The notes under the pieces were generated by a model. It was not told the origin of the DNA and ran no database searches. It saw only the letters and a program-made list of their open reading frames with translations. A stretch of 64,000 nt of DNA from Candidatus Nomurabacteria bacterium (lineage in GTDB: Bacteria; Patescibacteriota; Minisyncoccia; Phycocordibacterales; UBA9973). Shown here piece after piece: positions 1-64,000 of the stretch. The translations under genes and the position numbers were made by a program. Positions within the stretch are counted from its first letter, which is position 1. Each line of letters opens with the position of its first letter. The stretch lies in assembly GCA_020631955.1 (NCBI GenBank), contig JACKGL010000002.1:141860-205859 (forward strand), in the 5' to 3' direction.

Positions 1-332
1 ACCTGTTGCGGGGATACTTCTATCACAGAAAGACCCAATTCTTTAGCTATATAAAGTACAGCCCCTCTTACTTGATAGACACCAGATATAGTCTTTTGGT
101 TTTTGTTTACAAAAAGACTTTCCATCGATAGATACTGTGGTTTGTGTTTTACTATTATTTTTTTCAGTTCCTGACATATAAAAAAGAGCCTATCCTCAAA
201 ACCCATACCTTTGTCTGTTTCTATACAGTCAGAATAAACAACACTAAATACATTATCTTTTTTTTCCAATATTGCCACACCTAACCTACCATACCCTGGA
301 TCTATACCTATAATTTTTTCTTTAGTTTGCAT
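1..332 (-). CDS. ruvC: Crossover junction endodeoxyribonuclease RuvC (5' part; 3' end beyond window edge)
   Basis: Not in the ORF track because it runs off the edge. Manual translation from ATG (332..330) gives MQTKEKIIGIDPGYGRLGVAILEKKDNVFSVVYSDCIETDKG..., with the GIDPG motif. The frame is open to position 1. Confidence 0.8.
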   Translation of the reverse strand, partial: MQTKEKIIGIDPGYGRLGVAILEKKDNVFSVVYSDCIETDKGMGFEDRLFFICQELKKIIVKHKPQYLSMESLFVNKNQKTISGVYQVRGAVLYIAKELGLSVIEVSPQQ

Positions 333-852
333 TGGTTATAACCTCTTGAACATCATCATGCTCTTCTAGGGCTTCTATTAAGTTACCTAGTTTTTCTCCT
401 GTTTCATCATCTATATCCATAGTTGTGTTTGGTATTAAGTCACCATCTTCATTTTTAGAAAAATTCCACATTACAGATCCTTGAGCACCCAAAGATCCTC
501 CGTTTTTAGACAAGATGTGCTTTATCTCTGCGTTGGTTCTGTTGTTGTTGTCGGTAAGAGCTTTTACCACTATACCTACCCCAGCTGGACCATAACACTC
601 AAAGATTACATCTATCATAGTAGAACTAGACTCACTAGCTTTTTTTATAGCCCTATCTATGTTGTCACTAGGCATGTTTTCCTTGCGAGCTTTTTCTATA
701 GCCACACGAAGCCCTGGTGAAGATGTATCTCCTCCACATTTTTTTGCTTCATTTTGTATTAGCTTTACTAGCTTACTAAATATTTTTGATTTTTGTGCGT
801 CAGTAACAGCTTTTTTGTTTTTTATTTTTGACCACTTATTGTGTCCAGACAT
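322..852 (-). CDS. yebC: YebC/PmpR family DNA-binding regulator (short form, 176 aa)
   Basis: The N-terminus MSGHNKWSKIKNKKAVTDAQKSKIFSKL and C-terminus HDDVQEVITNAN are typical of the family. It overlaps the ruvC start by 11 nt. Confidence 0.8.
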   Translation of the reverse strand: MSGHNKWSKIKNKKAVTDAQKSKIFSKLVKLIQNEAKKCGGDTSSPGLRVAIEKARKENMPSDNIDRAIKKASESSSTMIDVIFECYGPAGVGIVVKALTDNNNRTNAEIKHILSKNGGSLGAQGSVMWNFSKNEDGDLIPNTTMDIDDETGEKLGNLIEALEEHDDVQEVITNAN

Positions 853-867
853 GTTTTATTTTCTTAA

Positions 868-1860
868 CTATTTTTCAATAAAATCAAAACCCAAATGTTC
901 AAACCCCTTTTTTGTCACAGTTCTTCCTCTAGGTGTTCTTTCTATCATACCTTCTTGTATTAGGTACGGTTCTATTACATCTTCTACAGTGCTTGGGTCT
1001 TCTCCTATAGCAGCCGATATCGTTCCTAAACCAACAGGCCCACCTTTGAACTTGTCTATTATTACATTTAGATATTTTCTATCTATCTCCATTAGACCTA
1101 TGTCGTCCACCATCAGTATAGACAAAGCGTCACGGACCGTCTGCTTGTCTAGTTTTTTACTATGTACCAGAGCATAATCTCTACATCTTTTTAAAAGGTA
1201 GTTAGCTGTACGAGGTGTAAAACGAGATCTCTTTGCTATTTCTGTGGTGGCTTCATCGTGTATATCAGAACCAAGTATTTCTGCAGATCTTTTTATTATT
1301 TGAGCCAACTCTGGTTCATTGTAATATTCTAGTCTAAATACTCCACCTGAAAACCTAGATCTTAATGGGGAAGATAACATAGCTATCTTTGTAGTTGCCC
1401 CCACCAAAGTAAAAGGAGGTAAGTCTAGCTGTATTGTACGAGCAGAAGGCCCTTTTCCTATAATAATATCTAGCACACCTCTCTCAAGCGCAGGATAAAG
1501 AACTTCTTCCACTTGCTTTGACAGCCTGTGTATTTCATCTATAAACAGTATATCGTTAGGAGAGAGGTTGGTTAAGATAGAAGCAAGATCCCCAACCCTT
1601 TCTATAGCAGGTCCAGAGGTTATACGTATTTGCCTACCAGTTTCTAGGGCTATAAGATTGGCCAAGGTTGTTTTCCCTAATCCTGGAGGACCATAAAAAA
1701 GTATATGTTCTGCTGCGTGGCCCCTTTGTTTGGCGGCCTGGAGCAGTATTTTTAGGTTGTCTTTTATAGGTTTTTGGCCAATATACTCCTCCCAGGTAAG
1801 AGGTCTCAAGCTCTGGTCTAAATATGAATCTTCTGTTTTTTTATTATCTGGACTTGACAT
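868..1860 (-). CDS. ruvB: Holliday junction branch migration helicase RuvB
   Basis: 330 aa with Walker A GPPGLGKTT, and LFIDEIHRL and RTPRGR motifs. Confidence 0.95.
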   Translation of the reverse strand: MSSPDNKKTEDSYLDQSLRPLTWEEYIGQKPIKDNLKILLQAAKQRGHAAEHILFYGPPGLGKTTLANLIALETGRQIRITSGPAIERVGDLASILTNLSPNDILFIDEIHRLSKQVEEVLYPALERGVLDIIIGKGPSARTIQLDLPPFTLVGATTKIAMLSSPLRSRFSGGVFRLEYYNEPELAQIIKRSAEILGSDIHDEATTEIAKRSRFTPRTANYLLKRCRDYALVHSKKLDKQTVRDALSILMVDDIGLMEIDRKYLNVIIDKFKGGPVGLGTISAAIGEDPSTVEDVIEPYLIQEGMIERTPRGRTVTKKGFEHLGFDFIEK

Positions 1861-1889
1861 TTTTATATGATTATGCTACACTATACCCA

Positions 1890-2172
1890 GTTGACATTTA
1901 TCAACAGTTTATGCACATATTATACCAAATTTTAGGTTGCGTGTGCACTTCATTGCTGTAATAATATTGAAGCTCTAGAAAGAGGTATCTAATTTCTAAG
2001 CAATCAGACCCCTGAGTCTCTACAATAATAAAAAGGACGTAATGGTTCCCACTTTTGTGGATTTACTGCGACTATCCTTTGAGTTATTGTTACTCCAAGT
2101 CTTGAGGATTTGGAGGATTGTTTAGAAGTTAGAAATCTTTTTCTCCTCCCACGCCAAAAGCGTGGGTTTTTT
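1890..2172 (+). ncRNA. Candidate small RNA of unknown class (promoter-like TTGACA near 1891, ends at intrinsic terminator)
   Basis: This is a 314-nt gap between two minus-strand genes, yet it holds a plus-strand terminator (2148..2172) preceded by a GGAGGA...TCCTCC hairpin (2112..2149). There is no credible ORF. I saw no match to tmRNA, RNase P or SRP core motifs. Confidence 0.25.
2148..2172 (+). terminator. Rho-independent terminator (plus-strand orientation)
   Basis: Stem CCCACGC / GCGTGGG, loop CAAAA, followed by TTTTTT. Confidence 0.6.
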
Positions 2173-2174
2173 AT

Positions 2175-3878
2175 TTATTCATCTAAGTCTACTTTTTCAG
2201 AAACTTCTTCTAAAGTAGTGATACCTTTTACTACTTTTATTATTCCATCTTCTTTCATACGTAGTATTCCTTGGGTGTTTGAAGCAGATAATATCTCTCT
2301 TTCTGAAGGGTTGGTAGGTATGATGTCTTCTATTTCTTTTGTATTTACTTTTATAGCTTCAAATATACCTATTCTTCCTTTGTATCCACTACCATTACAT
2401 TTTTTACAACCAGAACCTTTTTTCACCCCATAAGTATCTTTTATTTCTATATCATATGTATTTATATCTACACCCCTATCTTTTATTTCTTGCAATACTT
2501 TGTTTATTGTCCTTGTTTCTTCTTCTGTAGTATTAGAGCTTACACTGCAGTCAGCACAGACTTTTCTTACAAGTCTTTGTGCTAAAGCAAGAGTAAGGGC
2601 AGAAGGGATGGTTTTAGGATTTACTTCTAGATCTATAAGACGAGGGATAGCACCAGCGGCATTGTTGGTGTGCAGTGTAGAGAAAACAAGGTGTCCGGTT
2701 AAAGCTGCTTCTGTAGCAGTGTTGGCTGTTTCACTGTCTCTTATTTCTCCGACCATTATTACGTCTGGGTCTTGTCTTAAAGCAGAACGCAAACCTTCTA
2801 AGAAAGTATAACCTTGCTTAGAGTTGGTTTGAGTTTGGGTGATACCTTGTAGGTGGTATTCTATAGGGTCTTCTATCGTGATGATTTTTATCTCCGGGTC
2901 ATATATCTTAGACAAGAATGCATACAAGGTGGTTGTCTTTCCGCTACCTGTTGGCCCGGTGATGATGATCATACCGTTTGGTTTCTTTATTTCCTTTATT
3001 ATTATTTCGTATAGGTTTTTAGGAATACCTAAGTCCTCCAAAGATACTCTTATAGACTTTGGATCCAAAATACGCATAACAATAGTATCTCCATAAGCTC
3101 CTGGGATAATAGATGTTCTTATAGATATCTCTGTTCCTGTGTCGTCTAAAAATATACTAAACCTTCCATCTTGAGCCACCTGTCTTAACATGAGCTTAAG
3201 TCCTGAAAGAAGTTTTATTCTTGTATCTATGGAGTGGAATATGTTTGTAGGGAATCTATATATTTCCTCTAGGTTTCCATCTATTCTATATCTCATACGC
3301 ACATCTTCCTCGGCTGGTTCTATGTGAATATCGCTGGCCTCAAGCTCTATAGCGCCGGCTAATATTATTTCTAATATTTTTGATGTCTTGTGCTGCTTCT
3401 CATTTTTGAGCTCTTCTATCAAAGTTTTTACATCTTCTATACTTTCTATTTTTTCTCGAAGGTCTTTTATGGTTTCTGGGAGGATATCTATACCTCCAGA
3501 CTTTTGAACCTCAGCACGAGATATGTCTTCAAATCTTTCCCAAGCTTTTTCTAAAGAAGCTTTAGACGCCATATAAAGTATAGGAGTGAAGCCTTGGTTT
3601 TGAAGATTGTCTACAAAAGCTTTCACCTCACTTGTCTCAGGGCTTCTTACTGCTATATGGATCTTTGTACCTAGTATATTGAAAGGAGCAATACTGTTTT
3701 TCCTGGCTTCATCTTCTGTTATATGTCTTAGAGCGCTTGTTTCTATAGTAGTAGAAGACAGGTCTATATAAGGTAAGTTGTATTTTGACTGTGCTAAAAA
3801 CTGCACAAGCTCTTCTTCCTCGCGAGCTTTTAGATCGTCTACTTTTCTTTTTTGTTTTTCGTCATCGAAAACAACCAT
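2175..3878 (-). CDS. pilB: Type IV pilus assembly ATPase PilB (GspE family)
   Basis: 567 aa with Walker A GPTGSGKTTTL, VGEIRD, and the C-terminal tetracysteine CADC...CKKCNGSGYKGR. Confidence 0.85.
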   Translation of the reverse strand: MVVFDDEKQKRKVDDLKAREEEELVQFLAQSKYNLPYIDLSSTTIETSALRHITEDEARKNSIAPFNILGTKIHIAVRSPETSEVKAFVDNLQNQGFTPILYMASKASLEKAWERFEDISRAEVQKSGGIDILPETIKDLREKIESIEDVKTLIEELKNEKQHKTSKILEIILAGAIELEASDIHIEPAEEDVRMRYRIDGNLEEIYRFPTNIFHSIDTRIKLLSGLKLMLRQVAQDGRFSIFLDDTGTEISIRTSIIPGAYGDTIVMRILDPKSIRVSLEDLGIPKNLYEIIIKEIKKPNGMIIITGPTGSGKTTTLYAFLSKIYDPEIKIITIEDPIEYHLQGITQTQTNSKQGYTFLEGLRSALRQDPDVIMVGEIRDSETANTATEAALTGHLVFSTLHTNNAAGAIPRLIDLEVNPKTIPSALTLALAQRLVRKVCADCSVSSNTTEEETRTINKVLQEIKDRGVDINTYDIEIKDTYGVKKGSGCKKCNGSGYKGRIGIFEAIKVNTKEIEDIIPTNPSEREILSASNTQGILRMKEDGIIKVVKGITTLEEVSEKVDLDE

Positions 3879-3882
3879 AGTA

Positions 3883-4077
3883 TTATTCTAACACTCTATT
3901 TGGTGTATTGCTAAAGCTGTCTATAAAGTTGTTTTCATAGTTGTGATTTATATATCTAAGAAAAAGTATTCCTAGCACTATCACAAGTATTGTCAGGAAT
4001 AGACGTACATATTCGGCATAAATAAAATTCCTCAAGGCTTTTTTATCTTTTCTTTTTGGTGTATTTATGTTTTTCAT
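3883..4077 (-). CDS. Small membrane protein, unknown function
   Basis: 64 aa with one hydrophobic helix. It is translationally coupled (4-nt overlap) to the upstream sortase gene. Confidence 0.3.
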   Translation of the reverse strand: MKNINTPKRKDKKALRNFIYAEYVRLFLTILVIVLGILFLRYINHNYENNFIDSFSNTPNRVLE

Positions 4078-4685
4078 ATGTTTATTTTCTTTGAAAGTTT
4101 AAGATGCACTACGTGTCTATGGGTAGAAGTATATAAAGGTGTACAAGTATATAAAGTGAGTTCATTTTCTATAGTAGGGGATTCTATCTCTACTTGGGTC
4201 GGCAAGACCACTTCTGTGTCGTATGTTTCATATACATAAAGTACTCCTTCCCAATACACAAAAGCTCTATCTCCCAATTCCATTTTTGGTAAGTGATAAA
4301 AAGTGCTAGACCGCTGCCCGCCTATAGATCTGTATCTGTGTGCTACTAGTACAGTGTTGCTACCTTTGTCCGGTGTACTAGTAAAAGGTCTTCTCCAGAC
4401 ATTGTCTCCGACACCTTTTATACTAGTACCTTCTACTATTTTTTGGCTGACTCCTATACTTGGTATGATAAGTTGGTTTTCTTGTGATTTTTCTATTGCG
4501 TTTAATACAAACTCAGGTATCTCTCCGCTACTATTTTTGTTTTCTAGTGCCAATATTACATTTGGGAAGAAGGGAAAGAAGATAAGATATAAAGACCAAA
4601 CCACAGCTAAAAATGTAGCTATTTTATTTATCTTTATAAGACTCTTAGCTCTCTTTTGTAGTTTGGCTACTTCATAATCTGACAT
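4074..4685 (-). CDS. Sortase family transpeptidase
   Basis: N-terminal TM helix, then VLVAHR (catalytic His), LTLYTCTP (TLxTC Cys motif) and a downstream RHVV Arg. Confidence 0.7.
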   Translation of the reverse strand: MSDYEVAKLQKRAKSLIKINKIATFLAVVWSLYLIFFPFFPNVILALENKNSSGEIPEFVLNAIEKSQENQLIIPSIGVSQKIVEGTSIKGVGDNVWRRPFTSTPDKGSNTVLVAHRYRSIGGQRSSTFYHLPKMELGDRAFVYWEGVLYVYETYDTEVVLPTQVEIESPTIENELTLYTCTPLYTSTHRHVVHLKLSKKINI

Positions 4686-4726
4686 AGATATATTTTATCA
4701 GAAATAAAGGATATTTTGTGCAAAAT

Positions 4727-4754
4727 AAAACACACCACATATGTGGTGTGTTTT
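4727..4754. terminator. Bidirectional hairpin terminator
   Basis: Perfect 20-nt palindrome CACACCACATATGTGGTGTG flanked by AAAA and TTTT. Confidence 0.6.
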
Positions 4755-4764
4755 ATTAAACTTT

Positions 4765-5997
4765 TTAGAAGTTTATAGTTTTTAGACTTAATTTCTTTCT
4801 TCTTGATTGAATGTAAAATACTGCTGCTATAGATATGATTCCTAGAGCTATCACTATAGTACTTTCTCCACTTGTTTGAGCTAGTGTAGCATCTGGGCCG
4901 ATAAATGATCCTAGAACAACCCCACCTTCATTATTACTATCATTGTTGTCATCGTCATCATCATTGTTGTTGTGGCTTCCACCACCTCCGTTGTTGTCTA
5001 GGTTTTCGTCTCCTAGATCTACCGGGCCTCCAATATCAACATTATCTATTACCTCATCACATTGTTTTGGTTGAGATCCATATCTTACAAAGAAAGTGTC
5101 GTCGTTGTGTCCTATAGTAAGCCAGTATTTTACAATACCACCACTTAGGTTCACTTCATCATTACCAGCTTCTAGTAGAGATATACCATCTGTCATCTTT
5201 TCTACTTTATTGTCACCAGATTCGTCGTTGGTGACAGCTTCTGCTGTAGTACCAAAGTATTCTATACTACCATCTACGTGTTCAAACCCTTCTCCTGGAA
5301 GTAGTCCGTATGAAGGAAGCATAATTCTAGATTGACCAGAAGACATTCTTTCTACCACCAGACCTTTCCACGGTTTGTATACGCTTTCTGTATATGGATC
5401 ATCTACCCAGTTTGCCCCATCATATATAAGGAACCATGTTCCAGAAGGGATAGGTAGAGGGTTGTTTGCTAAGAACACATCAGCTGTTACATTACCTGGC
5501 GCTATGTTAAGTGCGCTATCTATGTTTACTCTAGCAAAAGCTAGATCTGTACAAGAGTTGGCGTTTTGACATTGGTTCGTACAGTTTGAAGTACTATCAC
5601 ACATTTCCCAAGGTTGGTTTATGATACCGTCTCCGCAATAAGGAGCGTATGAGTGTGATGTACCAGCGTCTGTCCATCCATAGTCTGGAGTATCTATATC
5701 TTCCTCATCTAGTGGAGGATGCCAATCATCTTCTACACCATCTCCAGTGATAGTAGTATCTGTATCTATAGGAGGGAAGTAATCATCTTCTACACCTCCA
5801 CTTATATCCATAACATCTACTTCATCTGTAACAGTGAAATCTACGTCATGTATAACACCTACTTCATCACCTCCTCCAAATGTAAATCCACCAGAAAAAA
5901 GCTTCATTTTAGCCTCAGCAGAGAACACAGGTACAACAACCAAAACAGCAAAAAAGGCAATAAAAGCAATATTCTTTTGTATTTTTAATATTTTCAT
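4765..5997 (-). CDS. Secreted surface protein with C-terminal sortase-type sorting signal
   Basis: Signal peptide MKILKIQKNIAFIAFFAVLVVVPVFSAEA, an Asp/Asn-rich spacer, then LAQTSG plus a hydrophobic helix and RRKK at the C-terminus. Confidence 0.6.
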   Translation of the reverse strand: MKILKIQKNIAFIAFFAVLVVVPVFSAEAKMKLFSGGFTFGGGDEVGVIHDVDFTVTDEVDVMDISGGVEDDYFPPIDTDTTITGDGVEDDWHPPLDEEDIDTPDYGWTDAGTSHSYAPYCGDGIINQPWEMCDSTSNCTNQCQNANSCTDLAFARVNIDSALNIAPGNVTADVFLANNPLPIPSGTWFLIYDGANWVDDPYTESVYKPWKGLVVERMSSGQSRIMLPSYGLLPGEGFEHVDGSIEYFGTTAEAVTNDESGDNKVEKMTDGISLLEAGNDEVNLSGGIVKYWLTIGHNDDTFFVRYGSQPKQCDEVIDNVDIGGPVDLGDENLDNNGGGGSHNNNDDDDDNNDSNNEGGVVLGSFIGPDATLAQTSGESTIVIALGIISIAAVFYIQSRRKKLSLKTINF

Positions 5998-6084
5998 ACT
6001 TCTATTATATCACCTACTAGACAAAATGTCAATACTATTGCATAAACCAAAAAAGAGGTCTCGTGTAGACCTAAATAGACGTGA

Positions 6085-6113
6085 TTGACAAAAAGCTAAA
6101 AATATGATATAGA
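6085..6113 (+). promoter_or_regulatory. Sigma70-type promoter (TTGACA-17-TATAGA with TGA extended -10)
   Basis: TTGACA at 6085..6090, 17-nt spacer, TATAGA at 6108..6113, preceded by TGA. Confidence 0.5.
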
Positions 6114-6200
6114 ATAAGCAAACCTCTGCCCGAACCGCAGAGCCGGCATATTGCCAAATTCATTCTCAAATTCAAAAAAGGCCTTGGAGGGCCTAGCGAT

Positions 6201-7868
6201 ATGAAAAATATCTTTATATTAATCCTTGCGGTTCTCGGGATGAGTACCGCAATCGCAAATGTTGCCAACAACGGCATGAAAAATCGCGCCAACTCTGGTG
6301 CGGATTATTACATGCCTATGGATCAGATCGTAAGCGATATTAGTGCTATGGATCAAACAAGAATCAACTGGTCCATTAAAGGCACCCTTCAACTCATTGC
6401 TGATGACATGACCCGTGAAACTGGGCAGAATTACTCTGCTCAGGATGTTTACGACATGATCGTAAATGGCGAGTATGAAATCATGACCATCCGCCAGTTC
6501 GAGCAGAGGTACGGCGTAAAAGTAAAGAACTTCTCCTATCACAAGGAGACACGGGAGTTTGTGGAGGATACAGATCCTTCACACCAAGATCCTGAGCAAA
6601 GGATCTTGGTATTCAAGCCAGTCGGTACATTACTCGTTTATGCAGCCTTCAAAGAAGGTTGTGCAAATCTCCAGAAGGGGATAGGCTGGAGAAAGGATGA
6701 AGATGAAGAGGTTACGACCTCTGAGTCCGAGTATGCAGTAAACGAAGGGAATGCAACCGCAACCGCTTCTGCCAACGCATCTGCAGACGTCAACGTGAAC
6801 GTAAACGTTCACGAAGACGAGGAGTACTCCGTTTATGACGGAGGAAATTCCGGTGGTGGATACTATGACCAAAGTTGCGGTTGTTATCAACCACAACCTC
6901 AAATGCAGTTCTCTGCGTTTGTGGGTTTCAACACTGGATATGGTTATTTTCCACCTTCACCACAGATTATTTATGTAAATGATGGAAGTGACGGGGATGT
7001 TTATGTTAATAACGACAACGACATAGATATTACCATTAGTGGTGATGACGATGAAGATCCTCCTGTTGTAGACGATGGAGGCCCACACGATGGTGGCGAC
7101 CCTGGTACAGGAGGACCTCACGAAGGGGGTGATCCACCTATCGAGGGATATGCGGATGGCGGTGATGGACGTTTGGCAGCTGAAAACTCATGGGAAAAGG
7201 AGGTGAATAACCTCCAGGCCCAGGAGAAGACAGCTGGTAAGAAGAACACTCAAACTGTTCAGAATGTTCCGGAAACGGACAACCTGAGTGGCAAGAATAA
7301 AACTTCTTATTCAAAACCATCAACACAGACAACCAATACCACTTCACACAACAACCAAGGTGCCCAAAGCATCAAAGTTGTGAAGAAGTGGACACCATCT
7401 AACCAAACAGCCAGTGCTGGAAAAAACCAAACCGTTGCTCAAAACAACGGGCAGGTTAAAGCCAATGCTGGGCAGGTTAAAACCAACACCAACACTGTGA
7501 CTGAAAACTCCACTAGAAATAATACTGGTTATGCTAACCAGGACTACTGGTGGAACAAAGGTCAGTACGCTTCCAATGCGTCCAGCGATGGCCGTAACGG
7601 AGGCAACAACTCTGGTTACAGCAACAGCAATGGTAATAGCCGAAACGGTGGCAACACCAACAACGGCTATGGCCAAAGCCAAAGCGGTAGGAATTATTCC
7701 TACTCCGGTCAAAACACCGGAGACCGCAACCAGTATACTACTGGTAACAACCGTCCCACCTACAACGGTGGAAAACCATACTCCGGTTCGGGGAGTATGG
7801 GAAGACCTGTGGGGGCTGTAAAAGGCCCTATGGGGAATACCTCGCGGACAAATTTCCGCGGACGGTAA
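6201..7868 (+). CDS. Secreted protein: about 170-aa N-terminal domain plus long N/Q/G/S/T-rich low-complexity tail (G+C-rich foreign gene)
   Basis: Signal peptide MKNIFILILAVLGMSTAIA. A hand-counted sample at 7381..7440 is 47% G+C, against about 30% in neighbouring genes. Confidence 0.6.
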   Translation: MKNIFILILAVLGMSTAIANVANNGMKNRANSGADYYMPMDQIVSDISAMDQTRINWSIKGTLQLIADDMTRETGQNYSAQDVYDMIVNGEYEIMTIRQFEQRYGVKVKNFSYHKETREFVEDTDPSHQDPEQRILVFKPVGTLLVYAAFKEGCANLQKGIGWRKDEDEEVTTSESEYAVNEGNATATASANASADVNVNVNVHEDEEYSVYDGGNSGGGYYDQSCGCYQPQPQMQFSAFVGFNTGYGYFPPSPQIIYVNDGSDGDVYVNNDNDIDITISGDDDEDPPVVDDGGPHDGGDPGTGGPHEGGDPPIEGYADGGDGRLAAENSWEKEVNNLQAQEKTAGKKNTQTVQNVPETDNLSGKNKTSYSKPSTQTTNTTSHNNQGAQSIKVVKKWTPSNQTASAGKNQTVAQNNGQVKANAGQVKTNTNTVTENSTRNNTGYANQDYWWNKGQYASNASSDGRNGGNNSGYSNSNGNSRNGGNTNNGYGQSQSGRNYSYSGQNTGDRNQYTTGNNRPTYNGGKPYSGSGSMGRPVGAVKGPMGNTSRTNFRGR

Positions 7869-8056
7869 AAAGTTTTAGGAGGAGTACAGCTGAACAGCAG
7901 AACTCCTCCATATTTTTCTCCTCTTAAGTTGTAAGATTTGAGGTGAGAAAAGTGTCATCATAAAAGACACTTCTCCTATAAAGGAGAGCAACACTATTTT
8001 TTGTAACTACGTATTTTTATCAAAACTATACAAATAGGTATAGGTCTATTTGTGTG

Positions 8057-8085
8057 TTGACAAAATAGGTAAATTATGATATAGA
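8057..8085 (+). promoter_or_regulatory. Sigma70-type promoter (TTGACA-17-TATAGA with TGA extended -10)
   Basis: TTGACA at 8057..8062, 17-nt spacer, TATAGA at 8080..8085. The architecture matches the promoter at 6085. Confidence 0.5.
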
Positions 8086-8143
8086 TAGTGTGTTATTAGA
8101 AGAAGGACTTTTATTATAAAAAAGTCAAAATCAAACGAAAATT

Positions 8144-10432
8144 ATGAAAAATATTATAAAAACAATAAAAATATTTGCTCTTGTAGCTGTATTTCTAGGA
8201 GGTGCTTTCACTGCTTTTGCAGCTGATACAACACTAAATCAACACCCTTCAGACCTACCTACATTTAGAGTAAGAAACCACACAGACCTAGGTCCTTGTA
8301 CTACTTCATGTTCATGGGCTTCTTCTACCAACGCTGACGCTGGTGAGATAGTTTCTGTTATTATTTATTATCACAACTCAGGTGACGCTATCGCCCAAGA
8401 CGTAACACTTAAGATAGGTGGTACATCAGGTGGTACTACTGGTAGCGCTACTACACACGTACTTTCTGGTACAGTAGATGCAGACAACGCATCTCCTGCA
8501 ACAGGAAGCGCTACTATATATCTATCGTCTTCACAGACTCTTACATATATAGATAACTCACTTATATATTATCCTGACCAAGGTGATGTGTACTACACAC
8601 TACCTGACGCCAACCTTTTCTCTACTGGTGTAGATATAGGTGACTTGGGTATTGGTTGGTACAACCAAGGAACAGCAGTAGCTAAGTTCCAAGTAAGTAA
8701 CGTTACTACTCCTACAGTGTATGCTTGTAACGACGGTATAGACAACGATGGTGACGGACTTACTGACTATCCAGCAGACCCAGGATGTTATTCTTCTTCA
8801 GATACTGATGAATACAACTACACAGGTGGTGCTGGTAGTGCTCCAGTAGTAGACACTCTTTCAGCTACAGATGTAGATGAAGATAGTGCTACTCTAAGAG
8901 GTAACCTTATCTCTACAGGTGGATATACTTCTACTGTGTACTTCAAGATAAGTGACAACGGCTGTTCTTCGTTTGACGCCACAACTTCTTCTAGCTCTCT
9001 ATCTTATCCTGCATCATTTTCTGTACACTTCTCTGGTCTAGAGTCAGATACAGAATATTGTTATCGTGCATATGCTTCTAACGCATACGGACTAGATGAA
9101 GGACCAAAGATTTACTTCACTACAGATGATAACAACAACGGAAACTTTGATGTTACTACTGACTCAGCTACAAATATACAAGACGACAGAGCTACACTTC
9201 GTGGAGAAGTAGAAGCTGGTGACTATGATGTAGATGATTGTTGGTTTGAATGGGGACTAGATGACCATGTGTCTGATCTAGACGAAACAGAAAACGTAAA
9301 CTGTAGTGTAAACGACGGTGATACAGAGGACTTCGACGAAGTTATCACAGGTCTAGACGCTGATGAAACATATTACTTCCGTTTTTGTGCAGAAGATAAT
9401 GATGGTGAAGAACAATGTGGATCTATCAGAAGCTTTAGAACAGATGACAACGGAACAAACTTCTCACCTTCAGGTAGAGCAAACATCATCACTACTATAG
9501 CTACTGAAGTAACAGGTTCATCTGCAAAACTAAACGGTCTTATGACAGAATCAGGAGACAGCTATACATATGGATACTTCGAATGGGGTACTTCTACAGC
9601 ACTGTCTTCTCGTACAGCAGATATATCACTAGGTGATACAAACAATGATATCGCTTTTGGTAACTTTGTTATCAACCTTTCACCAAACACTCTATATTAC
9701 TTCCGCGCTTGTGGAAGAAACGAAGGAGGTGTGGACTGTGGAGATATACTTTCATTCCGTACATTATCTGGTGGTTCATTTACTTATACTGTACCTACTA
9801 CCACAACAACAGTAACAAACATTTCTTCAGGTACAGGTGGAGACGCTAGAATAATGCTAGAAATAACTTCTCCTTATGAGAACGCTTGTCCTACAGATAT
9901 AAACGACTACACAGTAACTTACAAAAACATATCAGGTAGAGACTTGTCAGATGTAGTACTTAGAGTAACTCTTCCTGTGGGGGTAGACTTCCGTAGATCA
10001 AGCAAAGGAGAGTTTACAGCTTCTGACAACACTCTTACCCTAGAAATAGGAACACTAGAGAGAAATGAAGAAGGAGAAGTATCTATATCAGCTGATGTAA
10101 ACTACAAAGCAGTAAATGCTGGTGAAGATATACTTGTGACTACAGCAGTGATGGCTTATACATACGAAAGTACTCTAGGCCAAGAAGACGCTATAGCTTA
10201 CTACATACATGATGTAAACAACTGTAGAAACGGTAACACTCTTGGAGCCTTCGCACTGTTTGGTGGAGCTGGGTTCTTCCCATCTACACTACTAGGATGG
10301 CTACTACTTATACTAGTTATCATGGCTCTTATCTACGCAGGTAGAAGACTGAGCGAAGATGCTAGAGCAAGAAGAGGAGCTACTGTAGCACAAAGAAGTT
10401 CTACAAGATCAGTAGACGATCTCCCTTACTAA
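8144..10432 (+). CDS. Large surface-anchored repeat protein (signal peptide, repeated beta-rich modules, C-terminal TM anchor)
   Basis: 762 aa. It has a signal peptide, the Cys/Asp motif CNDGIDNDGDGLTDYPADPGC, several repeats ending in ...YYFR(F/A)C...CG...F(R)T, and a C-terminal TM helix followed by Arg-rich tail. Confidence 0.7.
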   Translation: MKNIIKTIKIFALVAVFLGGAFTAFAADTTLNQHPSDLPTFRVRNHTDLGPCTTSCSWASSTNADAGEIVSVIIYYHNSGDAIAQDVTLKIGGTSGGTTGSATTHVLSGTVDADNASPATGSATIYLSSSQTLTYIDNSLIYYPDQGDVYYTLPDANLFSTGVDIGDLGIGWYNQGTAVAKFQVSNVTTPTVYACNDGIDNDGDGLTDYPADPGCYSSSDTDEYNYTGGAGSAPVVDTLSATDVDEDSATLRGNLISTGGYTSTVYFKISDNGCSSFDATTSSSSLSYPASFSVHFSGLESDTEYCYRAYASNAYGLDEGPKIYFTTDDNNNGNFDVTTDSATNIQDDRATLRGEVEAGDYDVDDCWFEWGLDDHVSDLDETENVNCSVNDGDTEDFDEVITGLDADETYYFRFCAEDNDGEEQCGSIRSFRTDDNGTNFSPSGRANIITTIATEVTGSSAKLNGLMTESGDSYTYGYFEWGTSTALSSRTADISLGDTNNDIAFGNFVINLSPNTLYYFRACGRNEGGVDCGDILSFRTLSGGSFTYTVPTTTTTVTNISSGTGGDARIMLEITSPYENACPTDINDYTVTYKNISGRDLSDVVLRVTLPVGVDFRRSSKGEFTASDNTLTLEIGTLERNEEGEVSISADVNYKAVNAGEDILVTTAVMAYTYESTLGQEDAIAYYIHDVNNCRNGNTLGAFALFGGAGFFPSTLLGWLLLILVIMALIYAGRRLSEDARARRGATVAQRSSTRSVDDLPY

Positions 10433-10451
10433 TAAAAAAATAAACTAAAAC

Positions 10452-10483
10452 AAAAACCGCAGAAATGCGGTTTTTGTTTTTTT
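10452..10483 (+). terminator. Rho-independent terminator
   Basis: ACCGC-AGAAAT-GCGGT followed by a long T tract. Confidence 0.65.
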
Positions 10484-10499
10484 GATATATACTGTCCAT

Positions 10500-10934
10500 A
10501 TGCAATACCAGATGAATCTAGAAAACATAAAAGATGTGGCACAAAAAATCTTGTATGAAATACGAGAAAGGAAAGTGGACAAAAGAGCTACGGTACTAGC
10601 ACTAGAAGGAGACCTTGGTGCTGGTAAAACACACTTAACAAAAGAAATAGGAAATATTCTTGGTGTAGAAGAAGAAATAAACTCTCCGACTTTTGTCGTG
10701 ATGAAAATGTATGAGACTAAAGATAAGGACTTTTTGCACTTGGTGCACATAGATGCATATAGACTAGAAGAAAAAGATAAAGACAACCTAAAACTAGAAG
10801 AAATATTTTCTCGTGAAAACACTTTGGTAGTAGTAGAATGGCCGGAGATAATAAAAAACGTTCTTCCTGAGAACAGGATAAAAGTGAGTATACAACACTT
10901 AGAAGAGGAAGAGAGGTTGGTAAATATAGACTAA
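10500..10934 (+). CDS. tsaE: tRNA t6A37 biosynthesis ATPase TsaE
   Basis: GDLGAGKTHLTK P-loop, SPTFVVM, HIDAYRL. The start is moved to an internal Met because the track start overlaps the upstream terminator. Confidence 0.75.
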   Translation: MQYQMNLENIKDVAQKILYEIRERKVDKRATVLALEGDLGAGKTHLTKEIGNILGVEEEINSPTFVVMKMYETKDKDFLHLVHIDAYRLEEKDKDNLKLEEIFSRENTLVVVEWPEIIKNVLPENRIKVSIQHLEEEERLVNID

Positions 10935-10942
10935 TTCTCTCA

Positions 10943-10971
10943 TTGACTTTCGGGTATTTTCATGATATAAT
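10943..10971 (+). promoter_or_regulatory. Sigma70-type promoter (TTGACT-17-TATAAT with TGA extended -10)
   Basis: TTGACT at 10943..10948, 17-nt spacer, TATAAT at 10966..10971. Confidence 0.55.
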
Positions 10972-10987
10972 AAAAAGAAAAGCCATC

Positions 10988-11467
10988 ATGAAAATGAAAG
11001 TATTCCTTTCCATTTTTGCACTGATGCTCGGAATGAGCGTGAGTGCACAAAACGAACTTGTAAACCCCGTTCCAAAGACCGTAATGGTCATGGATGGGAA
11101 GATGTATACCGCTACGCCTGCGGAGGCGAAAGCAGAAAAAAGCCGCATCCAAAAAATTTACGGAGACGTAGTCATCTACGACTTCGTAGATTCACTCCAA
11201 AACGGAGTGATTGTGGCCGTATCGAAAAAGTACGAGGTGTCGTTTTTCTACCGTGGTTATACCACTAACTACATCTGGGAACAGGTGCTGGTAGTGGACC
11301 ATGTCATGGATTATGACATTAGTGAGGATGGTATCATTGTAAAAGTGAATCCACCAAAGTCCCCACCGCAGGTGGTGTGGCTCAAAGAAATTTCAGGTGA
11401 GTATTTGGTCGAAAGATCGGAATCGCCAGAGGAATACCGTCAAATGTGGGCGGAATTCTACAAATAA
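10988..11467 (+). CDS. Small secreted protein, unknown function (G+C-rich foreign gene)
   Basis: Signal peptide MKMKVFLSIFALMLGMSVSAQ. The hand-counted sample 11161..11220 is 50% G+C. Confidence 0.55.
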   Translation: MKMKVFLSIFALMLGMSVSAQNELVNPVPKTVMVMDGKMYTATPAEAKAEKSRIQKIYGDVVIYDFVDSLQNGVIVAVSKKYEVSFFYRGYTTNYIWEQVLVVDHVMDYDISEDGIIVKVNPPKSPPQVVWLKEISGEYLVERSESPEEYRQMWAEFYK

Positions 11468-11564
11468 TAGCCTTGGAAGGCTTTAGTTGACCGTCATCCA
11501 GTTTCTCTGGTGAAGGTTTTTTTATTTTCTTCACCCAAAGTCGCAAAAAGTGTATGATAGGGGT

Positions 11565-13931
11565 ATGGCAAAGAAATATTCCAAAAGATTGGTTGTACTA
11601 GATGCGCACGCTATCATCCACCGTGCTTATCACGCCCTTCCAGACTTCACTACAAGCAAAGGTATACCTACCGGTGCCTTGTACGGTATTTGTAATATGC
11701 TACTTAAAATAGAAGGAGAATTCCGACCAGACTATATAGTCGCAGCCTATGACCTACCAGGAGGGACCTTTAGACACGAGACTTTTTCTGATTACAAAGC
11801 AGGTAGAGGTAAAGCTGACGACGCACTGGTGAACCAGATGGAAAGATCTAAAGATATTTTCAAAGCATTTTCTATACCTATATATTCTCATCCTGGATTT
11901 GAAGCAGACGATATCATAGGAACGATAGCTGAAATTACAAAAAAAGATAAAGACCTCCAAGTGGTGATAGCTTCTGGGGATATGGATACACTTCAGCTAG
12001 TGGAAGGTGACAAAACCGTAGTCTATACATTTAAGAAAGGAATAAATGACACAGTAGTCTATGACGAAGATGCGGTGATGGAAAGATACAACTTTTCACC
12101 AGTAGAGCTTATCGACTACAAAGGTCTTCGAGGGGATCCTTCTGACAACATACCTGGTATAGCTGGTGTCGGAGAAAAAACTGCTACCATGCTCATATCA
12201 CATTTTCATACTATAGAAGAGATGTATAAAAAGCTAAAAAATGGTGAAGTGGGTGATATAAAACTTTCAGAAAAAATGAAAGAAAAAATATTGGAAGGAG
12301 AGAAAGAAGCTTTGTTTTCAAAAGAGCTGGCGACTATAAGAAAAGACGCTCCTATAGAATTTACTTTACCTGATCAAAAGTTTAGAGACAGGTTGGACTT
12401 TGAAAAGATAGACAAGCTTTTTGCCGAGCTGGAGTTTAAGAGTTTGCGGACAAAAGTAAAAAGTATTTTCTCTATTGAAGAAGCTATAAATACCAAGCCA
12501 AAAGAGATACTTACAGTAGATAAGGAAGAAGTAGAAAAGCTCAAACTCGGACTTTGGGTGCTAGATTCCAACCGTACTCATATAGAAGATGACGAAGTTC
12601 TTAGTATAGCCAAAGCTAAAGACTTTAAAGAAGCAGAAAAAAATATTATTGAAAGTATAAATAAAGATGAACTAAGTTTTGTTTATGATGATATAGAACT
12701 GCCTATCATGCCGATAATAAAAGGCATGCAAGACAGAGGTATATCGCTTGACGTGAAGTTTTTGGAAAAAAAAGCTAAAGAGTATAGAAAAATACTGGAA
12801 GGAATAGAGAGGCAAATATATAAACACTCTAAAGAGGAGTTTAATATTAATTCACCAAAACAACTAGGGGAAATACTATATGACAAACTAGGCATCAAAC
12901 CAGAAACAGGAAAAATAAAAAAGACAGCGGGAGGAGCCAGATCTACTAGAGAGTCAGAACTTCAAAAAATGAAAGGTCAACATTCTATAATAGAAGAAAT
13001 ACTCAAATACAGAGAACTAGAAAAGATCACCAACACATATGTGGAGGCGTTGCCGAAATACGTGGCAGAAGATGGCAAACTAAGAGCCAACTTCAACCAA
13101 CGTGGTACTACCACAGGAAGATTTTCATCTGACAACCCAAATCTACAAAACCTTCCTATAAAAAGTGAATACGGAAAAGATATACGCAAAGCTTTTGTGG
13201 CGAGTCCAGGATACAAACTAGTCTCTATAGACTATTCTCAAATAGAGCTCCGAGTAGCAGCTCTTCTTTCTCAAGATGAATATTTTATTGACGTGTTTTT
13301 ACAAAGAGGAGATATACACCATGCTGTAGCCAAAAAAGTATTTGGAGTAGACGACGCTGGGGTGACAAAAAACATGCGTAGAGAAGCGAAGGTTATCAAC
13401 TTTGGAATACTTTACGGTATGGGAGTAAATGCTCTTAAGGAAAACCTAGGGTCTACTAGGAGTGAGGCGGCAGAATTTCACGAGAATTATTTTAAACAAT
13501 TTCCTAGCATCAAATCTTATCTAGACAGTGTAGAGAATTTTGCTATCAGGAACGGATACACCAAAACTCTTTTTGGTAGGAGAAGATATTTCCCAGACAT
13601 AAGGTCACGTATACCCTATATAGCAGCTCAAGCAAAAAGAATGGCTATCAACGCACCAATACAAGGTACAGCTACGGCAGACATCATCAAACTAGCGATA
13701 AAAGATGTGAACACTCTTATAAATAAAGAAAAATGGCAAGATAAAGCCTATCTTATCATGCAGGTTCACGACGAGCTCGTGTATGAGGTGAGGGAAGATA
13801 TAACTGACGAATTTATCAAAAAGGTGGTTCCTGTGATGGAAGAAGTGATACCAGAGGAGTTTGTAAAAGGTATGAAAACAGTGCCTCTTAAGGTGGATTA
13901 TGTGGTCGGAACCAGCTTGGATAAAATATAA
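11565..13931 (+). CDS. polA: DNA polymerase I (5'-3' exonuclease plus polymerase domains)
   Basis: N-terminal LVVLDAHAIIHRAYHALP, polymerase motifs DYSQIELRVAA and QVHDELV. The start is taken at MAKKYSKR. Confidence 0.9.
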   Translation: MAKKYSKRLVVLDAHAIIHRAYHALPDFTTSKGIPTGALYGICNMLLKIEGEFRPDYIVAAYDLPGGTFRHETFSDYKAGRGKADDALVNQMERSKDIFKAFSIPIYSHPGFEADDIIGTIAEITKKDKDLQVVIASGDMDTLQLVEGDKTVVYTFKKGINDTVVYDEDAVMERYNFSPVELIDYKGLRGDPSDNIPGIAGVGEKTATMLISHFHTIEEMYKKLKNGEVGDIKLSEKMKEKILEGEKEALFSKELATIRKDAPIEFTLPDQKFRDRLDFEKIDKLFAELEFKSLRTKVKSIFSIEEAINTKPKEILTVDKEEVEKLKLGLWVLDSNRTHIEDDEVLSIAKAKDFKEAEKNIIESINKDELSFVYDDIELPIMPIIKGMQDRGISLDVKFLEKKAKEYRKILEGIERQIYKHSKEEFNINSPKQLGEILYDKLGIKPETGKIKKTAGGARSTRESELQKMKGQHSIIEEILKYRELEKITNTYVEALPKYVAEDGKLRANFNQRGTTTGRFSSDNPNLQNLPIKSEYGKDIRKAFVASPGYKLVSIDYSQIELRVAALLSQDEYFIDVFLQRGDIHHAVAKKVFGVDDAGVTKNMRREAKVINFGILYGMGVNALKENLGSTRSEAAEFHENYFKQFPSIKSYLDSVENFAIRNGYTKTLFGRRRYFPDIRSRIPYIAAQAKRMAINAPIQGTATADIIKLAIKDVNTLINKEKWQDKAYLIMQVHDELVYEVREDITDEFIKKVVPVMEEVIPEEFVKGMKTVPLKVDYVVGTSLDKI

Positions 13932-13967
13932 TCTTGACTAAAGAGCCAGAAAGAAGATAATAAAGAC

Positions 13968-14456
13968 ATGGATATAAAATCAATCTCAAGTGAAAATATC
14001 AACGCCATGAAGGTACATCAGATACTAGCTCATTCATACCTTATATATTTTGGTGTATTTGTTTTTGGGGTACTTTTGGACTTTTTCTTAGGAACTATGT
14101 TTTTTATGTTTCCAGGGCAGACATATGTAGGAGTAGTGTTGGTATGGATAGGTTCATATCTTCTATATTGGGCTCAAAAGACTTCACGGAGAACTCATAA
14201 AAAAAGAAACAGTGAAGAAAGAGTAGTGGCCGACTTTATGAGAGGTCCTTACAAATACACCAGGACTCCTTCACAATGGGGACTAATGATGATGGTACTT
14301 GGTTTTGGTCTTTTGGTTCAGTCTATGGTTGTCGTAGTGTTAGCTGTGATTGTTTTTATTTTAATGAAACTTACTTTCATAAGAAAAGAAGAAAACAGAC
14401 TTTACCAAAAGTATGGTGAAGTATATATGCAATATAAAAAAACAGTAAGGTGCTAA
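13968..14456 (+). CDS. Membrane protein, ICMT/phospholipid-methyltransferase-like
   Basis: Four predicted TM helices. GPYKYTRTPSQWG resembles the GPYxxxRHPxYxG motif of the family. Confidence 0.45.
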   Translation: MDIKSISSENINAMKVHQILAHSYLIYFGVFVFGVLLDFFLGTMFFMFPGQTYVGVVLVWIGSYLLYWAQKTSRRTHKKRNSEERVVADFMRGPYKYTRTPSQWGLMMMVLGFGLLVQSMVVVVLAVIVFILMKLTFIRKEENRLYQKYGEVYMQYKKTVRC

Positions 14457-14457
14457 C

Positions 14458-15111
14458 ATGATATATCTTGTAGTAGGTGAAGACAGAAAAACTGTAAAAA
14501 AAGAAACACAGCTTCTTATAAAAAACCAAATGAGTAAGAAGAATCTTTTTGAAGTCTTGGAAGGTGGAGATATATCTTTTCAAAAACTATCAGACATGGC
14601 ACTCTCCTCACAATCACTCTTTGGTGAAGATAGTAGCGTTATAGTAAAAGATTTTACTGAGTCTTTTGATTGGGAGAAGATAAAAAAGAACTTAAAAATA
14701 TTTCAGGACTCAGAAACCAAGTTCTTTTTTGTAGAGTCTTCACTTAACAAAACTGATATTTCTTTGTTTGAAAAAATAAAAGCAAATATAAAAAATATTG
14801 AAAATAAAAAAAGTGTAAAAGAAGTAAAAAAGAATCCGTTTCTCATAACTAACTATTTTGAAAAAAAAGATGTGATCAATACTTGGAAAATTTTTCTAAC
14901 AGAAGTAGACCAAGGAGAAGGGTATTATAGTATAGGAGCTAGAATAAGTTGGAAGATAAGAGATATGATATCTAAAAAAAGTTTTACCAAATGGACAAAA
15001 GACGAACTGGTAGAATTTTCTAACAATCTTATATCTATAGAGTCTGAAAAAAGAAATGCAGGGGTTCCTATGGAAATAGAACTCGAAAGATTGATACTAA
15101 ATATAAAATAA
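14458..15111 (+). CDS. Possible DNA polymerase III delta subunit (HolA-like, short)
   Basis: The N-terminus MIYLVVGEDRKTVKKE resembles the HolA start; similarity is weak otherwise. Confidence 0.35.
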   Translation: MIYLVVGEDRKTVKKETQLLIKNQMSKKNLFEVLEGGDISFQKLSDMALSSQSLFGEDSSVIVKDFTESFDWEKIKKNLKIFQDSETKFFFVESSLNKTDISLFEKIKANIKNIENKKSVKEVKKNPFLITNYFEKKDVINTWKIFLTEVDQGEGYYSIGARISWKIRDMISKKSFTKWTKDELVEFSNNLISIESEKRNAGVPMEIELERLILNIK

Positions 15112-15360
15112 AAAATAGAAAAATAAAAAAGAGGCCACGCACATGATATCGACACTCGTCAAAAGCATATGTGTGGCCTCTTGCCTTCTTAAATACGTAT
15201 TTATTCAACGCTAGATGCGTTATTAAAAGAACTATAAATTGTTAAACATCCCCCTGATTTAATGCCTACACAATTTTGTGCTTGAAAAAATCTCCAATGT
15301 TTTTACCCTTAAGGCGGGTGACCTTCTGGAACTTTTCAAGGACTTTATTTGTTTTTATTA
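15112..15360 (-). ncRNA. Candidate small RNA ending in a 16-bp hairpin terminator
   Basis: No ORF on the minus strand. The hairpin AAGAGGCCACGCACAT...ATGTGTGGCCTCTT (15129..15182) is followed on the minus strand by a long T tract. A weak TTGCAA promoter-like box lies at 15378..15383. Confidence 0.2.
15129..15182 (-). terminator. Strong hairpin terminator (T tract on the minus strand; may also stop the plus-strand holA-like gene)
   Basis: The 10-bp and 5-bp helices are separated by a G.T pair, with a 20-nt loop. The plus-strand A-run at 15115..15130 is the minus-strand T tract. Confidence 0.55.
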
Positions 15361-15428
15361 TATACTATTTTTTCCTTTTGCAATACTTCTTCTGTGGAAA
15401 AACGCAGACCGGAGCCTGCGTTTTTATC

Positions 15429-15572
15429 TTAAAGCAGGTGTTCTTCCTGCTCTGCCAGCTCTTCTATAGCATAGAAGAAGGCATGCCAGGCATTGTCCTG
15501 CCAATTTTCATTTTCTTTATCCCAGATATCCTGCCAGAATTCTGCGATACTGTTTTGGGTTATGGTGTACAT
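15429..15572 (-). CDS. 47-aa acidic Trp-rich micro-protein (hypothetical)
   Basis: Below the track's size cutoff. Manual translation: MYTITQNSIAEFWQDIWDKENENWQDNAWHAFFYAIEELAEQEEHLL. TATAAT-like box upstream, hairpin AACGCAG-N-CTGCGTT downstream, locally G+C-richer. Confidence 0.3.
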   Translation of the reverse strand: MYTITQNSIAEFWQDIWDKENENWQDNAWHAFFYAIEELAEQEEHLL

Positions 15573-15664
15573 AGGCTCGGTTTTTTATGATTATATAATA
15601 TAGAAGGGTAGAATGTGCTTGATACTTTTGTAGATCTGTGTTAATTTATTGTGTACTAAATCAT

Positions 15665-15737
15665 CCGCCCGTAGCTCAGTTGGTAGAGCAGCTCCCTTTT
15701 AAGGAGATGGTCGTAGGTTCGAATCCTACCGGGCGGA
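15665..15737 (+). tRNA. tRNA-Lys (anticodon UUU)
   Basis: Manual cloverleaf: acceptor CCGCCCG/CGGGCGG, anticodon loop CTTTTAA, T arm GTAGG-TTCGAAT-CCTAC. 73 nt, no encoded CCA. Confidence 0.9.
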
Positions 15738-15749
15738 CACGAACAAAAA

Positions 15750-15772
15750 ACACTCCCTGCGGAGTGTTTTTT
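15750..15772 (+). terminator. Rho-independent terminator after tRNA-Lys
   Basis: ACACTCC-CTGC-GGAGTGT followed by TTTTTT. Confidence 0.65.
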
Positions 15773-15776
15773 GCAT
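15760..15776 (+). repeat. 17-bp direct repeat, copy 1 (CGGAGTGTTTTTTGCAT)
   Basis: Identical to 15900..15916. This copy is the 3' half of the tRNA-Lys terminator. Confidence 0.8.
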
Positions 15777-15899
15777 CATGTCCGAGCCGGAGCAATGTTT
15801 TTGTTTTAAACGAAGCGAGAAGGCAAAAACTGCGAGGCGGGCCCGCGAGATTTTTTCGTCAGAAAAAATACTTGTGGGGACACAAGGACAAAATACCTA

Positions 15900-15916
15900 C
15901 GGAGTGTTTTTTGCAT
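15900..15916 (+). repeat. 17-bp direct repeat, copy 2 (CGGAGTGTTTTTTGCAT)
   Basis: Identical to 15760..15776 but lacks the 5' half of the hairpin. Confidence 0.8.
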
Positions 15917-15945
15917 TGTGCCCTAGTGTGGGTTAGTATTCTAGT

Positions 15946-16425
15946 ATGAAAACAATAAGAGCTTTGTTCCACAATATTCGCAGTGCACACAATATAGGTG
16001 CTATGCTTCGTAGTGCTGATGGTGTGGGTATAAAAGAGGTGTATGTATCTAAAATAGTCCCACTTCCTACTGACAGGTTTGGTAGAGCTCAACCAGAGAT
16101 ATCTAAGACAGCACTTGGTGCAGAAAAGGATATAAAGATAAACGTGTACGAAGATTTTTCTTCTCAAATAAAAAGTCTCAAAGAAGAAGGATTTAAAATA
16201 GTCTTCGTTGAACAATACCCTTCATCTGTAAAATACACAGACATTCATTTTTCTAAAGAAGAAAAAATTCTCATTTGTATGGGAGAGGAAACAAAAGGTT
16301 TTACAGAGGAAGAGATATCTTTAGCAGATGTCATAGTAGAAATACCGATGAAAGGGAATAAAGAGTCGCTCAATGTAGCTACCACTTTTGGTATCATATC
16401 TTTTGCTATACGAGACTTTATCTAA
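15946..16425 (+). CDS. SpoU/TrmH family RNA 2'-O-methyltransferase
   Basis: 159 aa with NIGAMLRSADGVG and C-terminal SLNVATTFGI motifs of the SPOUT fold. Confidence 0.75.
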   Translation: MKTIRALFHNIRSAHNIGAMLRSADGVGIKEVYVSKIVPLPTDRFGRAQPEISKTALGAEKDIKINVYEDFSSQIKSLKEEGFKIVFVEQYPSSVKYTDIHFSKEEKILICMGEETKGFTEEEISLADVIVEIPMKGNKESLNVATTFGIISFAIRDFI

Positions 16426-16996
16426 AGTCTACTGTTCTAGCTATATCAAAAAGTATATTTTGATTTGTTTCTGTCAGGTTGTTGCCATATAGCAAGAGGT
16501 TTTCTCTTGCACCTCTATCTATAAAGACCTCTGTTCTCGTGCCATATATACTTGCAGGTTTTACGTATGTTGTATCAAAGCCATCTATTTCACCATCGGC
16601 AAATATGTATTTAGTATCGGTATCTTTTATTGTTTTTTCTACTAGTGTTCCAAAATCAAACGTATAAGTGACACTACCATTGGTCAGCTCTCCTGAAAAG
16701 GTGTTTACACCTGAGAGCTCGTTGTATGAGAAATCACTAGGCATATAAAATGAAAAGTAAAATGTATCATATCTTATCCATCCTGGAGGGTAAGATGCGG
16801 CTTCTAAAGTAGTTTCTGGTCCACCTACAGTAGGGCCGTAGACTATACTCTCATCGTCTATGTCTTGTCTTGGTGTGATGAAAGCTGCTGTGCCTTGCTC
16901 TTTTACTCTTTGTACACCTCCAGTGATAAACCAAAGTATCCATATCACTATTAGTATAAGTATTAAAAATCTAAAATCTCTAAATTCGCTAGCCAT
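16418..16996 (-). CDS. Membrane-anchored exported protein, unknown function
   Basis: 192 aa with an N-terminal TM helix (FLILILIVIWILWFITGG). Confidence 0.5.
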   Translation of the reverse strand: MASEFRDFRFLILILIVIWILWFITGGVQRVKEQGTAAFITPRQDIDDESIVYGPTVGGPETTLEAASYPPGWIRYDTFYFSFYMPSDFSYNELSGVNTFSGELTNGSVTYTFDFGTLVEKTIKDTDTKYIFADGEIDGFDTTYVKPASIYGTRTEVFIDRGARENLLLYGNNLTETNQNILFDIARTVDFR

Positions 16997-17010
16997 ATAT
17001 TATATGGTAT

Positions 17011-17925
17011 CTATTTTTGGTGCTTATCGCAATAGTGACTACTTCTTCCTGCTATAACTTTTCTTATTATAGTGCCGGAGCAACCTTTTTTTGTACATTT
17101 TTCACCTGTTCTTCTGTATGCGTTGTGTCTGTGTTGGAAAGCGCCACGTTCTCCATATATATTTCTATAATCACTCATAGAGTCACCGCCAAAGTCTATA
17201 CCTTTTTTGAGCACCTTTTTCATTGCTATGAACATAGCTTTATATTCAGAGTCTTTTATATTTCTGACAAACCTGTCTGGTCTTATACCAGAAAGAAACA
17301 GCATCTCGTCGCTGTATATGTTGCCTATACCTACTACTAGAGTCTGATCCAAAAGAGCCTTCTTTATTGGCCAAGAAGGTTTTTTCGATATTCTTTCTTT
17401 GAAGTCTTTTTGTGTGAAGTTTTTTTCTAGTGGCTCGGGACCGAGGTCTTTTAGGTGTTTGGAAGTAAATATTTTATCTGTCTTTTCTATAGTGACCTTG
17501 GCAAACTTTCTAGAGTCGCAAAGTACAAGATGAGACCCATTATTAAGACTAATAACAAAATGCACAAATCTGTTATATGGGTCGCGCAGGGAATCACTAG
17601 AATTTTTGTGAGGAGACCAAGAGTTTGTTTTTTTGTTGTAGTCATATTTTCCATACATCATGTGACCTGTCATCTTCATGTGGACCAATATAGTTTCGTT
17701 GTTGGATAAATGAATGAGAATATTTTTTGCTCTTCTTTCTGATTTTACTATCTTTGCGCCTAAAGATCTTTTTTTGAGATCTTTGAAAAAAGAAGGGTTT
17801 TTTATAGAGTCGGCAAACCTTTTGTCTTTTGAATATAAATCAGTCCAAACATCGGTAATTTTCTTACCGACAGCTGTAGAGCGGATACCTTCTACTGTTG
17901 TGTGGACTTCTGGGAGTTCTGGCAT
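17011..17925 (-). CDS. mutM: Formamidopyrimidine-DNA glycosylase (Fpg/MutM)
   Basis: MPELPEV N-terminus and the C-terminal zinc finger CxxC...CDKHQ. Confidence 0.9.
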   Translation of the reverse strand: MPELPEVHTTVEGIRSTAVGKKITDVWTDLYSKDKRFADSIKNPSFFKDLKKRSLGAKIVKSERRAKNILIHLSNNETILVHMKMTGHMMYGKYDYNKKTNSWSPHKNSSDSLRDPYNRFVHFVISLNNGSHLVLCDSRKFAKVTIEKTDKIFTSKHLKDLGPEPLEKNFTQKDFKERISKKPSWPIKKALLDQTLVVGIGNIYSDEMLFLSGIRPDRFVRNIKDSEYKAMFIAMKKVLKKGIDFGGDSMSDYRNIYGERGAFQHRHNAYRRTGEKCTKKGCSGTIIRKVIAGRSSHYCDKHQK

Positions 17926-17961
17926 GAGTCTACTTTATCGTATGAATAAATAATTGCAAAT

Positions 17962-17985
17962 AAAAAAGCGAAGCTATTGCTTCGC
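17962..17985 (-). terminator. Rho-independent terminator (minus strand)
   Basis: GCGAAGC-TATT-GCTTCGC with a T tract on the minus strand. Confidence 0.6.
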
Positions 17986-17992
17986 CTTATCT

Positions 17993-19153
17993 TCACCTTG
18001 CTATATAAGCAAGCTTTGAGTTGGAAAATCTTTTGTCCCCAGTCACTTCTTTATATAAGCCTATATAGTGGGGGATAGTAACATTGTCTACATCTAACCC
18101 TTCTATCTCCAATAAATGAAGAGGGGTATCATTCATAAACTCATAACCGGAAATATCTCCCAGAAAAACATTTGAGAACAGATCGAGTTCCATGCGAACG
18201 TGGTCATGAGCAAAACAGAAACGTTTTTTGCGAAGCTCCTCGCCGACCTTTCTTTCCAGGAAAGAGGAGTAGGAGTCTTCACTTATAAGTCTTTGTTTTT
18301 CTGCCAGTCCTGCACTAGTCTGATATTTTTTCGTCCAGTAGAAACTGTTGATGTCATCCACTTTTCTCTTACGGACTCTTTCTGCTCCGAATTCTGTCTT
18401 GAGATAGGTTTGAGATATATCAACACTACGAGTGTTTTTAGGCAATCTCGCGATGTTAATATAATCCAACAACAGAAACTTTCTCTCATTTTCTATTGGA
18501 GGCTCATCAAATAAGTTCAAAATAGCACTGGTTGCTTTCTTGAGTTTGGTTTCGAAATCTGTGCGATTACTGAAGATCTCAAAATGTTCAAAGTCCATCC
18601 AGGCTCTTTGTATCTTATCTTCGAGCAGGCAGGCTTCTTCAGCCGTGCTCTCATAACGGGCTTCGTTGTTTGTGTTGTCGAAAAGTTCTGGTAAACCATA
18701 ACCTACAGTTACCATGTCTACAACAAGATCGTAAGCCTCTACACCAGCTACCACTCTGTTTAGGTTGTATTTATCCAGAAGTCTTAAGAACTCTTTTTCA
18801 CCGACATAAGCCTCCTCATCTAAAAAGCCTCTGTCATAGATAATGAGTATTCTTGCTTCCTTATCTTCTTGAAGCAGACTTTCAGCCGCTTTTTCCATAT
18901 GAGCATAGTCGAGCATTTGGAGCTCTATTACATACTCTTGGAAGGGGATCATGCCTACAGATGCTGGTGATATGCCACCTATTATTCTTGCCGTCGCGGC
19001 TTCGGAGGCGATGAGTACTTTTATACCCCTTTCTTCTGCTATCTCTTTTACATAAGGTATCATGCTGGATTTGCCACCCTTGGGTCCACCAGTAAGAACT
19101 ACTCTTTTAATATTATCATTGTTTATTTTCCTCATAAAAGATCGTTTGCCCAT
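17993..19153 (-). CDS. P-loop NTPase (AAA_28-like) fused to a CYTH domain
   Basis: P-loop GGPKGGKSS near the N-terminus and the CYTH ExExK signature ENERKFLL in the C-terminal half. The start is moved to an internal Met (MGKRSF); the track's N-terminal 59 aa look non-coding. Confidence 0.65.
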   Translation of the reverse strand: MGKRSFMRKINNDNIKRVVLTGGPKGGKSSMIPYVKEIAEERGIKVLIASEAATARIIGGISPASVGMIPFQEYVIELQMLDYAHMEKAAESLLQEDKEARILIIYDRGFLDEEAYVGEKEFLRLLDKYNLNRVVAGVEAYDLVVDMVTVGYGLPELFDNTNNEARYESTAEEACLLEDKIQRAWMDFEHFEIFSNRTDFETKLKKATSAILNLFDEPPIENERKFLLLDYINIARLPKNTRSVDISQTYLKTEFGAERVRKRKVDDINSFYWTKKYQTSAGLAEKQRLISEDSYSSFLERKVGEELRKKRFCFAHDHVRMELDLFSNVFLGDISGYEFMNDTPLHLLEIEGLDVDNVTIPHYIGLYKEVTGDKRFSNSKLAYIAR

Positions 19154-19244
19154 AATATAGCACAAAGAAGGCAGGCCTTCATCTTTTGGGTTTTCACAAG
19201 CAAGGTTGTACAAAATCTTTACATAGTATAAACTCGAGGCAGTT

Positions 19245-19724
19245 ATGGAAGGTAGATCAGTCTCAAAAAGTGAAAATACACCAGCTCCAGAGAAAAAGGA
19301 GCAGCTGACAAAAAAGGAAAAGGTATCCACAGCTTTTGATATTGCTTCTAAGTACGCAAAAAAGTATGTTCTTCCTAGAGACCGTTCTCCAGAGACTATG
19401 CCAGAGAGTAAAGAGTCTTTAAATACTATATGGATAACAGAGCTGAAGAAAGAGCTACTTAGTTATTATGATGGAATAGAAGACGAAGACAGAGGTCTAA
19501 ATATCATACAGTCTACTATACAAAAGATAGATAAAGAACTTGGTCTTCTGAACCCAGAAAGGGAAGAGAGTATAGGTTATAAAGAAAATGATTATATGTA
19601 TATGCTTGAAAACTTGTACGGAATAAAAAGAATAATAGAACAAATAAGTCTCGACCTAAACATCAACGAAAACAGTGACAATATAGATTTTGTTATTTAT
19701 AACCTAGAAAACAAGTTTAGATAA
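19245..19724 (+). CDS. Hypothetical protein
   Basis: 159-aa ORF, Lys/Glu-rich, no recognised motif. Confidence 0.4.
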   Translation: MEGRSVSKSENTPAPEKKEQLTKKEKVSTAFDIASKYAKKYVLPRDRSPETMPESKESLNTIWITELKKELLSYYDGIEDEDRGLNIIQSTIQKIDKELGLLNPEREESIGYKENDYMYMLENLYGIKRIIEQISLDLNINENSDNIDFVIYNLENKFR

Positions 19725-19981
19725 TGAAAGACTTATACGAAAAAATAATGAAGATAGACATACCTCACGAAGACCAGCTTGGAATACTGTGGCTTGTTAG
19801 AAGTATGAACACAGATGACAGAGAAAGGATGATAAGTATATTGGTGGGCAACCCTGATATTGCTATAGATTTTTGGCAGAGTTATAAATCAAAAAAAGAA
19901 GCCCTTGTTGCCAACGACCCATCTTTGTTTGAAACTATACTAGAACAAGAAAGAAAAATGCTCGACGAAATGGAAGAATAG
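19724..19981 (+). CDS. Hypothetical protein
   Basis: 85-aa ORF coupled to the upstream ORF by an ATGA-type overlap. Confidence 0.4.
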   Translation: MKDLYEKIMKIDIPHEDQLGILWLVRSMNTDDRERMISILVGNPDIAIDFWQSYKSKKEALVANDPSLFETILEQERKMLDEMEE

Positions 19982-20560
19982 CTATCCTTGTGAAAGCCAC
20001 TTGATAGCTTCTTTTATTATCATACCTGTGTCGTCTATGTCTCTATCTATTTGTGTCAGTACGTCTCGTATCTCTCTTTTGTCATAACCCAAAGACTCTA
20101 AGGCTAAGTACACATCGTCATAACCTGATACGTTTTGACCATATTCTTTTTCTACCAAATTGGATAATTTATCACGAAGTTCTATGACTATCTTTTCTGC
20201 TGTTTTCTTACCTATACCTGAAAACTTTGTAAGATAAGCCGAGTCTGAGTTGGCTATAGCTTTTTTTAAGTTTTCTATTGGTTCTGAAGAGACTATACCT
20301 AAAGCACCTTTTGGTCCTACACCTGAGACTGTAAGCATCATTTCAAAGAGTGCCAGCTCTGATTTTTGCATAAATCCATATAGATCTATAGCGTCTTCCT
20401 TCACGGAGGTGTATGTATATATTTGTATAGAATCTCCAGCTTCACCCGTGTTTATAAGTGTATTTGCTCCTAGATATACCAAGTATCCCACACCACTCAC
20501 GTCTATGGTGATGGATTTTTCGTCTTTATCTATAATATTACCCCTGAGGAAACGTATCAT
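19982..20560 (-). CDS. ruvA: Holliday junction DNA helicase subunit RuvA
   Basis: MIRFLRGNII start, GVGY, helix-hairpin-helix segments (VSGVGPKGA, FSGIGKKTAEKI). Confidence 0.85.
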   Translation of the reverse strand: MIRFLRGNIIDKDEKSITIDVSGVGYLVYLGANTLINTGEAGDSIQIYTYTSVKEDAIDLYGFMQKSELALFEMMLTVSGVGPKGALGIVSSEPIENLKKAIANSDSAYLTKFSGIGKKTAEKIVIELRDKLSNLVEKEYGQNVSGYDDVYLALESLGYDKREIRDVLTQIDRDIDDTGMIIKEAIKWLSQG

Positions 20561-20736
20561 TACATCTAATAGTATATTAGAATAAGCCTGATTTACCAAT
20601 ACCATGTTGCAAAGTCACAATATTGTGTTATTATTGGCTCGCATGTACGGAAGTGTCTCTCCATACTTGTTTGGAAATAGAGGCTAGATAAAAGGACCAC
20701 CTCATTTTCTAAATATTAGATAAATAATCAAATTAT

Positions 20737-20994
20737 ATGCCAATAAAAGATTCTGCAAAGAAATCACTTAGAGTTTCAAAGAGAAAGAAGCTTGTAAACG
20801 ACAGAAGAAAGAAAACTCTTCGTGATACTTCAAAAAAAGTTGAGAAAGATATCAAAGCTGATAAAAAAATAGCAGCTCAATCTTTGTCTGCTGCATACAA
20901 AGCTATCGATAAAGCAGCAAAGAGAGGAATAATAAAGAAAAACACTGCTTCTAGAAAAAAATCTAAACTAGCAAGAATGGTAAACAAAGCATAA
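20737..20994 (+). CDS. rpsT: 30S ribosomal protein S20
   Basis: 85 aa, basic; MPIKDSAKKSLRVSKRK... AYKAIDKAAKRGIIKKNTASRKKSKL. Confidence 0.9.
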   Translation: MPIKDSAKKSLRVSKRKKLVNDRRKKTLRDTSKKVEKDIKADKKIAAQSLSAAYKAIDKAAKRGIIKKNTASRKKSKLARMVNKA

Positions 20995-20996
20995 AT

Positions 20997-21248
20997 ATGC
21001 TTTACGAATTTTACGGAACAGAATGTCCACATTGCGAAAGAATGCGCAATGTTGTCGAGTCTGTAGAGAAAAAACACAACGTCACTTTCGAAAGAAAGGA
21101 AGTGTGGCATGATGAAGATAACCTAGCTTTTCTAAAAGAATGCGACAAGAATGACGAATGTGGAGGTGTGCCTTTCTTCTATAATGATGAAACAGGTAAG
21201 TGGATCTGCGGTGAAGCTACAGAAGAAGAACTAGAATCAATAATATAA
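20997..21248 (+). CDS. Small thioredoxin-fold protein (CPHC active site)
   Basis: 83 aa with the CxxC motif CPHC near the N-terminus. Confidence 0.6.
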   Translation: MLYEFYGTECPHCERMRNVVESVEKKHNVTFERKEVWHDEDNLAFLKECDKNDECGGVPFFYNDETGKWICGEATEEELESII

Positions 21249-21279
21249 AACAAAATCCCGGGAGTCTCGGGGTTTTGTT

Positions 21280-21495
21280 TTATAGGTTGTCCATTATTTC
21301 TTGGTCTCTTTCTTCAGCAAGTCTCTGAACTCCTTCGACTTGGTTCTGGACGTAGTCTATCTTACCTGTGATTTTGTTTTGTATCTTTTGGAAATATGTT
21401 TCACCGCTGTTGTCTTTATAAAAATATATAAAAGCTGCTAGTGCAATGATGATAATCAAAAAGAATTTTGCAAAACCTGCATCGTTATTTTTCAT
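21280..21495 (-). CDS. Small membrane protein, unknown function
   Basis: 71 aa with one TM helix (FFLIIIIALAAFIYF). Confidence 0.4.
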   Translation of the reverse strand: MKNNDAGFAKFFLIIIIALAAFIYFYKDNSGETYFQKIQNKITGKIDYVQNQVEGVQRLAEERDQEIMDNL

Positions 21496-21523
21496 GGATA
21501 CATTATATCAAGTTATCTATGGA

Positions 21524-21561
21524 TAAGAAATTTTTTAATGTGCCCTCGCCAGGAATCGAAC
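21524..21561 (+). repeat. 38-bp perfect direct repeat, distal copy (displaced tRNA-Arg 3' end plus trailer)
   Basis: TAAGAAATTTTTTAATGTGCCCTCGCCAGGAATCGAAC, identical to 22185..22222. Confidence 0.9.
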
Positions 21562-21566
21562 ACACA

Positions 21567-21595
21567 TTGACTTAATGTATATTTTAGTGTATAAT
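21567..21595 (+). promoter_or_regulatory. Near-consensus sigma70 promoter (TTGACT-17-TATAAT) at the island edge
   Basis: TTGACT at 21567..21572, 17-nt spacer, TATAAT at 21590..21595. Confidence 0.6.
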
Positions 21596-21640
21596 ATAAA
21601 CAATATTTTTATTTTTTCTTTACATAAAAACTGATAAACA

Positions 21641-22144
21641 ATGGGATCTAATAAGTTAGTATTCAACTCCAGGGGTGATAGCGCTTGGGTGGAATTTGCA
21701 AACGGAAAAGAAACGGTATCTTGGGATACCAAGGAAGAGGCTCTTGAAGCCTTAAACGACCTGTTTAATAAGGACAGGATATCTGAGGATGAAGTTAAAA
21801 AGTTTTCAAAGGAAATATTCCTGAAAGAAACTTTTCCTAGTATTTTTGATTCTGTGAGAATTATTGGGGCAATAATTGCTCTCAGTCATTCTTCTCTTGA
21901 ACCGGATTACAAACAAATTGCTAATCCCACATTTGCTGTGTGCGACTGTGGGGCTAAGCCAATTCATGGATATTTCCATGATGATGATAATAACAAGGCA
22001 GGAATGCCTGTTATGTTCAAGAATCAAGCAAGAGACTTCACTAACTGGCTTTTGAAAAATGGTATTGTGTCAGAAGAAGGAAAAACATCTCTGTTCGTAC
22101 AGATAGATATGACAGAACTTCCCGAACACCCACAGGTAAACTGA
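21641..22144 (+). CDS. Island-borne hypothetical protein (167 aa)
   Basis: The only long ORF between the direct repeats. It has no recognised motif and is G+C-richer than its flanks. Confidence 0.55.
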   Translation: MGSNKLVFNSRGDSAWVEFANGKETVSWDTKEEALEALNDLFNKDRISEDEVKKFSKEIFLKETFPSIFDSVRIIGAIIALSHSSLEPDYKQIANPTFAVCDCGAKPIHGYFHDDDNNKAGMPVMFKNQARDFTNWLLKNGIVSEEGKTSLFVQIDMTELPEHPQVN

Positions 22145-22151
22145 TATTTTT

Positions 22152-22179
22152 CAACCGCTCTTTTGAGCGGTTGTTTTTA
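22152..22179 (+). terminator. Rho-independent terminator
   Basis: CAACCGCTC-TTTT-GAGCGGTTG followed by TTTTT. Confidence 0.7.
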
Positions 22180-22184
22180 TCTTC

Positions 22185-22222
22185 TAAGAAATTTTTTAAT
22201 GTGCCCTCGCCAGGAATCGAAC
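22185..22222 (+). repeat. 38-bp perfect direct repeat, tRNA-proximal copy
   Basis: Covers the last 21 nt of tRNA-Arg(GCG) (22202..22222) plus 17 nt of trailer. Confidence 0.9.
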
Positions 22223-22273
22223 CTGGACCGACAGTTCCGCAAACTGACGTTCTATCCATTAAACTACGAGGAC
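22202..22273 (-). tRNA. tRNA-Arg (anticodon GCG)
   Basis: Manual fold: acceptor GTCCTCG/CGAGGGC (one G.U), D arm GTTT-AATGGATA-GAAC as in the other Arg tRNA, anticodon loop TTGCGGA (one U.U at the top of the stem), T arm CCAGG-TTCGATT-CCTGG. 72 nt. Confidence 0.8.
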
Positions 22274-22286
22274 ATGTAAGGTGATA

Positions 22287-22628
22287 CTACCTTACCTTGG
22301 CTCCTGGTGCAATATCTTCTTCTGCTACCAAAAATATAGGTCTATCTTCTCCTACAGCCATAAGCATACCTTCGCTATCTAAGCCCCTTATTTTTCTCGG
22401 AGCTAAGTTTGTGCAGAAAAGCATTTGTTTACCCACGAGCTTTTCTGGCTCTGTGTACCACTCTCTTATAGCTGAAAGTATTTGTCTATGTTTTTCTTCT
22501 CCACAATCAAGCTCAAATCTGATCAGCTTATCAGAGTCTGGTACAGCTTCTGCTACTAGCACTTTGCAGAGTTTCATTTCAAGTTTTGTAAAATCTTCGT
22601 AAGAAGCATTTATTTTTTCTTCACTCAT
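22287..22628 (-). CDS. tRNA-binding domain protein (CsaA/EMAP-like)
   Basis: 113 aa. KLEMKLCKVLVAEAVPDSDKLIRFELDCGEE ... LAPRKIRGLDSEGML is typical of the OB-fold tRNA-binding domain. Confidence 0.75.
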   Translation of the reverse strand: MSEEKINASYEDFTKLEMKLCKVLVAEAVPDSDKLIRFELDCGEEKHRQILSAIREWYTEPEKLVGKQMLFCTNLAPRKIRGLDSEGMLMAVGEDRPIFLVAEEDIAPGAKVR

Positions 22629-22629
22629 A

Positions 22630-23031
22630 TTATTTTTTATCTAAATACCTTTGTAATATATGCATCGCTGCTATATGGTCTATTTCTTTTTTAAAATCTT
22701 TCTTCACCTGTCTTTGTGTATTTGTATTTCCTTTTGTCATCTCTCTGAGTCTTGATTCGTGAGAAGTCATGGATTCATCTTGATAGTCTACTTCGTACCC
22801 AGACTCTTCTAGGAAACTTTTATATCCTTCTATCAAAGATACTAGTTTGGTGTCTTGGTCTTTGGTGTATCCTATGACCACAGTTTTTACCCTTTGTTCT
22901 TTTATATAGAGCATCAGAGATTCTTTTTGATTTGCTGAAAACACTTTACCTGGGAAGGCTATCTTCTGGTTTTCATCTGAGTATGCAGTACCTATTCTTT
23001 TTGTACCTATATCAAGAGCTATTATCTTCAC
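22630..23031 (-). CDS. ruvX: Putative pre-16S rRNA nuclease / Holliday junction resolvase-like YqgF (RuvX)
   Basis: MKIIALDIGTKRIGTAYSD N-terminus. Confidence 0.85.
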   Translation of the reverse strand: MKIIALDIGTKRIGTAYSDENQKIAFPGKVFSANQKESLMLYIKEQRVKTVVIGYTKDQDTKLVSLIEGYKSFLEESGYEVDYQDESMTSHESRLREMTKGNTNTQRQVKKDFKKEIDHIAAMHILQRYLDKK

Positions 23032-23148
23032 AAATAGAGATTATCATATTTGTACTTTTACTACAATTTTGCTAATATGCTCGTACCAGTATTTCTGGTG
23101 AAAAGAATAAAGTATTTGCTAAAAGATACTTTGAAAAATTAAATAAAT

Positions 23149-23235
23149 GGAGGCGTGGCTGAGTGGTTGAAGGCACTTGTCTTGAAAACAAGAGACTGGG
23201 CAACTGGTCCGTGAGTTCGAATCTCACCGCCTCCG
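23149..23235 (+). tRNA. tRNA-Ser (anticodon UGA)
   Basis: Class II tRNA, 87 nt: acceptor GGAGGCG/CGCCTCC, anticodon loop CTTGAAA, long variable arm, T arm GTGAG-TTCGAAT-CTCAC. Confidence 0.9.
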
Positions 23236-23246
23236 CACACGATGGA

Positions 23247-23278
23247 AATACCCAATGCGAAAGCGTTGGGTATTTTTA
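23247..23278 (+). terminator. Rho-independent terminator after tRNA-Ser
   Basis: ATACCCAA...TTGGGTAT followed by TTTTT. Confidence 0.6.
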
Positions 23279-23368
23279 TTGTGCAGAGGGTTGCCGCGAA
23301 TCCTATAAGTTTATGCCCACCTCTGTAAAAACAAAGAGCAAAGCGATTATGTTTTTAAGAGAAGGGTA

Positions 23369-23385
23369 AATCTCGCTCCCTCCGC
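23369..23385 (+). repeat. Degenerate copy of the tRNA-Ser 3' end
   Basis: AATCTCGCTCCCTCCGC versus tRNA AATCTCACCGCCTCCGC: 14 of 17 identical by hand alignment. Confidence 0.6.
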
Positions 23386-23396
23386 CAAGACAATTT

Positions 23397-23411
23397 AGTA
23401 TCGGACGACCC
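23397..23411 (+). repeat. AGTATCGGA(G)NGACCC motif, copy 1
   Basis: AGTATCGGACGACCC, preceded by CCGCCAAGACAATTT as in copy 3. Confidence 0.6.
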
Positions 23412-23471
23412 GAGTGTCTATATTTTGCAACACTTCTGGAGACCTCGATATTCGTAAAAAGTTCGAACCTG

Positions 23472-23486
23472 TGAGGGATTCGAACT
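23472..23486 (-). repeat. Inverted tRNA T-arm-like fragment
   Basis: The minus strand reads GTTCGAATCCCTCAC, close to the tRNA-Ser GTTCGAATCTCAC. No cloverleaf can be built around it. Confidence 0.4.
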
Positions 23487-23560
23487 TTCTGTATTTTTGG
23501 GTATAGGAGTGAGGGGTGACCCACGTGCTTCGAAGAGCTTACACCCCTCATTAAGAATAA

Positions 23561-23576
23561 AGTATCGGAGCGACCC
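23561..23576 (+). repeat. AGTATCGGAGNGACCC motif, copy 2
   Basis: AGTATCGGAGCGACCC. Confidence 0.6.
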
Positions 23577-23633
23577 AGATACTTTATAAAACAGAGACCA
23601 CCTGAAAAGGTGGTTTTTGCTATACTACTAAAC

Positions 23634-24506
23634 ATGAACACGGAAACACTAAAAGATTTTATAGAAACTCATTGGGGTTTTGAAGAGGTTGTCTTGGAAC
23701 TCCTGCAAAATAAGGGCGATAGGTTCGTGTATAAAATCATTTCTAAAGAAGGTAATTTTGTTATTAAAATATCTGATACAGAAAAAACGGTAGAACAATT
23801 CAAGAAAGATTTGTATATGCTTGAATATGGGCCACGCATCGGATTTGACTATGTTCCAAAAATTATAGAGACAAAAGACGGGAGCTCGTATTTACATTTT
23901 CAAAATAGATTTCTTTTCATCATGGCTTTTCTTTCGGGGGAAAGCCCTGAAAACAACCCTCTGGATTGGCATAAAATTGGAGCGCTTACAGCCAGGCTCC
24001 ACAATATTAAAAATTATAAATACACTATCGATTTTAACCCATTGGATAAAAAAGGCGGAGTTGATGAGTTTTCTCAAGCCCTCTCATTTGGGAAGGAGTA
24101 TAGGGAGCTTTTTGCGACACTGCCAGATTTTTCAAACCTACCAAAAACTCCTATCCATACCGATATTGGTCTTCATAATTCTATAAAAAAAGAAAATGGG
24201 GAGATTATTTTCATTGACTGGGATGACGCTGGGATTGGGTTGCGTATTTTAGATATTGGCTTTCCGTTACTATCTCAGTTTGTTGATGAGAATAATATTA
24301 TACATACACAAAACGCCAAAGCCTTTTATTCAAGTTATTTTGAGAATGTACACATTCCTGTTTCTGAGAATGAAAAGAGGATGATATTTGATGCATCGTT
24401 ATTCTTTGCTCTCATTTATTTACGCTATAGTGATGTCGATAAAACATGGCAGCGAATTCAATGGGCTTTGTCTCATCGTGAAGAAATAGAATCAGTGCTG
24501 TTCTAG
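23634..24506 (+). CDS. Aminoglycoside/choline-kinase-type phosphotransferase (APH family)
   Basis: HTDIGLHN (HxDxxxxN catalytic loop) and FIDWDDAG (metal-binding Asp). Start at MNTETLKDF. Confidence 0.7.
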   Translation: MNTETLKDFIETHWGFEEVVLELLQNKGDRFVYKIISKEGNFVIKISDTEKTVEQFKKDLYMLEYGPRIGFDYVPKIIETKDGSSYLHFQNRFLFIMAFLSGESPENNPLDWHKIGALTARLHNIKNYKYTIDFNPLDKKGGVDEFSQALSFGKEYRELFATLPDFSNLPKTPIHTDIGLHNSIKKENGEIIFIDWDDAGIGLRILDIGFPLLSQFVDENNIIHTQNAKAFYSSYFENVHIPVSENEKRMIFDASLFFALIYLRYSDVDKTWQRIQWALSHREEIESVLF

Positions 24507-24601
24507 TACCCCGACCCATACCCCTCAATCCATATTTAAAATATACCACTAGAACGCCTTATGGTGTCTGTAGGTGTGGGTACTTAACCCACGCGGCCCG
24601 C
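24507..24601 (+). repeat. 95-nt cassette-end element, copy 1
   Basis: Runs from the stop codon to GGCCCGC. 57 of 95 positions match 25353..25447 in an ungapped hand alignment, with conserved blocks CCCCGACCCA, CTTAYGGTGTCT, GGTACTKAACCCA and GGCCCGC. Confidence 0.65.
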
Positions 24602-24612
24602 CAAGAAAACAA

Positions 24613-24628
24613 AGTATCGGAGTGACCC
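24613..24628 (+). repeat. AGTATCGGAGNGACCC motif, copy 3
   Basis: AGTATCGGAGTGACCC. A partial fourth copy, GGACGACCCGA, lies at 24646..24656. Confidence 0.6.
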
Positions 24629-24692
24629 GGAGGATTATGATTGTAGGACGACCCGATTAGTCAAGTTTGCATATTTAAGTTAAAATACTGAT

Positions 24693-25352
24693 ATGGAAAG
24701 TTTTCGTCAAAGCCCAATAACAACTGAAAATGAAACTGAAAAAAAGCCACTAAAAGAGAGTGTTGATTTTGTGTTTGAACAGCATACTGAATTAGCGTCT
24801 ATTGGTACCAAGGATCAGTACGTCCAATATATCGCGACTATTTTCCCAGATAGCAAATTCAAGGAAGTCGTATATCACAATTCAGATGCTGAATTTAAGA
24901 ATGAGGGGTTCAAACCAATGAAGCCTAATTTTGATACGCTTAACAGCATTGAGGGAGTCTATAATTTCAGCTCGAATCGTACCTTTGCTCAGCGATATGG
25001 CATTAATACTTATGCTGTCGTCTTGGACATCCATAATGCTATTGAAGATACTTCTTCGGGGGAATATGTTGACGACATAGACAGACCTTTATCTGAAGCA
25101 TTATTTAAAATAGGGAAACAAACCAAAGCGAATCCCTTCGCACCAGAATACGATGAAAATCTGAAAAATACCGATGCGGTGATTAATCATATTTCAGGAG
25201 AAGATTACATAGAAAAACATCCAAGAACTGGAAGGGAGTGGGGTGTTCCTCCTCAAACAGTAGTCAGCGTATTCCACGAGAATCAGATACACATTCTTGG
25301 TTCATCATCTGATGTGCAAAAGTTTCGTGAATTTGTTGAAAGAGAAAAATAG
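24693..25352 (+). CDS. Cassette-borne hypothetical protein (219 aa)
   Basis: Long ORF with no signal peptide. The C-terminal ...NQIHILGSSSDVQKFREFV reminds me of domains in polyvalent phage/plasmid proteins; this is an unverified impression. Confidence 0.5.
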   Translation: MESFRQSPITTENETEKKPLKESVDFVFEQHTELASIGTKDQYVQYIATIFPDSKFKEVVYHNSDAEFKNEGFKPMKPNFDTLNSIEGVYNFSSNRTFAQRYGINTYAVVLDIHNAIEDTSSGEYVDDIDRPLSEALFKIGKQTKANPFAPEYDENLKNTDAVINHISGEDYIEKHPRTGREWGVPPQTVVSVFHENQIHILGSSSDVQKFREFVEREK

Positions 25353-25447
25353 ATCCCCGACCCACACACCTTATTTTAACTCCTAAAAGTCTCCTGAAAT
25401 ACCCTTACGGTGTCTTACCTCCCTGGTACTGAACCCATATGGCCCGC
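25353..25447 (+). repeat. 95-nt cassette-end element, copy 2 (array terminus)
   Basis: Exactly the same stop-codon-to-GGCCCGC length as copy 1. It is followed by ATAAAAATCCC instead of CAAGAAAAC. Confidence 0.65.
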
Positions 25448-25449
25448 AT

Positions 25450-25472
25450 AAAAATCCCGAAAGGGATTTTTA
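25450..25472 (+). terminator. Rho-independent terminator
   Basis: AAAATCCC-GAAA-GGGATTTTT. Confidence 0.65.
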
Positions 25473-25529
25473 TAATTGTATTGTTATAAACCAGCACTTT
25501 GTTTTTATTTTTCATGCTAGAATATAAGT

Positions 25530-25991
25530 ATGGAACCCATATCCTGGCAAGAGTTGGAATATACTCCAAAAGAAAAGAAACCCGATTTTTATTGGGCTTT
25601 GGGTATTATTGCTGTTGCTTTGGGTGTGTCAGCTTTTGTTTATAGTAATCCGATACTCGGCATACTTATATTGGTAGGAGCTTTTTCTATAGCTATCATC
25701 TCGCTTCGCAAACCTCGCATGATGACATATGAGATATCTGAAAGAGGTATATCTATAAATGGAGAATTTTTTTCTTATAGAAGCATAGAAGCTTTTTATT
25801 TTGATAGAAAATATTATGGTCATTTGGTGCTCAGATTAGGAAAGGGAGCTTTTGCTACAGAAACCATAAACTTACCAGAAGGTGTAGATATAGATGAACT
25901 ACATAACTTTTTTGAAGAAGTTATGCCAGAAAAAGAAACAGAAATGATAGAAACGCCCTTTCATCTACTATTTGAAAGGATAGGTATCTAA
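25530..25991 (+). CDS. Membrane protein, unknown function
   Basis: 153 aa with two TM helices followed by a soluble domain. Confidence 0.5.
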   Translation: MEPISWQELEYTPKEKKPDFYWALGIIAVALGVSAFVYSNPILGILILVGAFSIAIISLRKPRMMTYEISERGISINGEFFSYRSIEAFYFDRKYYGHLVLRLGKGAFATETINLPEGVDIDELHNFFEEVMPEKETEMIETPFHLLFERIGI

Positions 25992-25993
25992 AC

Positions 25994-26578
25994 ATGCGCA
26001 GACTCAAAGAAAAAATGGTTGCATGGGTCAACAAGAAAATCGACAACCCACGAAAAGGTTTGTGGCTTTTTATTTTGGCTTTTTCTGAATCTAGTTTTTT
26101 TCCTATTCCTCCTGATGTGCTTCTTATAGGTATACTACTAACAAAAGAAAGAGCTCGTGCATATAGATATGCTTTTATTACTACTGTATCTTCTGTAGCT
26201 GGAGGAGTGTTTGGATATCTTATAGGACTTTTACTTTTCGATACCGTAGGAGCACAGATAGTCGACTTTTATCACTTACAAGAGGAAGTACAATATATAG
26301 GTAGAGTTTTTTCTGACAATGCATTTTTATCTATACTAGTATCTGCTTTCACTCCTATACCTTATAAAGTATTCACCATATCAGCCGGACTTTTTTCTGT
26401 ACCTTTTATACCTTTCTTTGTTGCTTCTGTAGTAGGAAGAGGTGCGAGATTTTATCTGGAAGCTGCATTACTTAAAAAGTATGGGCCAAGCGTGTCTAAG
26501 TTTATAAAAAAATGGTTTGATTTGATATCTATTGGTATAATACTATTGATAGTTATCGCTTTAATTATTTTTAAATAA
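25994..26578 (+). CDS. YqaA/DedA-type membrane protein
   Basis: SSFFPIPPDVLL motif and multiple TM helices. Confidence 0.6.
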   Translation: MRRLKEKMVAWVNKKIDNPRKGLWLFILAFSESSFFPIPPDVLLIGILLTKERARAYRYAFITTVSSVAGGVFGYLIGLLLFDTVGAQIVDFYHLQEEVQYIGRVFSDNAFLSILVSAFTPIPYKVFTISAGLFSVPFIPFFVASVVGRGARFYLEAALLKKYGPSVSKFIKKWFDLISIGIILLIVIALIIFK

Positions 26579-27667
26579 ATGAAGGACAGAGAAAATGTAT
26601 CAAAAATATTTCCTACACCAAGCTTCCTGGGGGGCAACTCTTTAGGGGTGGATATATCTGACAAATCTGTAAAATACGCATCGCTTTCTCCAGAAAATGG
26701 TGAATTAATACTCAACTACCACGGTAGAGAAGACATACCTGACGGGATAGTAGAAAGAGGTGAGATACAAGATCCTGAAAAACTTAAAGAGATATTTCGT
26801 AAAATAAAAAAGAAAGTAAAGAACGAATACATAAGAGCCGCTCTTCCTGAAGAAAAACTTTATCTATTCAACTTAAGTCTCCCAAAAATGCAAAACGAAG
26901 AGGTGAGAGATGCTATAGCTTTGTCACTGGAACAATACGTACCTATAACAAACGTAGATGTTATTTTTGACTTTGATTTTATAGAAGAGAAAAATGGTGA
27001 AATGCATTTCCAAGTAGGTGTGATACCAAAAGATATTATAGATAGCTATTTATCTTTGTTTGAGGGTACTGGTTTTACGCCTATTTCATTTGAGATAGAA
27101 GCGCAATCTATAGCCAGAGCTGTTATACCGAAAACAGAGACAGGAGCTGTAATGGTGGTGGATATGGGAGAGACTCGTACTGGTATATCTATAGCTTATA
27201 AAGGTTTTGTTTTGTTTACATCTACTGTAGAGATAGGAAGTGTACATTTGGATCAAGCTATAATGAAACATTTCAATATAGATGAAAAAGAAGCAAAACG
27301 AAGAAAAGAAAAATACGGCATAAGACAAGGTATGTCTGAAGAAAGTAATCTATTATCTGCTGTGGTAGACACTCTGACAGCTCTTCGTGATGAAGTAAAC
27401 AAGCACTATATATTTTGGGGCAGTCACCCTTTTGATAATGGATCCGAAAGACCAAAGATAGAAAAAATGATTATGTGTGGTGGAGGGTCAAATCTTTCCG
27501 GGGTCACTGACTTTATGTCTGAATCATTAAAAATGATAGTAGAAAAAGCCAACCCGTGGGTGAATGTTAATTCCATGAAAAGATACATACCAGATATGCA
27601 AAGAGATGATTCTATGGCTTATACTACTAGTTTTGGATTAGCATTAGCTGATTACGACCATGATTAA
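26579..27667 (+). CDS. pilM: Type IV pilus assembly protein PilM (actin-like ATPase fold)
   Basis: 362 aa; GVDISDKSVKYASL ... VVDMGETRTGISI ... MCGGGSNLSG. Confidence 0.75.
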   Translation: MKDRENVSKIFPTPSFLGGNSLGVDISDKSVKYASLSPENGELILNYHGREDIPDGIVERGEIQDPEKLKEIFRKIKKKVKNEYIRAALPEEKLYLFNLSLPKMQNEEVRDAIALSLEQYVPITNVDVIFDFDFIEEKNGEMHFQVGVIPKDIIDSYLSLFEGTGFTPISFEIEAQSIARAVIPKTETGAVMVVDMGETRTGISIAYKGFVLFTSTVEIGSVHLDQAIMKHFNIDEKEAKRRKEKYGIRQGMSEESNLLSAVVDTLTALRDEVNKHYIFWGSHPFDNGSERPKIEKMIMCGGGSNLSGVTDFMSESLKMIVEKANPWVNVNSMKRYIPDMQRDDSMAYTTSFGLALADYDHD

Positions 27668-28226
27668 TTTATTACCATTAGAATATAAAAAGAAAATAAA
27701 CAAAGAGATCATGGAAAGAGTGGTATCTATCATCTCTTTTATGGTTACAATAGTTTTTTTTGTGGGGGCCTTGGTAGCTATACCTTCTTTAGTGTTTCTT
27801 AGTTCCCAGACCAAGTCTGCACAAGCTGAACTCTCTGGTGTGACAGCTGTGTTTGGGGAAGAGTCTGGTAAAAGTGCGTCTGTGCTTATAGCTGAAAGAA
27901 GTGAGCTTATTAGTTATTTCTTTACTGAAGAAAATATACCTCTTTATCCTACAGAAGCTTTCAACTATTTTATAGAAGATGCAGGCGAGGGGATAAATAT
28001 AACCAATTTGATATATAAACCAGAAGTAAGTAAAGCCGGGAAAGATGAGGTGTCTCAAATAACATATGTGGCGGGGATATCAGGGACTTCTGACACAAGA
28101 GATGAACTTATAAAATACAGAAAAAAACTTGAATCAAGAGAAGATATAGCCTCAGTGGATTTACCTATAGGAAGTTTGGTCGAAGACAAAGACATAGAGT
28201 TTAGTATAACAATCACTTTTAAATAG
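27660..28226 (+). CDS. PilN-like pilus assembly protein
   Basis: MINLLPLEYKKK start, a single TM helix, and its position after pilM. Confidence 0.55.
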   Translation: MINLLPLEYKKKINKEIMERVVSIISFMVTIVFFVGALVAIPSLVFLSSQTKSAQAELSGVTAVFGEESGKSASVLIAERSELISYFFTEENIPLYPTEAFNYFIEDAGEGINITNLIYKPEVSKAGKDEVSQITYVAGISGTSDTRDELIKYRKKLESREDIASVDLPIGSLVEDKDIEFSITITFK

Positions 28227-28227
28227 C

Positions 28228-28764
28228 ATGAAAAAGACTAGAGTTTTTACAATAATAACCTCAGCACTGGCCATCATTTTTATTGCCGGATACTTTGTTC
28301 TTCAAGGTGTTATAGATAAAAAGTTCAAGGAATTGGAAGATGTAAAAAAACAAATCACTATAGCTGATAACAAATTCCTTCAAATACGAAACCAAAACCA
28401 ACTCCTTTCTTCTGATAGTGATGAAGACGTACTCAACTCTTTATTTTTGAAAGAGGACAAAGTGGTAGATTTTATTGAAGAAATAGAAGGTTTTGATGAT
28501 GTTTTAGGTACAGATACTTCTATAACAAAAATAGATGAAATAGAAAACTCTGCTACAGGAAACCCAGAAATATCTTTGACTATAAACTCTGTCGGGAGCT
28601 TTGACCAACTAATAGAGATAAGTAAGCTCTTGGAAAATATGCCATTTGAAGTTTCTTTTACTGGTAGTCAGTTATCACAAGAACTTACTAGAGAAGGAGA
28701 ATTTGTAGATTCGTGGAAACTTTCAGCTGATATTATTATTCATACTTACAGGAAAAATAAATGA
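28228..28764 (+). CDS. PilO-like pilus assembly protein
   Basis: N-terminal TM helix plus coiled coil. Called by position only. Confidence 0.4.
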   Translation: MKKTRVFTIITSALAIIFIAGYFVLQGVIDKKFKELEDVKKQITIADNKFLQIRNQNQLLSSDSDEDVLNSLFLKEDKVVDFIEEIEGFDDVLGTDTSITKIDEIENSATGNPEISLTINSVGSFDQLIEISKLLENMPFEVSFTGSQLSQELTREGEFVDSWKLSADIIIHTYRKNK

Positions 28765-29189
28765 AAGACTTCATAGAAAAAATAAAAACAAGCTTTAAAA
28801 AGAAAGACAAGGAAAAACCATTTAAGAAAAAGAAAGCTTATAGAAAAAAAGACCTTTCTTTTATATGGAAGGTTTTGATACTTAGTTTTTTCAGTATTTT
28901 ATTATTGCTAACAATTTTTGAATCTATCACTTTCTTAAAACTTTCTAAAAAAGAATTTGTCTTTACGGATGAAGAGCTTGCAGGGTTTGTTTCTGATGAT
29001 AATTATGGTGTCCTTTCAGGAATAGTAGACCGCTTCACAAAGAAAAAAGAAGTATTTGAGGATATACTAGGCAAGCCCATGTTTATGGATGAGAGTGATA
29101 TACAAGTAGACTCTTTGTCTGACACAGACGGGGGATCTGAGAGTGTCACTAGCAGTGTGCCAAGTAGCACATCAGGTACGTCTCGATAA
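28761..29189 (+). CDS. Membrane protein, unknown (pilus cluster)
   Basis: 142 aa, basic N-terminus, one TM helix, overlaps the preceding gene by 4 nt. Confidence 0.4.
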   Translation: MKDFIEKIKTSFKKKDKEKPFKKKKAYRKKDLSFIWKVLILSFFSILLLLTIFESITFLKLSKKEFVFTDEELAGFVSDDNYGVLSGIVDRFTKKKEVFEDILGKPMFMDESDIQVDSLSDTDGGSESVTSSVPSSTSGTSR

Positions 29190-29239
29190 AAGCTTGACTC
29201 ATAAGGGTAAATATTGCTATATTTGAGACCGTACATATT

Positions 29240-29311
29240 GCCTTCGTAGTTCAATGGATAGAACGAGGGACTTCTAATCCCTTAATGTAGGTTCGATTCC
29301 TACCGAAGGCA
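29240..29311 (+). tRNA. tRNA-Arg (anticodon UCU)
   Basis: Acceptor GCCTTCG/CGAAGGC, anticodon loop CTTCTAA, T arm GTAGG-TTCGATT-CCTAC. 72 nt. Confidence 0.9.
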
Positions 29312-29367
29312 CAATTGCTTTTGATTGTTTTACATGATGAGCAATATAATGTAATATACCTTTACTT

Positions 29368-29440
29368 GCGCGATTAGCTCAGTTGGTAGAGCAGTCCGTT
29401 TACACCGGAAAGGTCGGGGGTTCAAGTCCCTCATCGCGCA
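29368..29440 (+). tRNA. tRNA-Val (anticodon UAC)
   Basis: Acceptor GCGCGAT/ATCGCGC, anticodon loop TTTACAC, T arm GGGGG-TTCAAGT-CCCTC. 73 nt. Confidence 0.9.
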
Positions 29441-29446
29441 CAAAAA

Positions 29447-29480
29447 ATCACCCCGACCGTGTGTCGGGGTGATTTTGTTT
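29447..29480 (+). terminator. Rho-independent terminator after the tRNA pair
   Basis: ATCACCCCGAC...GTCGGGGTGAT followed by a T tract. Confidence 0.7.
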
Positions 29481-29501
29481 ATAGGGTGATATAATCTTTA
29501 T

Positions 29502-30383
29502 ATGGGATACGAAGAATCATTTCTAGGTAATCTAGATAGGACATTAGAAAAACAAAGAAAGAATATTTTTGAGGACTCAAACAAACTGAAACAAATAGTC
29601 AATAAAATGAAGGAACTCTTCATTATTGATAAACCAGAAATCAGTTCTTTTGGTGATATACACAAGAAAGATGTTATTGATTCAGATTTAGAAAAACTAA
29701 AACAAAGAGAGGTAGATTTTAAAAATAGTGGTTCACAAGAGGATTTGCTCATGATATCAGAAATATTTGAAGGTATTGTTATAGCAGAATCTGAACAAAA
29801 CGAATGGTTGGGGAGTAAAGCTACTGTAACTAGTGCGTCTAGATATGATGATGTTTTTAACGGTGTAGATGCTGTGTGTGAGTTTAGATCGGACGAAGAT
29901 GAAAACAAATTTCTTGCTCTAGGTATAGATGTGACTTTTGGTAATGCTGATTCAGATACTCTAGATAAAAAGTTCTCTAAAATAGAAAAGATGATTAAAT
30001 CAGGAGAGATGACCAATCTGAAGTATTTTAAAGACAGTGAAGGTAGAAATAAGAGTATGTACGCGCCTAAAGTAGTAGTGGGAGCAGACACAAATACAGT
30101 TAAAGAACTCTTTGATTTGTGGGATAAAAAAAAGAATAAAGAGCTTGCGGCTCATCCTTATCAATGTGGAATGGTTTTGACTATACAATATCAACTGTAT
30201 CATTTTTATAAATTAGCTATGGATTATGGTCATGAAAACATAGCTGAATCCTATCGCAATGCTCTTGAGCAAGTAAATGACTTAGTAGAAGAAAAAAAAG
30301 ATATGTACAATAGTATGCTTGAAGATAGTATGAAAGATACTGTTGTGAAAAGATTATGGGATAAAGTTAGACCTAAAGAATAA
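29502..30383 (+). CDS. Hypothetical protein (293 aa)
   Basis: Long ORF with no recognised motif, directly downstream of tRNA-Val. Confidence 0.5.
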   Translation: MGYEESFLGNLDRTLEKQRKNIFEDSNKLKQIVNKMKELFIIDKPEISSFGDIHKKDVIDSDLEKLKQREVDFKNSGSQEDLLMISEIFEGIVIAESEQNEWLGSKATVTSASRYDDVFNGVDAVCEFRSDEDENKFLALGIDVTFGNADSDTLDKKFSKIEKMIKSGEMTNLKYFKDSEGRNKSMYAPKVVVGADTNTVKELFDLWDKKKNKELAAHPYQCGMVLTIQYQLYHFYKLAMDYGHENIAESYRNALEQVNDLVEEKKDMYNSMLEDSMKDTVVKRLWDKVRPKE

Positions 30384-31126
30384 TGCAACCAGGAATAATA
30401 TACGAAGATGAATATTTGATGGCAGTAGCCAAACCAGCAGGGATGATGGTACACAGTGACGGCAGAAGTGACGAGTATACTTTGGCTGACTGGATATCAG
30501 AAAACAGACCAGAAGTAGTAGGTGTAGGTGAAAACATGGAAATAGACGGCAAGGAAATAAAAAGACCTGGCATTGTTCACCGTTTAGATAGAGACACTAC
30601 AGGAGTGGTGGTCATAGCTAAAAACCAAGAAACTTTTCTTTTTCTAAAAAGACAGTTTAAAGGACATAAAATAAAAAAAAGATATGAAGCCATAGTTTGG
30701 GGACATGTGGCTAGAGACTTTGGGATTATTGATGCTCCTATAGGTAGAAGTAAGTCCGACTTCAGACAATGGTCTGCTTCTCGTGGTGCTAGAGGAGAGA
30801 AGAGAGATGCTAAGACTAGGTTTCAAGTGATAAAAAGATTTGTTTATGATGACGAAGACGGAGAAAGAGAAAAATACACTCATATAGCACTTTACCCACT
30901 TTCCGGACGTACCCATCAGCTAAGGGTGCATATGAAATTTATCAACCACCCTATAATAGGGGACAAGCTTTATGGGGCTGGTAAAAAGACAGCTTTTGAT
31001 TTCGACAGACCAGCTCTTCATGCAAAAGAGCTTACCATTACTCATCCTAAAAAAGGCGAAACCAAGTTTCTCGCTCCATACCCAAAAGACTTAGAAGAGG
31101 CTCTTGCGGCAATCGCGAATTCATGA
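30383..31126 (+). CDS. RluA/RluD family pseudouridine synthase
   Basis: HRLDRDTTGVVVIAK catalytic motif. Confidence 0.85.
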   Translation: MQPGIIYEDEYLMAVAKPAGMMVHSDGRSDEYTLADWISENRPEVVGVGENMEIDGKEIKRPGIVHRLDRDTTGVVVIAKNQETFLFLKRQFKGHKIKKRYEAIVWGHVARDFGIIDAPIGRSKSDFRQWSASRGARGEKRDAKTRFQVIKRFVYDDEDGEREKYTHIALYPLSGRTHQLRVHMKFINHPIIGDKLYGAGKKTAFDFDRPALHAKELTITHPKKGETKFLAPYPKDLEEALAAIANS

Positions 31127-31142
31127 TAAAGTCTTCCTCGTT

Positions 31143-31694
31143 ATGGCACAGACAGTAAATGTTAATTTTACGCCGGTAAACCTAGCTTCAAGAAAGAATC
31201 TTGATATGAAAGCTGGAGATACAGTAAAGGTGTATTCAAAAATTCAAGAAAAAGGAAAGACACGTCTTCAGGCATTTGAAGGAGTGGTACTTGCTCGTAA
31301 GCACGGTGGTGAACCAGGAGCTACTTTCACAGTAAGAAAGGTGGCTAGCGGTGTAGGTGTAGAGAGAGTTTTTCCACTTTATTCACCTATGATAGACAGA
31401 ATAGAGATAATAAAGAGAAGCAAGACCAGAAGAAGTAAGCTATACTTCATACGTGAAAAAGCTGCTAAAGAAATAAGAAAGAGAATGAAAGCTTTTGCTT
31501 TTGCTCAGTCATCAGTAGATTTTATCGAAGAAGAACCAGAAGTAGTAGAAGAAATAGCAGAAGAAACCGAAGCAATACCAGAAATGGCGGCAGAAGAAAC
31601 TCCAGTTGAAGCAACAGCTGAAGAAGCGGCCCCAGAAGAGAAGACAGAAGAAGTACCAGCTGAAACAACTGAAGAAGAAACAAAGTCTGAATAA
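31143..31694 (+). CDS. rplS: 50S ribosomal protein L19 with an approximately 65-aa acidic C-terminal extension
   Basis: GDTVKVYSKIQEKGKTRLQAFEGVVLARKHGG...FTVRK core, then an E/A/T/P-rich tail. Confidence 0.9.
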   Translation: MAQTVNVNFTPVNLASRKNLDMKAGDTVKVYSKIQEKGKTRLQAFEGVVLARKHGGEPGATFTVRKVASGVGVERVFPLYSPMIDRIEIIKRSKTRRSKLYFIREKAAKEIRKRMKAFAFAQSSVDFIEEEPEVVEEIAEETEAIPEMAAEETPVEATAEEAAPEEKTEEVPAETTEEETKSE

Positions 31695-31696
31695 TT

Positions 31697-31720
31697 AAAA
31701 TCCCCGAAAGGGGATTTTTT
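31697..31720 (+). terminator. Rho-independent terminator
   Basis: AAAATCCCC-GAAA-GGGGATTTTTT. Confidence 0.7.
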
Positions 31721-31734
31721 GGTATAATTTTTTT

Positions 31735-32019
31735 ATGAGAAATATAAAACAATATAAAGAAAAACTTGTCGATGAAGGATTTAAACATGTATTTGAGTGG
31801 AGAGATAGACCAGGTACGATCTACGAAATACACGCGCACAAAGACCGTGTATCTTTTTATCTTCTCGACGGTGATCTAACTTTTGAATTTGATGATGAGA
31901 AAGTACATATACAAGCTCCGACTAGATACGATGTGGCGCCCGGCAGAGAACACAGTGCTATTGTTGGAAAAAACGGAGCTTACTATGTGGTAGGAGAAAT
32001 GATAGAAGGGGACTCTTAA
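31735..32019 (+). CDS. Small cupin-fold protein
   Basis: 94 aa; H-x-H...E and late H pattern (YEIHAHKD...REHSA). Confidence 0.55.
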   Translation: MRNIKQYKEKLVDEGFKHVFEWRDRPGTIYEIHAHKDRVSFYLLDGDLTFEFDDEKVHIQAPTRYDVAPGREHSAIVGKNGAYYVVGEMIEGDS

Positions 32020-32026
32020 TTTTTTT

Positions 32027-32258
32027 GTGTCTTTATTGTACCAAGTTAGAACCTATTTCCAAAGTCGAACCTAATCGCACATCCGTGCGCTAAAGCGCCT
32101 CTGTGCGAAGCACAGAGCTTTTCCAAAGGAAAAGGACGGATATGCGAAATGCAAATGCGGAACGCGAGCGGAAAGAATTTTGCGGAGGACTGGGGGTCTG
32201 GGGGAAAGGGCTCCGCAAAATTTCCGCTTCGTGTGCTTCGCTGTTTTTTGGCTGGGCG
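32027..32258 (+). repeat. IR-A, left copy (232 bp)
   Basis: Checked base by base: the reverse complement of 33980..34211 is identical over all 232 nt. Confidence 0.95.
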
Positions 32259-32407
32259 GGCATTAAGAAAAGAAATACAATATTGAAATTTTGGCAAAGC
32301 CAAAATACATTCTTAGTTTGTGCTTGACCCACCCTCCCATTCGCGCACAAAAATTCTGCTCCCAAAAACAACTAGAAAAAGAGAGCAAAAAATGTTAAAA
32401 TTGCACT

Positions 32408-33973
32408 ATGGAAAATAATGGTTTCAATAAGATTATAAACAACATTAACGAACAAAAAGGAAATTTTGGTGAGCCCCTTATTGAAAAACTTGGTCTAAAA
32501 ACTGGCAAGGAAGTCTCTCTGGTTAAACGTTCTCTTTCCGAAAATTCTGCCATTGGTGTTGGACAAAAAATTGAGGGCAAACTTATCCGTGATGTTCATG
32601 TTGGGCTACCTATTGAATTAGAAAATTCAAACACAAGTCCAATCAAAGAAATAAAAGAGGAACAAGGAAAATATTTTGTAAAAACACTTACTTCTGTGTA
32701 TGAACTTTTTGTACAAGCACAAAAAGTGGGAAATTTTGAGAAAATTTCCCACTTACAAGATGAACTAAAACAAATTGAATCTCATTTAAGTGAACAACCT
32801 GAATCAATCCAAAAAATGTTTCAAGAAATGAAAGACAAATTTTATTCTTCGGTTGAAATAGATAATAAAAAATTTATGTTCACCCAATTAAATGGAAATG
32901 ATGTAATGTCTTGGGTTGAAGATAAAAAAAATCCAGGCAAATGGAAAACTCGTCTTTTCAGGTTTTCTAGTTCAGATCACCAATGGAAATCACTGCCCGG
33001 AGAACGCGATGACGGAAGTTATATGAAAGGTGATGAGGATAGTCCTTTGCATCATTATGTGCAAAGTGCGAAATTAGATAAGAGAATTTATAAATTGATA
33101 AATTCTTTGCCTCAAAAATATAATCATTATTCAGCACAAGAATATTTACCCACTCCCCCGTATGGAGATACCAAAGGTCATTTTTGGAATGAATTTGAAT
33201 TTAAGGAAAATTACCAAACATTAAAAAATAAAGAATGGGCTTCCTACCAAGACTTTTGCCAGAGGTTTTTTAAGGGTTATGAAAGATTTGTGATGGGTGC
33301 TGATGGTTTCAGAAATTTTACTTTAGACGGTGGTCTGTATAAATGGATGAAAAATCTTGAAAGCATTGCAGAGTTTAGAAATATAAAAACTGAACTAGAA
33401 AGATTAAACACTAATCCAGAATATGCTGAGGAGTTGAAGCAAAGCAGTCTTTGGCGAATGGAAAAATTTATCAATGATAAACCGGAAGTTAAACACTTTG
33501 CTGAAGTATACAAACAAAATATTGGTTCTTACGTTGAAAAATGTTTTAAAGCAAGATTTCCTGAAACAATGATGCCTGATTTCAAAAAATGTGTTGATAA
33601 ATACGATAAGGTTGATATTGCTGAACAAGCACAAAAAAATAATATTCATATTGAGGAATACAAGGTAAATAATCCTGAAGGAGACGAATTAGTCTTTGCT
33701 ATGGCATATGACGATAAAGGTCGAGTCTATATTGATAATATTTATGACCCAAGAGTAGAAATTAGTGATTATGGTATTCCAAGCGAAATAGTCCAAATGG
33801 GACATTTGGTTTACAAGCCAGAGGATTATAGACAACAAACATATGCAATTCCTGAAAAATATTTAAATGATAAAAATAGCCACAAGTATATTGACATAAG
33901 TGCATTGTGGGAAAATATCCCAGTGATTAAAAATTTCAAAGAAGAGTTAAGGGTGCGTGGTGTTTTGAAATAA
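32408..33973 (+). CDS. Orphan cargo protein (521 aa) enclosed by IR-A
   Basis: Uninterrupted ORF, AT-rich unlike the flanking repeats, with no signal peptide or recognised motif. Its stop lies 6 nt before the right IR-A copy. Confidence 0.6.
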   Translation: MENNGFNKIINNINEQKGNFGEPLIEKLGLKTGKEVSLVKRSLSENSAIGVGQKIEGKLIRDVHVGLPIELENSNTSPIKEIKEEQGKYFVKTLTSVYELFVQAQKVGNFEKISHLQDELKQIESHLSEQPESIQKMFQEMKDKFYSSVEIDNKKFMFTQLNGNDVMSWVEDKKNPGKWKTRLFRFSSSDHQWKSLPGERDDGSYMKGDEDSPLHHYVQSAKLDKRIYKLINSLPQKYNHYSAQEYLPTPPYGDTKGHFWNEFEFKENYQTLKNKEWASYQDFCQRFFKGYERFVMGADGFRNFTLDGGLYKWMKNLESIAEFRNIKTELERLNTNPEYAEELKQSSLWRMEKFINDKPEVKHFAEVYKQNIGSYVEKCFKARFPETMMPDFKKCVDKYDKVDIAEQAQKNNIHIEEYKVNNPEGDELVFAMAYDDKGRVYIDNIYDPRVEISDYGIPSEIVQMGHLVYKPEDYRQQTYAIPEKYLNDKNSHKYIDISALWENIPVIKNFKEELRVRGVLK

Positions 33974-33979
33974 CTGCCT

Positions 33980-34211
33980 CGCCCAGCCAAAAAACAGCGA
34001 AGCACACGAAGCGGAAATTTTGCGGAGCCCTTTCCCCCAGACCCCCAGTCCTCCGCAAAATTCTTTCCGCTCGCGTTCCGCATTTGCATTTCGCATATCC
34101 GTCCTTTTCCTTTGGAAAAGCTCTGTGCTTCGCACAGAGGCGCTTTAGCGCACGGATGTGCGATTAGGTTCGACTTTGGAAATAGGTTCTAACTTGGTAC
34201 AATAAAGACAC
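33980..34211 (-). repeat. IR-A, right copy (232 bp, inverted)
   Basis: Perfect inverted copy of 32027..32258. Confidence 0.95.
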
Positions 34212-34238
34212 CAGTATTGAACTTAGCGGTTGAGAACC
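34185..34238. other. attP-like quasi-palindromic site centred on the IR-A/IR-B junction
   Basis: GGTTCTAAC (34185..34193) and GTTGAGAACC (34229..34238) are symmetric about CAC at 34209..34211, with further partial arm symmetry. Confidence 0.55.
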
Positions 34239-34355
34239 AACCAAGGAGTGGGCGGCACAAAGTGCCGCCCACGCTGTTTCCCCTGATTTTCCAAACGCAT
34301 TTGGAGCCGCGCCTGCGGCGCGGCGCACTGTTTTTTCGCCAAGAAGCAGGTTCGA
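34209..34355 (-). repeat. IR-B, left copy (147 bp, inverted; includes a duplicate of the recombinase 3' coding end)
   Basis: Checked base by base: the reverse complement equals 35932..36078. It overlaps IR-A by 3 nt. Confidence 0.95.
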
Positions 34356-34437
34356 AATCAGAATGCAATTTTGGCATAGTATTTGCTTTGGATACAAAAA
34401 GAATTTTTGTTTGAAAATATTTTTGCTATACTGGAAA

Positions 34438-34530
34438 TGTTGTAACCAATTATTAGTTAGTCAGCAGAAAGGGCTATTCCAGATATCTTGACTAACGTTG
34501 AGGTTACAACACTGGAGTGGCCCTTTCTGC
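34438..34530 (+). promoter_or_regulatory. Structured recombinase leader with interleaved perfect complementarities
   Basis: Pairings: A 34438..34447 with 34502..34511 (10 bp); B 34456..34463 with 34489..34496 (8 bp); C 34464..34474 with 34520..34530 (11 bp); D 34478..34482 with 34512..34516 (5 bp). It ends 15 nt before the ATG. Confidence 0.5.
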
Positions 34531-34545
34531 TTGAAGAAAAAATAT

Positions 34546-36111
34546 ATGCAAAAATTCTTTTTGTATGCTCGCAAGAGCACCGATGTCGAGGATAAACAAG
34601 TGTTGAGTATCAAAGCTCAATTAACAGAGTTGCGCGCTTTCGCCAAAAATGAAAAGTTGGAAATTGTTAATGAGTTTGTAGAAAAGCGTACCGCTAAAGT
34701 TCCAGGTCGCCCCATTTTTGGCGAAATGATGAGACGAATTGAGAAAGGTGAAGTAAGCGGAATATTATCATGGCACCCCGATCGTCTGGCGCGCAATTCT
34801 GTGGACGGCGGACAGATAATCTACTTTCTCGACATCGGAAACCTTGCGAGCCTCAAATTCCCTAGCCACTGGTTTGAAAACACGCCACAGGGCAAATTCT
34901 CGCTGTCCATGGCATTTGTCCAAAGCAAATACTATGTAGATTCTCTTTCCGAGAACACGAAACGCGGACTTCGCCAAAAAGTGAGAATGGGTATATTTCC
35001 AAGCCAAGCGCCAGTGGGATATTTGAATGATAGCCGAACAAAAACGATTGTAGTTGAAAAGAAAAAATCTCGCATTGTGCGTTTGGCTTTCGAGCGATAT
35101 GTAAAAGGCAATCAAAGGTTAGAAGATATTGCAGAATTTTTGGCGAAGTCCGGTATTACAACCCGAACCGGAAAGAGAATCTCCAAAACCAAAGCGTCTT
35201 TTATCCTATCAAATCCGTTTTATATCGGCTTATTCAAATACAGTGGTGAACTCCACGAGGGGAAGCACGAGCCAATCATTTCAAAGAAACTTTTTGATGA
35301 AGCACAGGAAATGCTAAAACTTCGTGGTCAACCCGAAAGAAAACCACAAAATGAACCTCAACCATTTTGCGGTCTCATTTCCTGTGCTTCTTGTGGAATG
35401 ATGATAACTGGCGAACACAAATTCAAACGGCAGAAGAATGGGAATGTCCACGAGTACACATATTATCGCTGTACGAAAAAACGAAAAGATTTTATCTGCA
35501 AAGAATCTGCCGTTAGAGAGGAAGAAATGAATCGCCAGTTATCATCCCTCATTCAAAAAGTTTCTTTGCCTAAAGACTGGGCGGAGGAATTATTGAAAAT
35601 GGCGGAAAATGAACACAAAAACTCCGCCCAGTCTTTAACTGCTTGTGTGAAAGAGAAAGAAACGAAAATATCTGAAATTTCACAAAAGCTAGAGCGACTT
35701 CTTAACGGATATTTAGACCAAATTGTTGACGAGCAAGATTATCGAAATCAAAAAGCAAAATTATTGTCCGAGAAGAAGTCGCTTCAAGAAGAAATTTCAG
35801 ATTTTTCACACAAGCAGAATGATTGGCTCGAACCGATGAAAGAATGGATAAAAGACGCACAATCCTTGGACAAAATTGCTTCTGATGATGACCTTTTTGC
35901 AAAAAAGGTCAAAGCCAAAGAAATCTTTGGCTCGAACCTGCTTCTTGGCGAAAAAACAGTGCGCCGCGCCGCAGGCGCGGCTCCAAATGCGTTTGGAAAA
36001 TCAGGGGAAACAGCGTGGGCGGCACTTTGTGCCGCCCACTCCTTGGTTGGTTCTCAACCGCTAAGTTCAATACTGGTGCGCAGGAGAGGACTTGAACCTC
36101 CACACCCGTAA
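34546..36111 (+). CDS. Large serine recombinase
   Basis: Resolvase-type N-terminus YARKSTDVEDKQVLSIKAQ (catalytic Ser) and HPDRLARN, a recombinase domain, the zinc ribbon CGLISCASCG...YYRC, and a coiled coil. The last approximately 60 codons lie in IR-B and the tRNA. Confidence 0.85.
   Translation: MQKFFLYARKSTDVEDKQVLSIKAQLTELRAFAKNEKLEIVNEFVEKRTAKVPGRPIFGEMMRRIEKGEVSGILSWHPDRLARNSVDGGQIIYFLDIGNLASLKFPSHWFENTPQGKFSLSMAFVQSKYYVDSLSENTKRGLRQKVRMGIFPSQAPVGYLNDSRTKTIVVEKKKSRIVRLAFERYVKGNQRLEDIAEFLAKSGITTRTGKRISKTKASFILSNPFYIGLFKYSGELHEGKHEPIISKKLFDEAQEMLKLRGQPERKPQNEPQPFCGLISCASCGMMITGEHKFKRQKNGNVHEYTYYRCTKKRKDFICKESAVREEEMNRQLSSLIQKVSLPKDWAEELLKMAENEHKNSAQSLTACVKEKETKISEISQKLERLLNGYLDQIVDEQDYRNQKAKLLSEKKSLQEEISDFSHKQNDWLEPMKEWIKDAQSLDKIASDDDLFAKKVKAKEIFGSNLLLGEKTVRRAAGAAPNAFGKSGETAWAALCAAHSLVGSQPLSSILVRRRGLEPPHP
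35932..36078 (+). repeat. IR-B, right copy (147 bp)
   Basis: About 57% G+C by hand count (84 of 147). It contains perfect hairpins GCCGCGCC-GCA-GGCGCGGC and GTGGGCGGCAC-TTT-GTGCCGCCCAC. Confidence 0.95.
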
Positions 36112-36160
36112 GGGCACATCCACCTCAAGGATGCTTGTCTACCAGTTTCAACACCTGCGC
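36074..36160 (-). tRNA. tRNA-Leu (anticodon GAG), class II
   Basis: 87 nt including CCA. It aligns arm for arm with E. coli-type tRNA-Leu: acceptor GCGCAGG/CCTGCGC, anticodon loop TTGAGGT, long variable arm, T arm GGAGG-TTCAAGT-CCTCT. The last 5 nt lie inside IR-B. Confidence 0.9.
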
Positions 36161-36176
36161 AAGACAAAGTGCTTAG

Positions 36177-36205
36177 ATATTAACAAAAGAACACTTAATA
36201 ATCAA
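36177..36205 (-). promoter_or_regulatory. tRNA-Leu promoter (TTGATT-17-TAATAT on the minus strand)
   Basis: -35 at 36205..36200 and -10 at 36182..36177, about 17 nt upstream of the tRNA 5' end. Confidence 0.5.
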
Positions 36206-36249
36206 ACTGCTTTTTAGAGCTCTGTTTTCGTGATATCATATAAGGTATT

Positions 36250-36588
36250 ATGTTGAAAGATAAGAAGTGTATCCCTTGTGAAGATGAGAATGCAAAAGCT
36301 ATAGATCCATTGCTTTTGGACGAGTATTTACAAGAGATAAATGATTGGGAAATATCAGATGATAAAAAAAGTATTAGCAAGAAATATGTTTTTAGAGATT
36401 TTGTAAAGTCATTAGAATTTGCCAACGCAGTAGGAGATATCGCAGAGATAGAAGGACATCATCCAGATATCAACATTTCTTACAACAAAGTGAAGCTCAC
36501 TCTTACTACACACAACATAGGAGATCTTACAGAAAACGACTTTATATTAGCGGCCAAGATAAACGCACTAGATAATATATTTATATGA
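36250..36588 (+). CDS. Pterin-4-alpha-carbinolamine dehydratase (PCD/DCoH)
   Basis: 112 aa; EGHHPDI motif and ...LTTH....LTENDF. Confidence 0.85.
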   Translation: MLKDKKCIPCEDENAKAIDPLLLDEYLQEINDWEISDDKKSISKKYVFRDFVKSLEFANAVGDIAEIEGHHPDINISYNKVKLTLTTHNIGDLTENDFILAAKINALDNIFI

Positions 36589-37580
36589 TATTAGCAATAA
36601 CAAACGTAATACTAGGTATAATAGGCTTTTGTATAGCCTTCTATATTTTTCATAAGAAAAGTCACGAGACAGCGCTGGTGTGTCCTATAGGAAGTGACTG
36701 TGACGCAGTGGTGCACTCAGAGTACTCACATTTTATGGGTGTATCTGTAGAAAGGCTCGGTATGGTTTATTATCTACTTATTACGATCTTTTATGCTTTT
36801 GCTATCTTTTTCCCAACCCTTACAAATGGATTGATACACTTTATCATGCTTGGTATTACCTTAGGATCTTTTCTATTTTCTGCATACTTGGTATCTGTAC
36901 AAGGTTTTGTTATACACGAATGGTGTGCTTGGTGTTTAGGAAGTGCAACTGTTTCTACAATGATATTTTTAACCAACTTCTTATTGGTAGACTTGGAGGT
37001 GACTTACTACCTTGTACAATATAAGGGGCTCATAGTAATTCTTCATGGAGTAGCTGCCGCTATAGGGGTAGGAGGAGCTACTATTACCGATACACTGTTC
37101 TTCAAGTATCTTTCAGATAAGAAGATCTCTAAAGAGGAAGCTAGCACACTTAAAACCCTTTCTACTTTGATATGGTTTGCTCTGGGACTATTGGTGCTTA
37201 CTGGCGTAGGACTTTATATGCCAGAAAAAGAAACATTACTACAAACACCAAAATTCTTGGCGAAGATGATAGCCGTAGCTGTGCTTATAGTAAACGGTGT
37301 AGCCCTCAACTTCATAGTTTCTCCTAAGATAACAAAGATAAACTTCGACGATCAAGAACCTATCAGAGATATAAAAAATGATATACTTCGCCACGTAGCT
37401 TTTGCTTTAGGGGCTGTATCTATTATCAGCTGGTACTTTGTATTTATACTTGGGTCTTTAAGAAGTACAAACATGACTTTTGATAACATAATACTTATTT
37501 ATCTACTTGCTTTAGTTATCGGGGTATTGGGGAGCCAATTTTTTGCCGAACACATAAGAAGAAAGGATTCTCTAAAATAG
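36585..37580 (+). CDS. Vitamin K epoxide reductase (VKOR) family membrane protein with extra C-terminal TM domain
   Basis: CPIGSDCDAV loop cysteines and a CAWC active-site motif in a TM helix. Confidence 0.65.
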   Translation: MILAITNVILGIIGFCIAFYIFHKKSHETALVCPIGSDCDAVVHSEYSHFMGVSVERLGMVYYLLITIFYAFAIFFPTLTNGLIHFIMLGITLGSFLFSAYLVSVQGFVIHEWCAWCLGSATVSTMIFLTNFLLVDLEVTYYLVQYKGLIVILHGVAAAIGVGGATITDTLFFKYLSDKKISKEEASTLKTLSTLIWFALGLLVLTGVGLYMPEKETLLQTPKFLAKMIAVAVLIVNGVALNFIVSPKITKINFDDQEPIRDIKNDILRHVAFALGAVSIISWYFVFILGSLRSTNMTFDNIILIYLLALVIGVLGSQFFAEHIRRKDSLK

Positions 37581-37633
37581 TAGACACACATAGTACATTT
37601 TGGTATAAAGATATAGCCAATTTCTTGGTATAT

Positions 37634-37706
37634 GGTGTCTATAGTGTAATGGTTAGCACTAGAGTTTGTGGAACTCTCAGTTCGGGTTCAAATCCCGATA
37701 GACACC
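37634..37706 (+). tRNA. tRNA-His (anticodon GUG) with encoded G-1
   Basis: G-1 plus acceptor GTGTCTA/TAGACAC, discriminator C, anticodon loop TTGTGGA, T arm TCGGG-TTCAAAT-CCCGA. Confidence 0.9.
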
Positions 37707-37745
37707 CAAAGTGAACATTTTATATCAAATAGTGATTTTCTAAGT

Positions 37746-38780
37746 ATGAGTTTTGAACAGGAAGAAAACATTCCAAAATTAATAAATGAAGTACCCCCGC
37801 AAAAAGGTTTCCAAGATAAAATAGGTGAGTATGTTCTACGTATTGAAGAAGGAGAAAAAATAGAGTCTTTTGGTGATATTCCTCAATCATGGAAGCAAGA
37901 AATAAACAGAAGACTAAAAGAAAAAGAAGAAATACAAAAAAAAATAGACAAAAGACATAAACAGGATCAAGAAGAAATAAATAAAATACGAAAAGAGATT
38001 TTAGACACCAGTAAACCTGAAGGGTTGGAAGAAAAGAATAATAAACTCAAAGAATATCTCTTAAATAAAATACAAGATCGTTTCACGAAAGAAGTGTCTA
38101 GAAATCTTGCTATATCTAATATACAGAAAGCAAATAATTTAGAATTATATAAAATTGCTCTAGATCAATTTTATAATGATAATAGGAAAGCAAACTATGA
38201 TCGTAATAATGAAAAGTTTGATTATGATGTAGAGCAAGTGACCTCAGAGGTCAATGATTTAATAAAAAGAGTTCAAAATGAAAACGGGTGGCATTATCGT
38301 ATACCACAAACAGCTACAACAGCAAATAAGTCAAAAGAACGTTTTAGTTTGAATGTTTGGGCAAATAAAGAACTTGTACGAAGACTTGATGAGTTAACAT
38401 ATAAATATGGTATTTATTACAAAACACCAACACAAGCTGATGATTGGAATGAAAGAACTGACCCGGTCACGATTTACATTACAAACCCTGATTTAACACC
38501 AGATCAAATTGAGCAACTTAAACAAGAAGTTATTCAAGTTACGAAAGATTTTATACGTGATAATAATGGTTTTGGAATATATGGTGAAAATATTTCAGAG
38601 GGTGTTGAGTTTGGTCCTGAGAGTACGCCTGAAGAAATAAAACGATTAAAGACACAAGCAGAAACGATCAGTCTAGAAGCAAAGGAGGCACTTGATCAAT
38701 ATTTACAGAGAAATGGTAAGGAGAAGTCGTCGGTTGGTCAAAACATCGCCGCCCAAAGACTTATTAATTTTTTAAGTTAA
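37746..38780 (+). CDS. Hypothetical protein (344 aa)
   Basis: Start moved to MSFEQEEN because the track start overlaps tRNA-His. Lys/Glu-rich N-terminal half; no recognised motif. Confidence 0.5.
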   Translation: MSFEQEENIPKLINEVPPQKGFQDKIGEYVLRIEEGEKIESFGDIPQSWKQEINRRLKEKEEIQKKIDKRHKQDQEEINKIRKEILDTSKPEGLEEKNNKLKEYLLNKIQDRFTKEVSRNLAISNIQKANNLELYKIALDQFYNDNRKANYDRNNEKFDYDVEQVTSEVNDLIKRVQNENGWHYRIPQTATTANKSKERFSLNVWANKELVRRLDELTYKYGIYYKTPTQADDWNERTDPVTIYITNPDLTPDQIEQLKQEVIQVTKDFIRDNNGFGIYGENISEGVEFGPESTPEEIKRLKTQAETISLEAKEALDQYLQRNGKEKSSVGQNIAAQRLINFLS

Positions 38781-38882
38781 TAGGTTTTTCTGTAGTTTTT
38801 ATTGGGCATCTTTATTTTAAAATTATTTTCAATAAAATATTGATCTTCACCCAACTTTATTTAAAAGTGATATAATATTCTT

Positions 38883-39992
38883 ATGAAATATTTAAGGAGC
38901 ATTCTTTTTCTGGCAATTTCTTTTTTTGCTTCTTTTTCTGTTGCTTCTGCTCACGAAGCATACGTCATATCTTACAAAGACTTTTGGTCTGGCATACACG
39001 CTCCGTTTAGCGGACACGCTTTCGACGCTCTAGCGTCTTCGAGCAACCTTCATACAACCATAGTCATCGTGATATCTGTTTTTATTCTCCTTACTGTTAG
39101 TTTTTTTATAAGAAGAAGTTCTGTTGGACAGAAGATGAGTTCTTTTATAGAAAGATTTTCTAGATTTGGACCTCATTTTGTAAGAGTCACTATAGGTATA
39201 GCTTTTATACTCTCAGCTTTGGGCGATAGTTTTTTGGGTCCAGAACTAAAAGTAGATCTACTTCCTTTTCACAGTTTGATACAAACCACCTTACTTATTA
39301 TAGGGGTTATGATATTGGTCGGATTTTTGACCGAGATAGCTGCTCTTTTAGGAATAGTTATCTTCTTAGTCGGGATGTCTGTGTTTGGTGGATATTTATT
39401 CACTTATCTAAATTATTTTGGAGAACTTTTGGTTTTGCTTTTGTTTGGTATGAGGGTTTTTTCTATAGATAAATATATTTTTGGTCCATTACGAAGATTT
39501 ACTTTTTTTGAAAAATACGAGACTGTCATAGTCAGAGTCTTTTACGGACTAGCTTTGGTCTATGCTGCTATCACAGTTAAGCTCCTTCATCCTGACCTAA
39601 CAGTTTCTGTAGTCGAAAACTGGCATCTGACAAATTTCCACTGGCTTTTCCCATCTGATCCACTTTTGGTTACACTAGGAGCTGGTATAGTCGAGACTGT
39701 TATAGGAATATTTATAATATTTGGTTTTGAGATGAGGCTCACTGTTCTTATAAGTCTTTTTTATATAACACTATCTTTACTTTATTTTAGAGAACTTGTC
39801 TGGCCACATCTTTTACTTTATGGAATATCACTCAACCTTTTGGTTCAGCCAGAAGTGTTCACTATTGATCACATACTTTTCAGCCATCACCGAAAAGCCA
39901 AATCTTGGTGGAGAAGACCTTTTTCGCCTCATAATGATAGAGGGAAGAGCCAGAAGGGGTCTAAGGAAACAGAAATGTCTGTGGGAGCCTAA
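38883..39992 (+). CDS. Polytopic membrane protein, unknown function
   Basis: 369 aa with a signal/TM start and at least 8 hydrophobic helices. Confidence 0.5.
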   Translation: MKYLRSILFLAISFFASFSVASAHEAYVISYKDFWSGIHAPFSGHAFDALASSSNLHTTIVIVISVFILLTVSFFIRRSSVGQKMSSFIERFSRFGPHFVRVTIGIAFILSALGDSFLGPELKVDLLPFHSLIQTTLLIIGVMILVGFLTEIAALLGIVIFLVGMSVFGGYLFTYLNYFGELLVLLLFGMRVFSIDKYIFGPLRRFTFFEKYETVIVRVFYGLALVYAAITVKLLHPDLTVSVVENWHLTNFHWLFPSDPLLVTLGAGIVETVIGIFIIFGFEMRLTVLISLFYITLSLLYFRELVWPHLLLYGISLNLLVQPEVFTIDHILFSHHRKAKSWWRRPFSPHNDRGKSQKGSKETEMSVGA

Positions 39993-40164
39993 TACCACAG
40001 ACCATGTTGTCTATTTGTCTCTAACTCGCAGATACTAGTAAAACCACTATTAAGGTTATCCATATTATTGAGCTGAGCACTCTACTGTTCTTGTTCGTAT
40101 ACATATCTTTCTTTACTATATTGTTACACTTTATATGACACACAAGAGAGGTGTTTTCTTACAT

Positions 40165-40189
40165 TAAAAAAACCGGAGCAAAGCTCCGG
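40165..40189 (-). terminator. Rho-independent terminator of purA
   Basis: CCGGAGC-AAA-GCTCCGG with a minus-strand T tract. Confidence 0.7.
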
Positions 40190-40196
40190 CTCCAGA

Positions 40197-41465
40197 TTAT
40201 ATTCTGGTTTTTATATTCTGGTCTCGTTCAGGTCCGACCGAGACAATATTTATGGGTACACCCAAGGTTTCCTCAATGAACTTGATGTACCCCGTGAGAC
40301 CTATTGGTATATGGTAACTTTCTCTTATATCAGAGATATCACCCCAACCAGGCAGTTCTTTGTACACAGGCATGTGTTTTTCGGACAGATCAAAAGGCAT
40401 ATCGTTGTACACATTACCATCTTCATCTCTGTAAGCGACACAGACCTTCAGGCTTTCAAAACCTGCAAGTACATCAGCTTTGGTAAGGATGATTTCATCC
40501 ACACCATTGGTCTGGACCGCATGTTTTAGTACAACCATATCCAGCCATCCACACCTACGTGGTCTGCCGGTGGTAGAACCGTACTCACACCCTACATCCT
40601 TCATTCTATCTCCGGTGCTGTTACGAAGCTCGGTAGGGAAAGGTCCTTCACCCACTCTAGTGGTGTAGGCCTTGGCAATACCGATGACCTTACCGATCAT
40701 CTTGGTCGATATCCCGAGACCTGTACATACTCCACCTATAGTCACATTTGAAGAGGTGACAAATGGATATGTGCCATGGTTGATATCGAGCATGGTGCCC
40801 TGTGCTCCTTCTGCCAAGACTTTTTTTCCCGCAGAAAGTTGTTTTCTCAGGTAATATCCTGAGTACACGACTTGTATGCCACTTTCCAAGAACCAGTCTA
40901 CAGCGGCGAAGAAGTCATCATCAGAGAGTACTTCTTCGTTGCAGTTGTTGCTGTGCAACAACTGTTCATGGCTTTTCCTCAGTTTGTAATATTTCTCTTT
41001 AAAGTAAATACTGAATAGATCTCCGATACGAAGTCCTTTACGTTGTGTCCGGTCAGTATAAGCAGGTCCTATGCCTTTTTTTGTTGTTCCTATCTTGTTG
41101 CTACTTATTTTTTCATTCATACCATCTAACAGCCTGTGTGTTGGTATGATGATGTTTGCGTTTTGGCAAACAAGAAGTCTCTCGGTTATACCAGGATCTG
41201 ACTGCTGAAGACTTTCCACCTCTTCTTTGAATAATATCAGGTCTATGACCATACCACCACCCAAAAGGTTGATAGTGCCTTCGTTAAATACCCCGGAAGG
41301 TACCATGTGAAGTACGTGCTTCTTTTCTCCGATCACTATAGTGTGGCCAGCATTGGGTCCACCCTGGAATCTTGCAAATATGTCATATTCACTGAGCAAG
41401 TCGGTGAATTTACCTTTTCCTTCGTCACCCCACTGGAGTCCGAGGAGTACATCTACTTTTGCCAT
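40197..41465 (-). CDS. purA: Adenylosuccinate synthetase
   Basis: GLQWGDEGKGK P-loop, GTTKKGIGPAY, and TTGRPRRCGW. Start at MAKVDVLLG. Confidence 0.9.
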   Translation of the reverse strand: MAKVDVLLGLQWGDEGKGKFTDLLSEYDIFARFQGGPNAGHTIVIGEKKHVLHMVPSGVFNEGTINLLGGGMVIDLILFKEEVESLQQSDPGITERLLVCQNANIIIPTHRLLDGMNEKISSNKIGTTKKGIGPAYTDRTQRKGLRIGDLFSIYFKEKYYKLRKSHEQLLHSNNCNEEVLSDDDFFAAVDWFLESGIQVVYSGYYLRKQLSAGKKVLAEGAQGTMLDINHGTYPFVTSSNVTIGGVCTGLGISTKMIGKVIGIAKAYTTRVGEGPFPTELRNSTGDRMKDVGCEYGSTTGRPRRCGWLDMVVLKHAVQTNGVDEIILTKADVLAGFESLKVCVAYRDEDGNVYNDMPFDLSEKHMPVYKELPGWGDISDIRESYHIPIGLTGYIKFIEETLGVPINIVSVGPERDQNIKTRI

Positions 41466-41586
41466 TATGAATCTACAGTTTGTTCTACTTGATAGTATAT
41501 TCTTTTTCTCAAATGTCAATTTTGGACTGTGTTCTAATTTATCCCCAACCCTTTCCGGGTATCATAAATAGTAGTAAAATTAATAT

Positions 41587-42102
41587 ATGACATATAATTT
41601 ACATCCAATATTTGTGCACTTTCCTATAGCACTACTTACGCTTTATTCCGTATTAGCTGTGTTGCCATTTCGCAAATGGTTTCCAAATGTGAACTGGAGA
41701 GATATACTTTTTGTACTTTTAGCAGCTGGATTTTTCGGAGCGTACTTATCTACCGCCACAGGAGAAACGGCAGAACATTTAGTAAGAGTAGATAGTAATG
41801 TTTTGCATGCTCATACTTTTTTTGCTGCTATGTCTATGTGGACTTATGGGCTTCTGTTTTTGGGAGAAGCACTCAGAGTTCTGGATGCTAAGATAAAAAG
41901 GCTTGGTTTTATTTCTTTTTTGTTTCCTATTTTAGATAAAGTAAAAAACATTTTGCAAAATAAAGGTGTTATGTTTTTGCTGGCGGCGCTTGGTTTTGTG
42001 GCTATGCTCCTCACAGGGCTTTTAGGGGGAGTAATGGTGCACGGCGCCACGGCAGACCCACTTGCTCCTATCGTACTTAGATTATTAGGTATCAATGCAT
42101 AA
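41587..42102 (+). CDS. DUF2231-like membrane protein
   Basis: HPIFVHFPIALL N-terminal motif and 4 TM helices. Confidence 0.5.
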   Translation: MTYNLHPIFVHFPIALLTLYSVLAVLPFRKWFPNVNWRDILFVLLAAGFFGAYLSTATGETAEHLVRVDSNVLHAHTFFAAMSMWTYGLLFLGEALRVLDAKIKRLGFISFLFPILDKVKNILQNKGVMFLLAALGFVAMLLTGLLGGVMVHGATADPLAPIVLRLLGINA

Positions 42103-42103
42103 T

Positions 42104-42499
42104 ATGAAAGGTTTTAAAGAAAACATAGAAAAACTAACACTTGAAAATGAGAACTTTAGAAAAGTCCTCTATACAGGACAAGAAAGCCAGCTCGTTTTGA
42201 TGAGTTTGCTTCCTGGTGAAGATATAGGATATGAAGTACATAAAGAAAATGATCAATTTTTCCGATTTGAAGCAGGTAGTGGGGAAGTGCATATAGATGA
42301 TACTGTGTACAATGTGTCTGCTGACGATGCTGTTATAGTGCCAAAAGGAGCTCGTCATAACATAATAAATACAGGAGAAGATAAAATGAAGCTCTACACT
42401 ATATATTCGCCAGCTCATCATAAAGATGGTATTGTAAGAGACACTAAGAAGGAGGCAGAAGAAAACGAAGCCGAGTTTGACGGAGTGACTACAGAGTAA
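42104..42499 (+). CDS. Cupin domain protein
   Basis: GYEVHKENDQFFRFEAGSGEV...VPKGARHNIINTG cupin motifs. Confidence 0.6.
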   Translation: MKGFKENIEKLTLENENFRKVLYTGQESQLVLMSLLPGEDIGYEVHKENDQFFRFEAGSGEVHIDDTVYNVSADDAVIVPKGARHNIINTGEDKMKLYTIYSPAHHKDGIVRDTKKEAEENEAEFDGVTTE

Positions 42500-43627
42500 C
42501 TAGTGACAATGTGCGCATGTGTGCCTAGTATCATTAATCTCTAAGTGATCCTTATTTATAAGAAGTATTGCTAAATAAGTGGTTATTGGTACACATAATA
42601 TGATACCAATGCTTCCAGCTAGGGTTCTTACTATTTCAGCTGCTAACTGCTCTGTATTTACTGTATACAAAAATGACAGATTTAGACTCTTATATAATAG
42701 TAATGTAGGTAAGCCCACACCAGCATAAGCTAGCACTAGAGTATTTACCAAAGAACTAGTGTGGTCTTTTCCTACAGTTAGCGCTCCTCTGAAAACATCT
42801 TTTTTGGATTGATTAGGGTTTGATTGCCAAAGTTGTTTCACTATAGAGACCTGTGTAATAGCAATATCATCTAATACACCTATAATTCCTATTATAATTC
42901 CACCCAGAAGTATTCCTTTTACATCTATAAACCCCCCTGAGTTGAAGTTTACGTAAACAGCTTCCTCAGATACGTATCCGTTTAGCTGTCCTAGTTCTAC
43001 AGAAAAGTATGCCAAGAGAGCTGTTATGATCATTGTTGTGCCCAACCCTAAAAGAGCAATAAAAGATGTCCTGTTCCACCCGTGAGTAATTATTACTGCA
43101 AAAAACAGTATTATTATTGAAATAATTATAGAAAATAATACCGGCGATCCAAATTTCATCAAACCTGGCAATAGAACATATATAATAACTAAAAATGACC
43201 CTAAAAGTCCTAAAATACTTTTTACACCTTGTTTACCGGCAAAGATTATTACAGTGGCAATAAAAATAAGAAGCAAAATAAATAATATAAAAGATCTATC
43301 TATTTGGTTTACATATTTATATGTAACATCATTGAACTCATCATAATTTTCTAATACAAAAAATCTATCCCCAACTTTAAGTGGAAAAGTGTCATTTGTT
43401 ATATCAAAAACCTCACCCTTGTTTTCCTTGGAAAGGGAAGTAGCTTTTATTTCTTGTATTAGTACCTCATTTTCGCTATATGTACTTTCAAAGTATTCAG
43501 AGGTTATTTCTAGTACTTCTGCCCTATATATTTTTTCTTGAGTTTTTTGTTCTTCGGCAAGGGAAAAGTTTAAAGGTAAAGAAAAAATATATAAAACTAT
43601 TATAAATAACTGCAATTTTTTCTGCAT
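42500..43627 (-). CDS. YibE/F-like polytopic membrane protein
   Basis: Signal peptide, an extracytoplasmic N-terminal domain, then about 7 TM helices. The C-terminus HTCAHCH may bind metal. Confidence 0.45.
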   Translation of the reverse strand: MQKKLQLFIIVLYIFSLPLNFSLAEEQKTQEKIYRAEVLEITSEYFESTYSENEVLIQEIKATSLSKENKGEVFDITNDTFPLKVGDRFFVLENYDEFNDVTYKYVNQIDRSFILFILLLIFIATVIIFAGKQGVKSILGLLGSFLVIIYVLLPGLMKFGSPVLFSIIISIIILFFAVIITHGWNRTSFIALLGLGTTMIITALLAYFSVELGQLNGYVSEEAVYVNFNSGGFIDVKGILLGGIIIGIIGVLDDIAITQVSIVKQLWQSNPNQSKKDVFRGALTVGKDHTSSLVNTLVLAYAGVGLPTLLLYKSLNLSFLYTVNTEQLAAEIVRTLAGSIGIILCVPITTYLAILLINKDHLEINDTRHTCAHCH

Positions 43628-43682
43628 TATTTAATGCTATCAAATAAAGTTTTAGATTCAAAGTTTGTTTATGCGAATAGTT

Positions 43683-43698
43683 TGCAAAATAATTTGTA
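43683..43698. promoter_or_regulatory. Degenerate copy of the Fur/Zur-type operator
   Basis: TGCAAAATAATTTGTA, which matches the perfect palindrome 17 nt downstream except for one extra base and one substitution. Confidence 0.4.
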
Positions 43699-43714
43699 TA
43701 TGTTAAGATACTAA

Positions 43715-43729
43715 TGCAAATAATTTGCA
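43715..43729. promoter_or_regulatory. Candidate Fur/Zur-family operator (perfect 7-1-7 palindrome)
   Basis: TGCAAAT-A-ATTTGCA lies in the divergent promoter region between the YibE/F-like and ZIP transporter genes. A Fur-family gene follows the ZIP gene. Confidence 0.5.
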
Positions 43730-43757
43730 AATATTTTATTAGTATTTATTATAGATC

Positions 43758-44576
43758 ATGTATTTTTATCCACTTATAGCAGCATTATTGGTTTCTGTAG
43801 TTTCGTTATCAGGAGCTCTTTTTTTAGCTGGTCCACTTAAAAAACTACTCAATATGCACCTGTCTTATTTATCTTCTTTCTCTGCTGGTGTATATATAGT
43901 TACAGCTATACTTATTATTTTAGAAGCTAGTGAGTCCTTGAGTATTGGATTTACTATACTTTTTGTTTCCATAGGTTTTGTTCTTTTCTTTGCTTTGGAA
44001 AAGTTGATCCCCGAAGCCCACCATTGTTCGCACGACGGCTGTGACACCACTCACAATGAGAAGTTTGCTAGTAAGGTACTTCTTTCTGATTATTTTCATA
44101 ACATAGGAGATGGTATTCTTATAGCTGCATCATTCTCGGCAAGTGTCAGTATAGGTATACTAGTCACACTTAGTATTGTCGTTCATGAGTTTGTTCAAGA
44201 AATATCAGAATTCATACTCCTGAAAGAAGCTGGGTATAGTAACAGAAAAGCTCTTTATAGAAATTTCATTGTCGCACTCAGTGTGTTTTTAGGAGTGGGT
44301 CTAGGTCTTTTGATAAAAGACATGCATGTTTTTGAGTCAATAATACTTGCGATAGCATCTGGGGCTCTGCTACAAGTTGTATTTGTGGATATTTTACCAC
44401 ACAAGACCCAAGGTAATTTTTCTCATATAATGAGACACTCGATGATATTTGTTTTTGGTGTAATAGTAATACTTGGTATTAGAAACATTGTTCCGCATAC
44501 TCATGTATTGGAAGACGAACACGGACATCACGAAAATGAAGATGAGAATGAAAACGACCATAATCTGGATATGTAA
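43758..44576 (+). CDS. ZIP family divalent-metal transporter
   Basis: HNIGDGILIA and HEFVQEISEF motifs and a His/Asp/Glu-rich C-terminus. Confidence 0.8.
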   Translation: MYFYPLIAALLVSVVSLSGALFLAGPLKKLLNMHLSYLSSFSAGVYIVTAILIILEASESLSIGFTILFVSIGFVLFFALEKLIPEAHHCSHDGCDTTHNEKFASKVLLSDYFHNIGDGILIAASFSASVSIGILVTLSIVVHEFVQEISEFILLKEAGYSNRKALYRNFIVALSVFLGVGLGLLIKDMHVFESIILAIASGALLQVVFVDILPHKTQGNFSHIMRHSMIFVFGVIVILGIRNIVPHTHVLEDEHGHHENEDENENDHNLDM

Positions 44577-44605
44577 TATGTAGTATAATATATTTGTAAA
44601 TATTT

Positions 44606-44962
44606 ATGAGGAAGACACAAAACAGAGAAGATATAATAAACATTTTTAAGAAAAATCCAGGGAAGTTTTTTTCTGCGAAGGAAATTTATGAAAAATTACA
44701 AGATTTAGACTTGGCTACTGTTTATAGAAACCTCTCTTTATTTAAAAATGAAGGACTTATAAAAGAACATAAAATTAACACAGAAAAAGAATCATTTTAT
44801 GAATTTTCAAGTAATAACTCGCATCATCATGTAGTCTGTGAGGCTTGTAGTGAAGTAATACATGTTGATCTACCAAAAAGTGTTTTAAAGAATATAAAAG
44901 GTATCGGTCATTTTAAAAATGGCAGTATTTCCGTGACTATTTCTGGTGTTTGTGATAAGTAA
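44606..44962 (+). CDS. Fur family transcriptional regulator (possibly Zur)
   Basis: 118 aa; winged-helix ATVYRNLSLFKNEGLI, HHHVVCEACSEVIHV metal site. Confidence 0.7.
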   Translation: MRKTQNREDIINIFKKNPGKFFSAKEIYEKLQDLDLATVYRNLSLFKNEGLIKEHKINTEKESFYEFSSNNSHHHVVCEACSEVIHVDLPKSVLKNIKGIGHFKNGSISVTISGVCDK

Positions 44963-45005
44963 TCAGTTGTATGCCCACTAATTTCTATTGTGATATAATT
45001 GGAGT

Positions 45006-45329
45006 ATGAATTTTGGCATGGAAAACGGAGGTCTTTTTCCTAAAAAAGATCTGGAAAACACAGAAAATAAAATTGAGGTTAAAAATTATACTGAATACGA
45101 TGATAGTCAGGTGAGAACTTATGTATCATTTTTTCTTGCTAATGAGCATGGATATGATCTAAATACAGAAGAGCTGGTAAAAACTATAAAAGACAAACTT
45201 GTAGAAGCATATAATTTTCCAGAAAATGGCGCTGTGGTAGTAGACGGGAAGTATCTTAGAGTGCGATTACCTTCCGGGGAATTTTTTCAAAAACCATTAT
45301 TAGATCAACAGCTAGATGAAGCTGCTTAA
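45006..45329 (+). CDS. Hypothetical protein
   Basis: 107-aa ORF with no motif. Confidence 0.4.
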   Translation: MNFGMENGGLFPKKDLENTENKIEVKNYTEYDDSQVRTYVSFFLANEHGYDLNTEELVKTIKDKLVEAYNFPENGAVVVDGKYLRVRLPSGEFFQKPLLDQQLDEAA

Positions 45330-45373
45330 ATACTTTCTTTACTAAAAAACGATTTTTTGTTAGATTCTTTTTT

Positions 45374-46123
45374 ATGCAAAAAAACACCCAAGCAATAATA
45401 CTAGCAGCAGGTAAGGGGACCAGAATGAAGACAGAACACCCAAAATGTCTTACACCTCTTGGAAATAAGACCTTTTTAGATATGGTACTTTTAGCTACAG
45501 AGTCAGTGTGTGATAGATCTGTAGTAGTTGTGGGATATAAAGGGGAAGAAGTGATAAACCACGTAAGTGATGGGGTGGCAGATTTTGTCTGGCAAAAAGA
45601 GCAACTTGGTACAGGTCATGCAGTAGCTGCAGCAAAAGACATTTCTAAGAGCAGGGATTTACCCAACACACTAGTGCTCATGGGTGATCAGCCTCTTATC
45701 TCAGGTAGTACACTTGAAGAGCTTGTGAAAGTTCATTCTGACAAAGAAGCTACCATCACACTACTGACCGCTGTTGTGCCTGACTTTGAAAATGAATTTT
45801 CTCCTTTTTTACGTTTTGGTCGCATCATAAGAGACGAACACAATGCTGTAGACAAGATAGTAGAATACAAAGACGCGACAGAAGAAGAAAAGAATATAAA
45901 AGAAGTAAATATAGGTACTTATATTTTTGATTCAAATTTTCTCTGGCAACATATAGAAAAACTAGGCAACAAAAACGCTTCTGGAGAATATTATATTACT
46001 GACCTTATCCAAATAGCTTTTGAAGAAGGAAAGAAGGTGTTGCCTTTTGTACTTCCAGACACAAAAGAAGCTTTTGGAGTGAATTCACCTGAAGATCTAG
46101 AAATAGTAAAAAATAAAATCTAA
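45374..46123 (+). CDS. Sugar-phosphate nucleotidyltransferase (GlmU N-terminal-domain-like)
   Basis: AIILAAGKGTRMK signature and LGTGHAV. Confidence 0.65.
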   Translation: MQKNTQAIILAAGKGTRMKTEHPKCLTPLGNKTFLDMVLLATESVCDRSVVVVGYKGEEVINHVSDGVADFVWQKEQLGTGHAVAAAKDISKSRDLPNTLVLMGDQPLISGSTLEELVKVHSDKEATITLLTAVVPDFENEFSPFLRFGRIIRDEHNAVDKIVEYKDATEEEKNIKEVNIGTYIFDSNFLWQHIEKLGNKNASGEYYITDLIQIAFEEGKKVLPFVLPDTKEAFGVNSPEDLEIVKNKI

Positions 46124-46141
46124 TTTGTTATAATTAGACTT

Positions 46142-47110
46142 ATGGTACTTGAATTTGTTTTATTTGCTTTAGGTTTTTTTGTACTTATAAAAGGAGCCGA
46201 CCTAGTAGTTACCGGCGCTTCTGGTATAGCGAAAAAAATGGGAGTAAGTCAACTCGTCATAGGTCTTACGATAGTAGCTTTTGGTACATCTGCTCCAGAG
46301 CTAGGGGTAAATATATTTTCTGCGCTCAAGGGTGTGACAGATATAGCTATAGGTAATATTTTGGGTAGCAACATAGCCAACATACTACTTATTTTAGGTA
46401 TATCAGCGATGTTTGCTGATCTTACTGTACAAAAGGATACTATATTTAAAGAAATACCCTTTAGTCTTTTAGCAGCGCTTGTTTTGATATTTTTGGCTGC
46501 TGATGGACTTTTTATATCTAGTTATGAATCACTTCTTACTAGAGGAGACGGGCTTACACTACTAGCCTTTTTCTCAATATTCTTTTACTACACTGTTAGC
46601 ATCGCCAAAAATGGTAATACTAAAATAGAAGAAGAGGAAGATAAAGAGACAACAAAAAAGATACTTCATCTTGTTTTTATTATCATACTTGGTTTTGTAA
46701 TGCTCGTCTTTGGAGGTAGGTGGATAGTCAATGGTGCCACTACCATAGCAGAGCTTTTAGGACTATCTCAGTCCATAATAGGTCTTACCATTGTTGCTAT
46801 AGGTACATCTTTACCAGAACTAGTGACCTCTGTCATCGCTGTACGAAAAGGGGAGATAGATATAGCTATAGGTAATGTTGTGGGGTCTAATATTTTTAAT
46901 ATATTTTTGGTTTTAGGTATTACATCTATAATAAGACCACTTCCTTTTTCTGACACCGCGCTCTCCTATGCTTTCATGACTGTAGCTACTAGTATGCTTT
47001 TGTTTGCATTTTTGTTTGTTGGTAAGAGGCACACTATAGATAGATGGCAGGGTTATGTGTATGTGGGTCTTTATATTTTATATATAGTTTATATTATTTT
47101 TATTTCCTAG
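46142..47110 (+). CDS. CaCA family cation/Ca2+ exchanger (YrbG-like)
   Basis: Duplicated alpha-repeats GTSAPELGV...GNILGSNIANILL and GTSLPELVT...GNVVGSNIFNIFL. Confidence 0.8.
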   Translation: MVLEFVLFALGFFVLIKGADLVVTGASGIAKKMGVSQLVIGLTIVAFGTSAPELGVNIFSALKGVTDIAIGNILGSNIANILLILGISAMFADLTVQKDTIFKEIPFSLLAALVLIFLAADGLFISSYESLLTRGDGLTLLAFFSIFFYYTVSIAKNGNTKIEEEEDKETTKKILHLVFIIILGFVMLVFGGRWIVNGATTIAELLGLSQSIIGLTIVAIGTSLPELVTSVIAVRKGEIDIAIGNVVGSNIFNIFLVLGITSIIRPLPFSDTALSYAFMTVATSMLLFAFLFVGKRHTIDRWQGYVYVGLYILYIVYIIFIS

Positions 47111-47113
47111 TTT

Positions 47114-47632
47114 ATGGGTAAGACTGTAAAAGTGTCTGACAAGATGCAAAAAAATTACACTTATGAATTGTCTGAACCTATAGGTAAGAATTTTGATAAA
47201 GATTTCAAGCCAGACCTTACTCCAAAAGAGATGCTCTCGTTAGGTGTGTTCGGTGGAGTGTATATGAGAGATTGTCAGAAAGAGTTTCCAAAAGATTGGT
47301 TTAAAAAGGCTAAGTTTGCTCCGAAAGGAGTTTATAGGCCGCAAGCTAGTATTAATTATTTTGGTGTAAATGCTTCACAGTCTCTTGCTGAGTGGGAAAA
47401 GAAGGGTTGGATAAATGAGAAGAATGATCCACGTGGCTGGTTTCAATGGTACTGTAGATATTATATGGGACGACGACTACCTAAAGAAGACCAAAGACAG
47501 GTAAAAAGATGGAATGCAATAAGGAGACATATAGGACAAATAGCAGCCAACTGTAGACCTGGGGATATTAATTGTCGTCCACGTCAGAGACAGGCATTAT
47601 TACACTGGGCATATGATTCTAGAAAATTCTAA
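47114..47632 (+). CDS. Conserved-looking hypothetical protein (172 aa)
   Basis: Trp/Arg-rich core DPRGWFQWYCRYYMGRR; family not recognised. Confidence 0.5.
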   Translation: MGKTVKVSDKMQKNYTYELSEPIGKNFDKDFKPDLTPKEMLSLGVFGGVYMRDCQKEFPKDWFKKAKFAPKGVYRPQASINYFGVNASQSLAEWEKKGWINEKNDPRGWFQWYCRYYMGRRLPKEDQRQVKRWNAIRRHIGQIAANCRPGDINCRPRQRQALLHWAYDSRKF

Positions 47633-47636
47633 TAAT

Positions 47637-48530
47637 ATGATGAAAAAAGTAGTTATAACAGGTGGGGCGGGATTTATCGGTAGCAAAATAACCGAGTCTC
47701 TCATAGAGAAGGGTTATAGTGTTACCGTTCTTGATATATTTCCACCTAAAACAGAAAAACCCAATCTTTCTTTTGTAAAAGTAGACACATCTTTAGAAAT
47801 GGATCCAAAAATATTTGAAGGAGTGTATGGTGTTATAAATCTTGCTGGAGTAAATATAGGACAGAGATGGAACAAAAAAATAAAAACATCTATCAAAGAT
47901 TCTAGAATAAACACAACTATAAATCTTGTAAGTGCTATTTCAAAAACAAATGTTAAACCAAGCACACTAATATCTGCTTCTGCTGTTGGAATATATGGAG
48001 ACCAAAAAGATGTGCTTCTAGAAGAAGGCTCGAGTTATGGTAGAGATTTTCTCGCACAAGTTGCAAAGAGTTGGGAAGAAGAAGCGTCTAAAGCTCGTGA
48101 TCTTGGAACCAGGGTTTGCCTAGTTAGAACTGCGCATGTCTTAGGGAAAGGCGGGATACTGGGTGCACTTACTCCGGTTTTCAAAAAACACTTAGGTGGA
48201 TATTTTGGAAATGGAAAGCAGTATATGCCATGGGTGCACTGGCAAGACATAGTGAATATATATGTTTTTCTTTTAGAAAAAGACTATGCAAGAGGCTCTT
48301 ATAACACTGGTGCAGGAGAACCTATAACTCAAAAAAAACTTTTTAAAACTTTTGCAAAAGTAAACAAATTTTGGCCTGTATGGATGATCCCTAGACCTAT
48401 AGCAAAAATAGTTTTGGGAGAGTTTGGGCTTTCGCTTTTTTCTTCACAAAAAATCAGCTCCGAAAAGCTGATTTCACTAGGGTTTTCCTTTAAGTACACA
48501 AACGTTTCTGAGGCTATAAAAAATATCTAA
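47637..48530 (+). CDS. NAD-dependent epimerase family protein (YfcH/SDR39U1-like)
   Basis: VVITGGAGFIGS Rossmann motif and the C-terminal SSEKLISLGFSFKY typical of the DUF1731 tail. Confidence 0.75.
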   Translation: MMKKVVITGGAGFIGSKITESLIEKGYSVTVLDIFPPKTEKPNLSFVKVDTSLEMDPKIFEGVYGVINLAGVNIGQRWNKKIKTSIKDSRINTTINLVSAISKTNVKPSTLISASAVGIYGDQKDVLLEEGSSYGRDFLAQVAKSWEEEASKARDLGTRVCLVRTAHVLGKGGILGALTPVFKKHLGGYFGNGKQYMPWVHWQDIVNIYVFLLEKDYARGSYNTGAGEPITQKKLFKTFAKVNKFWPVWMIPRPIAKIVLGEFGLSLFSSQKISSEKLISLGFSFKYTNVSEAIKNI

Positions 48531-49633
48531 TCTTTATTTATTTTTATCACTAATATTTCAGAATCCGTACCTATCCTCATGGGTACAAGTGCGGTACCTA
48601 CTCCTGAGGTGACGATAGATGTATTTCCACCAAAATAGTTTATTCCATATGTGTATGATTTATACATTGATCTTACAAGCCATGTGACAGGGAAGAACTG
48701 ACCTTTGTGTGTATGACCAGATAGTACTAAGGATATTCCTTTTTCCATAAGGAATTTTGCATGTTTTGGATCGTGGAGGAGGGCTATAGAAGATATGGTT
48801 GTGTCTAGATTCATTTTTTGTATCTGTTCTTCTGCGTGATGTTCATTTTTTTCAGAAAAATCAAAACCAGCTATTTGGGTGTCGTTTACTATGGTTTTTT
48901 CATCTATAAGAGTATTGGTTAGGTTTTTTATTATTGGGAAATATTTTTCTGGTTCGGCATTGTAGTATTCATGGTTACCAGGTGTGTAATATACACCATA
49001 TGTACTTTTTATTTCTTGCAAGGGTTGTAATATATTTTCATAATCAAAAACCGGCCCATCTATCACATCTCCTGCGATAAATACTATGTCAGGGTTTGTA
49101 TCATTTATAATCCTTACGACTTTTTTCAAAAACCTCAATTTCCTAGTAGGTCCTATATGTAAATCAGAAATGAGTACTATTTTTTTGTCTTTCCATTTTT
49201 CGTACAAACTCTCATTTTTTATTTCAACGTTTTTTATCTTTGTTTTACTTGCATGGTATATTCCATACTTTACCAATATAACTTCTAGTATGAGTAAGAT
49301 ATAAGTTATTTCTTTGTAAGGTATTTTATAAACAAAAACATCTGTCAGATAAAGTCCCGCTGAGACTATAGATATAGCAAAAGTATACATGATGACAGCT
49401 AGCCAAAAGGCACTCATGTTGTACATGAGAAAATATATTTTTCTATATTTGTTGTACCCCAGAGTCATACTAGCTATGAGCATAGTAGGGAAGAACACAG
49501 ATATTACTAGGATAAGTGATTTAACGCTCTGGCTGATGATATCTATTTTTGTGAACACATCTACGATAAAAAAAGAGGAGAAAAATATTATTACTCCAAA
49601 CGGTATTATCATGAAGAAAAATCTTGATTTCAT
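48527..49633 (-). CDS. Membrane-anchored metallophosphoesterase
   Basis: N-terminal TM helices, then DLHIG, GDVIDG, GNHEY, GHTH motifs. Confidence 0.75.
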   Translation of the reverse strand: MKSRFFFMIIPFGVIIFFSSFFIVDVFTKIDIISQSVKSLILVISVFFPTMLIASMTLGYNKYRKIYFLMYNMSAFWLAVIMYTFAISIVSAGLYLTDVFVYKIPYKEITYILLILEVILVKYGIYHASKTKIKNVEIKNESLYEKWKDKKIVLISDLHIGPTRKLRFLKKVVRIINDTNPDIVFIAGDVIDGPVFDYENILQPLQEIKSTYGVYYTPGNHEYYNAEPEKYFPIIKNLTNTLIDEKTIVNDTQIAGFDFSEKNEHHAEEQIQKMNLDTTISSIALLHDPKHAKFLMEKGISLVLSGHTHKGQFFPVTWLVRSMYKSYTYGINYFGGNTSIVTSGVGTALVPMRIGTDSEILVIKINKD

Positions 49634-50074
49634 TTAAGCCAACTCTTTTAGATCTTTTATCACCTCACTCGCGTGAGTTTCTGGTTTTACTTTGCTATAA
49701 ATTTTTCTCACGACACCTTCCGGGTCTATAAGAAAAGAAATTCTTTTTGGCATCATGATACCGTCAGCTCCATATTCGTTTATTATTTTTCCTTCTTTGT
49801 CGGAGATAAGAGTGAAAGGTAGGCCGAACTTTTCTATAAAACCAGAATGAGACTTTTCGCTATCTTTGGATACTCCGAGAACTACGGCGTTTAGTTTTGT
49901 GAACTCTTTGTGAGTGTCGCGAAGAGCACAAGCTTCTTTAGTGCATCCAGGGGTGTTGTCTTTAGGGTAGAAGTACAAAAGTACCCATTTCCCTATGAAA
50001 TCGCTAAGTTTTATTTTGTTGCCACTCTGATCTACAGAGTTGAAGTCTGGCGCTTTTTTGTTTTCTTTTATCAT
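49634..50074 (-). CDS. bcp: Peroxiredoxin (Bcp type)
   Basis: FYPKDNTPGCTKEAC active-site motif. Confidence 0.85.
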   Translation of the reverse strand: MIKENKKAPDFNSVDQSGNKIKLSDFIGKWVLLYFYPKDNTPGCTKEACALRDTHKEFTKLNAVVLGVSKDSEKSHSGFIEKFGLPFTLISDKEGKIINEYGADGIMMPKRISFLIDPEGVVRKIYSKVKPETHASEVIKDLKELA

Positions 50075-50134
50075 CACCATCTATGGTAACAAATTTAGTG
50101 TAAAATACGAGAGTTTGTGTTAATATTTACCGGT

Positions 50135-51382
50135 ATGAAAAGGAGTATATGGTTTTTGTTTTTTACAATATTTCTCGACCTTTTAGGGGTCGGTATTTTG
50201 ATACCTATAGTACCCTTACTATTTGCTGATCCGTCTTCAGCTTATTTTCTACTTTCTCCTGGTACTAATATAGACTATGGATACATACTACTTGGTTTTC
50301 TTGTTGCTTCTTATCCACTGTCTCTTTTCCTTACAGCTCCGATACTTGGACAGCTTTCAGATAGGTTTGGTAGAAAAAAAATACTCATCATATCTATAAC
50401 AGGTACAGCTCTGTCTTATCTACTTTTTGCTTATGGTGTGAAGGAGGGAAGTATTCCGATCATTTTTATATCTAGAGTATTGGACGGACTCACGGGGGGT
50501 AATATATCTGTTGCTCAAGCTGCTATTGCTGATCTTACACCAAACAAAGATAGAGCTAAGAACTTTGGACTCATAGGAGCTGCTTTTGGGCTTGGTTTTA
50601 TACTTGGACCATTTTTAGGTGGAGTAATGTCAAAACCTGACATAATAAGTTGGTTTAGCATTACGACTCCATTTATATTTTCATCTATACTCTCTGTGAT
50701 AAACGTACTTTCACTCATCTTCTTCTTTAAAGAAACACATCAACCAGACCCTACAAAAAATAAAATAGATTTTCTGGTCTCATTTAAGAAAATAATATCT
50801 GCCAAGAACTATAAAGATGAGAGGATCATATTTTTGTCTACATTTCTTATGAGTTGTGGTTTTACTTTCTTCACCACTTTCTTTGGAGTATACCTCATAA
50901 CAAAGTACAATTTCGACCAGACACAAATAGGCAGTTTCTTTGGATATGTCGGGCTTTGGATAGTTATCACCCAAGGACTCATAACCAGATTTTTGGCCAA
51001 GTATGTAAGTGAGGTGAAAGTCTTGCGGGTAGTGTACTTTACTAGTGCCTTGGCTATATTTTTGTATTTCTTTCCAGAACAAGCAAAAGCCCTTTTGTAT
51101 ATCGTGCCGGCCTTTGCTATATCCAACGGTCTAGCCAACGCCAACTCTATGGGGCTTTTATCTAGAAAGACCAGACCAGATATGCAAGGAGAAGTTTTGG
51201 GTATAAACTCTTCTGTTATGGCTTTGGGTCAGACTATACCACCGGTACTTTCTGGTTTTATTGCAGCTATATTGTCTCCAGGAGCTCCTCTTATCATCTC
51301 AGGTATAGTTATAGGTGTTGCCGGACTCGCTTTTGTGTTTTTGTATGAGGAAGGCGAAGAAGACGGGCTTGATAATATCTAA
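50135..51382 (+). CDS. MFS transporter
   Basis: 12 TM helices and GQLSDRFGRKK motif A. Confidence 0.8.
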   Translation: MKRSIWFLFFTIFLDLLGVGILIPIVPLLFADPSSAYFLLSPGTNIDYGYILLGFLVASYPLSLFLTAPILGQLSDRFGRKKILIISITGTALSYLLFAYGVKEGSIPIIFISRVLDGLTGGNISVAQAAIADLTPNKDRAKNFGLIGAAFGLGFILGPFLGGVMSKPDIISWFSITTPFIFSSILSVINVLSLIFFFKETHQPDPTKNKIDFLVSFKKIISAKNYKDERIIFLSTFLMSCGFTFFTTFFGVYLITKYNFDQTQIGSFFGYVGLWIVITQGLITRFLAKYVSEVKVLRVVYFTSALAIFLYFFPEQAKALLYIVPAFAISNGLANANSMGLLSRKTRPDMQGEVLGINSSVMALGQTIPPVLSGFIAAILSPGAPLIISGIVIGVAGLAFVFLYEEGEEDGLDNI

Positions 51383-51402
51383 AAAGTCTTTAAAATATAG
51401 GT

Positions 51403-51966
51403 ATGGTTAAAAATTCATTAGCAATTTTAGCAATTATATTTGTCTTAGCTGTCGCTGTGACGGTATCTATTCGCAATGCGGAAAAGACAGGTAAAATGCC
51501 AACTCTTTTTGATGAGAGCGCAAATACAGAAGGAAATATGGAAATAAATAACAATATTCCTTCTACATTAGAAGATAACAAATCAGACTCTGTTTCGGCA
51601 GATGAAAATAATATGAGTGATGTAATAAGAGAATTCACCACTGAAGGAGGTGTAAAAGTCGAAGTTAAAAAAGAAGGTCAAGGAGCTGAAGCTCAAGCTG
51701 GTACAGAAGTAAATGTACACTATACTGGTATGCTTACAGATGGAACAGTTTTTGACTCAAGTGTTTCCAGGGGAGTGCCTTTTAGTTTTACCTTAGGTGC
51801 AGGACAAGTGATAAGAGGTTGGGAAGAAGGAGTACTTGGTATGAAAGTAGGAGAAGTAAGAACTCTCACTATACCTTCTGATATGGCTTATGGTGACGGA
51901 GGTATACCAGGAGCTATACCACCGAAGGCGACACTTATTTTTGATGTCGAAATGGTTAGTTTTTAA
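51403..51966 (+). CDS. FKBP-type peptidyl-prolyl isomerase (membrane-anchored/secreted)
   Basis: VHYTGMLTDGTVFDSS...FTLGAGQVIRGWEEGV...IPPKATLIFDVE. Confidence 0.85.
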   Translation: MVKNSLAILAIIFVLAVAVTVSIRNAEKTGKMPTLFDESANTEGNMEINNNIPSTLEDNKSDSVSADENNMSDVIREFTTEGGVKVEVKKEGQGAEAQAGTEVNVHYTGMLTDGTVFDSSVSRGVPFSFTLGAGQVIRGWEEGVLGMKVGEVRTLTIPSDMAYGDGGIPGAIPPKATLIFDVEMVSF

Positions 51967-51979
51967 TAGATAATTTTTT

Positions 51980-52783
51980 ATGAATATGTTTGAAGGATTA
52001 CAACAACAAGAAAAAACAAGAATAGCAAAAACATTGGCACTTTTCCTTTTGGTTTTGACAGCATTCTTCTTTTTTAAAGTTATATATCAAATAAGAAGTT
52101 TTAGATATCTAGGAGGTGTGCCACAGTATAACTCCATCACAGTGTCTGGGCACGGTGAAGTGTTGGCAAAAGCTGATACAGCTACTGTGACTTATTCTTA
52201 TACAGCAGAAGCTACTACTGTAAAAGAAGCACAAGATATGTTGAATGAAAAAATAAACGCTGTAGCCGCTAAGCTTACAGAGATAGGAATAGAAGAAGAT
52301 AGTATAAAGACAACTAGCTTTGTCTCTACACCGAAGTACAAGTATGATGGTTATACAAAATGGCCAAGATATGAACAAGATATTGTAGGTTATAAAGTAG
52401 AACAGACCAATGAACTTAAGATAAAAGATACTGAGCTTGTAGAGCCTGTACTCGCTGCTATAGCAGAATCTGGAGACTTCCAAGTATATGGACCTATGTT
52501 TGAAGTAGGTGATACTGATGCTCTAGAAGAAGAAGCAAGATCTCTAGCGATACAAGATGCTAAAGATGAAGCACAAAGACTCGCTAAGGATCTAGGTGTA
52601 AAACTAGTAGGAGTAATGAGTTTTTATGATGAGTCTGACTACGGACCATACTATGGAGGTGATTATGCAGCTAGAGATGTTATGTACGCTATGCCAGAAT
52701 CCGCACCAGTAAGTACGCCAAATCTTTCTGAAGGTGAAGATACAATAACGAAGAATGTGTCTGTAACGTTTGAGATAAGATAA
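51980..52783 (+). CDS. SIMPL (DUF541) domain protein
   Basis: N-terminal TM helix, then ITVSGHGEV...ADTATV...KTTSFVSTPKY pattern. Confidence 0.65.
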   Translation: MNMFEGLQQQEKTRIAKTLALFLLVLTAFFFFKVIYQIRSFRYLGGVPQYNSITVSGHGEVLAKADTATVTYSYTAEATTVKEAQDMLNEKINAVAAKLTEIGIEEDSIKTTSFVSTPKYKYDGYTKWPRYEQDIVGYKVEQTNELKIKDTELVEPVLAAIAESGDFQVYGPMFEVGDTDALEEEARSLAIQDAKDEAQRLAKDLGVKLVGVMSFYDESDYGPYYGGDYAARDVMYAMPESAPVSTPNLSEGEDTITKNVSVTFEIR

Positions 52784-52796
52784 AAACTTTCTATAA

Positions 52797-52825
52797 AAAC
52801 AACTCCAAATCGGAGTTGTTTTTAT
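52797..52825 (+). terminator. Rho-independent terminator
   Basis: AACTCC-AAATC-GGAGTT followed by a T tract. Confidence 0.6.
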
Positions 52826-52842
52826 TTTGGTATAATAGATAT

Positions 52843-53409
52843 ATGGCAAAATTCATGAAAGCTCACGGCATGTTCATCACTCTAGGTGTGTTTCTTATTC
52901 TATGGTCTATGGTTTTTGCAAATGTGGATGTGGCCTCTTTTGTACAAAGAATAGGACAGACAAATGGATATATTATAGCTATAGTGGTGGCTTTGGTAGG
53001 AGGACTTTCTGCTTTTACCACAGCTTCTTTTTATACCACTGTGGCTGTACTTGTAGTAGGAGGACTCAACCCACTTTTACTAGCACTTGTAGTGGCTCCG
53101 TTTCTGATATTGGGGGATTATGTTTTTTATTACTTTGGCAGGAAAGGTAGGATGCTTATACCTGAAAGGAACTACAGATTTTTATCCAAAGTAGAAAGTG
53201 TAGTCAATCACAAAAGGAAAATAATACCTTCATTTTTCATCTATTTATATTCTGGACTTACTCCACTACCAGCAGATGTTCTTATGGCTCTTTTAGCTAT
53301 AGCTAAGTATCCTTTTAAGTATGTAATACCTGTAATATTTTTAGGGCATATAACCTTTATCCAGATAGTATCCATATTGGCTATCAACACTTCCTCTTTG
53401 TTTTATTAG
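52843..53409 (+). CDS. Polytopic membrane protein, unknown function
   Basis: Start moved to MAKFMKAHG, downstream of the terminator; 5-6 TM helices. Confidence 0.45.
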   Translation: MAKFMKAHGMFITLGVFLILWSMVFANVDVASFVQRIGQTNGYIIAIVVALVGGLSAFTTASFYTTVAVLVVGGLNPLLLALVVAPFLILGDYVFYYFGRKGRMLIPERNYRFLSKVESVVNHKRKIIPSFFIYLYSGLTPLPADVLMALLAIAKYPFKYVIPVIFLGHITFIQIVSILAINTSSLFY

Positions 53410-53493
53410 GTACTTGCTAAAATCCTAAAAAGGGTGTATATTTGACACGTGCCCAGTATAGGGTTTTTTTTATTGAATTATTTTAAGTAAATT

Positions 53494-53676
53494 ATGAAGA
53501 TAGTAGAATTTTTTAAATCTACAAAAAATGAAATGAGCCACGTAGTATGGCCTAAGAGAAGAGAAGTGATAATATCCACTATTGTTGTGGTTGTTGTGTC
53601 TGTGCTCATTGCATATTTTCTAGGAGTTTTCGATCTTATTTTTGGAAAAGGTTTGGGTATTATTATTAATCTATAA
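53494..53676 (+). CDS. secE: Preprotein translocase subunit SecE
   Basis: 60 aa; KNEMSHVVWPKRREV plus a single TM helix, upstream of nusG. Confidence 0.8.
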   Translation: MKIVEFFKSTKNEMSHVVWPKRREVIISTIVVVVVSVLIAYFLGVFDLIFGKGLGIIINL

Positions 53677-53682
53677 AAGTCT

Positions 53683-54231
53683 ATGGGAAAACAAGAAGTT
53701 ACAGGAGAGAGGCACTGGTATGCAGTGCACACATATTCTGGATATGAAAATGCTGTAGAAAGAAATCTAAAGCAAAGAATAGATTCTCTTGGTATGAATG
53801 ACAAAATATTTAACGTGATAGTACCTACCGAAAAGAAAGTTAAGATAAAAGGAGGTAAGAGAGTCGAAGTAGATGAAAAAATATATCCTGGTTATGTGAT
53901 AGTAGATATGATAGTTACTGACGACTCATGGTATATAGTGAGAAATACTCCTAGAGTTACCGGATTCGTTGGGTCTGGAGTAAATCCAGTACCACTAGAC
54001 CAGAAAGAAGTAGACATGCTCTTCTCTAGAATGAACAAAGATACACAAGCTAAGCATGCTATAGATCTAGAAGTAGATGAACAAGTCATCATCACCGACG
54101 GTCCATTCAAAGAACTAGAAGGTAAAGTAGCAGAAGTAGATCAAGAAAGAGGAAAAATCAAAGTTCTTGTATCTATGTTCGGTCGTGAGACACCTGTAGA
54201 GCTAGATTTCTTGCAGGTAAAGAGAATATAA
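53683..54231 (+). CDS. nusG: Transcription termination/antitermination factor NusG
   Basis: WYAVHTYSGYEN start and the KOW motif at the C-terminus. Confidence 0.9.
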   Translation: MGKQEVTGERHWYAVHTYSGYENAVERNLKQRIDSLGMNDKIFNVIVPTEKKVKIKGGKRVEVDEKIYPGYVIVDMIVTDDSWYIVRNTPRVTGFVGSGVNPVPLDQKEVDMLFSRMNKDTQAKHAIDLEVDEQVIITDGPFKELEGKVAEVDQERGKIKVLVSMFGRETPVELDFLQVKRI

Positions 54232-54290
54232 CCTTTTGGTTTACAAAAATACACATTTCTGATATTCTCTAGTGCGTTACGCTTCAAAAA

Positions 54291-54333
54291 AGTCCCGACG
54301 CTTTAGTCGGGATCCCGACAGATTGTCGGGACT
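54291..54333 (+). promoter_or_regulatory. Four-arm CCCGAC/GTCGGG repeat structure upstream of rplK
   Basis: AGTCCCGAC (54291..54299), GTCGGGA (54306..54312), TCCCGAC (54313..54319), GTCGGGACT (54325..54333). They can form two hairpins or one long helix. Confidence 0.35.
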
Positions 54334-54359
54334 TCAAATTATTACTATAAGAAAAAATT

Positions 54360-54785
54360 ATGGCAAAAAAAGTTATTAAAAGTCTAAAATTGTTTATCCC
54401 AGCAGGGAAGGCTACTCCTGCTCCACCTCTAGGACCTACTTTGGGACAGGCTGGAGTAAACATAGGAGATTTTACCCAAAAATTCAATGCTGCTACAGCA
54501 CAAATGGGTAATGATGTTCTAGGTGTAGTGCTTGAGGTTTATGATGACAGAAGTTATGATTTCCATCTTAAAACTCCTCCAACATTCTCTCTTATCAAAA
54601 AAGCAGCAGGAGTGGACAAAGGAGCAAAGAGACCAGGAAGTGGTAGAGCTGGTACTATAACCAGAGCTCAGCTAAAAGAAATAGCAGAAAAGAAAATGCC
54701 AGACCTAAATGCAAATGACATAGACGCTGCTATGAAAATAGTAGAAGGACAAGCAAGACAAGGAGGTATAGAAATAACAGACTAA
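54360..54785 (+). CDS. rplK: 50S ribosomal protein L11
   Basis: [35 protein letters not shown]. Confidence 0.95.
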
Positions 54786-54788
54786 ATA

Positions 54789-54811
54789 AAAACACCCGAA
54801 AGGGTGTTTTT
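54789..54811 (+). terminator. Rho-independent terminator directly after rplK
   Basis: AAAACACCC-GAAA-GGGTGTTTTT. Confidence 0.7.
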
Positions 54812-54848
54812 ATTTGATTATTTACTTACAATATGTAAAATAAGTCGT

Positions 54849-55349
54849 ATGGGACAAGATCTAAAATCCAACACAGACCAAAGACCTTCTTGGGATCAAT
54901 ATTTTCTGAATCTAGCTGAAGTAGTGGGAACAAGAGGGACTTGCGACAGAGGTTATGCCGGTTGTGTAATTACAAAAGATAAAAGGATATTATCTACTGG
55001 TTATGTAGGTTCTCCTGTGGGACTACCTCACTGTAGTGAAGTGGGTCATGAGATGCACACAGTGACTCATGAAGATGGTAGTACTTCTAGACACTGTATA
55101 CGTACAGCGCATGCAGAACAAAACGCCATAAACAACGCTGCTCGTATAGGTATAGCTATAGAAGGAGGAACTGTTTATTGTAAAATGATACCTTGCTATA
55201 AATGTGCGCAGAGTATTATCAATGCTGGTATAGTTAGAGTAGTGGCTATGAAAGATTATCATGCATCAGCAAGATCAAAAGAGATTTTCAAAGATGCTGG
55301 AATAGAGTATATTGTTTTAGGAGAAATGGAAGTTTATAACGACATGTAA
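54849..55349 (+). CDS. dCMP deaminase (ComEB-like)
   Basis: HAEQNAI and PCYKCAQ zinc-binding motifs. Confidence 0.85.
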   Translation: MGQDLKSNTDQRPSWDQYFLNLAEVVGTRGTCDRGYAGCVITKDKRILSTGYVGSPVGLPHCSEVGHEMHTVTHEDGSTSRHCIRTAHAEQNAINNAARIGIAIEGGTVYCKMIPCYKCAQSIINAGIVRVVAMKDYHASARSKEIFKDAGIEYIVLGEMEVYNDM

Positions 55350-55351
55350 AT

Positions 55352-55681
55352 ATGATTGATCTAAAAGAACTACAAAAAGAGGTAATGAGGAACAAGCTTG
55401 AAAAAGGTTTCAACACTACAGATGTGGCCTTGGAGTTTTGTAGAGCTCACGAAGAGCTTTCCGAAGCTTTCTCAAAGTTCAACAAAAATGAAGATGGTGT
55501 AGCGGAAGAATTTGCTGATGTGGCTATATTTTTACTTGGGATGTCTGAGATACTTGGGTTTGATCTTGAAAAAGAACTACTAAGAAAAATAGAAATCAAC
55601 AAAAATAGACAGTATAAAAAGACCACTTCTCCTGACGGAAAAACAATTTTCATAAGAATAAAAACAGATATAGACCCTTAA
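55352..55681 (+). CDS. MazG-like nucleotide pyrophosphohydrolase
   Basis: 109 aa; EELSEA...EEFADVAIFLL four-helix EExxE/D pattern. Confidence 0.7.
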   Translation: MIDLKELQKEVMRNKLEKGFNTTDVALEFCRAHEELSEAFSKFNKNEDGVAEEFADVAIFLLGMSEILGFDLEKELLRKIEINKNRQYKKTTSPDGKTIFIRIKTDIDP

Positions 55682-55710
55682 GAAATACCGGCTTTACTAG
55701 CCGGTATTTC
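55682..55710. terminator. Bidirectional hairpin terminator
   Basis: GAAATACCGGC-TTTACTA-GCCGGTATTTC lies between convergent genes. Confidence 0.6.
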
Positions 55711-56191
55711 TTTTATAGTTCACGAATCTGTAGTCATATTCGTGCTTATCATCTTTATCGTGTGATTCGCTCCACGTTTCTTCCCACTCATCACACGAGA
55801 CTTCGGGGAAAAATGTATCTGCTTCTAATTCTGCATCTACATGTGTGAGATAGAGTCTGTCTGCCAAAGGAAGTGACTCCATGTAGAGCTGTCCGCCACC
55901 TATGATAAATACTTCATCATCTTCTTTTGCATTTGATTTTTCCAATGCATCTTCTAGACTACTAGCCAATATACATCCCGGAGCAGAATATGAAGTGTCT
56001 CTAGTGACAACAACATTTTTTCTATCAGGGAGAGGTCTGCCTATGGATTCGTATGTTTTTCTACCCATTATCACAGTATGACCCGAAGTGATCTCTTTGA
56101 ATCTTTTAAGATCAGCTGGAAGCTTCCAAAGTAGCTCGTTGTTTTTACCGAGCTCATTATTTTTACCGATAGCGGCTATGATAGATATCAT
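55697..56191 (-). CDS. folA: Dihydrofolate reductase
   Basis: MISIIAAIGKNNELG...LPW-type start, GRKTYESIG, and FIIGGGQLY. Confidence 0.85.
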   Translation of the reverse strand: MISIIAAIGKNNELGKNNELLWKLPADLKRFKEITSGHTVIMGRKTYESIGRPLPDRKNVVVTRDTSYSAPGCILASSLEDALEKSNAKEDDEVFIIGGGQLYMESLPLADRLYLTHVDAELEADTFFPEVSCDEWEETWSESHDKDDKHEYDYRFVNYKRNTG

Positions 56192-56192
56192 A

Positions 56193-57146
56193 TTAGACAG
56201 CTATAGGAGCTTTTATAGCTGGTAGTGGGTCATAGTCTGAAAGTTCAAAGTCATCTATATCAAAATCTTCAATATTTTTCTTATTAGGGTTTATTTTTAC
56301 TTTTGGCATAGAAGGCAGGTTTTCTTTTCTAGAAAGTTGTTCTTGTGCTTGTTCTAGATGGTTTAGATAAAGGTGAGTATCGCCACCTGTCCATACGAAC
56401 TCGCCAGGGTCCATGTCTACTATCTGGGCTATGATCATGGTAAGTAATGCATAACTAGCTATATTAAAAGGTACACCCAAGAAAGTATCGCAACTTCTTT
56501 GGTACAGTTGGCAGGAAAGCTTTCTCCGCCCATTTTCTCCTGGTGCTGTATAGAATTGGAATAGACAATGACAAGGAGGAAGTCCGGCTTTTGCCATCTC
56601 TTCTATGTCTGCCGCATTCCAAGCAGAGACAATAAGTCTTCTATCATCTGGTTTTGTTTTGAGTCTTTCTATTACAGAAGCTAGCTGATCCACTTTTCCG
56701 TCTTTTGTAGGCCAGTGTCTCCATTGATATCCATATATAGGACCTAGATTGCCATATTCTGCAGCGAAGACATCATCTTCTTTTATTCTTTCTACAAATT
56801 TTTTTATACCTTCATTCCATTCTTCTGTGCCAGTAGCTGGAACATTTTCTCCACTTCTTATGAGATATGCTTTGTATGGCCATTCGTCCCATATATGAAC
56901 ATTATTTTTTGCTAGATATTGTAGGTTGGTATCACCACGTAGGAACCAAAGTAGTTCATGGACAATAGCCTTGAAAGGTACTTTCTTTGAAGTAAGGAGA
57001 GGGAAGCCTTCGTTAAGAGGAAATCTCATTTGGTAACCAAATATAGATTTTGTTCCAGTCCCGGTACGGTCACCTTTTTGCACTCCGTCGCTCATTATTT
57101 TTTCTACCAATTTTAGGTATGTTAGGTCTGCATGATATTTTTCCAT
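56193..57146 (-). CDS. thyA: Thymidylate synthase ThyA
   Basis: [18 protein letters not shown], and DTHLY motifs. Confidence 0.95.
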
Positions 57147-57267
57147 ATTTTCATTATATTAATTTTACATATTAAATACAAACTAAAGTTGACAAATATA
57201 TATAAAAATGTTATTGTTTTAACATCATTCTTATCTCCTGTATTTTCGGATATAGATTTTCACAGAG

Positions 57268-57291
57268 AGATACATTCGTGTATCTTTTTTT
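57268..57291 (+). promoter_or_regulatory. Terminator-like hairpin in the leader of the DEAD-box helicase gene
   Basis: AGATAC-ATTCGT-GTATCT followed by TTTTTTT, about 60-80 nt upstream of the candidate starts. Confidence 0.3.
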
Positions 57292-57346
57292 GTTCCACTG
57301 AAGAATGCTTTGAGTATATACACTCAATATTAATCTTGAGCATAAG

Positions 57347-58681
57347 GTGGATGTGCTAAAAAATATAATTATGAGAAATCAAACACGTGTAAAAACACGG
57401 ACTGTTAAAGGTTTTGGGGGCAGGAAATCAACCTCACAATCTTCTGGTCGCTTTACTAATACAAGCGATAGTAAAAGAAGGTTTAAAAAAGAATATAGAA
57501 AAAATGATAAACCATCTTTTGGTGGAAGGTCTGGTTTTCGTAGAGGTTCACGCAAAGGTGGTCGTTTTAAGGGTGAAAATATATTGATATCACGTTTTGT
57601 TCAAAAAGCAGTAGATATTGTAGAAGAAAAATATGTTCCTCAAAATACTTTTGCTGATTTTCCTTTTGCAAAAAGAATTCACGATAACCTTAGTAAAAAG
57701 AATTTTATTGAACCTACACCTATACAAGATCAAATAATAAACCACGCACTAGAAGGAAAAGATGTGTTTGGTTTAGCAAACACAGGTACAGGTAAGACGG
57801 CTGCGTTTTTATTACCTCTTATAGATAAGGTTGGTAAAAATAAAAATGAGAAAGTTATCATTTTAGCGCCTACCAGAGAACTGGCTCTGCAGATAGAAAG
57901 TGATTTTAGAGAACTTGCGTACGGTATGGGTATATATTCTGTAGCGTGTGTCGGAGGTATGAGTATAGGGAAACAAATAAAAGATTTGAAAAGAACCACA
58001 TCTTTTATTATAGGTACACCAGGTAGAGTTAAGGATCTTATTGAGAGAAAATCTTTTGACCCTAGTCTGTATGGAACTGTGGTATTAGATGAAGCTGATA
58101 GGATGCTCGATATGGGATTTCGTCCGGATATGGATTTTATACTTTCTAGATTAAAATCAAAAAAGCATACTTTATTTTTCTCAGCGACTCTTTCTCCAGG
58201 AGTAAAAAAGATGACACAAGAATTTTTAGTTGACCCTATATTTGTCTCTGTTATAAATGGTGAAACTTCAAAAAATGTTGATCAAGACATAGTAAGATAT
58301 AATGGTGCAGATGATAGATTAACAAAACTACAAGAAGAATTAAGAAAAGATGGTTCAGATAAGGTGTTGATCTTTAGAGAAATGAAAAGCTCTGTCGACA
58401 AACTATCTTATGAATTAAAAGATAGAGGGTTTAAGGTTGGCGGTATACATGGAGATAAAAGAAATAGCCAACGCATAAGGATATTGGATGATTTTAAAAG
58501 AAATAAGATTAATATTCTTATAGCCACCGATGTGGCTGCGAGAGGTCTTGATATTCCAGATGTCACACATGTCATAAATTATGATGTACCAAGCACCTAC
58601 GATACATATGTTCATAGAATAGGTAGAACTGGTAGAGGTGGTAAAAAAGGGAACGCTTTAACTTTCGTGGAAAACAACTAA
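57347..58681 (+). CDS. DEAD-box ATP-dependent RNA helicase with basic N-terminal extension
   Basis: Q motif PTPIQ, AxTGTGKT, DEAD, SAT, HRIGRTGRGG. The start is uncertain; Met at 57371 is an alternative. Confidence 0.85.
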   Translation: MDVLKNIIMRNQTRVKTRTVKGFGGRKSTSQSSGRFTNTSDSKRRFKKEYRKNDKPSFGGRSGFRRGSRKGGRFKGENILISRFVQKAVDIVEEKYVPQNTFADFPFAKRIHDNLSKKNFIEPTPIQDQIINHALEGKDVFGLANTGTGKTAAFLLPLIDKVGKNKNEKVIILAPTRELALQIESDFRELAYGMGIYSVACVGGMSIGKQIKDLKRTTSFIIGTPGRVKDLIERKSFDPSLYGTVVLDEADRMLDMGFRPDMDFILSRLKSKKHTLFFSATLSPGVKKMTQEFLVDPIFVSVINGETSKNVDQDIVRYNGADDRLTKLQEELRKDGSDKVLIFREMKSSVDKLSYELKDRGFKVGGIHGDKRNSQRIRILDDFKRNKINILIATDVAARGLDIPDVTHVINYDVPSTYDTYVHRIGRTGRGGKKGNALTFVENN

Positions 58682-58686
58682 TTAAA

Positions 58687-58722
58687 AAAGAAGCCGGGCT
58701 AAGTCTACGGCTTCTTTTTTTG
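58687..58722 (+). terminator. Rho-independent terminator
   Basis: GAAGCCG...CGGCTTC followed by TTTTTTT. Confidence 0.65.
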
Positions 58723-58749
58723 TTTTATTAAAAATGCTAAACTCTAATC

Positions 58750-60006
58750 ATGAGTTTTCTAAAAGAAGATAAAGAAATATACGAGGCCCTGTTAGGTGAA
58801 GAAAGAAGGCAAAAAGAAGGTTTAGAGCTTATACCATCTGAGAACTATGTTTCAGCTGCAGTTCTAGAAGCCAACGGGTCAGTATTTACCAACAAATATT
58901 CAGAAGGATATCCTGGAAAAAGATACTACGGCGGTCAGGATTTTACGGATATAGTAGAGACAGTAGCTATAGAAAGAGCCAAAAAACTTTTTGGATGTAA
59001 GTATGCAAATGTTCAACCACACTCAGGAGCTCCTGCAAACTTAGCTGTTTACGCCGCACTTCTTGAGCCAGGTGATACTGTGCTCGGCATGGATCTTTCT
59101 CATGGTGGACACCTTACACACGGACATCCTATGACATTGCCAGCAAAGATATATAAATTTGTCACTTACAAGATGAAAGATCCGGATACAGGTGAGATAG
59201 ACTACGAGGGACTAAGACAAATGGCGATAGAGCACAAACCAAAAATAATTCTTGCAGGTTTTTCCGCTTATCCAAGATCGCTTGATTACACTAAATTTGT
59301 AGAGATAGCAAAAGAAGTAGGTGCTATTACTGTAGCAGACATGGCCCACATTGCAGGGCTTATCGCTGGTAAGGCACTGCCTAACCCTTTCGATGCAGGT
59401 TTTGATATTATTACTACAACTACTCACAAAACACTTCGTGGTCCTAGAGGAGGAATGATACTTACAAGAGAGAGTGAAGAGATAGCAAAAAAGATAGACA
59501 AGTCTATTTTCCCAGGCATCCAGGGTGGGCCACATATGCATACTATAGCTGCCAAAGCTGTGGCTTTTGGTGAAGCTATGACACCAGCTTACAAAGAGTA
59601 TTGTCAGCAAGTACTGAAAAATGCCAAAGCCATGGAAGAAGTCCTAAGGCGTGAGGGTGTGCGCATGATAGGTGGGGGAACAGACAACCATCTTATACTT
59701 GCAGACGTATATGGTTCACTTGGTGTGACAGGAAAAGAAGCACAAACAGTACTCGATGAAGTAGGTATCACATTGAACATGAACTCAATAGCAGAAGACA
59801 CTAGAAAACCACTAGATCCATCTGGTATTCGTTTTGGTACACCAGCTATCACAACTCGTGGGTTTTTAGAAGCAGATTGTGCCCGTGTCGCAGAACTTAT
59901 GATAGAGACACTCAGAAACAAAGATGATGAAGCTAAGAAGGCGGAAATAAAAAAAGAGATTGTGAGTATGGCAGAATCTCATCCAATACCAGAAAAATTT
60001 GTTTAG
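58750..60006 (+). CDS. glyA: Serine hydroxymethyltransferase
   Basis: LELIPSENY, the PLP-Lys segment TTTTHKTLRGPRGG. Confidence 0.95.
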   Translation: MSFLKEDKEIYEALLGEERRQKEGLELIPSENYVSAAVLEANGSVFTNKYSEGYPGKRYYGGQDFTDIVETVAIERAKKLFGCKYANVQPHSGAPANLAVYAALLEPGDTVLGMDLSHGGHLTHGHPMTLPAKIYKFVTYKMKDPDTGEIDYEGLRQMAIEHKPKIILAGFSAYPRSLDYTKFVEIAKEVGAITVADMAHIAGLIAGKALPNPFDAGFDIITTTTHKTLRGPRGGMILTRESEEIAKKIDKSIFPGIQGGPHMHTIAAKAVAFGEAMTPAYKEYCQQVLKNAKAMEEVLRREGVRMIGGGTDNHLILADVYGSLGVTGKEAQTVLDEVGITLNMNSIAEDTRKPLDPSGIRFGTPAITTRGFLEADCARVAELMIETLRNKDDEAKKAEIKKEIVSMAESHPIPEKFV

Positions 60007-60010
60007 TTTT

Positions 60011-61672
60011 TTACAAAAACAATCTAACTATACGCAAGTCTTCATAAGAGTATTTGTTTTTGAGCACTTCCATTACTGGTTTTAATGGTCGATGTCCATC
60101 GACTATACCTACTCTTTGGAAAGCGGACCAGATATTTTTCCAAGTGGTAGCCGGGAGCATTTTTCTTAGATGATATATGTTTATACTAGGATCATTTTCT
60201 TTCCAATATTCTGTATGTTCTAGTATGGTGCCCAAAGTAAGATTTCTTTCTTTGGCTATCTCTTTTAGGTCTTTACCTTCTAACAACATTTCTAGAGTTA
60301 GTTCCTTTGTATCTTTTTTCTTCTCTTTATATTTTGAACTAGCTCTACTCACGAAATCTTCCTGTGCTTCTTGCAGGTCACTATCGTTCATACTTTCTAT
60401 CATGCCAGATAGTAGGGAAGACTCTTCTTGCCATTTAGCATCATAAGAAAAAGCTTCTTCATGCAGTGCAAACGCTTTGTCATTTATACCCAAAAGGTGA
60501 AGTCCTGAAAGACTTCGGAGTCGAGAAAGAGCTACATAACCCATGCCTTTTTCGAAAGAGTCTCTGAGGTCTATGAGAGCAGAGTCTAGAGACATACCTT
60601 GGCTTTTATGTATGGTGATAGCCCAAGCTAGACGAAGAGGGTACTGTGAGACTTTGGCTTTTATTTTTCCATCATCTTCTATAGTCCAGTCCATCCTTTC
60701 TACTTCTATCATATCGCCATCTTTCGTCTCTACATAAATATTTTGCTTGTCGCATTTTCTCACTATACCTTGAGTGCCGTTTACAAAACCAAGATCATAA
60801 TTGTTCTTCACGAACATTACTTTGGCACCTTCTTTGAGTCGTAGCACGGAAGGTGCTAAACAACTTTTTTCAAGCATACCTACTAGAGCATCTGGCCCCG
60901 TGCTTTCCATATAGTAGACTAGTTCTTCTCCTTTTATTTTATTTAGTTCTTCGTTGTTTATCTTATCTACATTTATATTCCTCGCAAAAAGCTGGGTATG
61001 TATAGTGTCGGTATTTATCTCTTTTACTATTTTTTTCTCTAGTTTTGTCTTGGTTTTTTCATCTACTTCCTGGCTTCGTATAGAGTTGAGTATATCTACA
61101 AACTCTTTATCTTCTTGTCTATATTGTTCAGACAGATAACATATTGCTAGATCTAAAGACCGCCAAGCTCTGGAATGATATACAAACTCTGACATTTTTT
61201 CTTCTTGCCATATTTCTGGGTCGGTTTCTCTTCTTCCGATAGGAGGGAGCTGGAAAAAATCTCCCACAAGTACTACTTGCATACCACCAAAAGGCCTATC
61301 GTCTCCTTTTATTTCTCTTACCACAGCATCTACCATATCCAAACGATAGTCGTGAAGCATAGATACTTCATCTATGATGAGCACCTCAGTCTTTTTTATT
61401 CTGTTTTTTAGATAAGATTTTTCTGCGATGTGAGATATTTCACTTTGGGTAAGATGGTCTTTTATACCTATACCACTCCAAGCGTGGATGGTGATACCAT
61501 TCATATGAGTAGCTGCTATACCTGTAGAAGCCGTGACTCCTACTTTGATATTTTGTTCATCCAACCAAGATATATATTTCCTAACTAAGTGAGTTTTACC
61601 ACTACCAGCAGAACCAGTAATAAATACATTTCTTCCTGTTTTGAGTATTTTAAGAGCTGTTTCTTGAGTCAT
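60011..61672 (-). CDS. PIF1/RecD-like SF1B DNA helicase with C-terminal helix-turn-helix-like extension
   Basis: Walker A GSAGSGKTH, IIDEVSM, GDFFQLPPI, and TIHKSQG. Confidence 0.75.
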   Translation of the reverse strand: MTQETALKILKTGRNVFITGSAGSGKTHLVRKYISWLDEQNIKVGVTASTGIAATHMNGITIHAWSGIGIKDHLTQSEISHIAEKSYLKNRIKKTEVLIIDEVSMLHDYRLDMVDAVVREIKGDDRPFGGMQVVLVGDFFQLPPIGRRETDPEIWQEEKMSEFVYHSRAWRSLDLAICYLSEQYRQEDKEFVDILNSIRSQEVDEKTKTKLEKKIVKEINTDTIHTQLFARNINVDKINNEELNKIKGEELVYYMESTGPDALVGMLEKSCLAPSVLRLKEGAKVMFVKNNYDLGFVNGTQGIVRKCDKQNIYVETKDGDMIEVERMDWTIEDDGKIKAKVSQYPLRLAWAITIHKSQGMSLDSALIDLRDSFEKGMGYVALSRLRSLSGLHLLGINDKAFALHEEAFSYDAKWQEESSLLSGMIESMNDSDLQEAQEDFVSRASSKYKEKKKDTKELTLEMLLEGKDLKEIAKERNLTLGTILEHTEYWKENDPSINIYHLRKMLPATTWKNIWSAFQRVGIVDGHRPLKPVMEVLKNKYSYEDLRIVRLFL

Positions 61673-61746
61673 GTGGATATACTAGCAAAAAAGGGTAAAT
61701 ACCCCAAGGAGTTGGGTAGAAAAATTTTTTAGTGTAAAATAGCTAC

Positions 61747-62439
61747 ATGAACAAAAAAGGAAAGCTCATAGTTGTCGATGGTACCGATGGTAGTGGTAAA
61801 GCTACTCAAATAGAGTACTTACGCAAACGTCTTTCTAAAGAGGGGTATACAGTAAAAATGGTGGACTTTCCAGAGTATTATAAGAATTTTTTTGGTAGTT
61901 TTATTGCAAACTGTTTACGAGAACAATACTACAACTGGACAAATGTGCACCCTAAAATAGCTTCTATAGCTTATGCTGCAGACAGATGGGAGTCAAAAGA
62001 AAAGATAGAAGGCTGGCTTGAAAAAGGATATATAGTTTTGGCCAATAGATATGTAAGTGCTAACCAAATACACCAAGGAGGCAAAATAAGAGATAACAAA
62101 AAAAGAAAAGAATTTCTAGAATGGCTCGACACTATGGAACACAAAGTTTTCAAAATACCTCGTCCTGACATAGTGGTATTTTTATCTGTGCCTATAACTG
62201 TGACACAAAAACTCATGAAAGAAAGAAATAAAGGTCATGAAAGACAATATTTGAAAAATAAAACAGATGTACACGAGAATGACCTACGATTTCTGGAGAA
62301 CTCTCGCAAGAGTGCTATGAAGCTAGTAGCTGAACTCAACAATTTTGTGAAAGTAGATTGTGCAAAAAGAGGACAGATGCGTCCACGCGAAGACATACAC
62401 GAAGAGGTATATGAGATAGTAAAAAAAGAGGTTTTGTAA
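61747..62439 (+). CDS. tmk: Thymidylate kinase-like (dTMP kinase family)
   Basis: GKLIVVDGTDGSGKATQ P-loop and DRW/ANRY motifs. Confidence 0.75.
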   Translation: MNKKGKLIVVDGTDGSGKATQIEYLRKRLSKEGYTVKMVDFPEYYKNFFGSFIANCLREQYYNWTNVHPKIASIAYAADRWESKEKIEGWLEKGYIVLANRYVSANQIHQGGKIRDNKKRKEFLEWLDTMEHKVFKIPRPDIVVFLSVPITVTQKLMKERNKGHERQYLKNKTDVHENDLRFLENSRKSAMKLVAELNNFVKVDCAKRGQMRPREDIHEEVYEIVKKEVL

Positions 62440-62440
62440 T

Positions 62441-62998
62441 ATGAGCAATTTTATCATCATATATGGTCCTGTGGCGGTAGGTAAATTAACTACAGCCAAA
62501 CTTCTATCAGAGAAACTTGGTTATAAGATGAGCCATAATCATGCAATAAATGATGTTGTCTCTGATTTATTTGATATAAAGTCAAAAGAGTATGATGAGG
62601 TTGTCCATAACATGAGAGTATTCTTTTTTCAGCAAGTTCTTAATCACGATATAAATCTTATCACCACACACTGTTATGCTCACAACTTCGTAAACAAAGT
62701 GACAGGTATGACTGATCCAGAATATATAAAAGAGCTGGTAAACATCGGAAAAAGTAATGGTAAAAATGTCTGTGTTGTGCACTTGAAGGCTAGTAATGCA
62801 GAGCTTATGAAAAGAGTCGTAGAAGAGTCTAGGAAAGCTCATAAGAAGCTCACCGACGAGCAAATAATGAAAGAAATAAGTGAGCAAAATGATTGGGAAA
62901 ACTCTGCACCTATAGAGGGACAAATGATTTTGGACAACACAAATCTGTCAGTGGAAGAGTCTGTAAATGAGATTATTAAATATTTTGATTTGAAATGA
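62441..62998 (+). CDS. P-loop kinase-like protein (AAA_33-like)
   Basis: IIIYGPVAVGKLTTA P-loop. Specificity unknown. Confidence 0.5.
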   Translation: MSNFIIIYGPVAVGKLTTAKLLSEKLGYKMSHNHAINDVVSDLFDIKSKEYDEVVHNMRVFFFQQVLNHDINLITTHCYAHNFVNKVTGMTDPEYIKELVNIGKSNGKNVCVVHLKASNAELMKRVVEESRKAHKKLTDEQIMKEISEQNDWENSAPIEGQMILDNTNLSVEESVNEIIKYFDLK

Positions 62999-63501
62999 GT
63001 AAAGTAATAGTCGTGGATAAAAATGACAACTTTATAAAACATAAAGAAAGAAACGACAGAAGTCCAGAAGATATTATACGTATCACTGGACTTTGGGTTT
63101 TAGATGAAATGGGGAATATTTTACTAGCTCAAAGAGCTTTAAATAAAAAAGACAGCGCTGGGCTTTGGGGTCCGGCTGTGGCAGGTACTGTAGAAGAAGG
63201 AGAGACATATGAGTCTAATATTTACAAGGAAGCAGAAGAGGAAATAGGTCTTAAAGGTTACAATTTTACACCAGTAGAAAAGGTAGTTTATATATCAAAA
63301 AACGGAGGCAGGTGTTGTCAGGTTTATACTGTAAAAATACCTCATGATTATAATTTTAAAATTCAAGAAGATGAAGTAGAAAAAGTAGAGTGGTTTGATC
63401 CAGAAAGTTTAAAAAGTAAAGTTAGAGAAAAACCAGAAGAATTTGTCGGGTCTATGGTTAGATTTGTAGAAAATATTGAGAAATATGCAACTCAAAGTTA
63501 A
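62995..63501 (+). CDS. NUDIX hydrolase
   Basis: Nudix box GTVEEGETYESNIYKEAEEEIGL. Confidence 0.8.
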   Translation: MSKVIVVDKNDNFIKHKERNDRSPEDIIRITGLWVLDEMGNILLAQRALNKKDSAGLWGPAVAGTVEEGETYESNIYKEAEEEIGLKGYNFTPVEKVVYISKNGGRCCQVYTVKIPHDYNFKIQEDEVEKVEWFDPESLKSKVREKPEEFVGSMVRFVENIEKYATQS

Positions 63502-63910
63502 AAAGTTATATGAAGATTCAAAGCTTCCTGTAAAAGGCCATCCTGGTGATGCTGGTATGGACTTCTTTACTAGAGAAAAAGTAGTATTAGCCCCCGGTGA
63601 ACAAAAAAGGATACTTACTGGCGTAGCGGTAGAGATACCGGAAGGTTATGTTGGTCTTATCTGGGACAAGTCCAGTATTTCTTTTAACCAAGGACTGACC
63701 AACTTAGGTGGAGTTATAGACTCCTCTTACAGAGGTGAGATTATGGTCTCTTTGTTAAATACTTCAAACAAGGAACAAGTGATAGAAAAAGATCACAAAG
63801 TCGCTCAGATGGTGGTACAGAAGTTTTTGGATTGTGAAATAGTAGAAGTAGATTCTCTTTCCGAAACTATTCGTGGCGAAGGTAGGGAAGGTAGTACGGG
63901 TAAGAAATAA
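63485..63910 (+). CDS. dut: dUTP diphosphatase
   Basis: GDAGMD, GVIDSSYRGEI, and C-terminal RGEGREGSTG motifs. Start at MQLKVKKL. Confidence 0.85.
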   Translation: MQLKVKKLYEDSKLPVKGHPGDAGMDFFTREKVVLAPGEQKRILTGVAVEIPEGYVGLIWDKSSISFNQGLTNLGGVIDSSYRGEIMVSLLNTSNKEQVIEKDHKVAQMVVQKFLDCEIVEVDSLSETIRGEGREGSTGKK

Positions 63911-64000
63911 AAAAGGCGCTATAAAAGCGCCCTGTGTATTTCATTTGTTGTTCACACACACGATCATATTTCCAGGATTGAGGAGTCTGTTCTCATGGAA

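Follow-up and report, generated by a model that had tools for sequence, protein, structure and literature searches.

The question raised by this locus is what a short stretch of interleaved complementarity, placed directly ahead of the gene for a large serine recombinase in Candidatus Nomurabacteria, does for the gene that follows it. Large serine recombinases are widely used genome-engineering enzymes whose natural regulation is thought to be protein-based, through directionality factors and promoters, and the mobile elements of Patescibacteria are, to our knowledge, almost unstudied. In the 64,000-nt stretch of DNA analysed here (the window), the strands of four pairings follow one another in the order A-B-C-D-B'-A'-D'-C' before the recombinase ATG at 34546. 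A preliminary description of the window had listed these four perfect pairings with their order and positions, all of which are exact in the window sequence. On balance, and with the folds themselves modelled, we lean towards the view that positions 34438-34531 are the 5' untranslated leader of the recombinase mRNA, and that this leader would act in cis as an RNA switching between two mutually exclusive folds, thereby limiting the yield of recombinase per transcript.

Pairings in the leader and the predicted start of the transcript

The features of the leader and its immediate surroundings are as follows.

34392-34410, plus strand: palindrome O, ACAAAAAGAATTTTTGT, upstream of or within the promoter, complementary at 18 of 18 positions to 34549-34566
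34424-34432, plus strand: extended -10 element TGCTATACT, a conserved box upstream of helix A
34438-34447, plus strand: 5' strand of helix A, pairing with 34502-34511 (perfect, 10 bp)
34448-34455, plus strand: conserved internal loop AAUUAUUA between helices A and B
34456-34463, plus strand: 5' strand of helix B, pairing with 34489-34496 (perfect, 8 bp)
34463-34482, plus strand: 5' strand of helix C/D, pairing with 34512-34531 and displayed in the loop of hairpin A/B
34485-34504, plus strand: hairpin H3 (loop UAAC) of the minimum-energy fold, made of spacer, B' and the start of A'
34489-34511, plus strand: B' (34489-34496) and A' (34502-34511), the 3' strands of hairpin A/B
34512-34531, plus strand: D'/C', the 3' strand of helix C/D, directly after A' with no spacer
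34532-34545, plus strand: A-rich spacer before the start codon, unpaired in both predicted folds
34546-34566, plus strand: start codon and palindrome O', GCAAAAATTCTTTTTGT, a local 9-bp hairpin containing the AUG and the inverted partner of O
34546-36111, plus strand: large serine recombinase reading frame (Pfam Resolvase, Recombinase and Zn_ribbon_recom), its conserved part ending at about 35960

As RNA, pairings C (34464-34474 with 34520-34530) and D (34478-34482 with 34512-34516) are one continuous helix, in that the 3-nt gap between them (tat opposite gtg) pairs as U.G, A-U and U.G, and A34463-U34531 extends the whole to 20 bp. The crossing of an 18-bp helix A+B with a 16-bp helix C+D, as first described, stands as a crossing, whereas the length of C/D becomes 19-20 bp once G.U pairs are counted. 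A further hairpin, H3 (34485-34492 with 34497-34504), forms within the C/D loop. When the 93-nt sequence was shuffled 20,000 times by mononucleotide, a single perfect inverted repeat of 10 nt or more arose in 53 cases, two crossing repeats of at least 8 nt arose once and two inverted repeats of 10 nt or more never arose, in agreement with the earlier judgement that helices arranged in this way are very unlikely by chance. The folding energy is -42.5 kcal/mol for the sense strand (z = -6.7) and -33.9 kcal/mol for the antisense strand (z = -5.1).

The extended -10 box reads TGnTAnAmT, its TAnAmT (alignment columns 1-6) being invariant in the 34 leaders aligned below, and the distance from the box to the start of helix A is 5-6 nt in 31 of the 34 sequences, the other three having been mis-scored by the search window. 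With helix A following a conserved -10 box at this spacing, the transcript probably begins at helix A, and its start is predicted at about 34437-34439. A leader peptide (ATG-TTG-TAA at 34437) was considered and rejected, neither its reading frame nor its start codon being kept among the aligned leaders. Inspection of the spacer at 34532-34545 found no Shine-Dalgarno-like GGAGG.

A scan of the whole window at Rfam gathering thresholds returned only tRNAs, and a permissive covariance scan of 33900-34900 against Rfam 15 gave sub-threshold matches only, the best being to a plant miRNA model with 25 bits against a threshold of 80. Neither the leader nor the element that carries it was found in the literature on serine recombinases, Patescibacteria (CPR), inverted repeats and invertons, in keeping with the earlier remark that no described regulatory leader was known for genes of this class.

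Conservation among homologous loci and the strand under selection

The recombinase has domains PF00239, PF07508 and PF13408, all above their cut-offs, and distantly matches the A118 integrase (E = 2e-8). Its homologues number more than 7,800; among the best 120, which share 60-88% identity with it (nearly all of them 73-88%), those for which the source names an organism belong to Patescibacteria. The window sequence recurs identically in GCA_041402165.1 (contig JAWKSS010000001.1). Genomic loci were fetched for 80 recombinase homologues, and both flanking anchors could be located in 62. The kind of leader seen in the window, termed type 1, stands after the same conserved extended -10 box in 36 of the 62 loci; a type-2 leader is present in 11, a type-3 leader in three, further variants in two and a short leader of 62-68 nt in three. 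In the other seven only 20-37 nt separate the anchors and there is no leader, and because these homologues exist the leader is dispensable for recombinase function.

The type-1 alignment comprises 34 distinct leaders, in which the named structure is paired in 92.7% of cells as against 34-49% with slid partners, with changes on both sides in 24 of 35 pairs; the observed values were reached by none of 500 shuffles. Helix C/D is canonical in 100% of cells over 19 pairs and 34 sequences, 13 of the 19 pairs changing on both sides, and the eight inner pairs of H3 are also 100% canonical in the 34 sequences. In helix A, 7 of 10 pairs have changed on both sides; its score of 76.6% is lowered by a one-column register shift in one subgroup, and after correction of the register 9-10 of the 10 positions are canonical in 31 of the 34 sequences. 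Helix B has six scorable pairs, four with changes on both sides, one with variation confined to a single side and one that is invariant. Covariation among homologues had been proposed in the preliminary description as a check on the pairings, and A, B and C/D all covary in the 34 homologous leaders; far from being absent from homologues, the pairings are kept in these type-1 leaders and have a counterpart in a second leader class. The letters UUAUUA in the internal loop (34448-34455) are invariant in all 34 leaders and accounted for by no helix; they could be a binding or cleavage site.

The second class, type 2, has two crossing helices that are 97.7% paired, with U.G pairs conserved. Its sequences cannot be aligned with those of type 1 by eye, and a covariance model built from the type-1 alignment scores them weakly, at 37-62 bits. 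In types 3 and 4 (L063, L069, L079, L019 and L028) the crossing order is kept and the sequences differ, as judged by eye and unscored. The same covariance model gives 100-141 bits on the sense strand of the leaders and 34-54 bits on the antisense strand, and its matches in 600 kb lie only directly upstream of recombinase starts, including that of a second gene copy in L090. This second copy (L090, 4845-5060) carries a type-2 leader, and another second copy, beside a tRNA-His position (L082, 4787-6409), is found in a strain related to that of the window. With second copies in the same genomes, the element is multi-copy, and different leader classes occur in one genome.

On the pattern of substitution, the sense-strand RNA is the form under selection in the leader helices, because departures from Watson-Crick pairing in C/D and H3 are G.U and never A.C. 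There are about 35 G.U cells and no A.C cell in C/D and about 69 G.U cells in H3, more than 100 in the two together, each of which would be an A.C mismatch on the other strand or neutral in duplex DNA. The assignment of the leader to the recombinase gene in the preliminary description is strengthened by this signature, which, with the extended -10 box 5-6 nt upstream, formed the test of a 5' untranslated placement in which the start site itself is predicted.

The leader is also flanked by a pair of DNA palindromes that the preliminary description had missed. The 7-3-7 palindrome ACAAAAA-NNN-TTTTTGT occurs at 34394-34410 and 34548-34564, the only two copies in the window, with the leader situated between them. 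The nucleotides of both copies are nearly invariant across the family, synonymous sites included, and O is present in all homologues, leaderless ones included. The upstream palindrome lies in or just before the promoter and is therefore absent from the element's own mRNA; the downstream palindrome spans codons 1-7, where a local hairpin around the AUG is predicted. The geometry of O and O' would suit a pair of operators and, equally, a fold-back that blocks read-through transcripts.

These palindromes are among the reasons for weighing a reading at the level of DNA, in which the repeats would be binding sites for the recombinase or a repressor, the O/O' segment would be an invertible promoter (an inverton), or the repeats would be by-products of a repeat-generating process acting on the whole module. 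The perfect 18-bp inverted repeats of O and O', 139 nt apart, do flank the promoter, as in an inverton, and bracket the leader with it; the surrounding module is rich in perfect DNA repeats without strand bias (641 G.T against 699 A.C mispairs), and some sources annotate the recombinase as "invertase-like". We nevertheless regard a DNA-level explanation as extremely improbable, for the leader helices tolerate G.U and never A.C in more than 100 cells, and A.C would be equally acceptable in selected double-stranded DNA. The order X-Y...X'-Y' can be converted into palindromic sites by no inversion or deletion, and O and O' are each self-palindromic, so that their mutual complementarity does not imply a recombination pair. 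A search pattern matching only a flipped O-leader-O' segment retrieved six metagenome loci, all in the normal orientation with a short promoter spacer, and only one orientation was found in these six and in about 70 loci, all consensus assemblies that could hide minor forms.

Two folds and their possible outputs

The leader RNA has two mutually exclusive folds, hairpin A/B or helix C/D with H3, and each is supported by conservation: every one of A, B, C/D and H3 either covaries or remains canonical, and H3 reuses B' and the start of A' and therefore excludes A/B. Of the pseudoknot and the alternative conformers between which the preliminary description had left the choice, the conformers are favoured, H3 being in competition with A/B, and a static pseudoknot is disfavoured by linkers between the strands of 0 nt (between 34463 and 34464), 6 nt and 0 nt (between 34511 and 34512). 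By steric reasoning rather than a three-dimensional model, linkers this short do not allow an interrupted helix of 18 bp and a helix of 20 bp to form together. Of the hallmarks of an H-type pseudoknot, the leader has two supported crossing helices, but it has short linkers in place of long loops, and it has a conserved competitor.

Nearest-neighbour models, in which pseudoknots are ignored, make the C/D-containing fold 9-18 kcal/mol more stable than A/B in all 34 sequences. When prefixes of the transcript are folded, A/B is the minimum-energy fold for those ending at 34496-34520 and C/D with H3 is that for 3' ends from 34524 onward, and the pseudoknot-free barrier to refolding out of A/B is about 20 kcal/mol. 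The order of folding predicted from these energies is that A/B forms first during transcription. Fold 1 would be a 5'-terminal hairpin of helices A and B, formed once 34511 had been transcribed, and its loop would hold the 5' strand of C/D unpaired. Fold 2, the 20-bp C/D helix with H3 in its loop, would take over once 34512-34531 emerge; as the thermodynamic ground state it would free the first 26 nt as single strand, including the invariant, AU-rich UUAUUA. Refolding would proceed by loop invasion, in which D'/C' attacks the 5' strand of C/D where the A/B loop presents it, and programmed refolding is preferred to a static pseudoknot because the invading strand directly follows A' and its target lies in the loop. 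Loop invasion could make fold 1 very short-lived, and A/B might serve only as a folding guide.

This last consideration borders on a reading in which there is a static structure and no switch, either a pseudoknot in which A, with B melted, is stacked on C/D, or C/D alone as a 5' stabiliser or RNase III processing site for which A/B is a transient guide. RNase III requires a duplex of about two turns, and C/D is a perfect duplex of about that size and the ground state in every sequence; with B open, loops of 16 and 19 nt could, by geometric estimate, span the stacked helices. Yet B and H3 are both under selection and both incompatible with a pseudoknot of A and C/D, and the linkers on both sides of the crossing have zero length, and for these reasons we consider a static structure unlikely.

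How the proposed switch would limit recombinase synthesis is suggested by what each fold would expose. In fold 1 the 5' end would be base-paired and about 34 nt before the AUG would be accessible for ribosome loading. Fold 2 would expose the 5' end to 5'-end-dependent decay and offer RNase III a perfect 20-bp duplex, while only about 14 nt before the AUG would remain open. Young transcripts would then be the main source of expression, or else those on which a factor holds fold 1. Which fold would be "on", and whether the output would pass through ribosome loading, decay or RNase III cleavage, are matters of inference. The earlier suggestion that C' occludes the start codon in one conformer does not hold in general, for both folds are predicted to leave the A-rich stretch before the ATG free. 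The second helix of type-2 leaders has its end about 13-48 nt before the ATG (21 nt in L009), and control of ribosome access cannot therefore work in the same way everywhere.

An output at the level of transcription would make the leader an attenuator, with C/D and the U residues after it as an intrinsic terminator and A/B as an antiterminator that locks the 5' strand of the terminator in a closed loop. The early formation of A/B during transcription would suit this, as would a long and stable C/D that is followed by 3-6 U in about 60% of type-1 leaders and by UUUAAGUUUU in type 2. An attenuator is decidedly unlikely all the same: only UU follows C' in the window, the U run is 1-6 nt long and not conserved among leaders, and the 29-nt loop is atypical of terminators. 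A terminator scan made no call at 34463-34540, yet it detected canonical terminators at 34306-34326. Taken as a short-loop, G+C-rich hairpin with a U tract of at least 5 in 8, an intrinsic terminator was accordingly rejected for C/D.

The invariant UUAUUA letters, which no helix explains, also bear on a reading in which the RNA acts through a partner, being bound by the recombinase (as autoregulation, perhaps by mimicry of the attachment site) or by another factor, or acting as a separate small RNA. The junction of A' and D' is often GCAC/CAG, like the core GCACCAG formed by the tRNA end and the repeat arm W at attachment sites; this junction does not, however, track the core of its own locus, for the element in L070 lies at a tRNA-Gly ending in CTCCA and has the junction CGCACCGAG. 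The leader has no complementarity of at least 9-10 nt to the rest of the element, and we know of no RNA binding by serine recombinases. We take a protein-binding or trans-acting role to be very unlikely. A guide RNA was rejected as well, the leader having no complementarity to the attachment sites or elsewhere in the element.

The mobile element and comparison with known systems

The refolding leader that we favour lies within a mobile element of about 4 kb that abuts a tRNA 3' end. Its larger parts are listed here.

32027-34211, no strand assigned: cargo module, a 521-aa reading frame enclosed by 232-nt perfect inverted repeats at 32027-32258 and 33980-34211
34209-34355, no strand assigned: left arm W, a 147-nt perfect inverted repeat with its partner at 35932-36078, conserved in homologous loci
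35932-36078, no strand assigned: right arm Wbar, abutting the 3' end of tRNA-Leu(gag) at 36074-36160 on the minus strand

The recombinase module (34209-36078, 1.9 kb), inside which the leader lies, is packed with nested inverted repeats and had escaped the preliminary description. Each 147-nt arm begins with the tRNA 3' end CACCA and bears two G+C-rich terminator hairpins. The recombinase tail reads through the repeat arm and stops in the tRNA gene, as in all homologues (...PLSSILVP.GLEP), and the inner end of the arm (35932-36111 region) encodes the invariant residues FGSNLLLGEK. The cargo reading frame (521 aa, 32408-33973) has no Pfam match, and arms of this kind surround unrelated cargo genes, on one strand or the other, in other genomes. 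The cargo arm ends in an imitation of a tRNA T-loop and acceptor end (GGTTC-N19-CACCA). The two-module layout recurs in most homologous loci examined, some having the recombinase module alone. The element always adjoins a tRNA 3' end, and because the identity of the tRNA differs among genomes (Leu, Val, Arg, Gly, Ile, Tyr, Met), recognition of a generic tRNA feature is suggested. The tRNA-Leu(gag) of the window was detected by ARAGORN and lies below the Rfam tRNA threshold. Judged by their sequences, the junctions look like attR (tRNA joined to W), attL (pseudo-tRNA end joined to native terminator) and an internal inverted attP (pseudo-tRNA end joined to W).

The recombinase module has the opposite orientation relative to the tRNA in L021 (3599-5527) and in L083 (1-1860), the latter an inverted module from another sample that is 100% identical to the window. 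It is also in the opposite orientation in L082 (1214-3275), with a copy of the tRNA-Leu gene on both sides. These differences could be real flip-flop inversion or assembler ambiguity, the orientation being possibly arbitrary because the 147-nt repeat exceeds the assembler k of 141. Many metagenome contigs (among L001-L080) end 200-500 nt upstream of the recombinase or exactly at the arms, and several contigs, 1.8 kb or about 4.2 kb in length, have repeat arms as their boundaries; with contig ends at the arms, the element systematically breaks assemblies of Patescibacteria. Look-ups of flanking proteins gave no element-free contig that would mark an empty site, most contigs breaking at the arms, and a phage origin found no support, viral contigs giving no exact match. 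Between 33900 and 36200, the repeat arms and the recombinase gene's 3' end have a G+C content of 43-54%, as against about 36% elsewhere in the window, a difference that fits foreign or structurally constrained DNA.

Within 34375-35860, the coding sequence itself carries about fifteen nested perfect repeats of 10-18 nt (for example 34965-34980 with 35137-35152 and 35282-35297 with 35553-35568), which make up 32% of the coding sequence. The inner 1,576 nt fold at -578 kcal/mol as against -368 +/- 11 kcal/mol when shuffled (z of about -19), and the other strand at -556 kcal/mol. Third-codon positions within the arms of these repeats are more conserved than others (entropy 0.78 against 1.20, p = 7e-13). 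The repeats of the coding sequence differ in kind from the leader helices because their mispairs, counted above, lack a bias of G.U over A.C, and the explanation in terms of RNA is accordingly confined to the leader. In a wider account, which we offer tentatively and hold to be doubtful, the leader would be one layer of control in an undescribed two-module mobile element of the CPR that inserts at the 3' ends of many different tRNA genes and has long perfect inverted repeats bounding each module. The self-folding recombinase gene of this element, with its nested repeats, folding of this strength and lack of strand bias, would point to flip-flop inversion or a single-stranded DNA stage; the leader would then sense or time the state of the element, for instance by binding recombinase through the mimic GCAC/CAG of the attachment core, rather than merely damp translation.

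Were the favoured reading correct, the leader would add a layer of RNA control to the large serine recombinases, one that is supported by covariation and family-wide, with more than 50 loci and thousands of homologous proteins. The interleaved design, in which segments pair as 1:3 and 2:4, is found again in several leader classes whose sequences defy alignment by eye, and the leader would illustrate cleanly, in a natural RNA, how co-transcriptional refolding can be programmed, the invading strand being aimed at a partner displayed in a loop. The element is abundant in Patescibacteria and accounts for assembly breaks at the recombinase gene. The principle of a 5' leader with alternative helices is known; the leader family, its association with a serine recombinase and the interleaved, loop-displaying design have not been described.

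Classical attenuators and riboswitch expression platforms share with the proposed switch a 5' leader whose alternative helices govern what becomes of the gene that follows. Those systems pair neighbouring segments (1:2, 2:3, 3:4) and have a clear terminator or Shine-Dalgarno sequestrator, whereas in this leader segment 2 lies in the loop of helix 1:3 and a canonical terminator is absent, as is any evident ligand pocket or leader peptide. The order of strands is that of an H-type pseudoknot (5' strand of stem 1, 5' strand of stem 2, 3' strand of stem 1, 3' strand of stem 2), but here 0-nt linkers join stems of 18 and 20 bp whose full helices exclude one another, and the competing H3 is conserved.

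Among mobile elements, the bridge (seek) RNAs of IS110/IS1111 likewise are structured non-coding RNAs immediately upstream of a recombinase gene. The enzyme in this case is a serine and not a DEDD recombinase, and the conserved pairings are internal to the RNA; an IS110-type bridge RNA was rejected on the serine recombinase domains and on the absence of complementarity between the leader and the attachment sites or the rest of the element. In IS10 and IS50, upstream sequence in read-through transcripts folds back onto the initiation region and so gives protection. Comparable here is the O arm (34392-34409): situated ahead of the predicted start, it can pair perfectly with codons 2-7 (34549-34566), and a weaker extension covers the AUG. 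This likeness concerns O and O' and not helices A-D, and O and O' are also 7-3-7 palindromes and possible operators.

The hok-family mRNAs have metastable 5' hairpins and fold-back inhibition, and share with the leader exclusive covarying helices, an ordered folding pathway and residence in a selfish element; refolding of hok mRNA is triggered by 3' processing and involves an antisense RNA, whereas neither a 3' partner nor an antisense RNA was found for this leader. In the maturation-protein gene of MS2 the final fold of the leader limits expression, and translation comes mainly from nascent RNA that has yet to refold, with no ligand involved. The final fold in MS2 pairs with the Shine-Dalgarno region, whereas here the 14 nt nearest the AUG are uncovered and the helices are interleaved as 1:3 and 2:4; the two are alike in that the final fold of the recombinase leader is also proposed to limit expression, through kinetics and free of any ligand.
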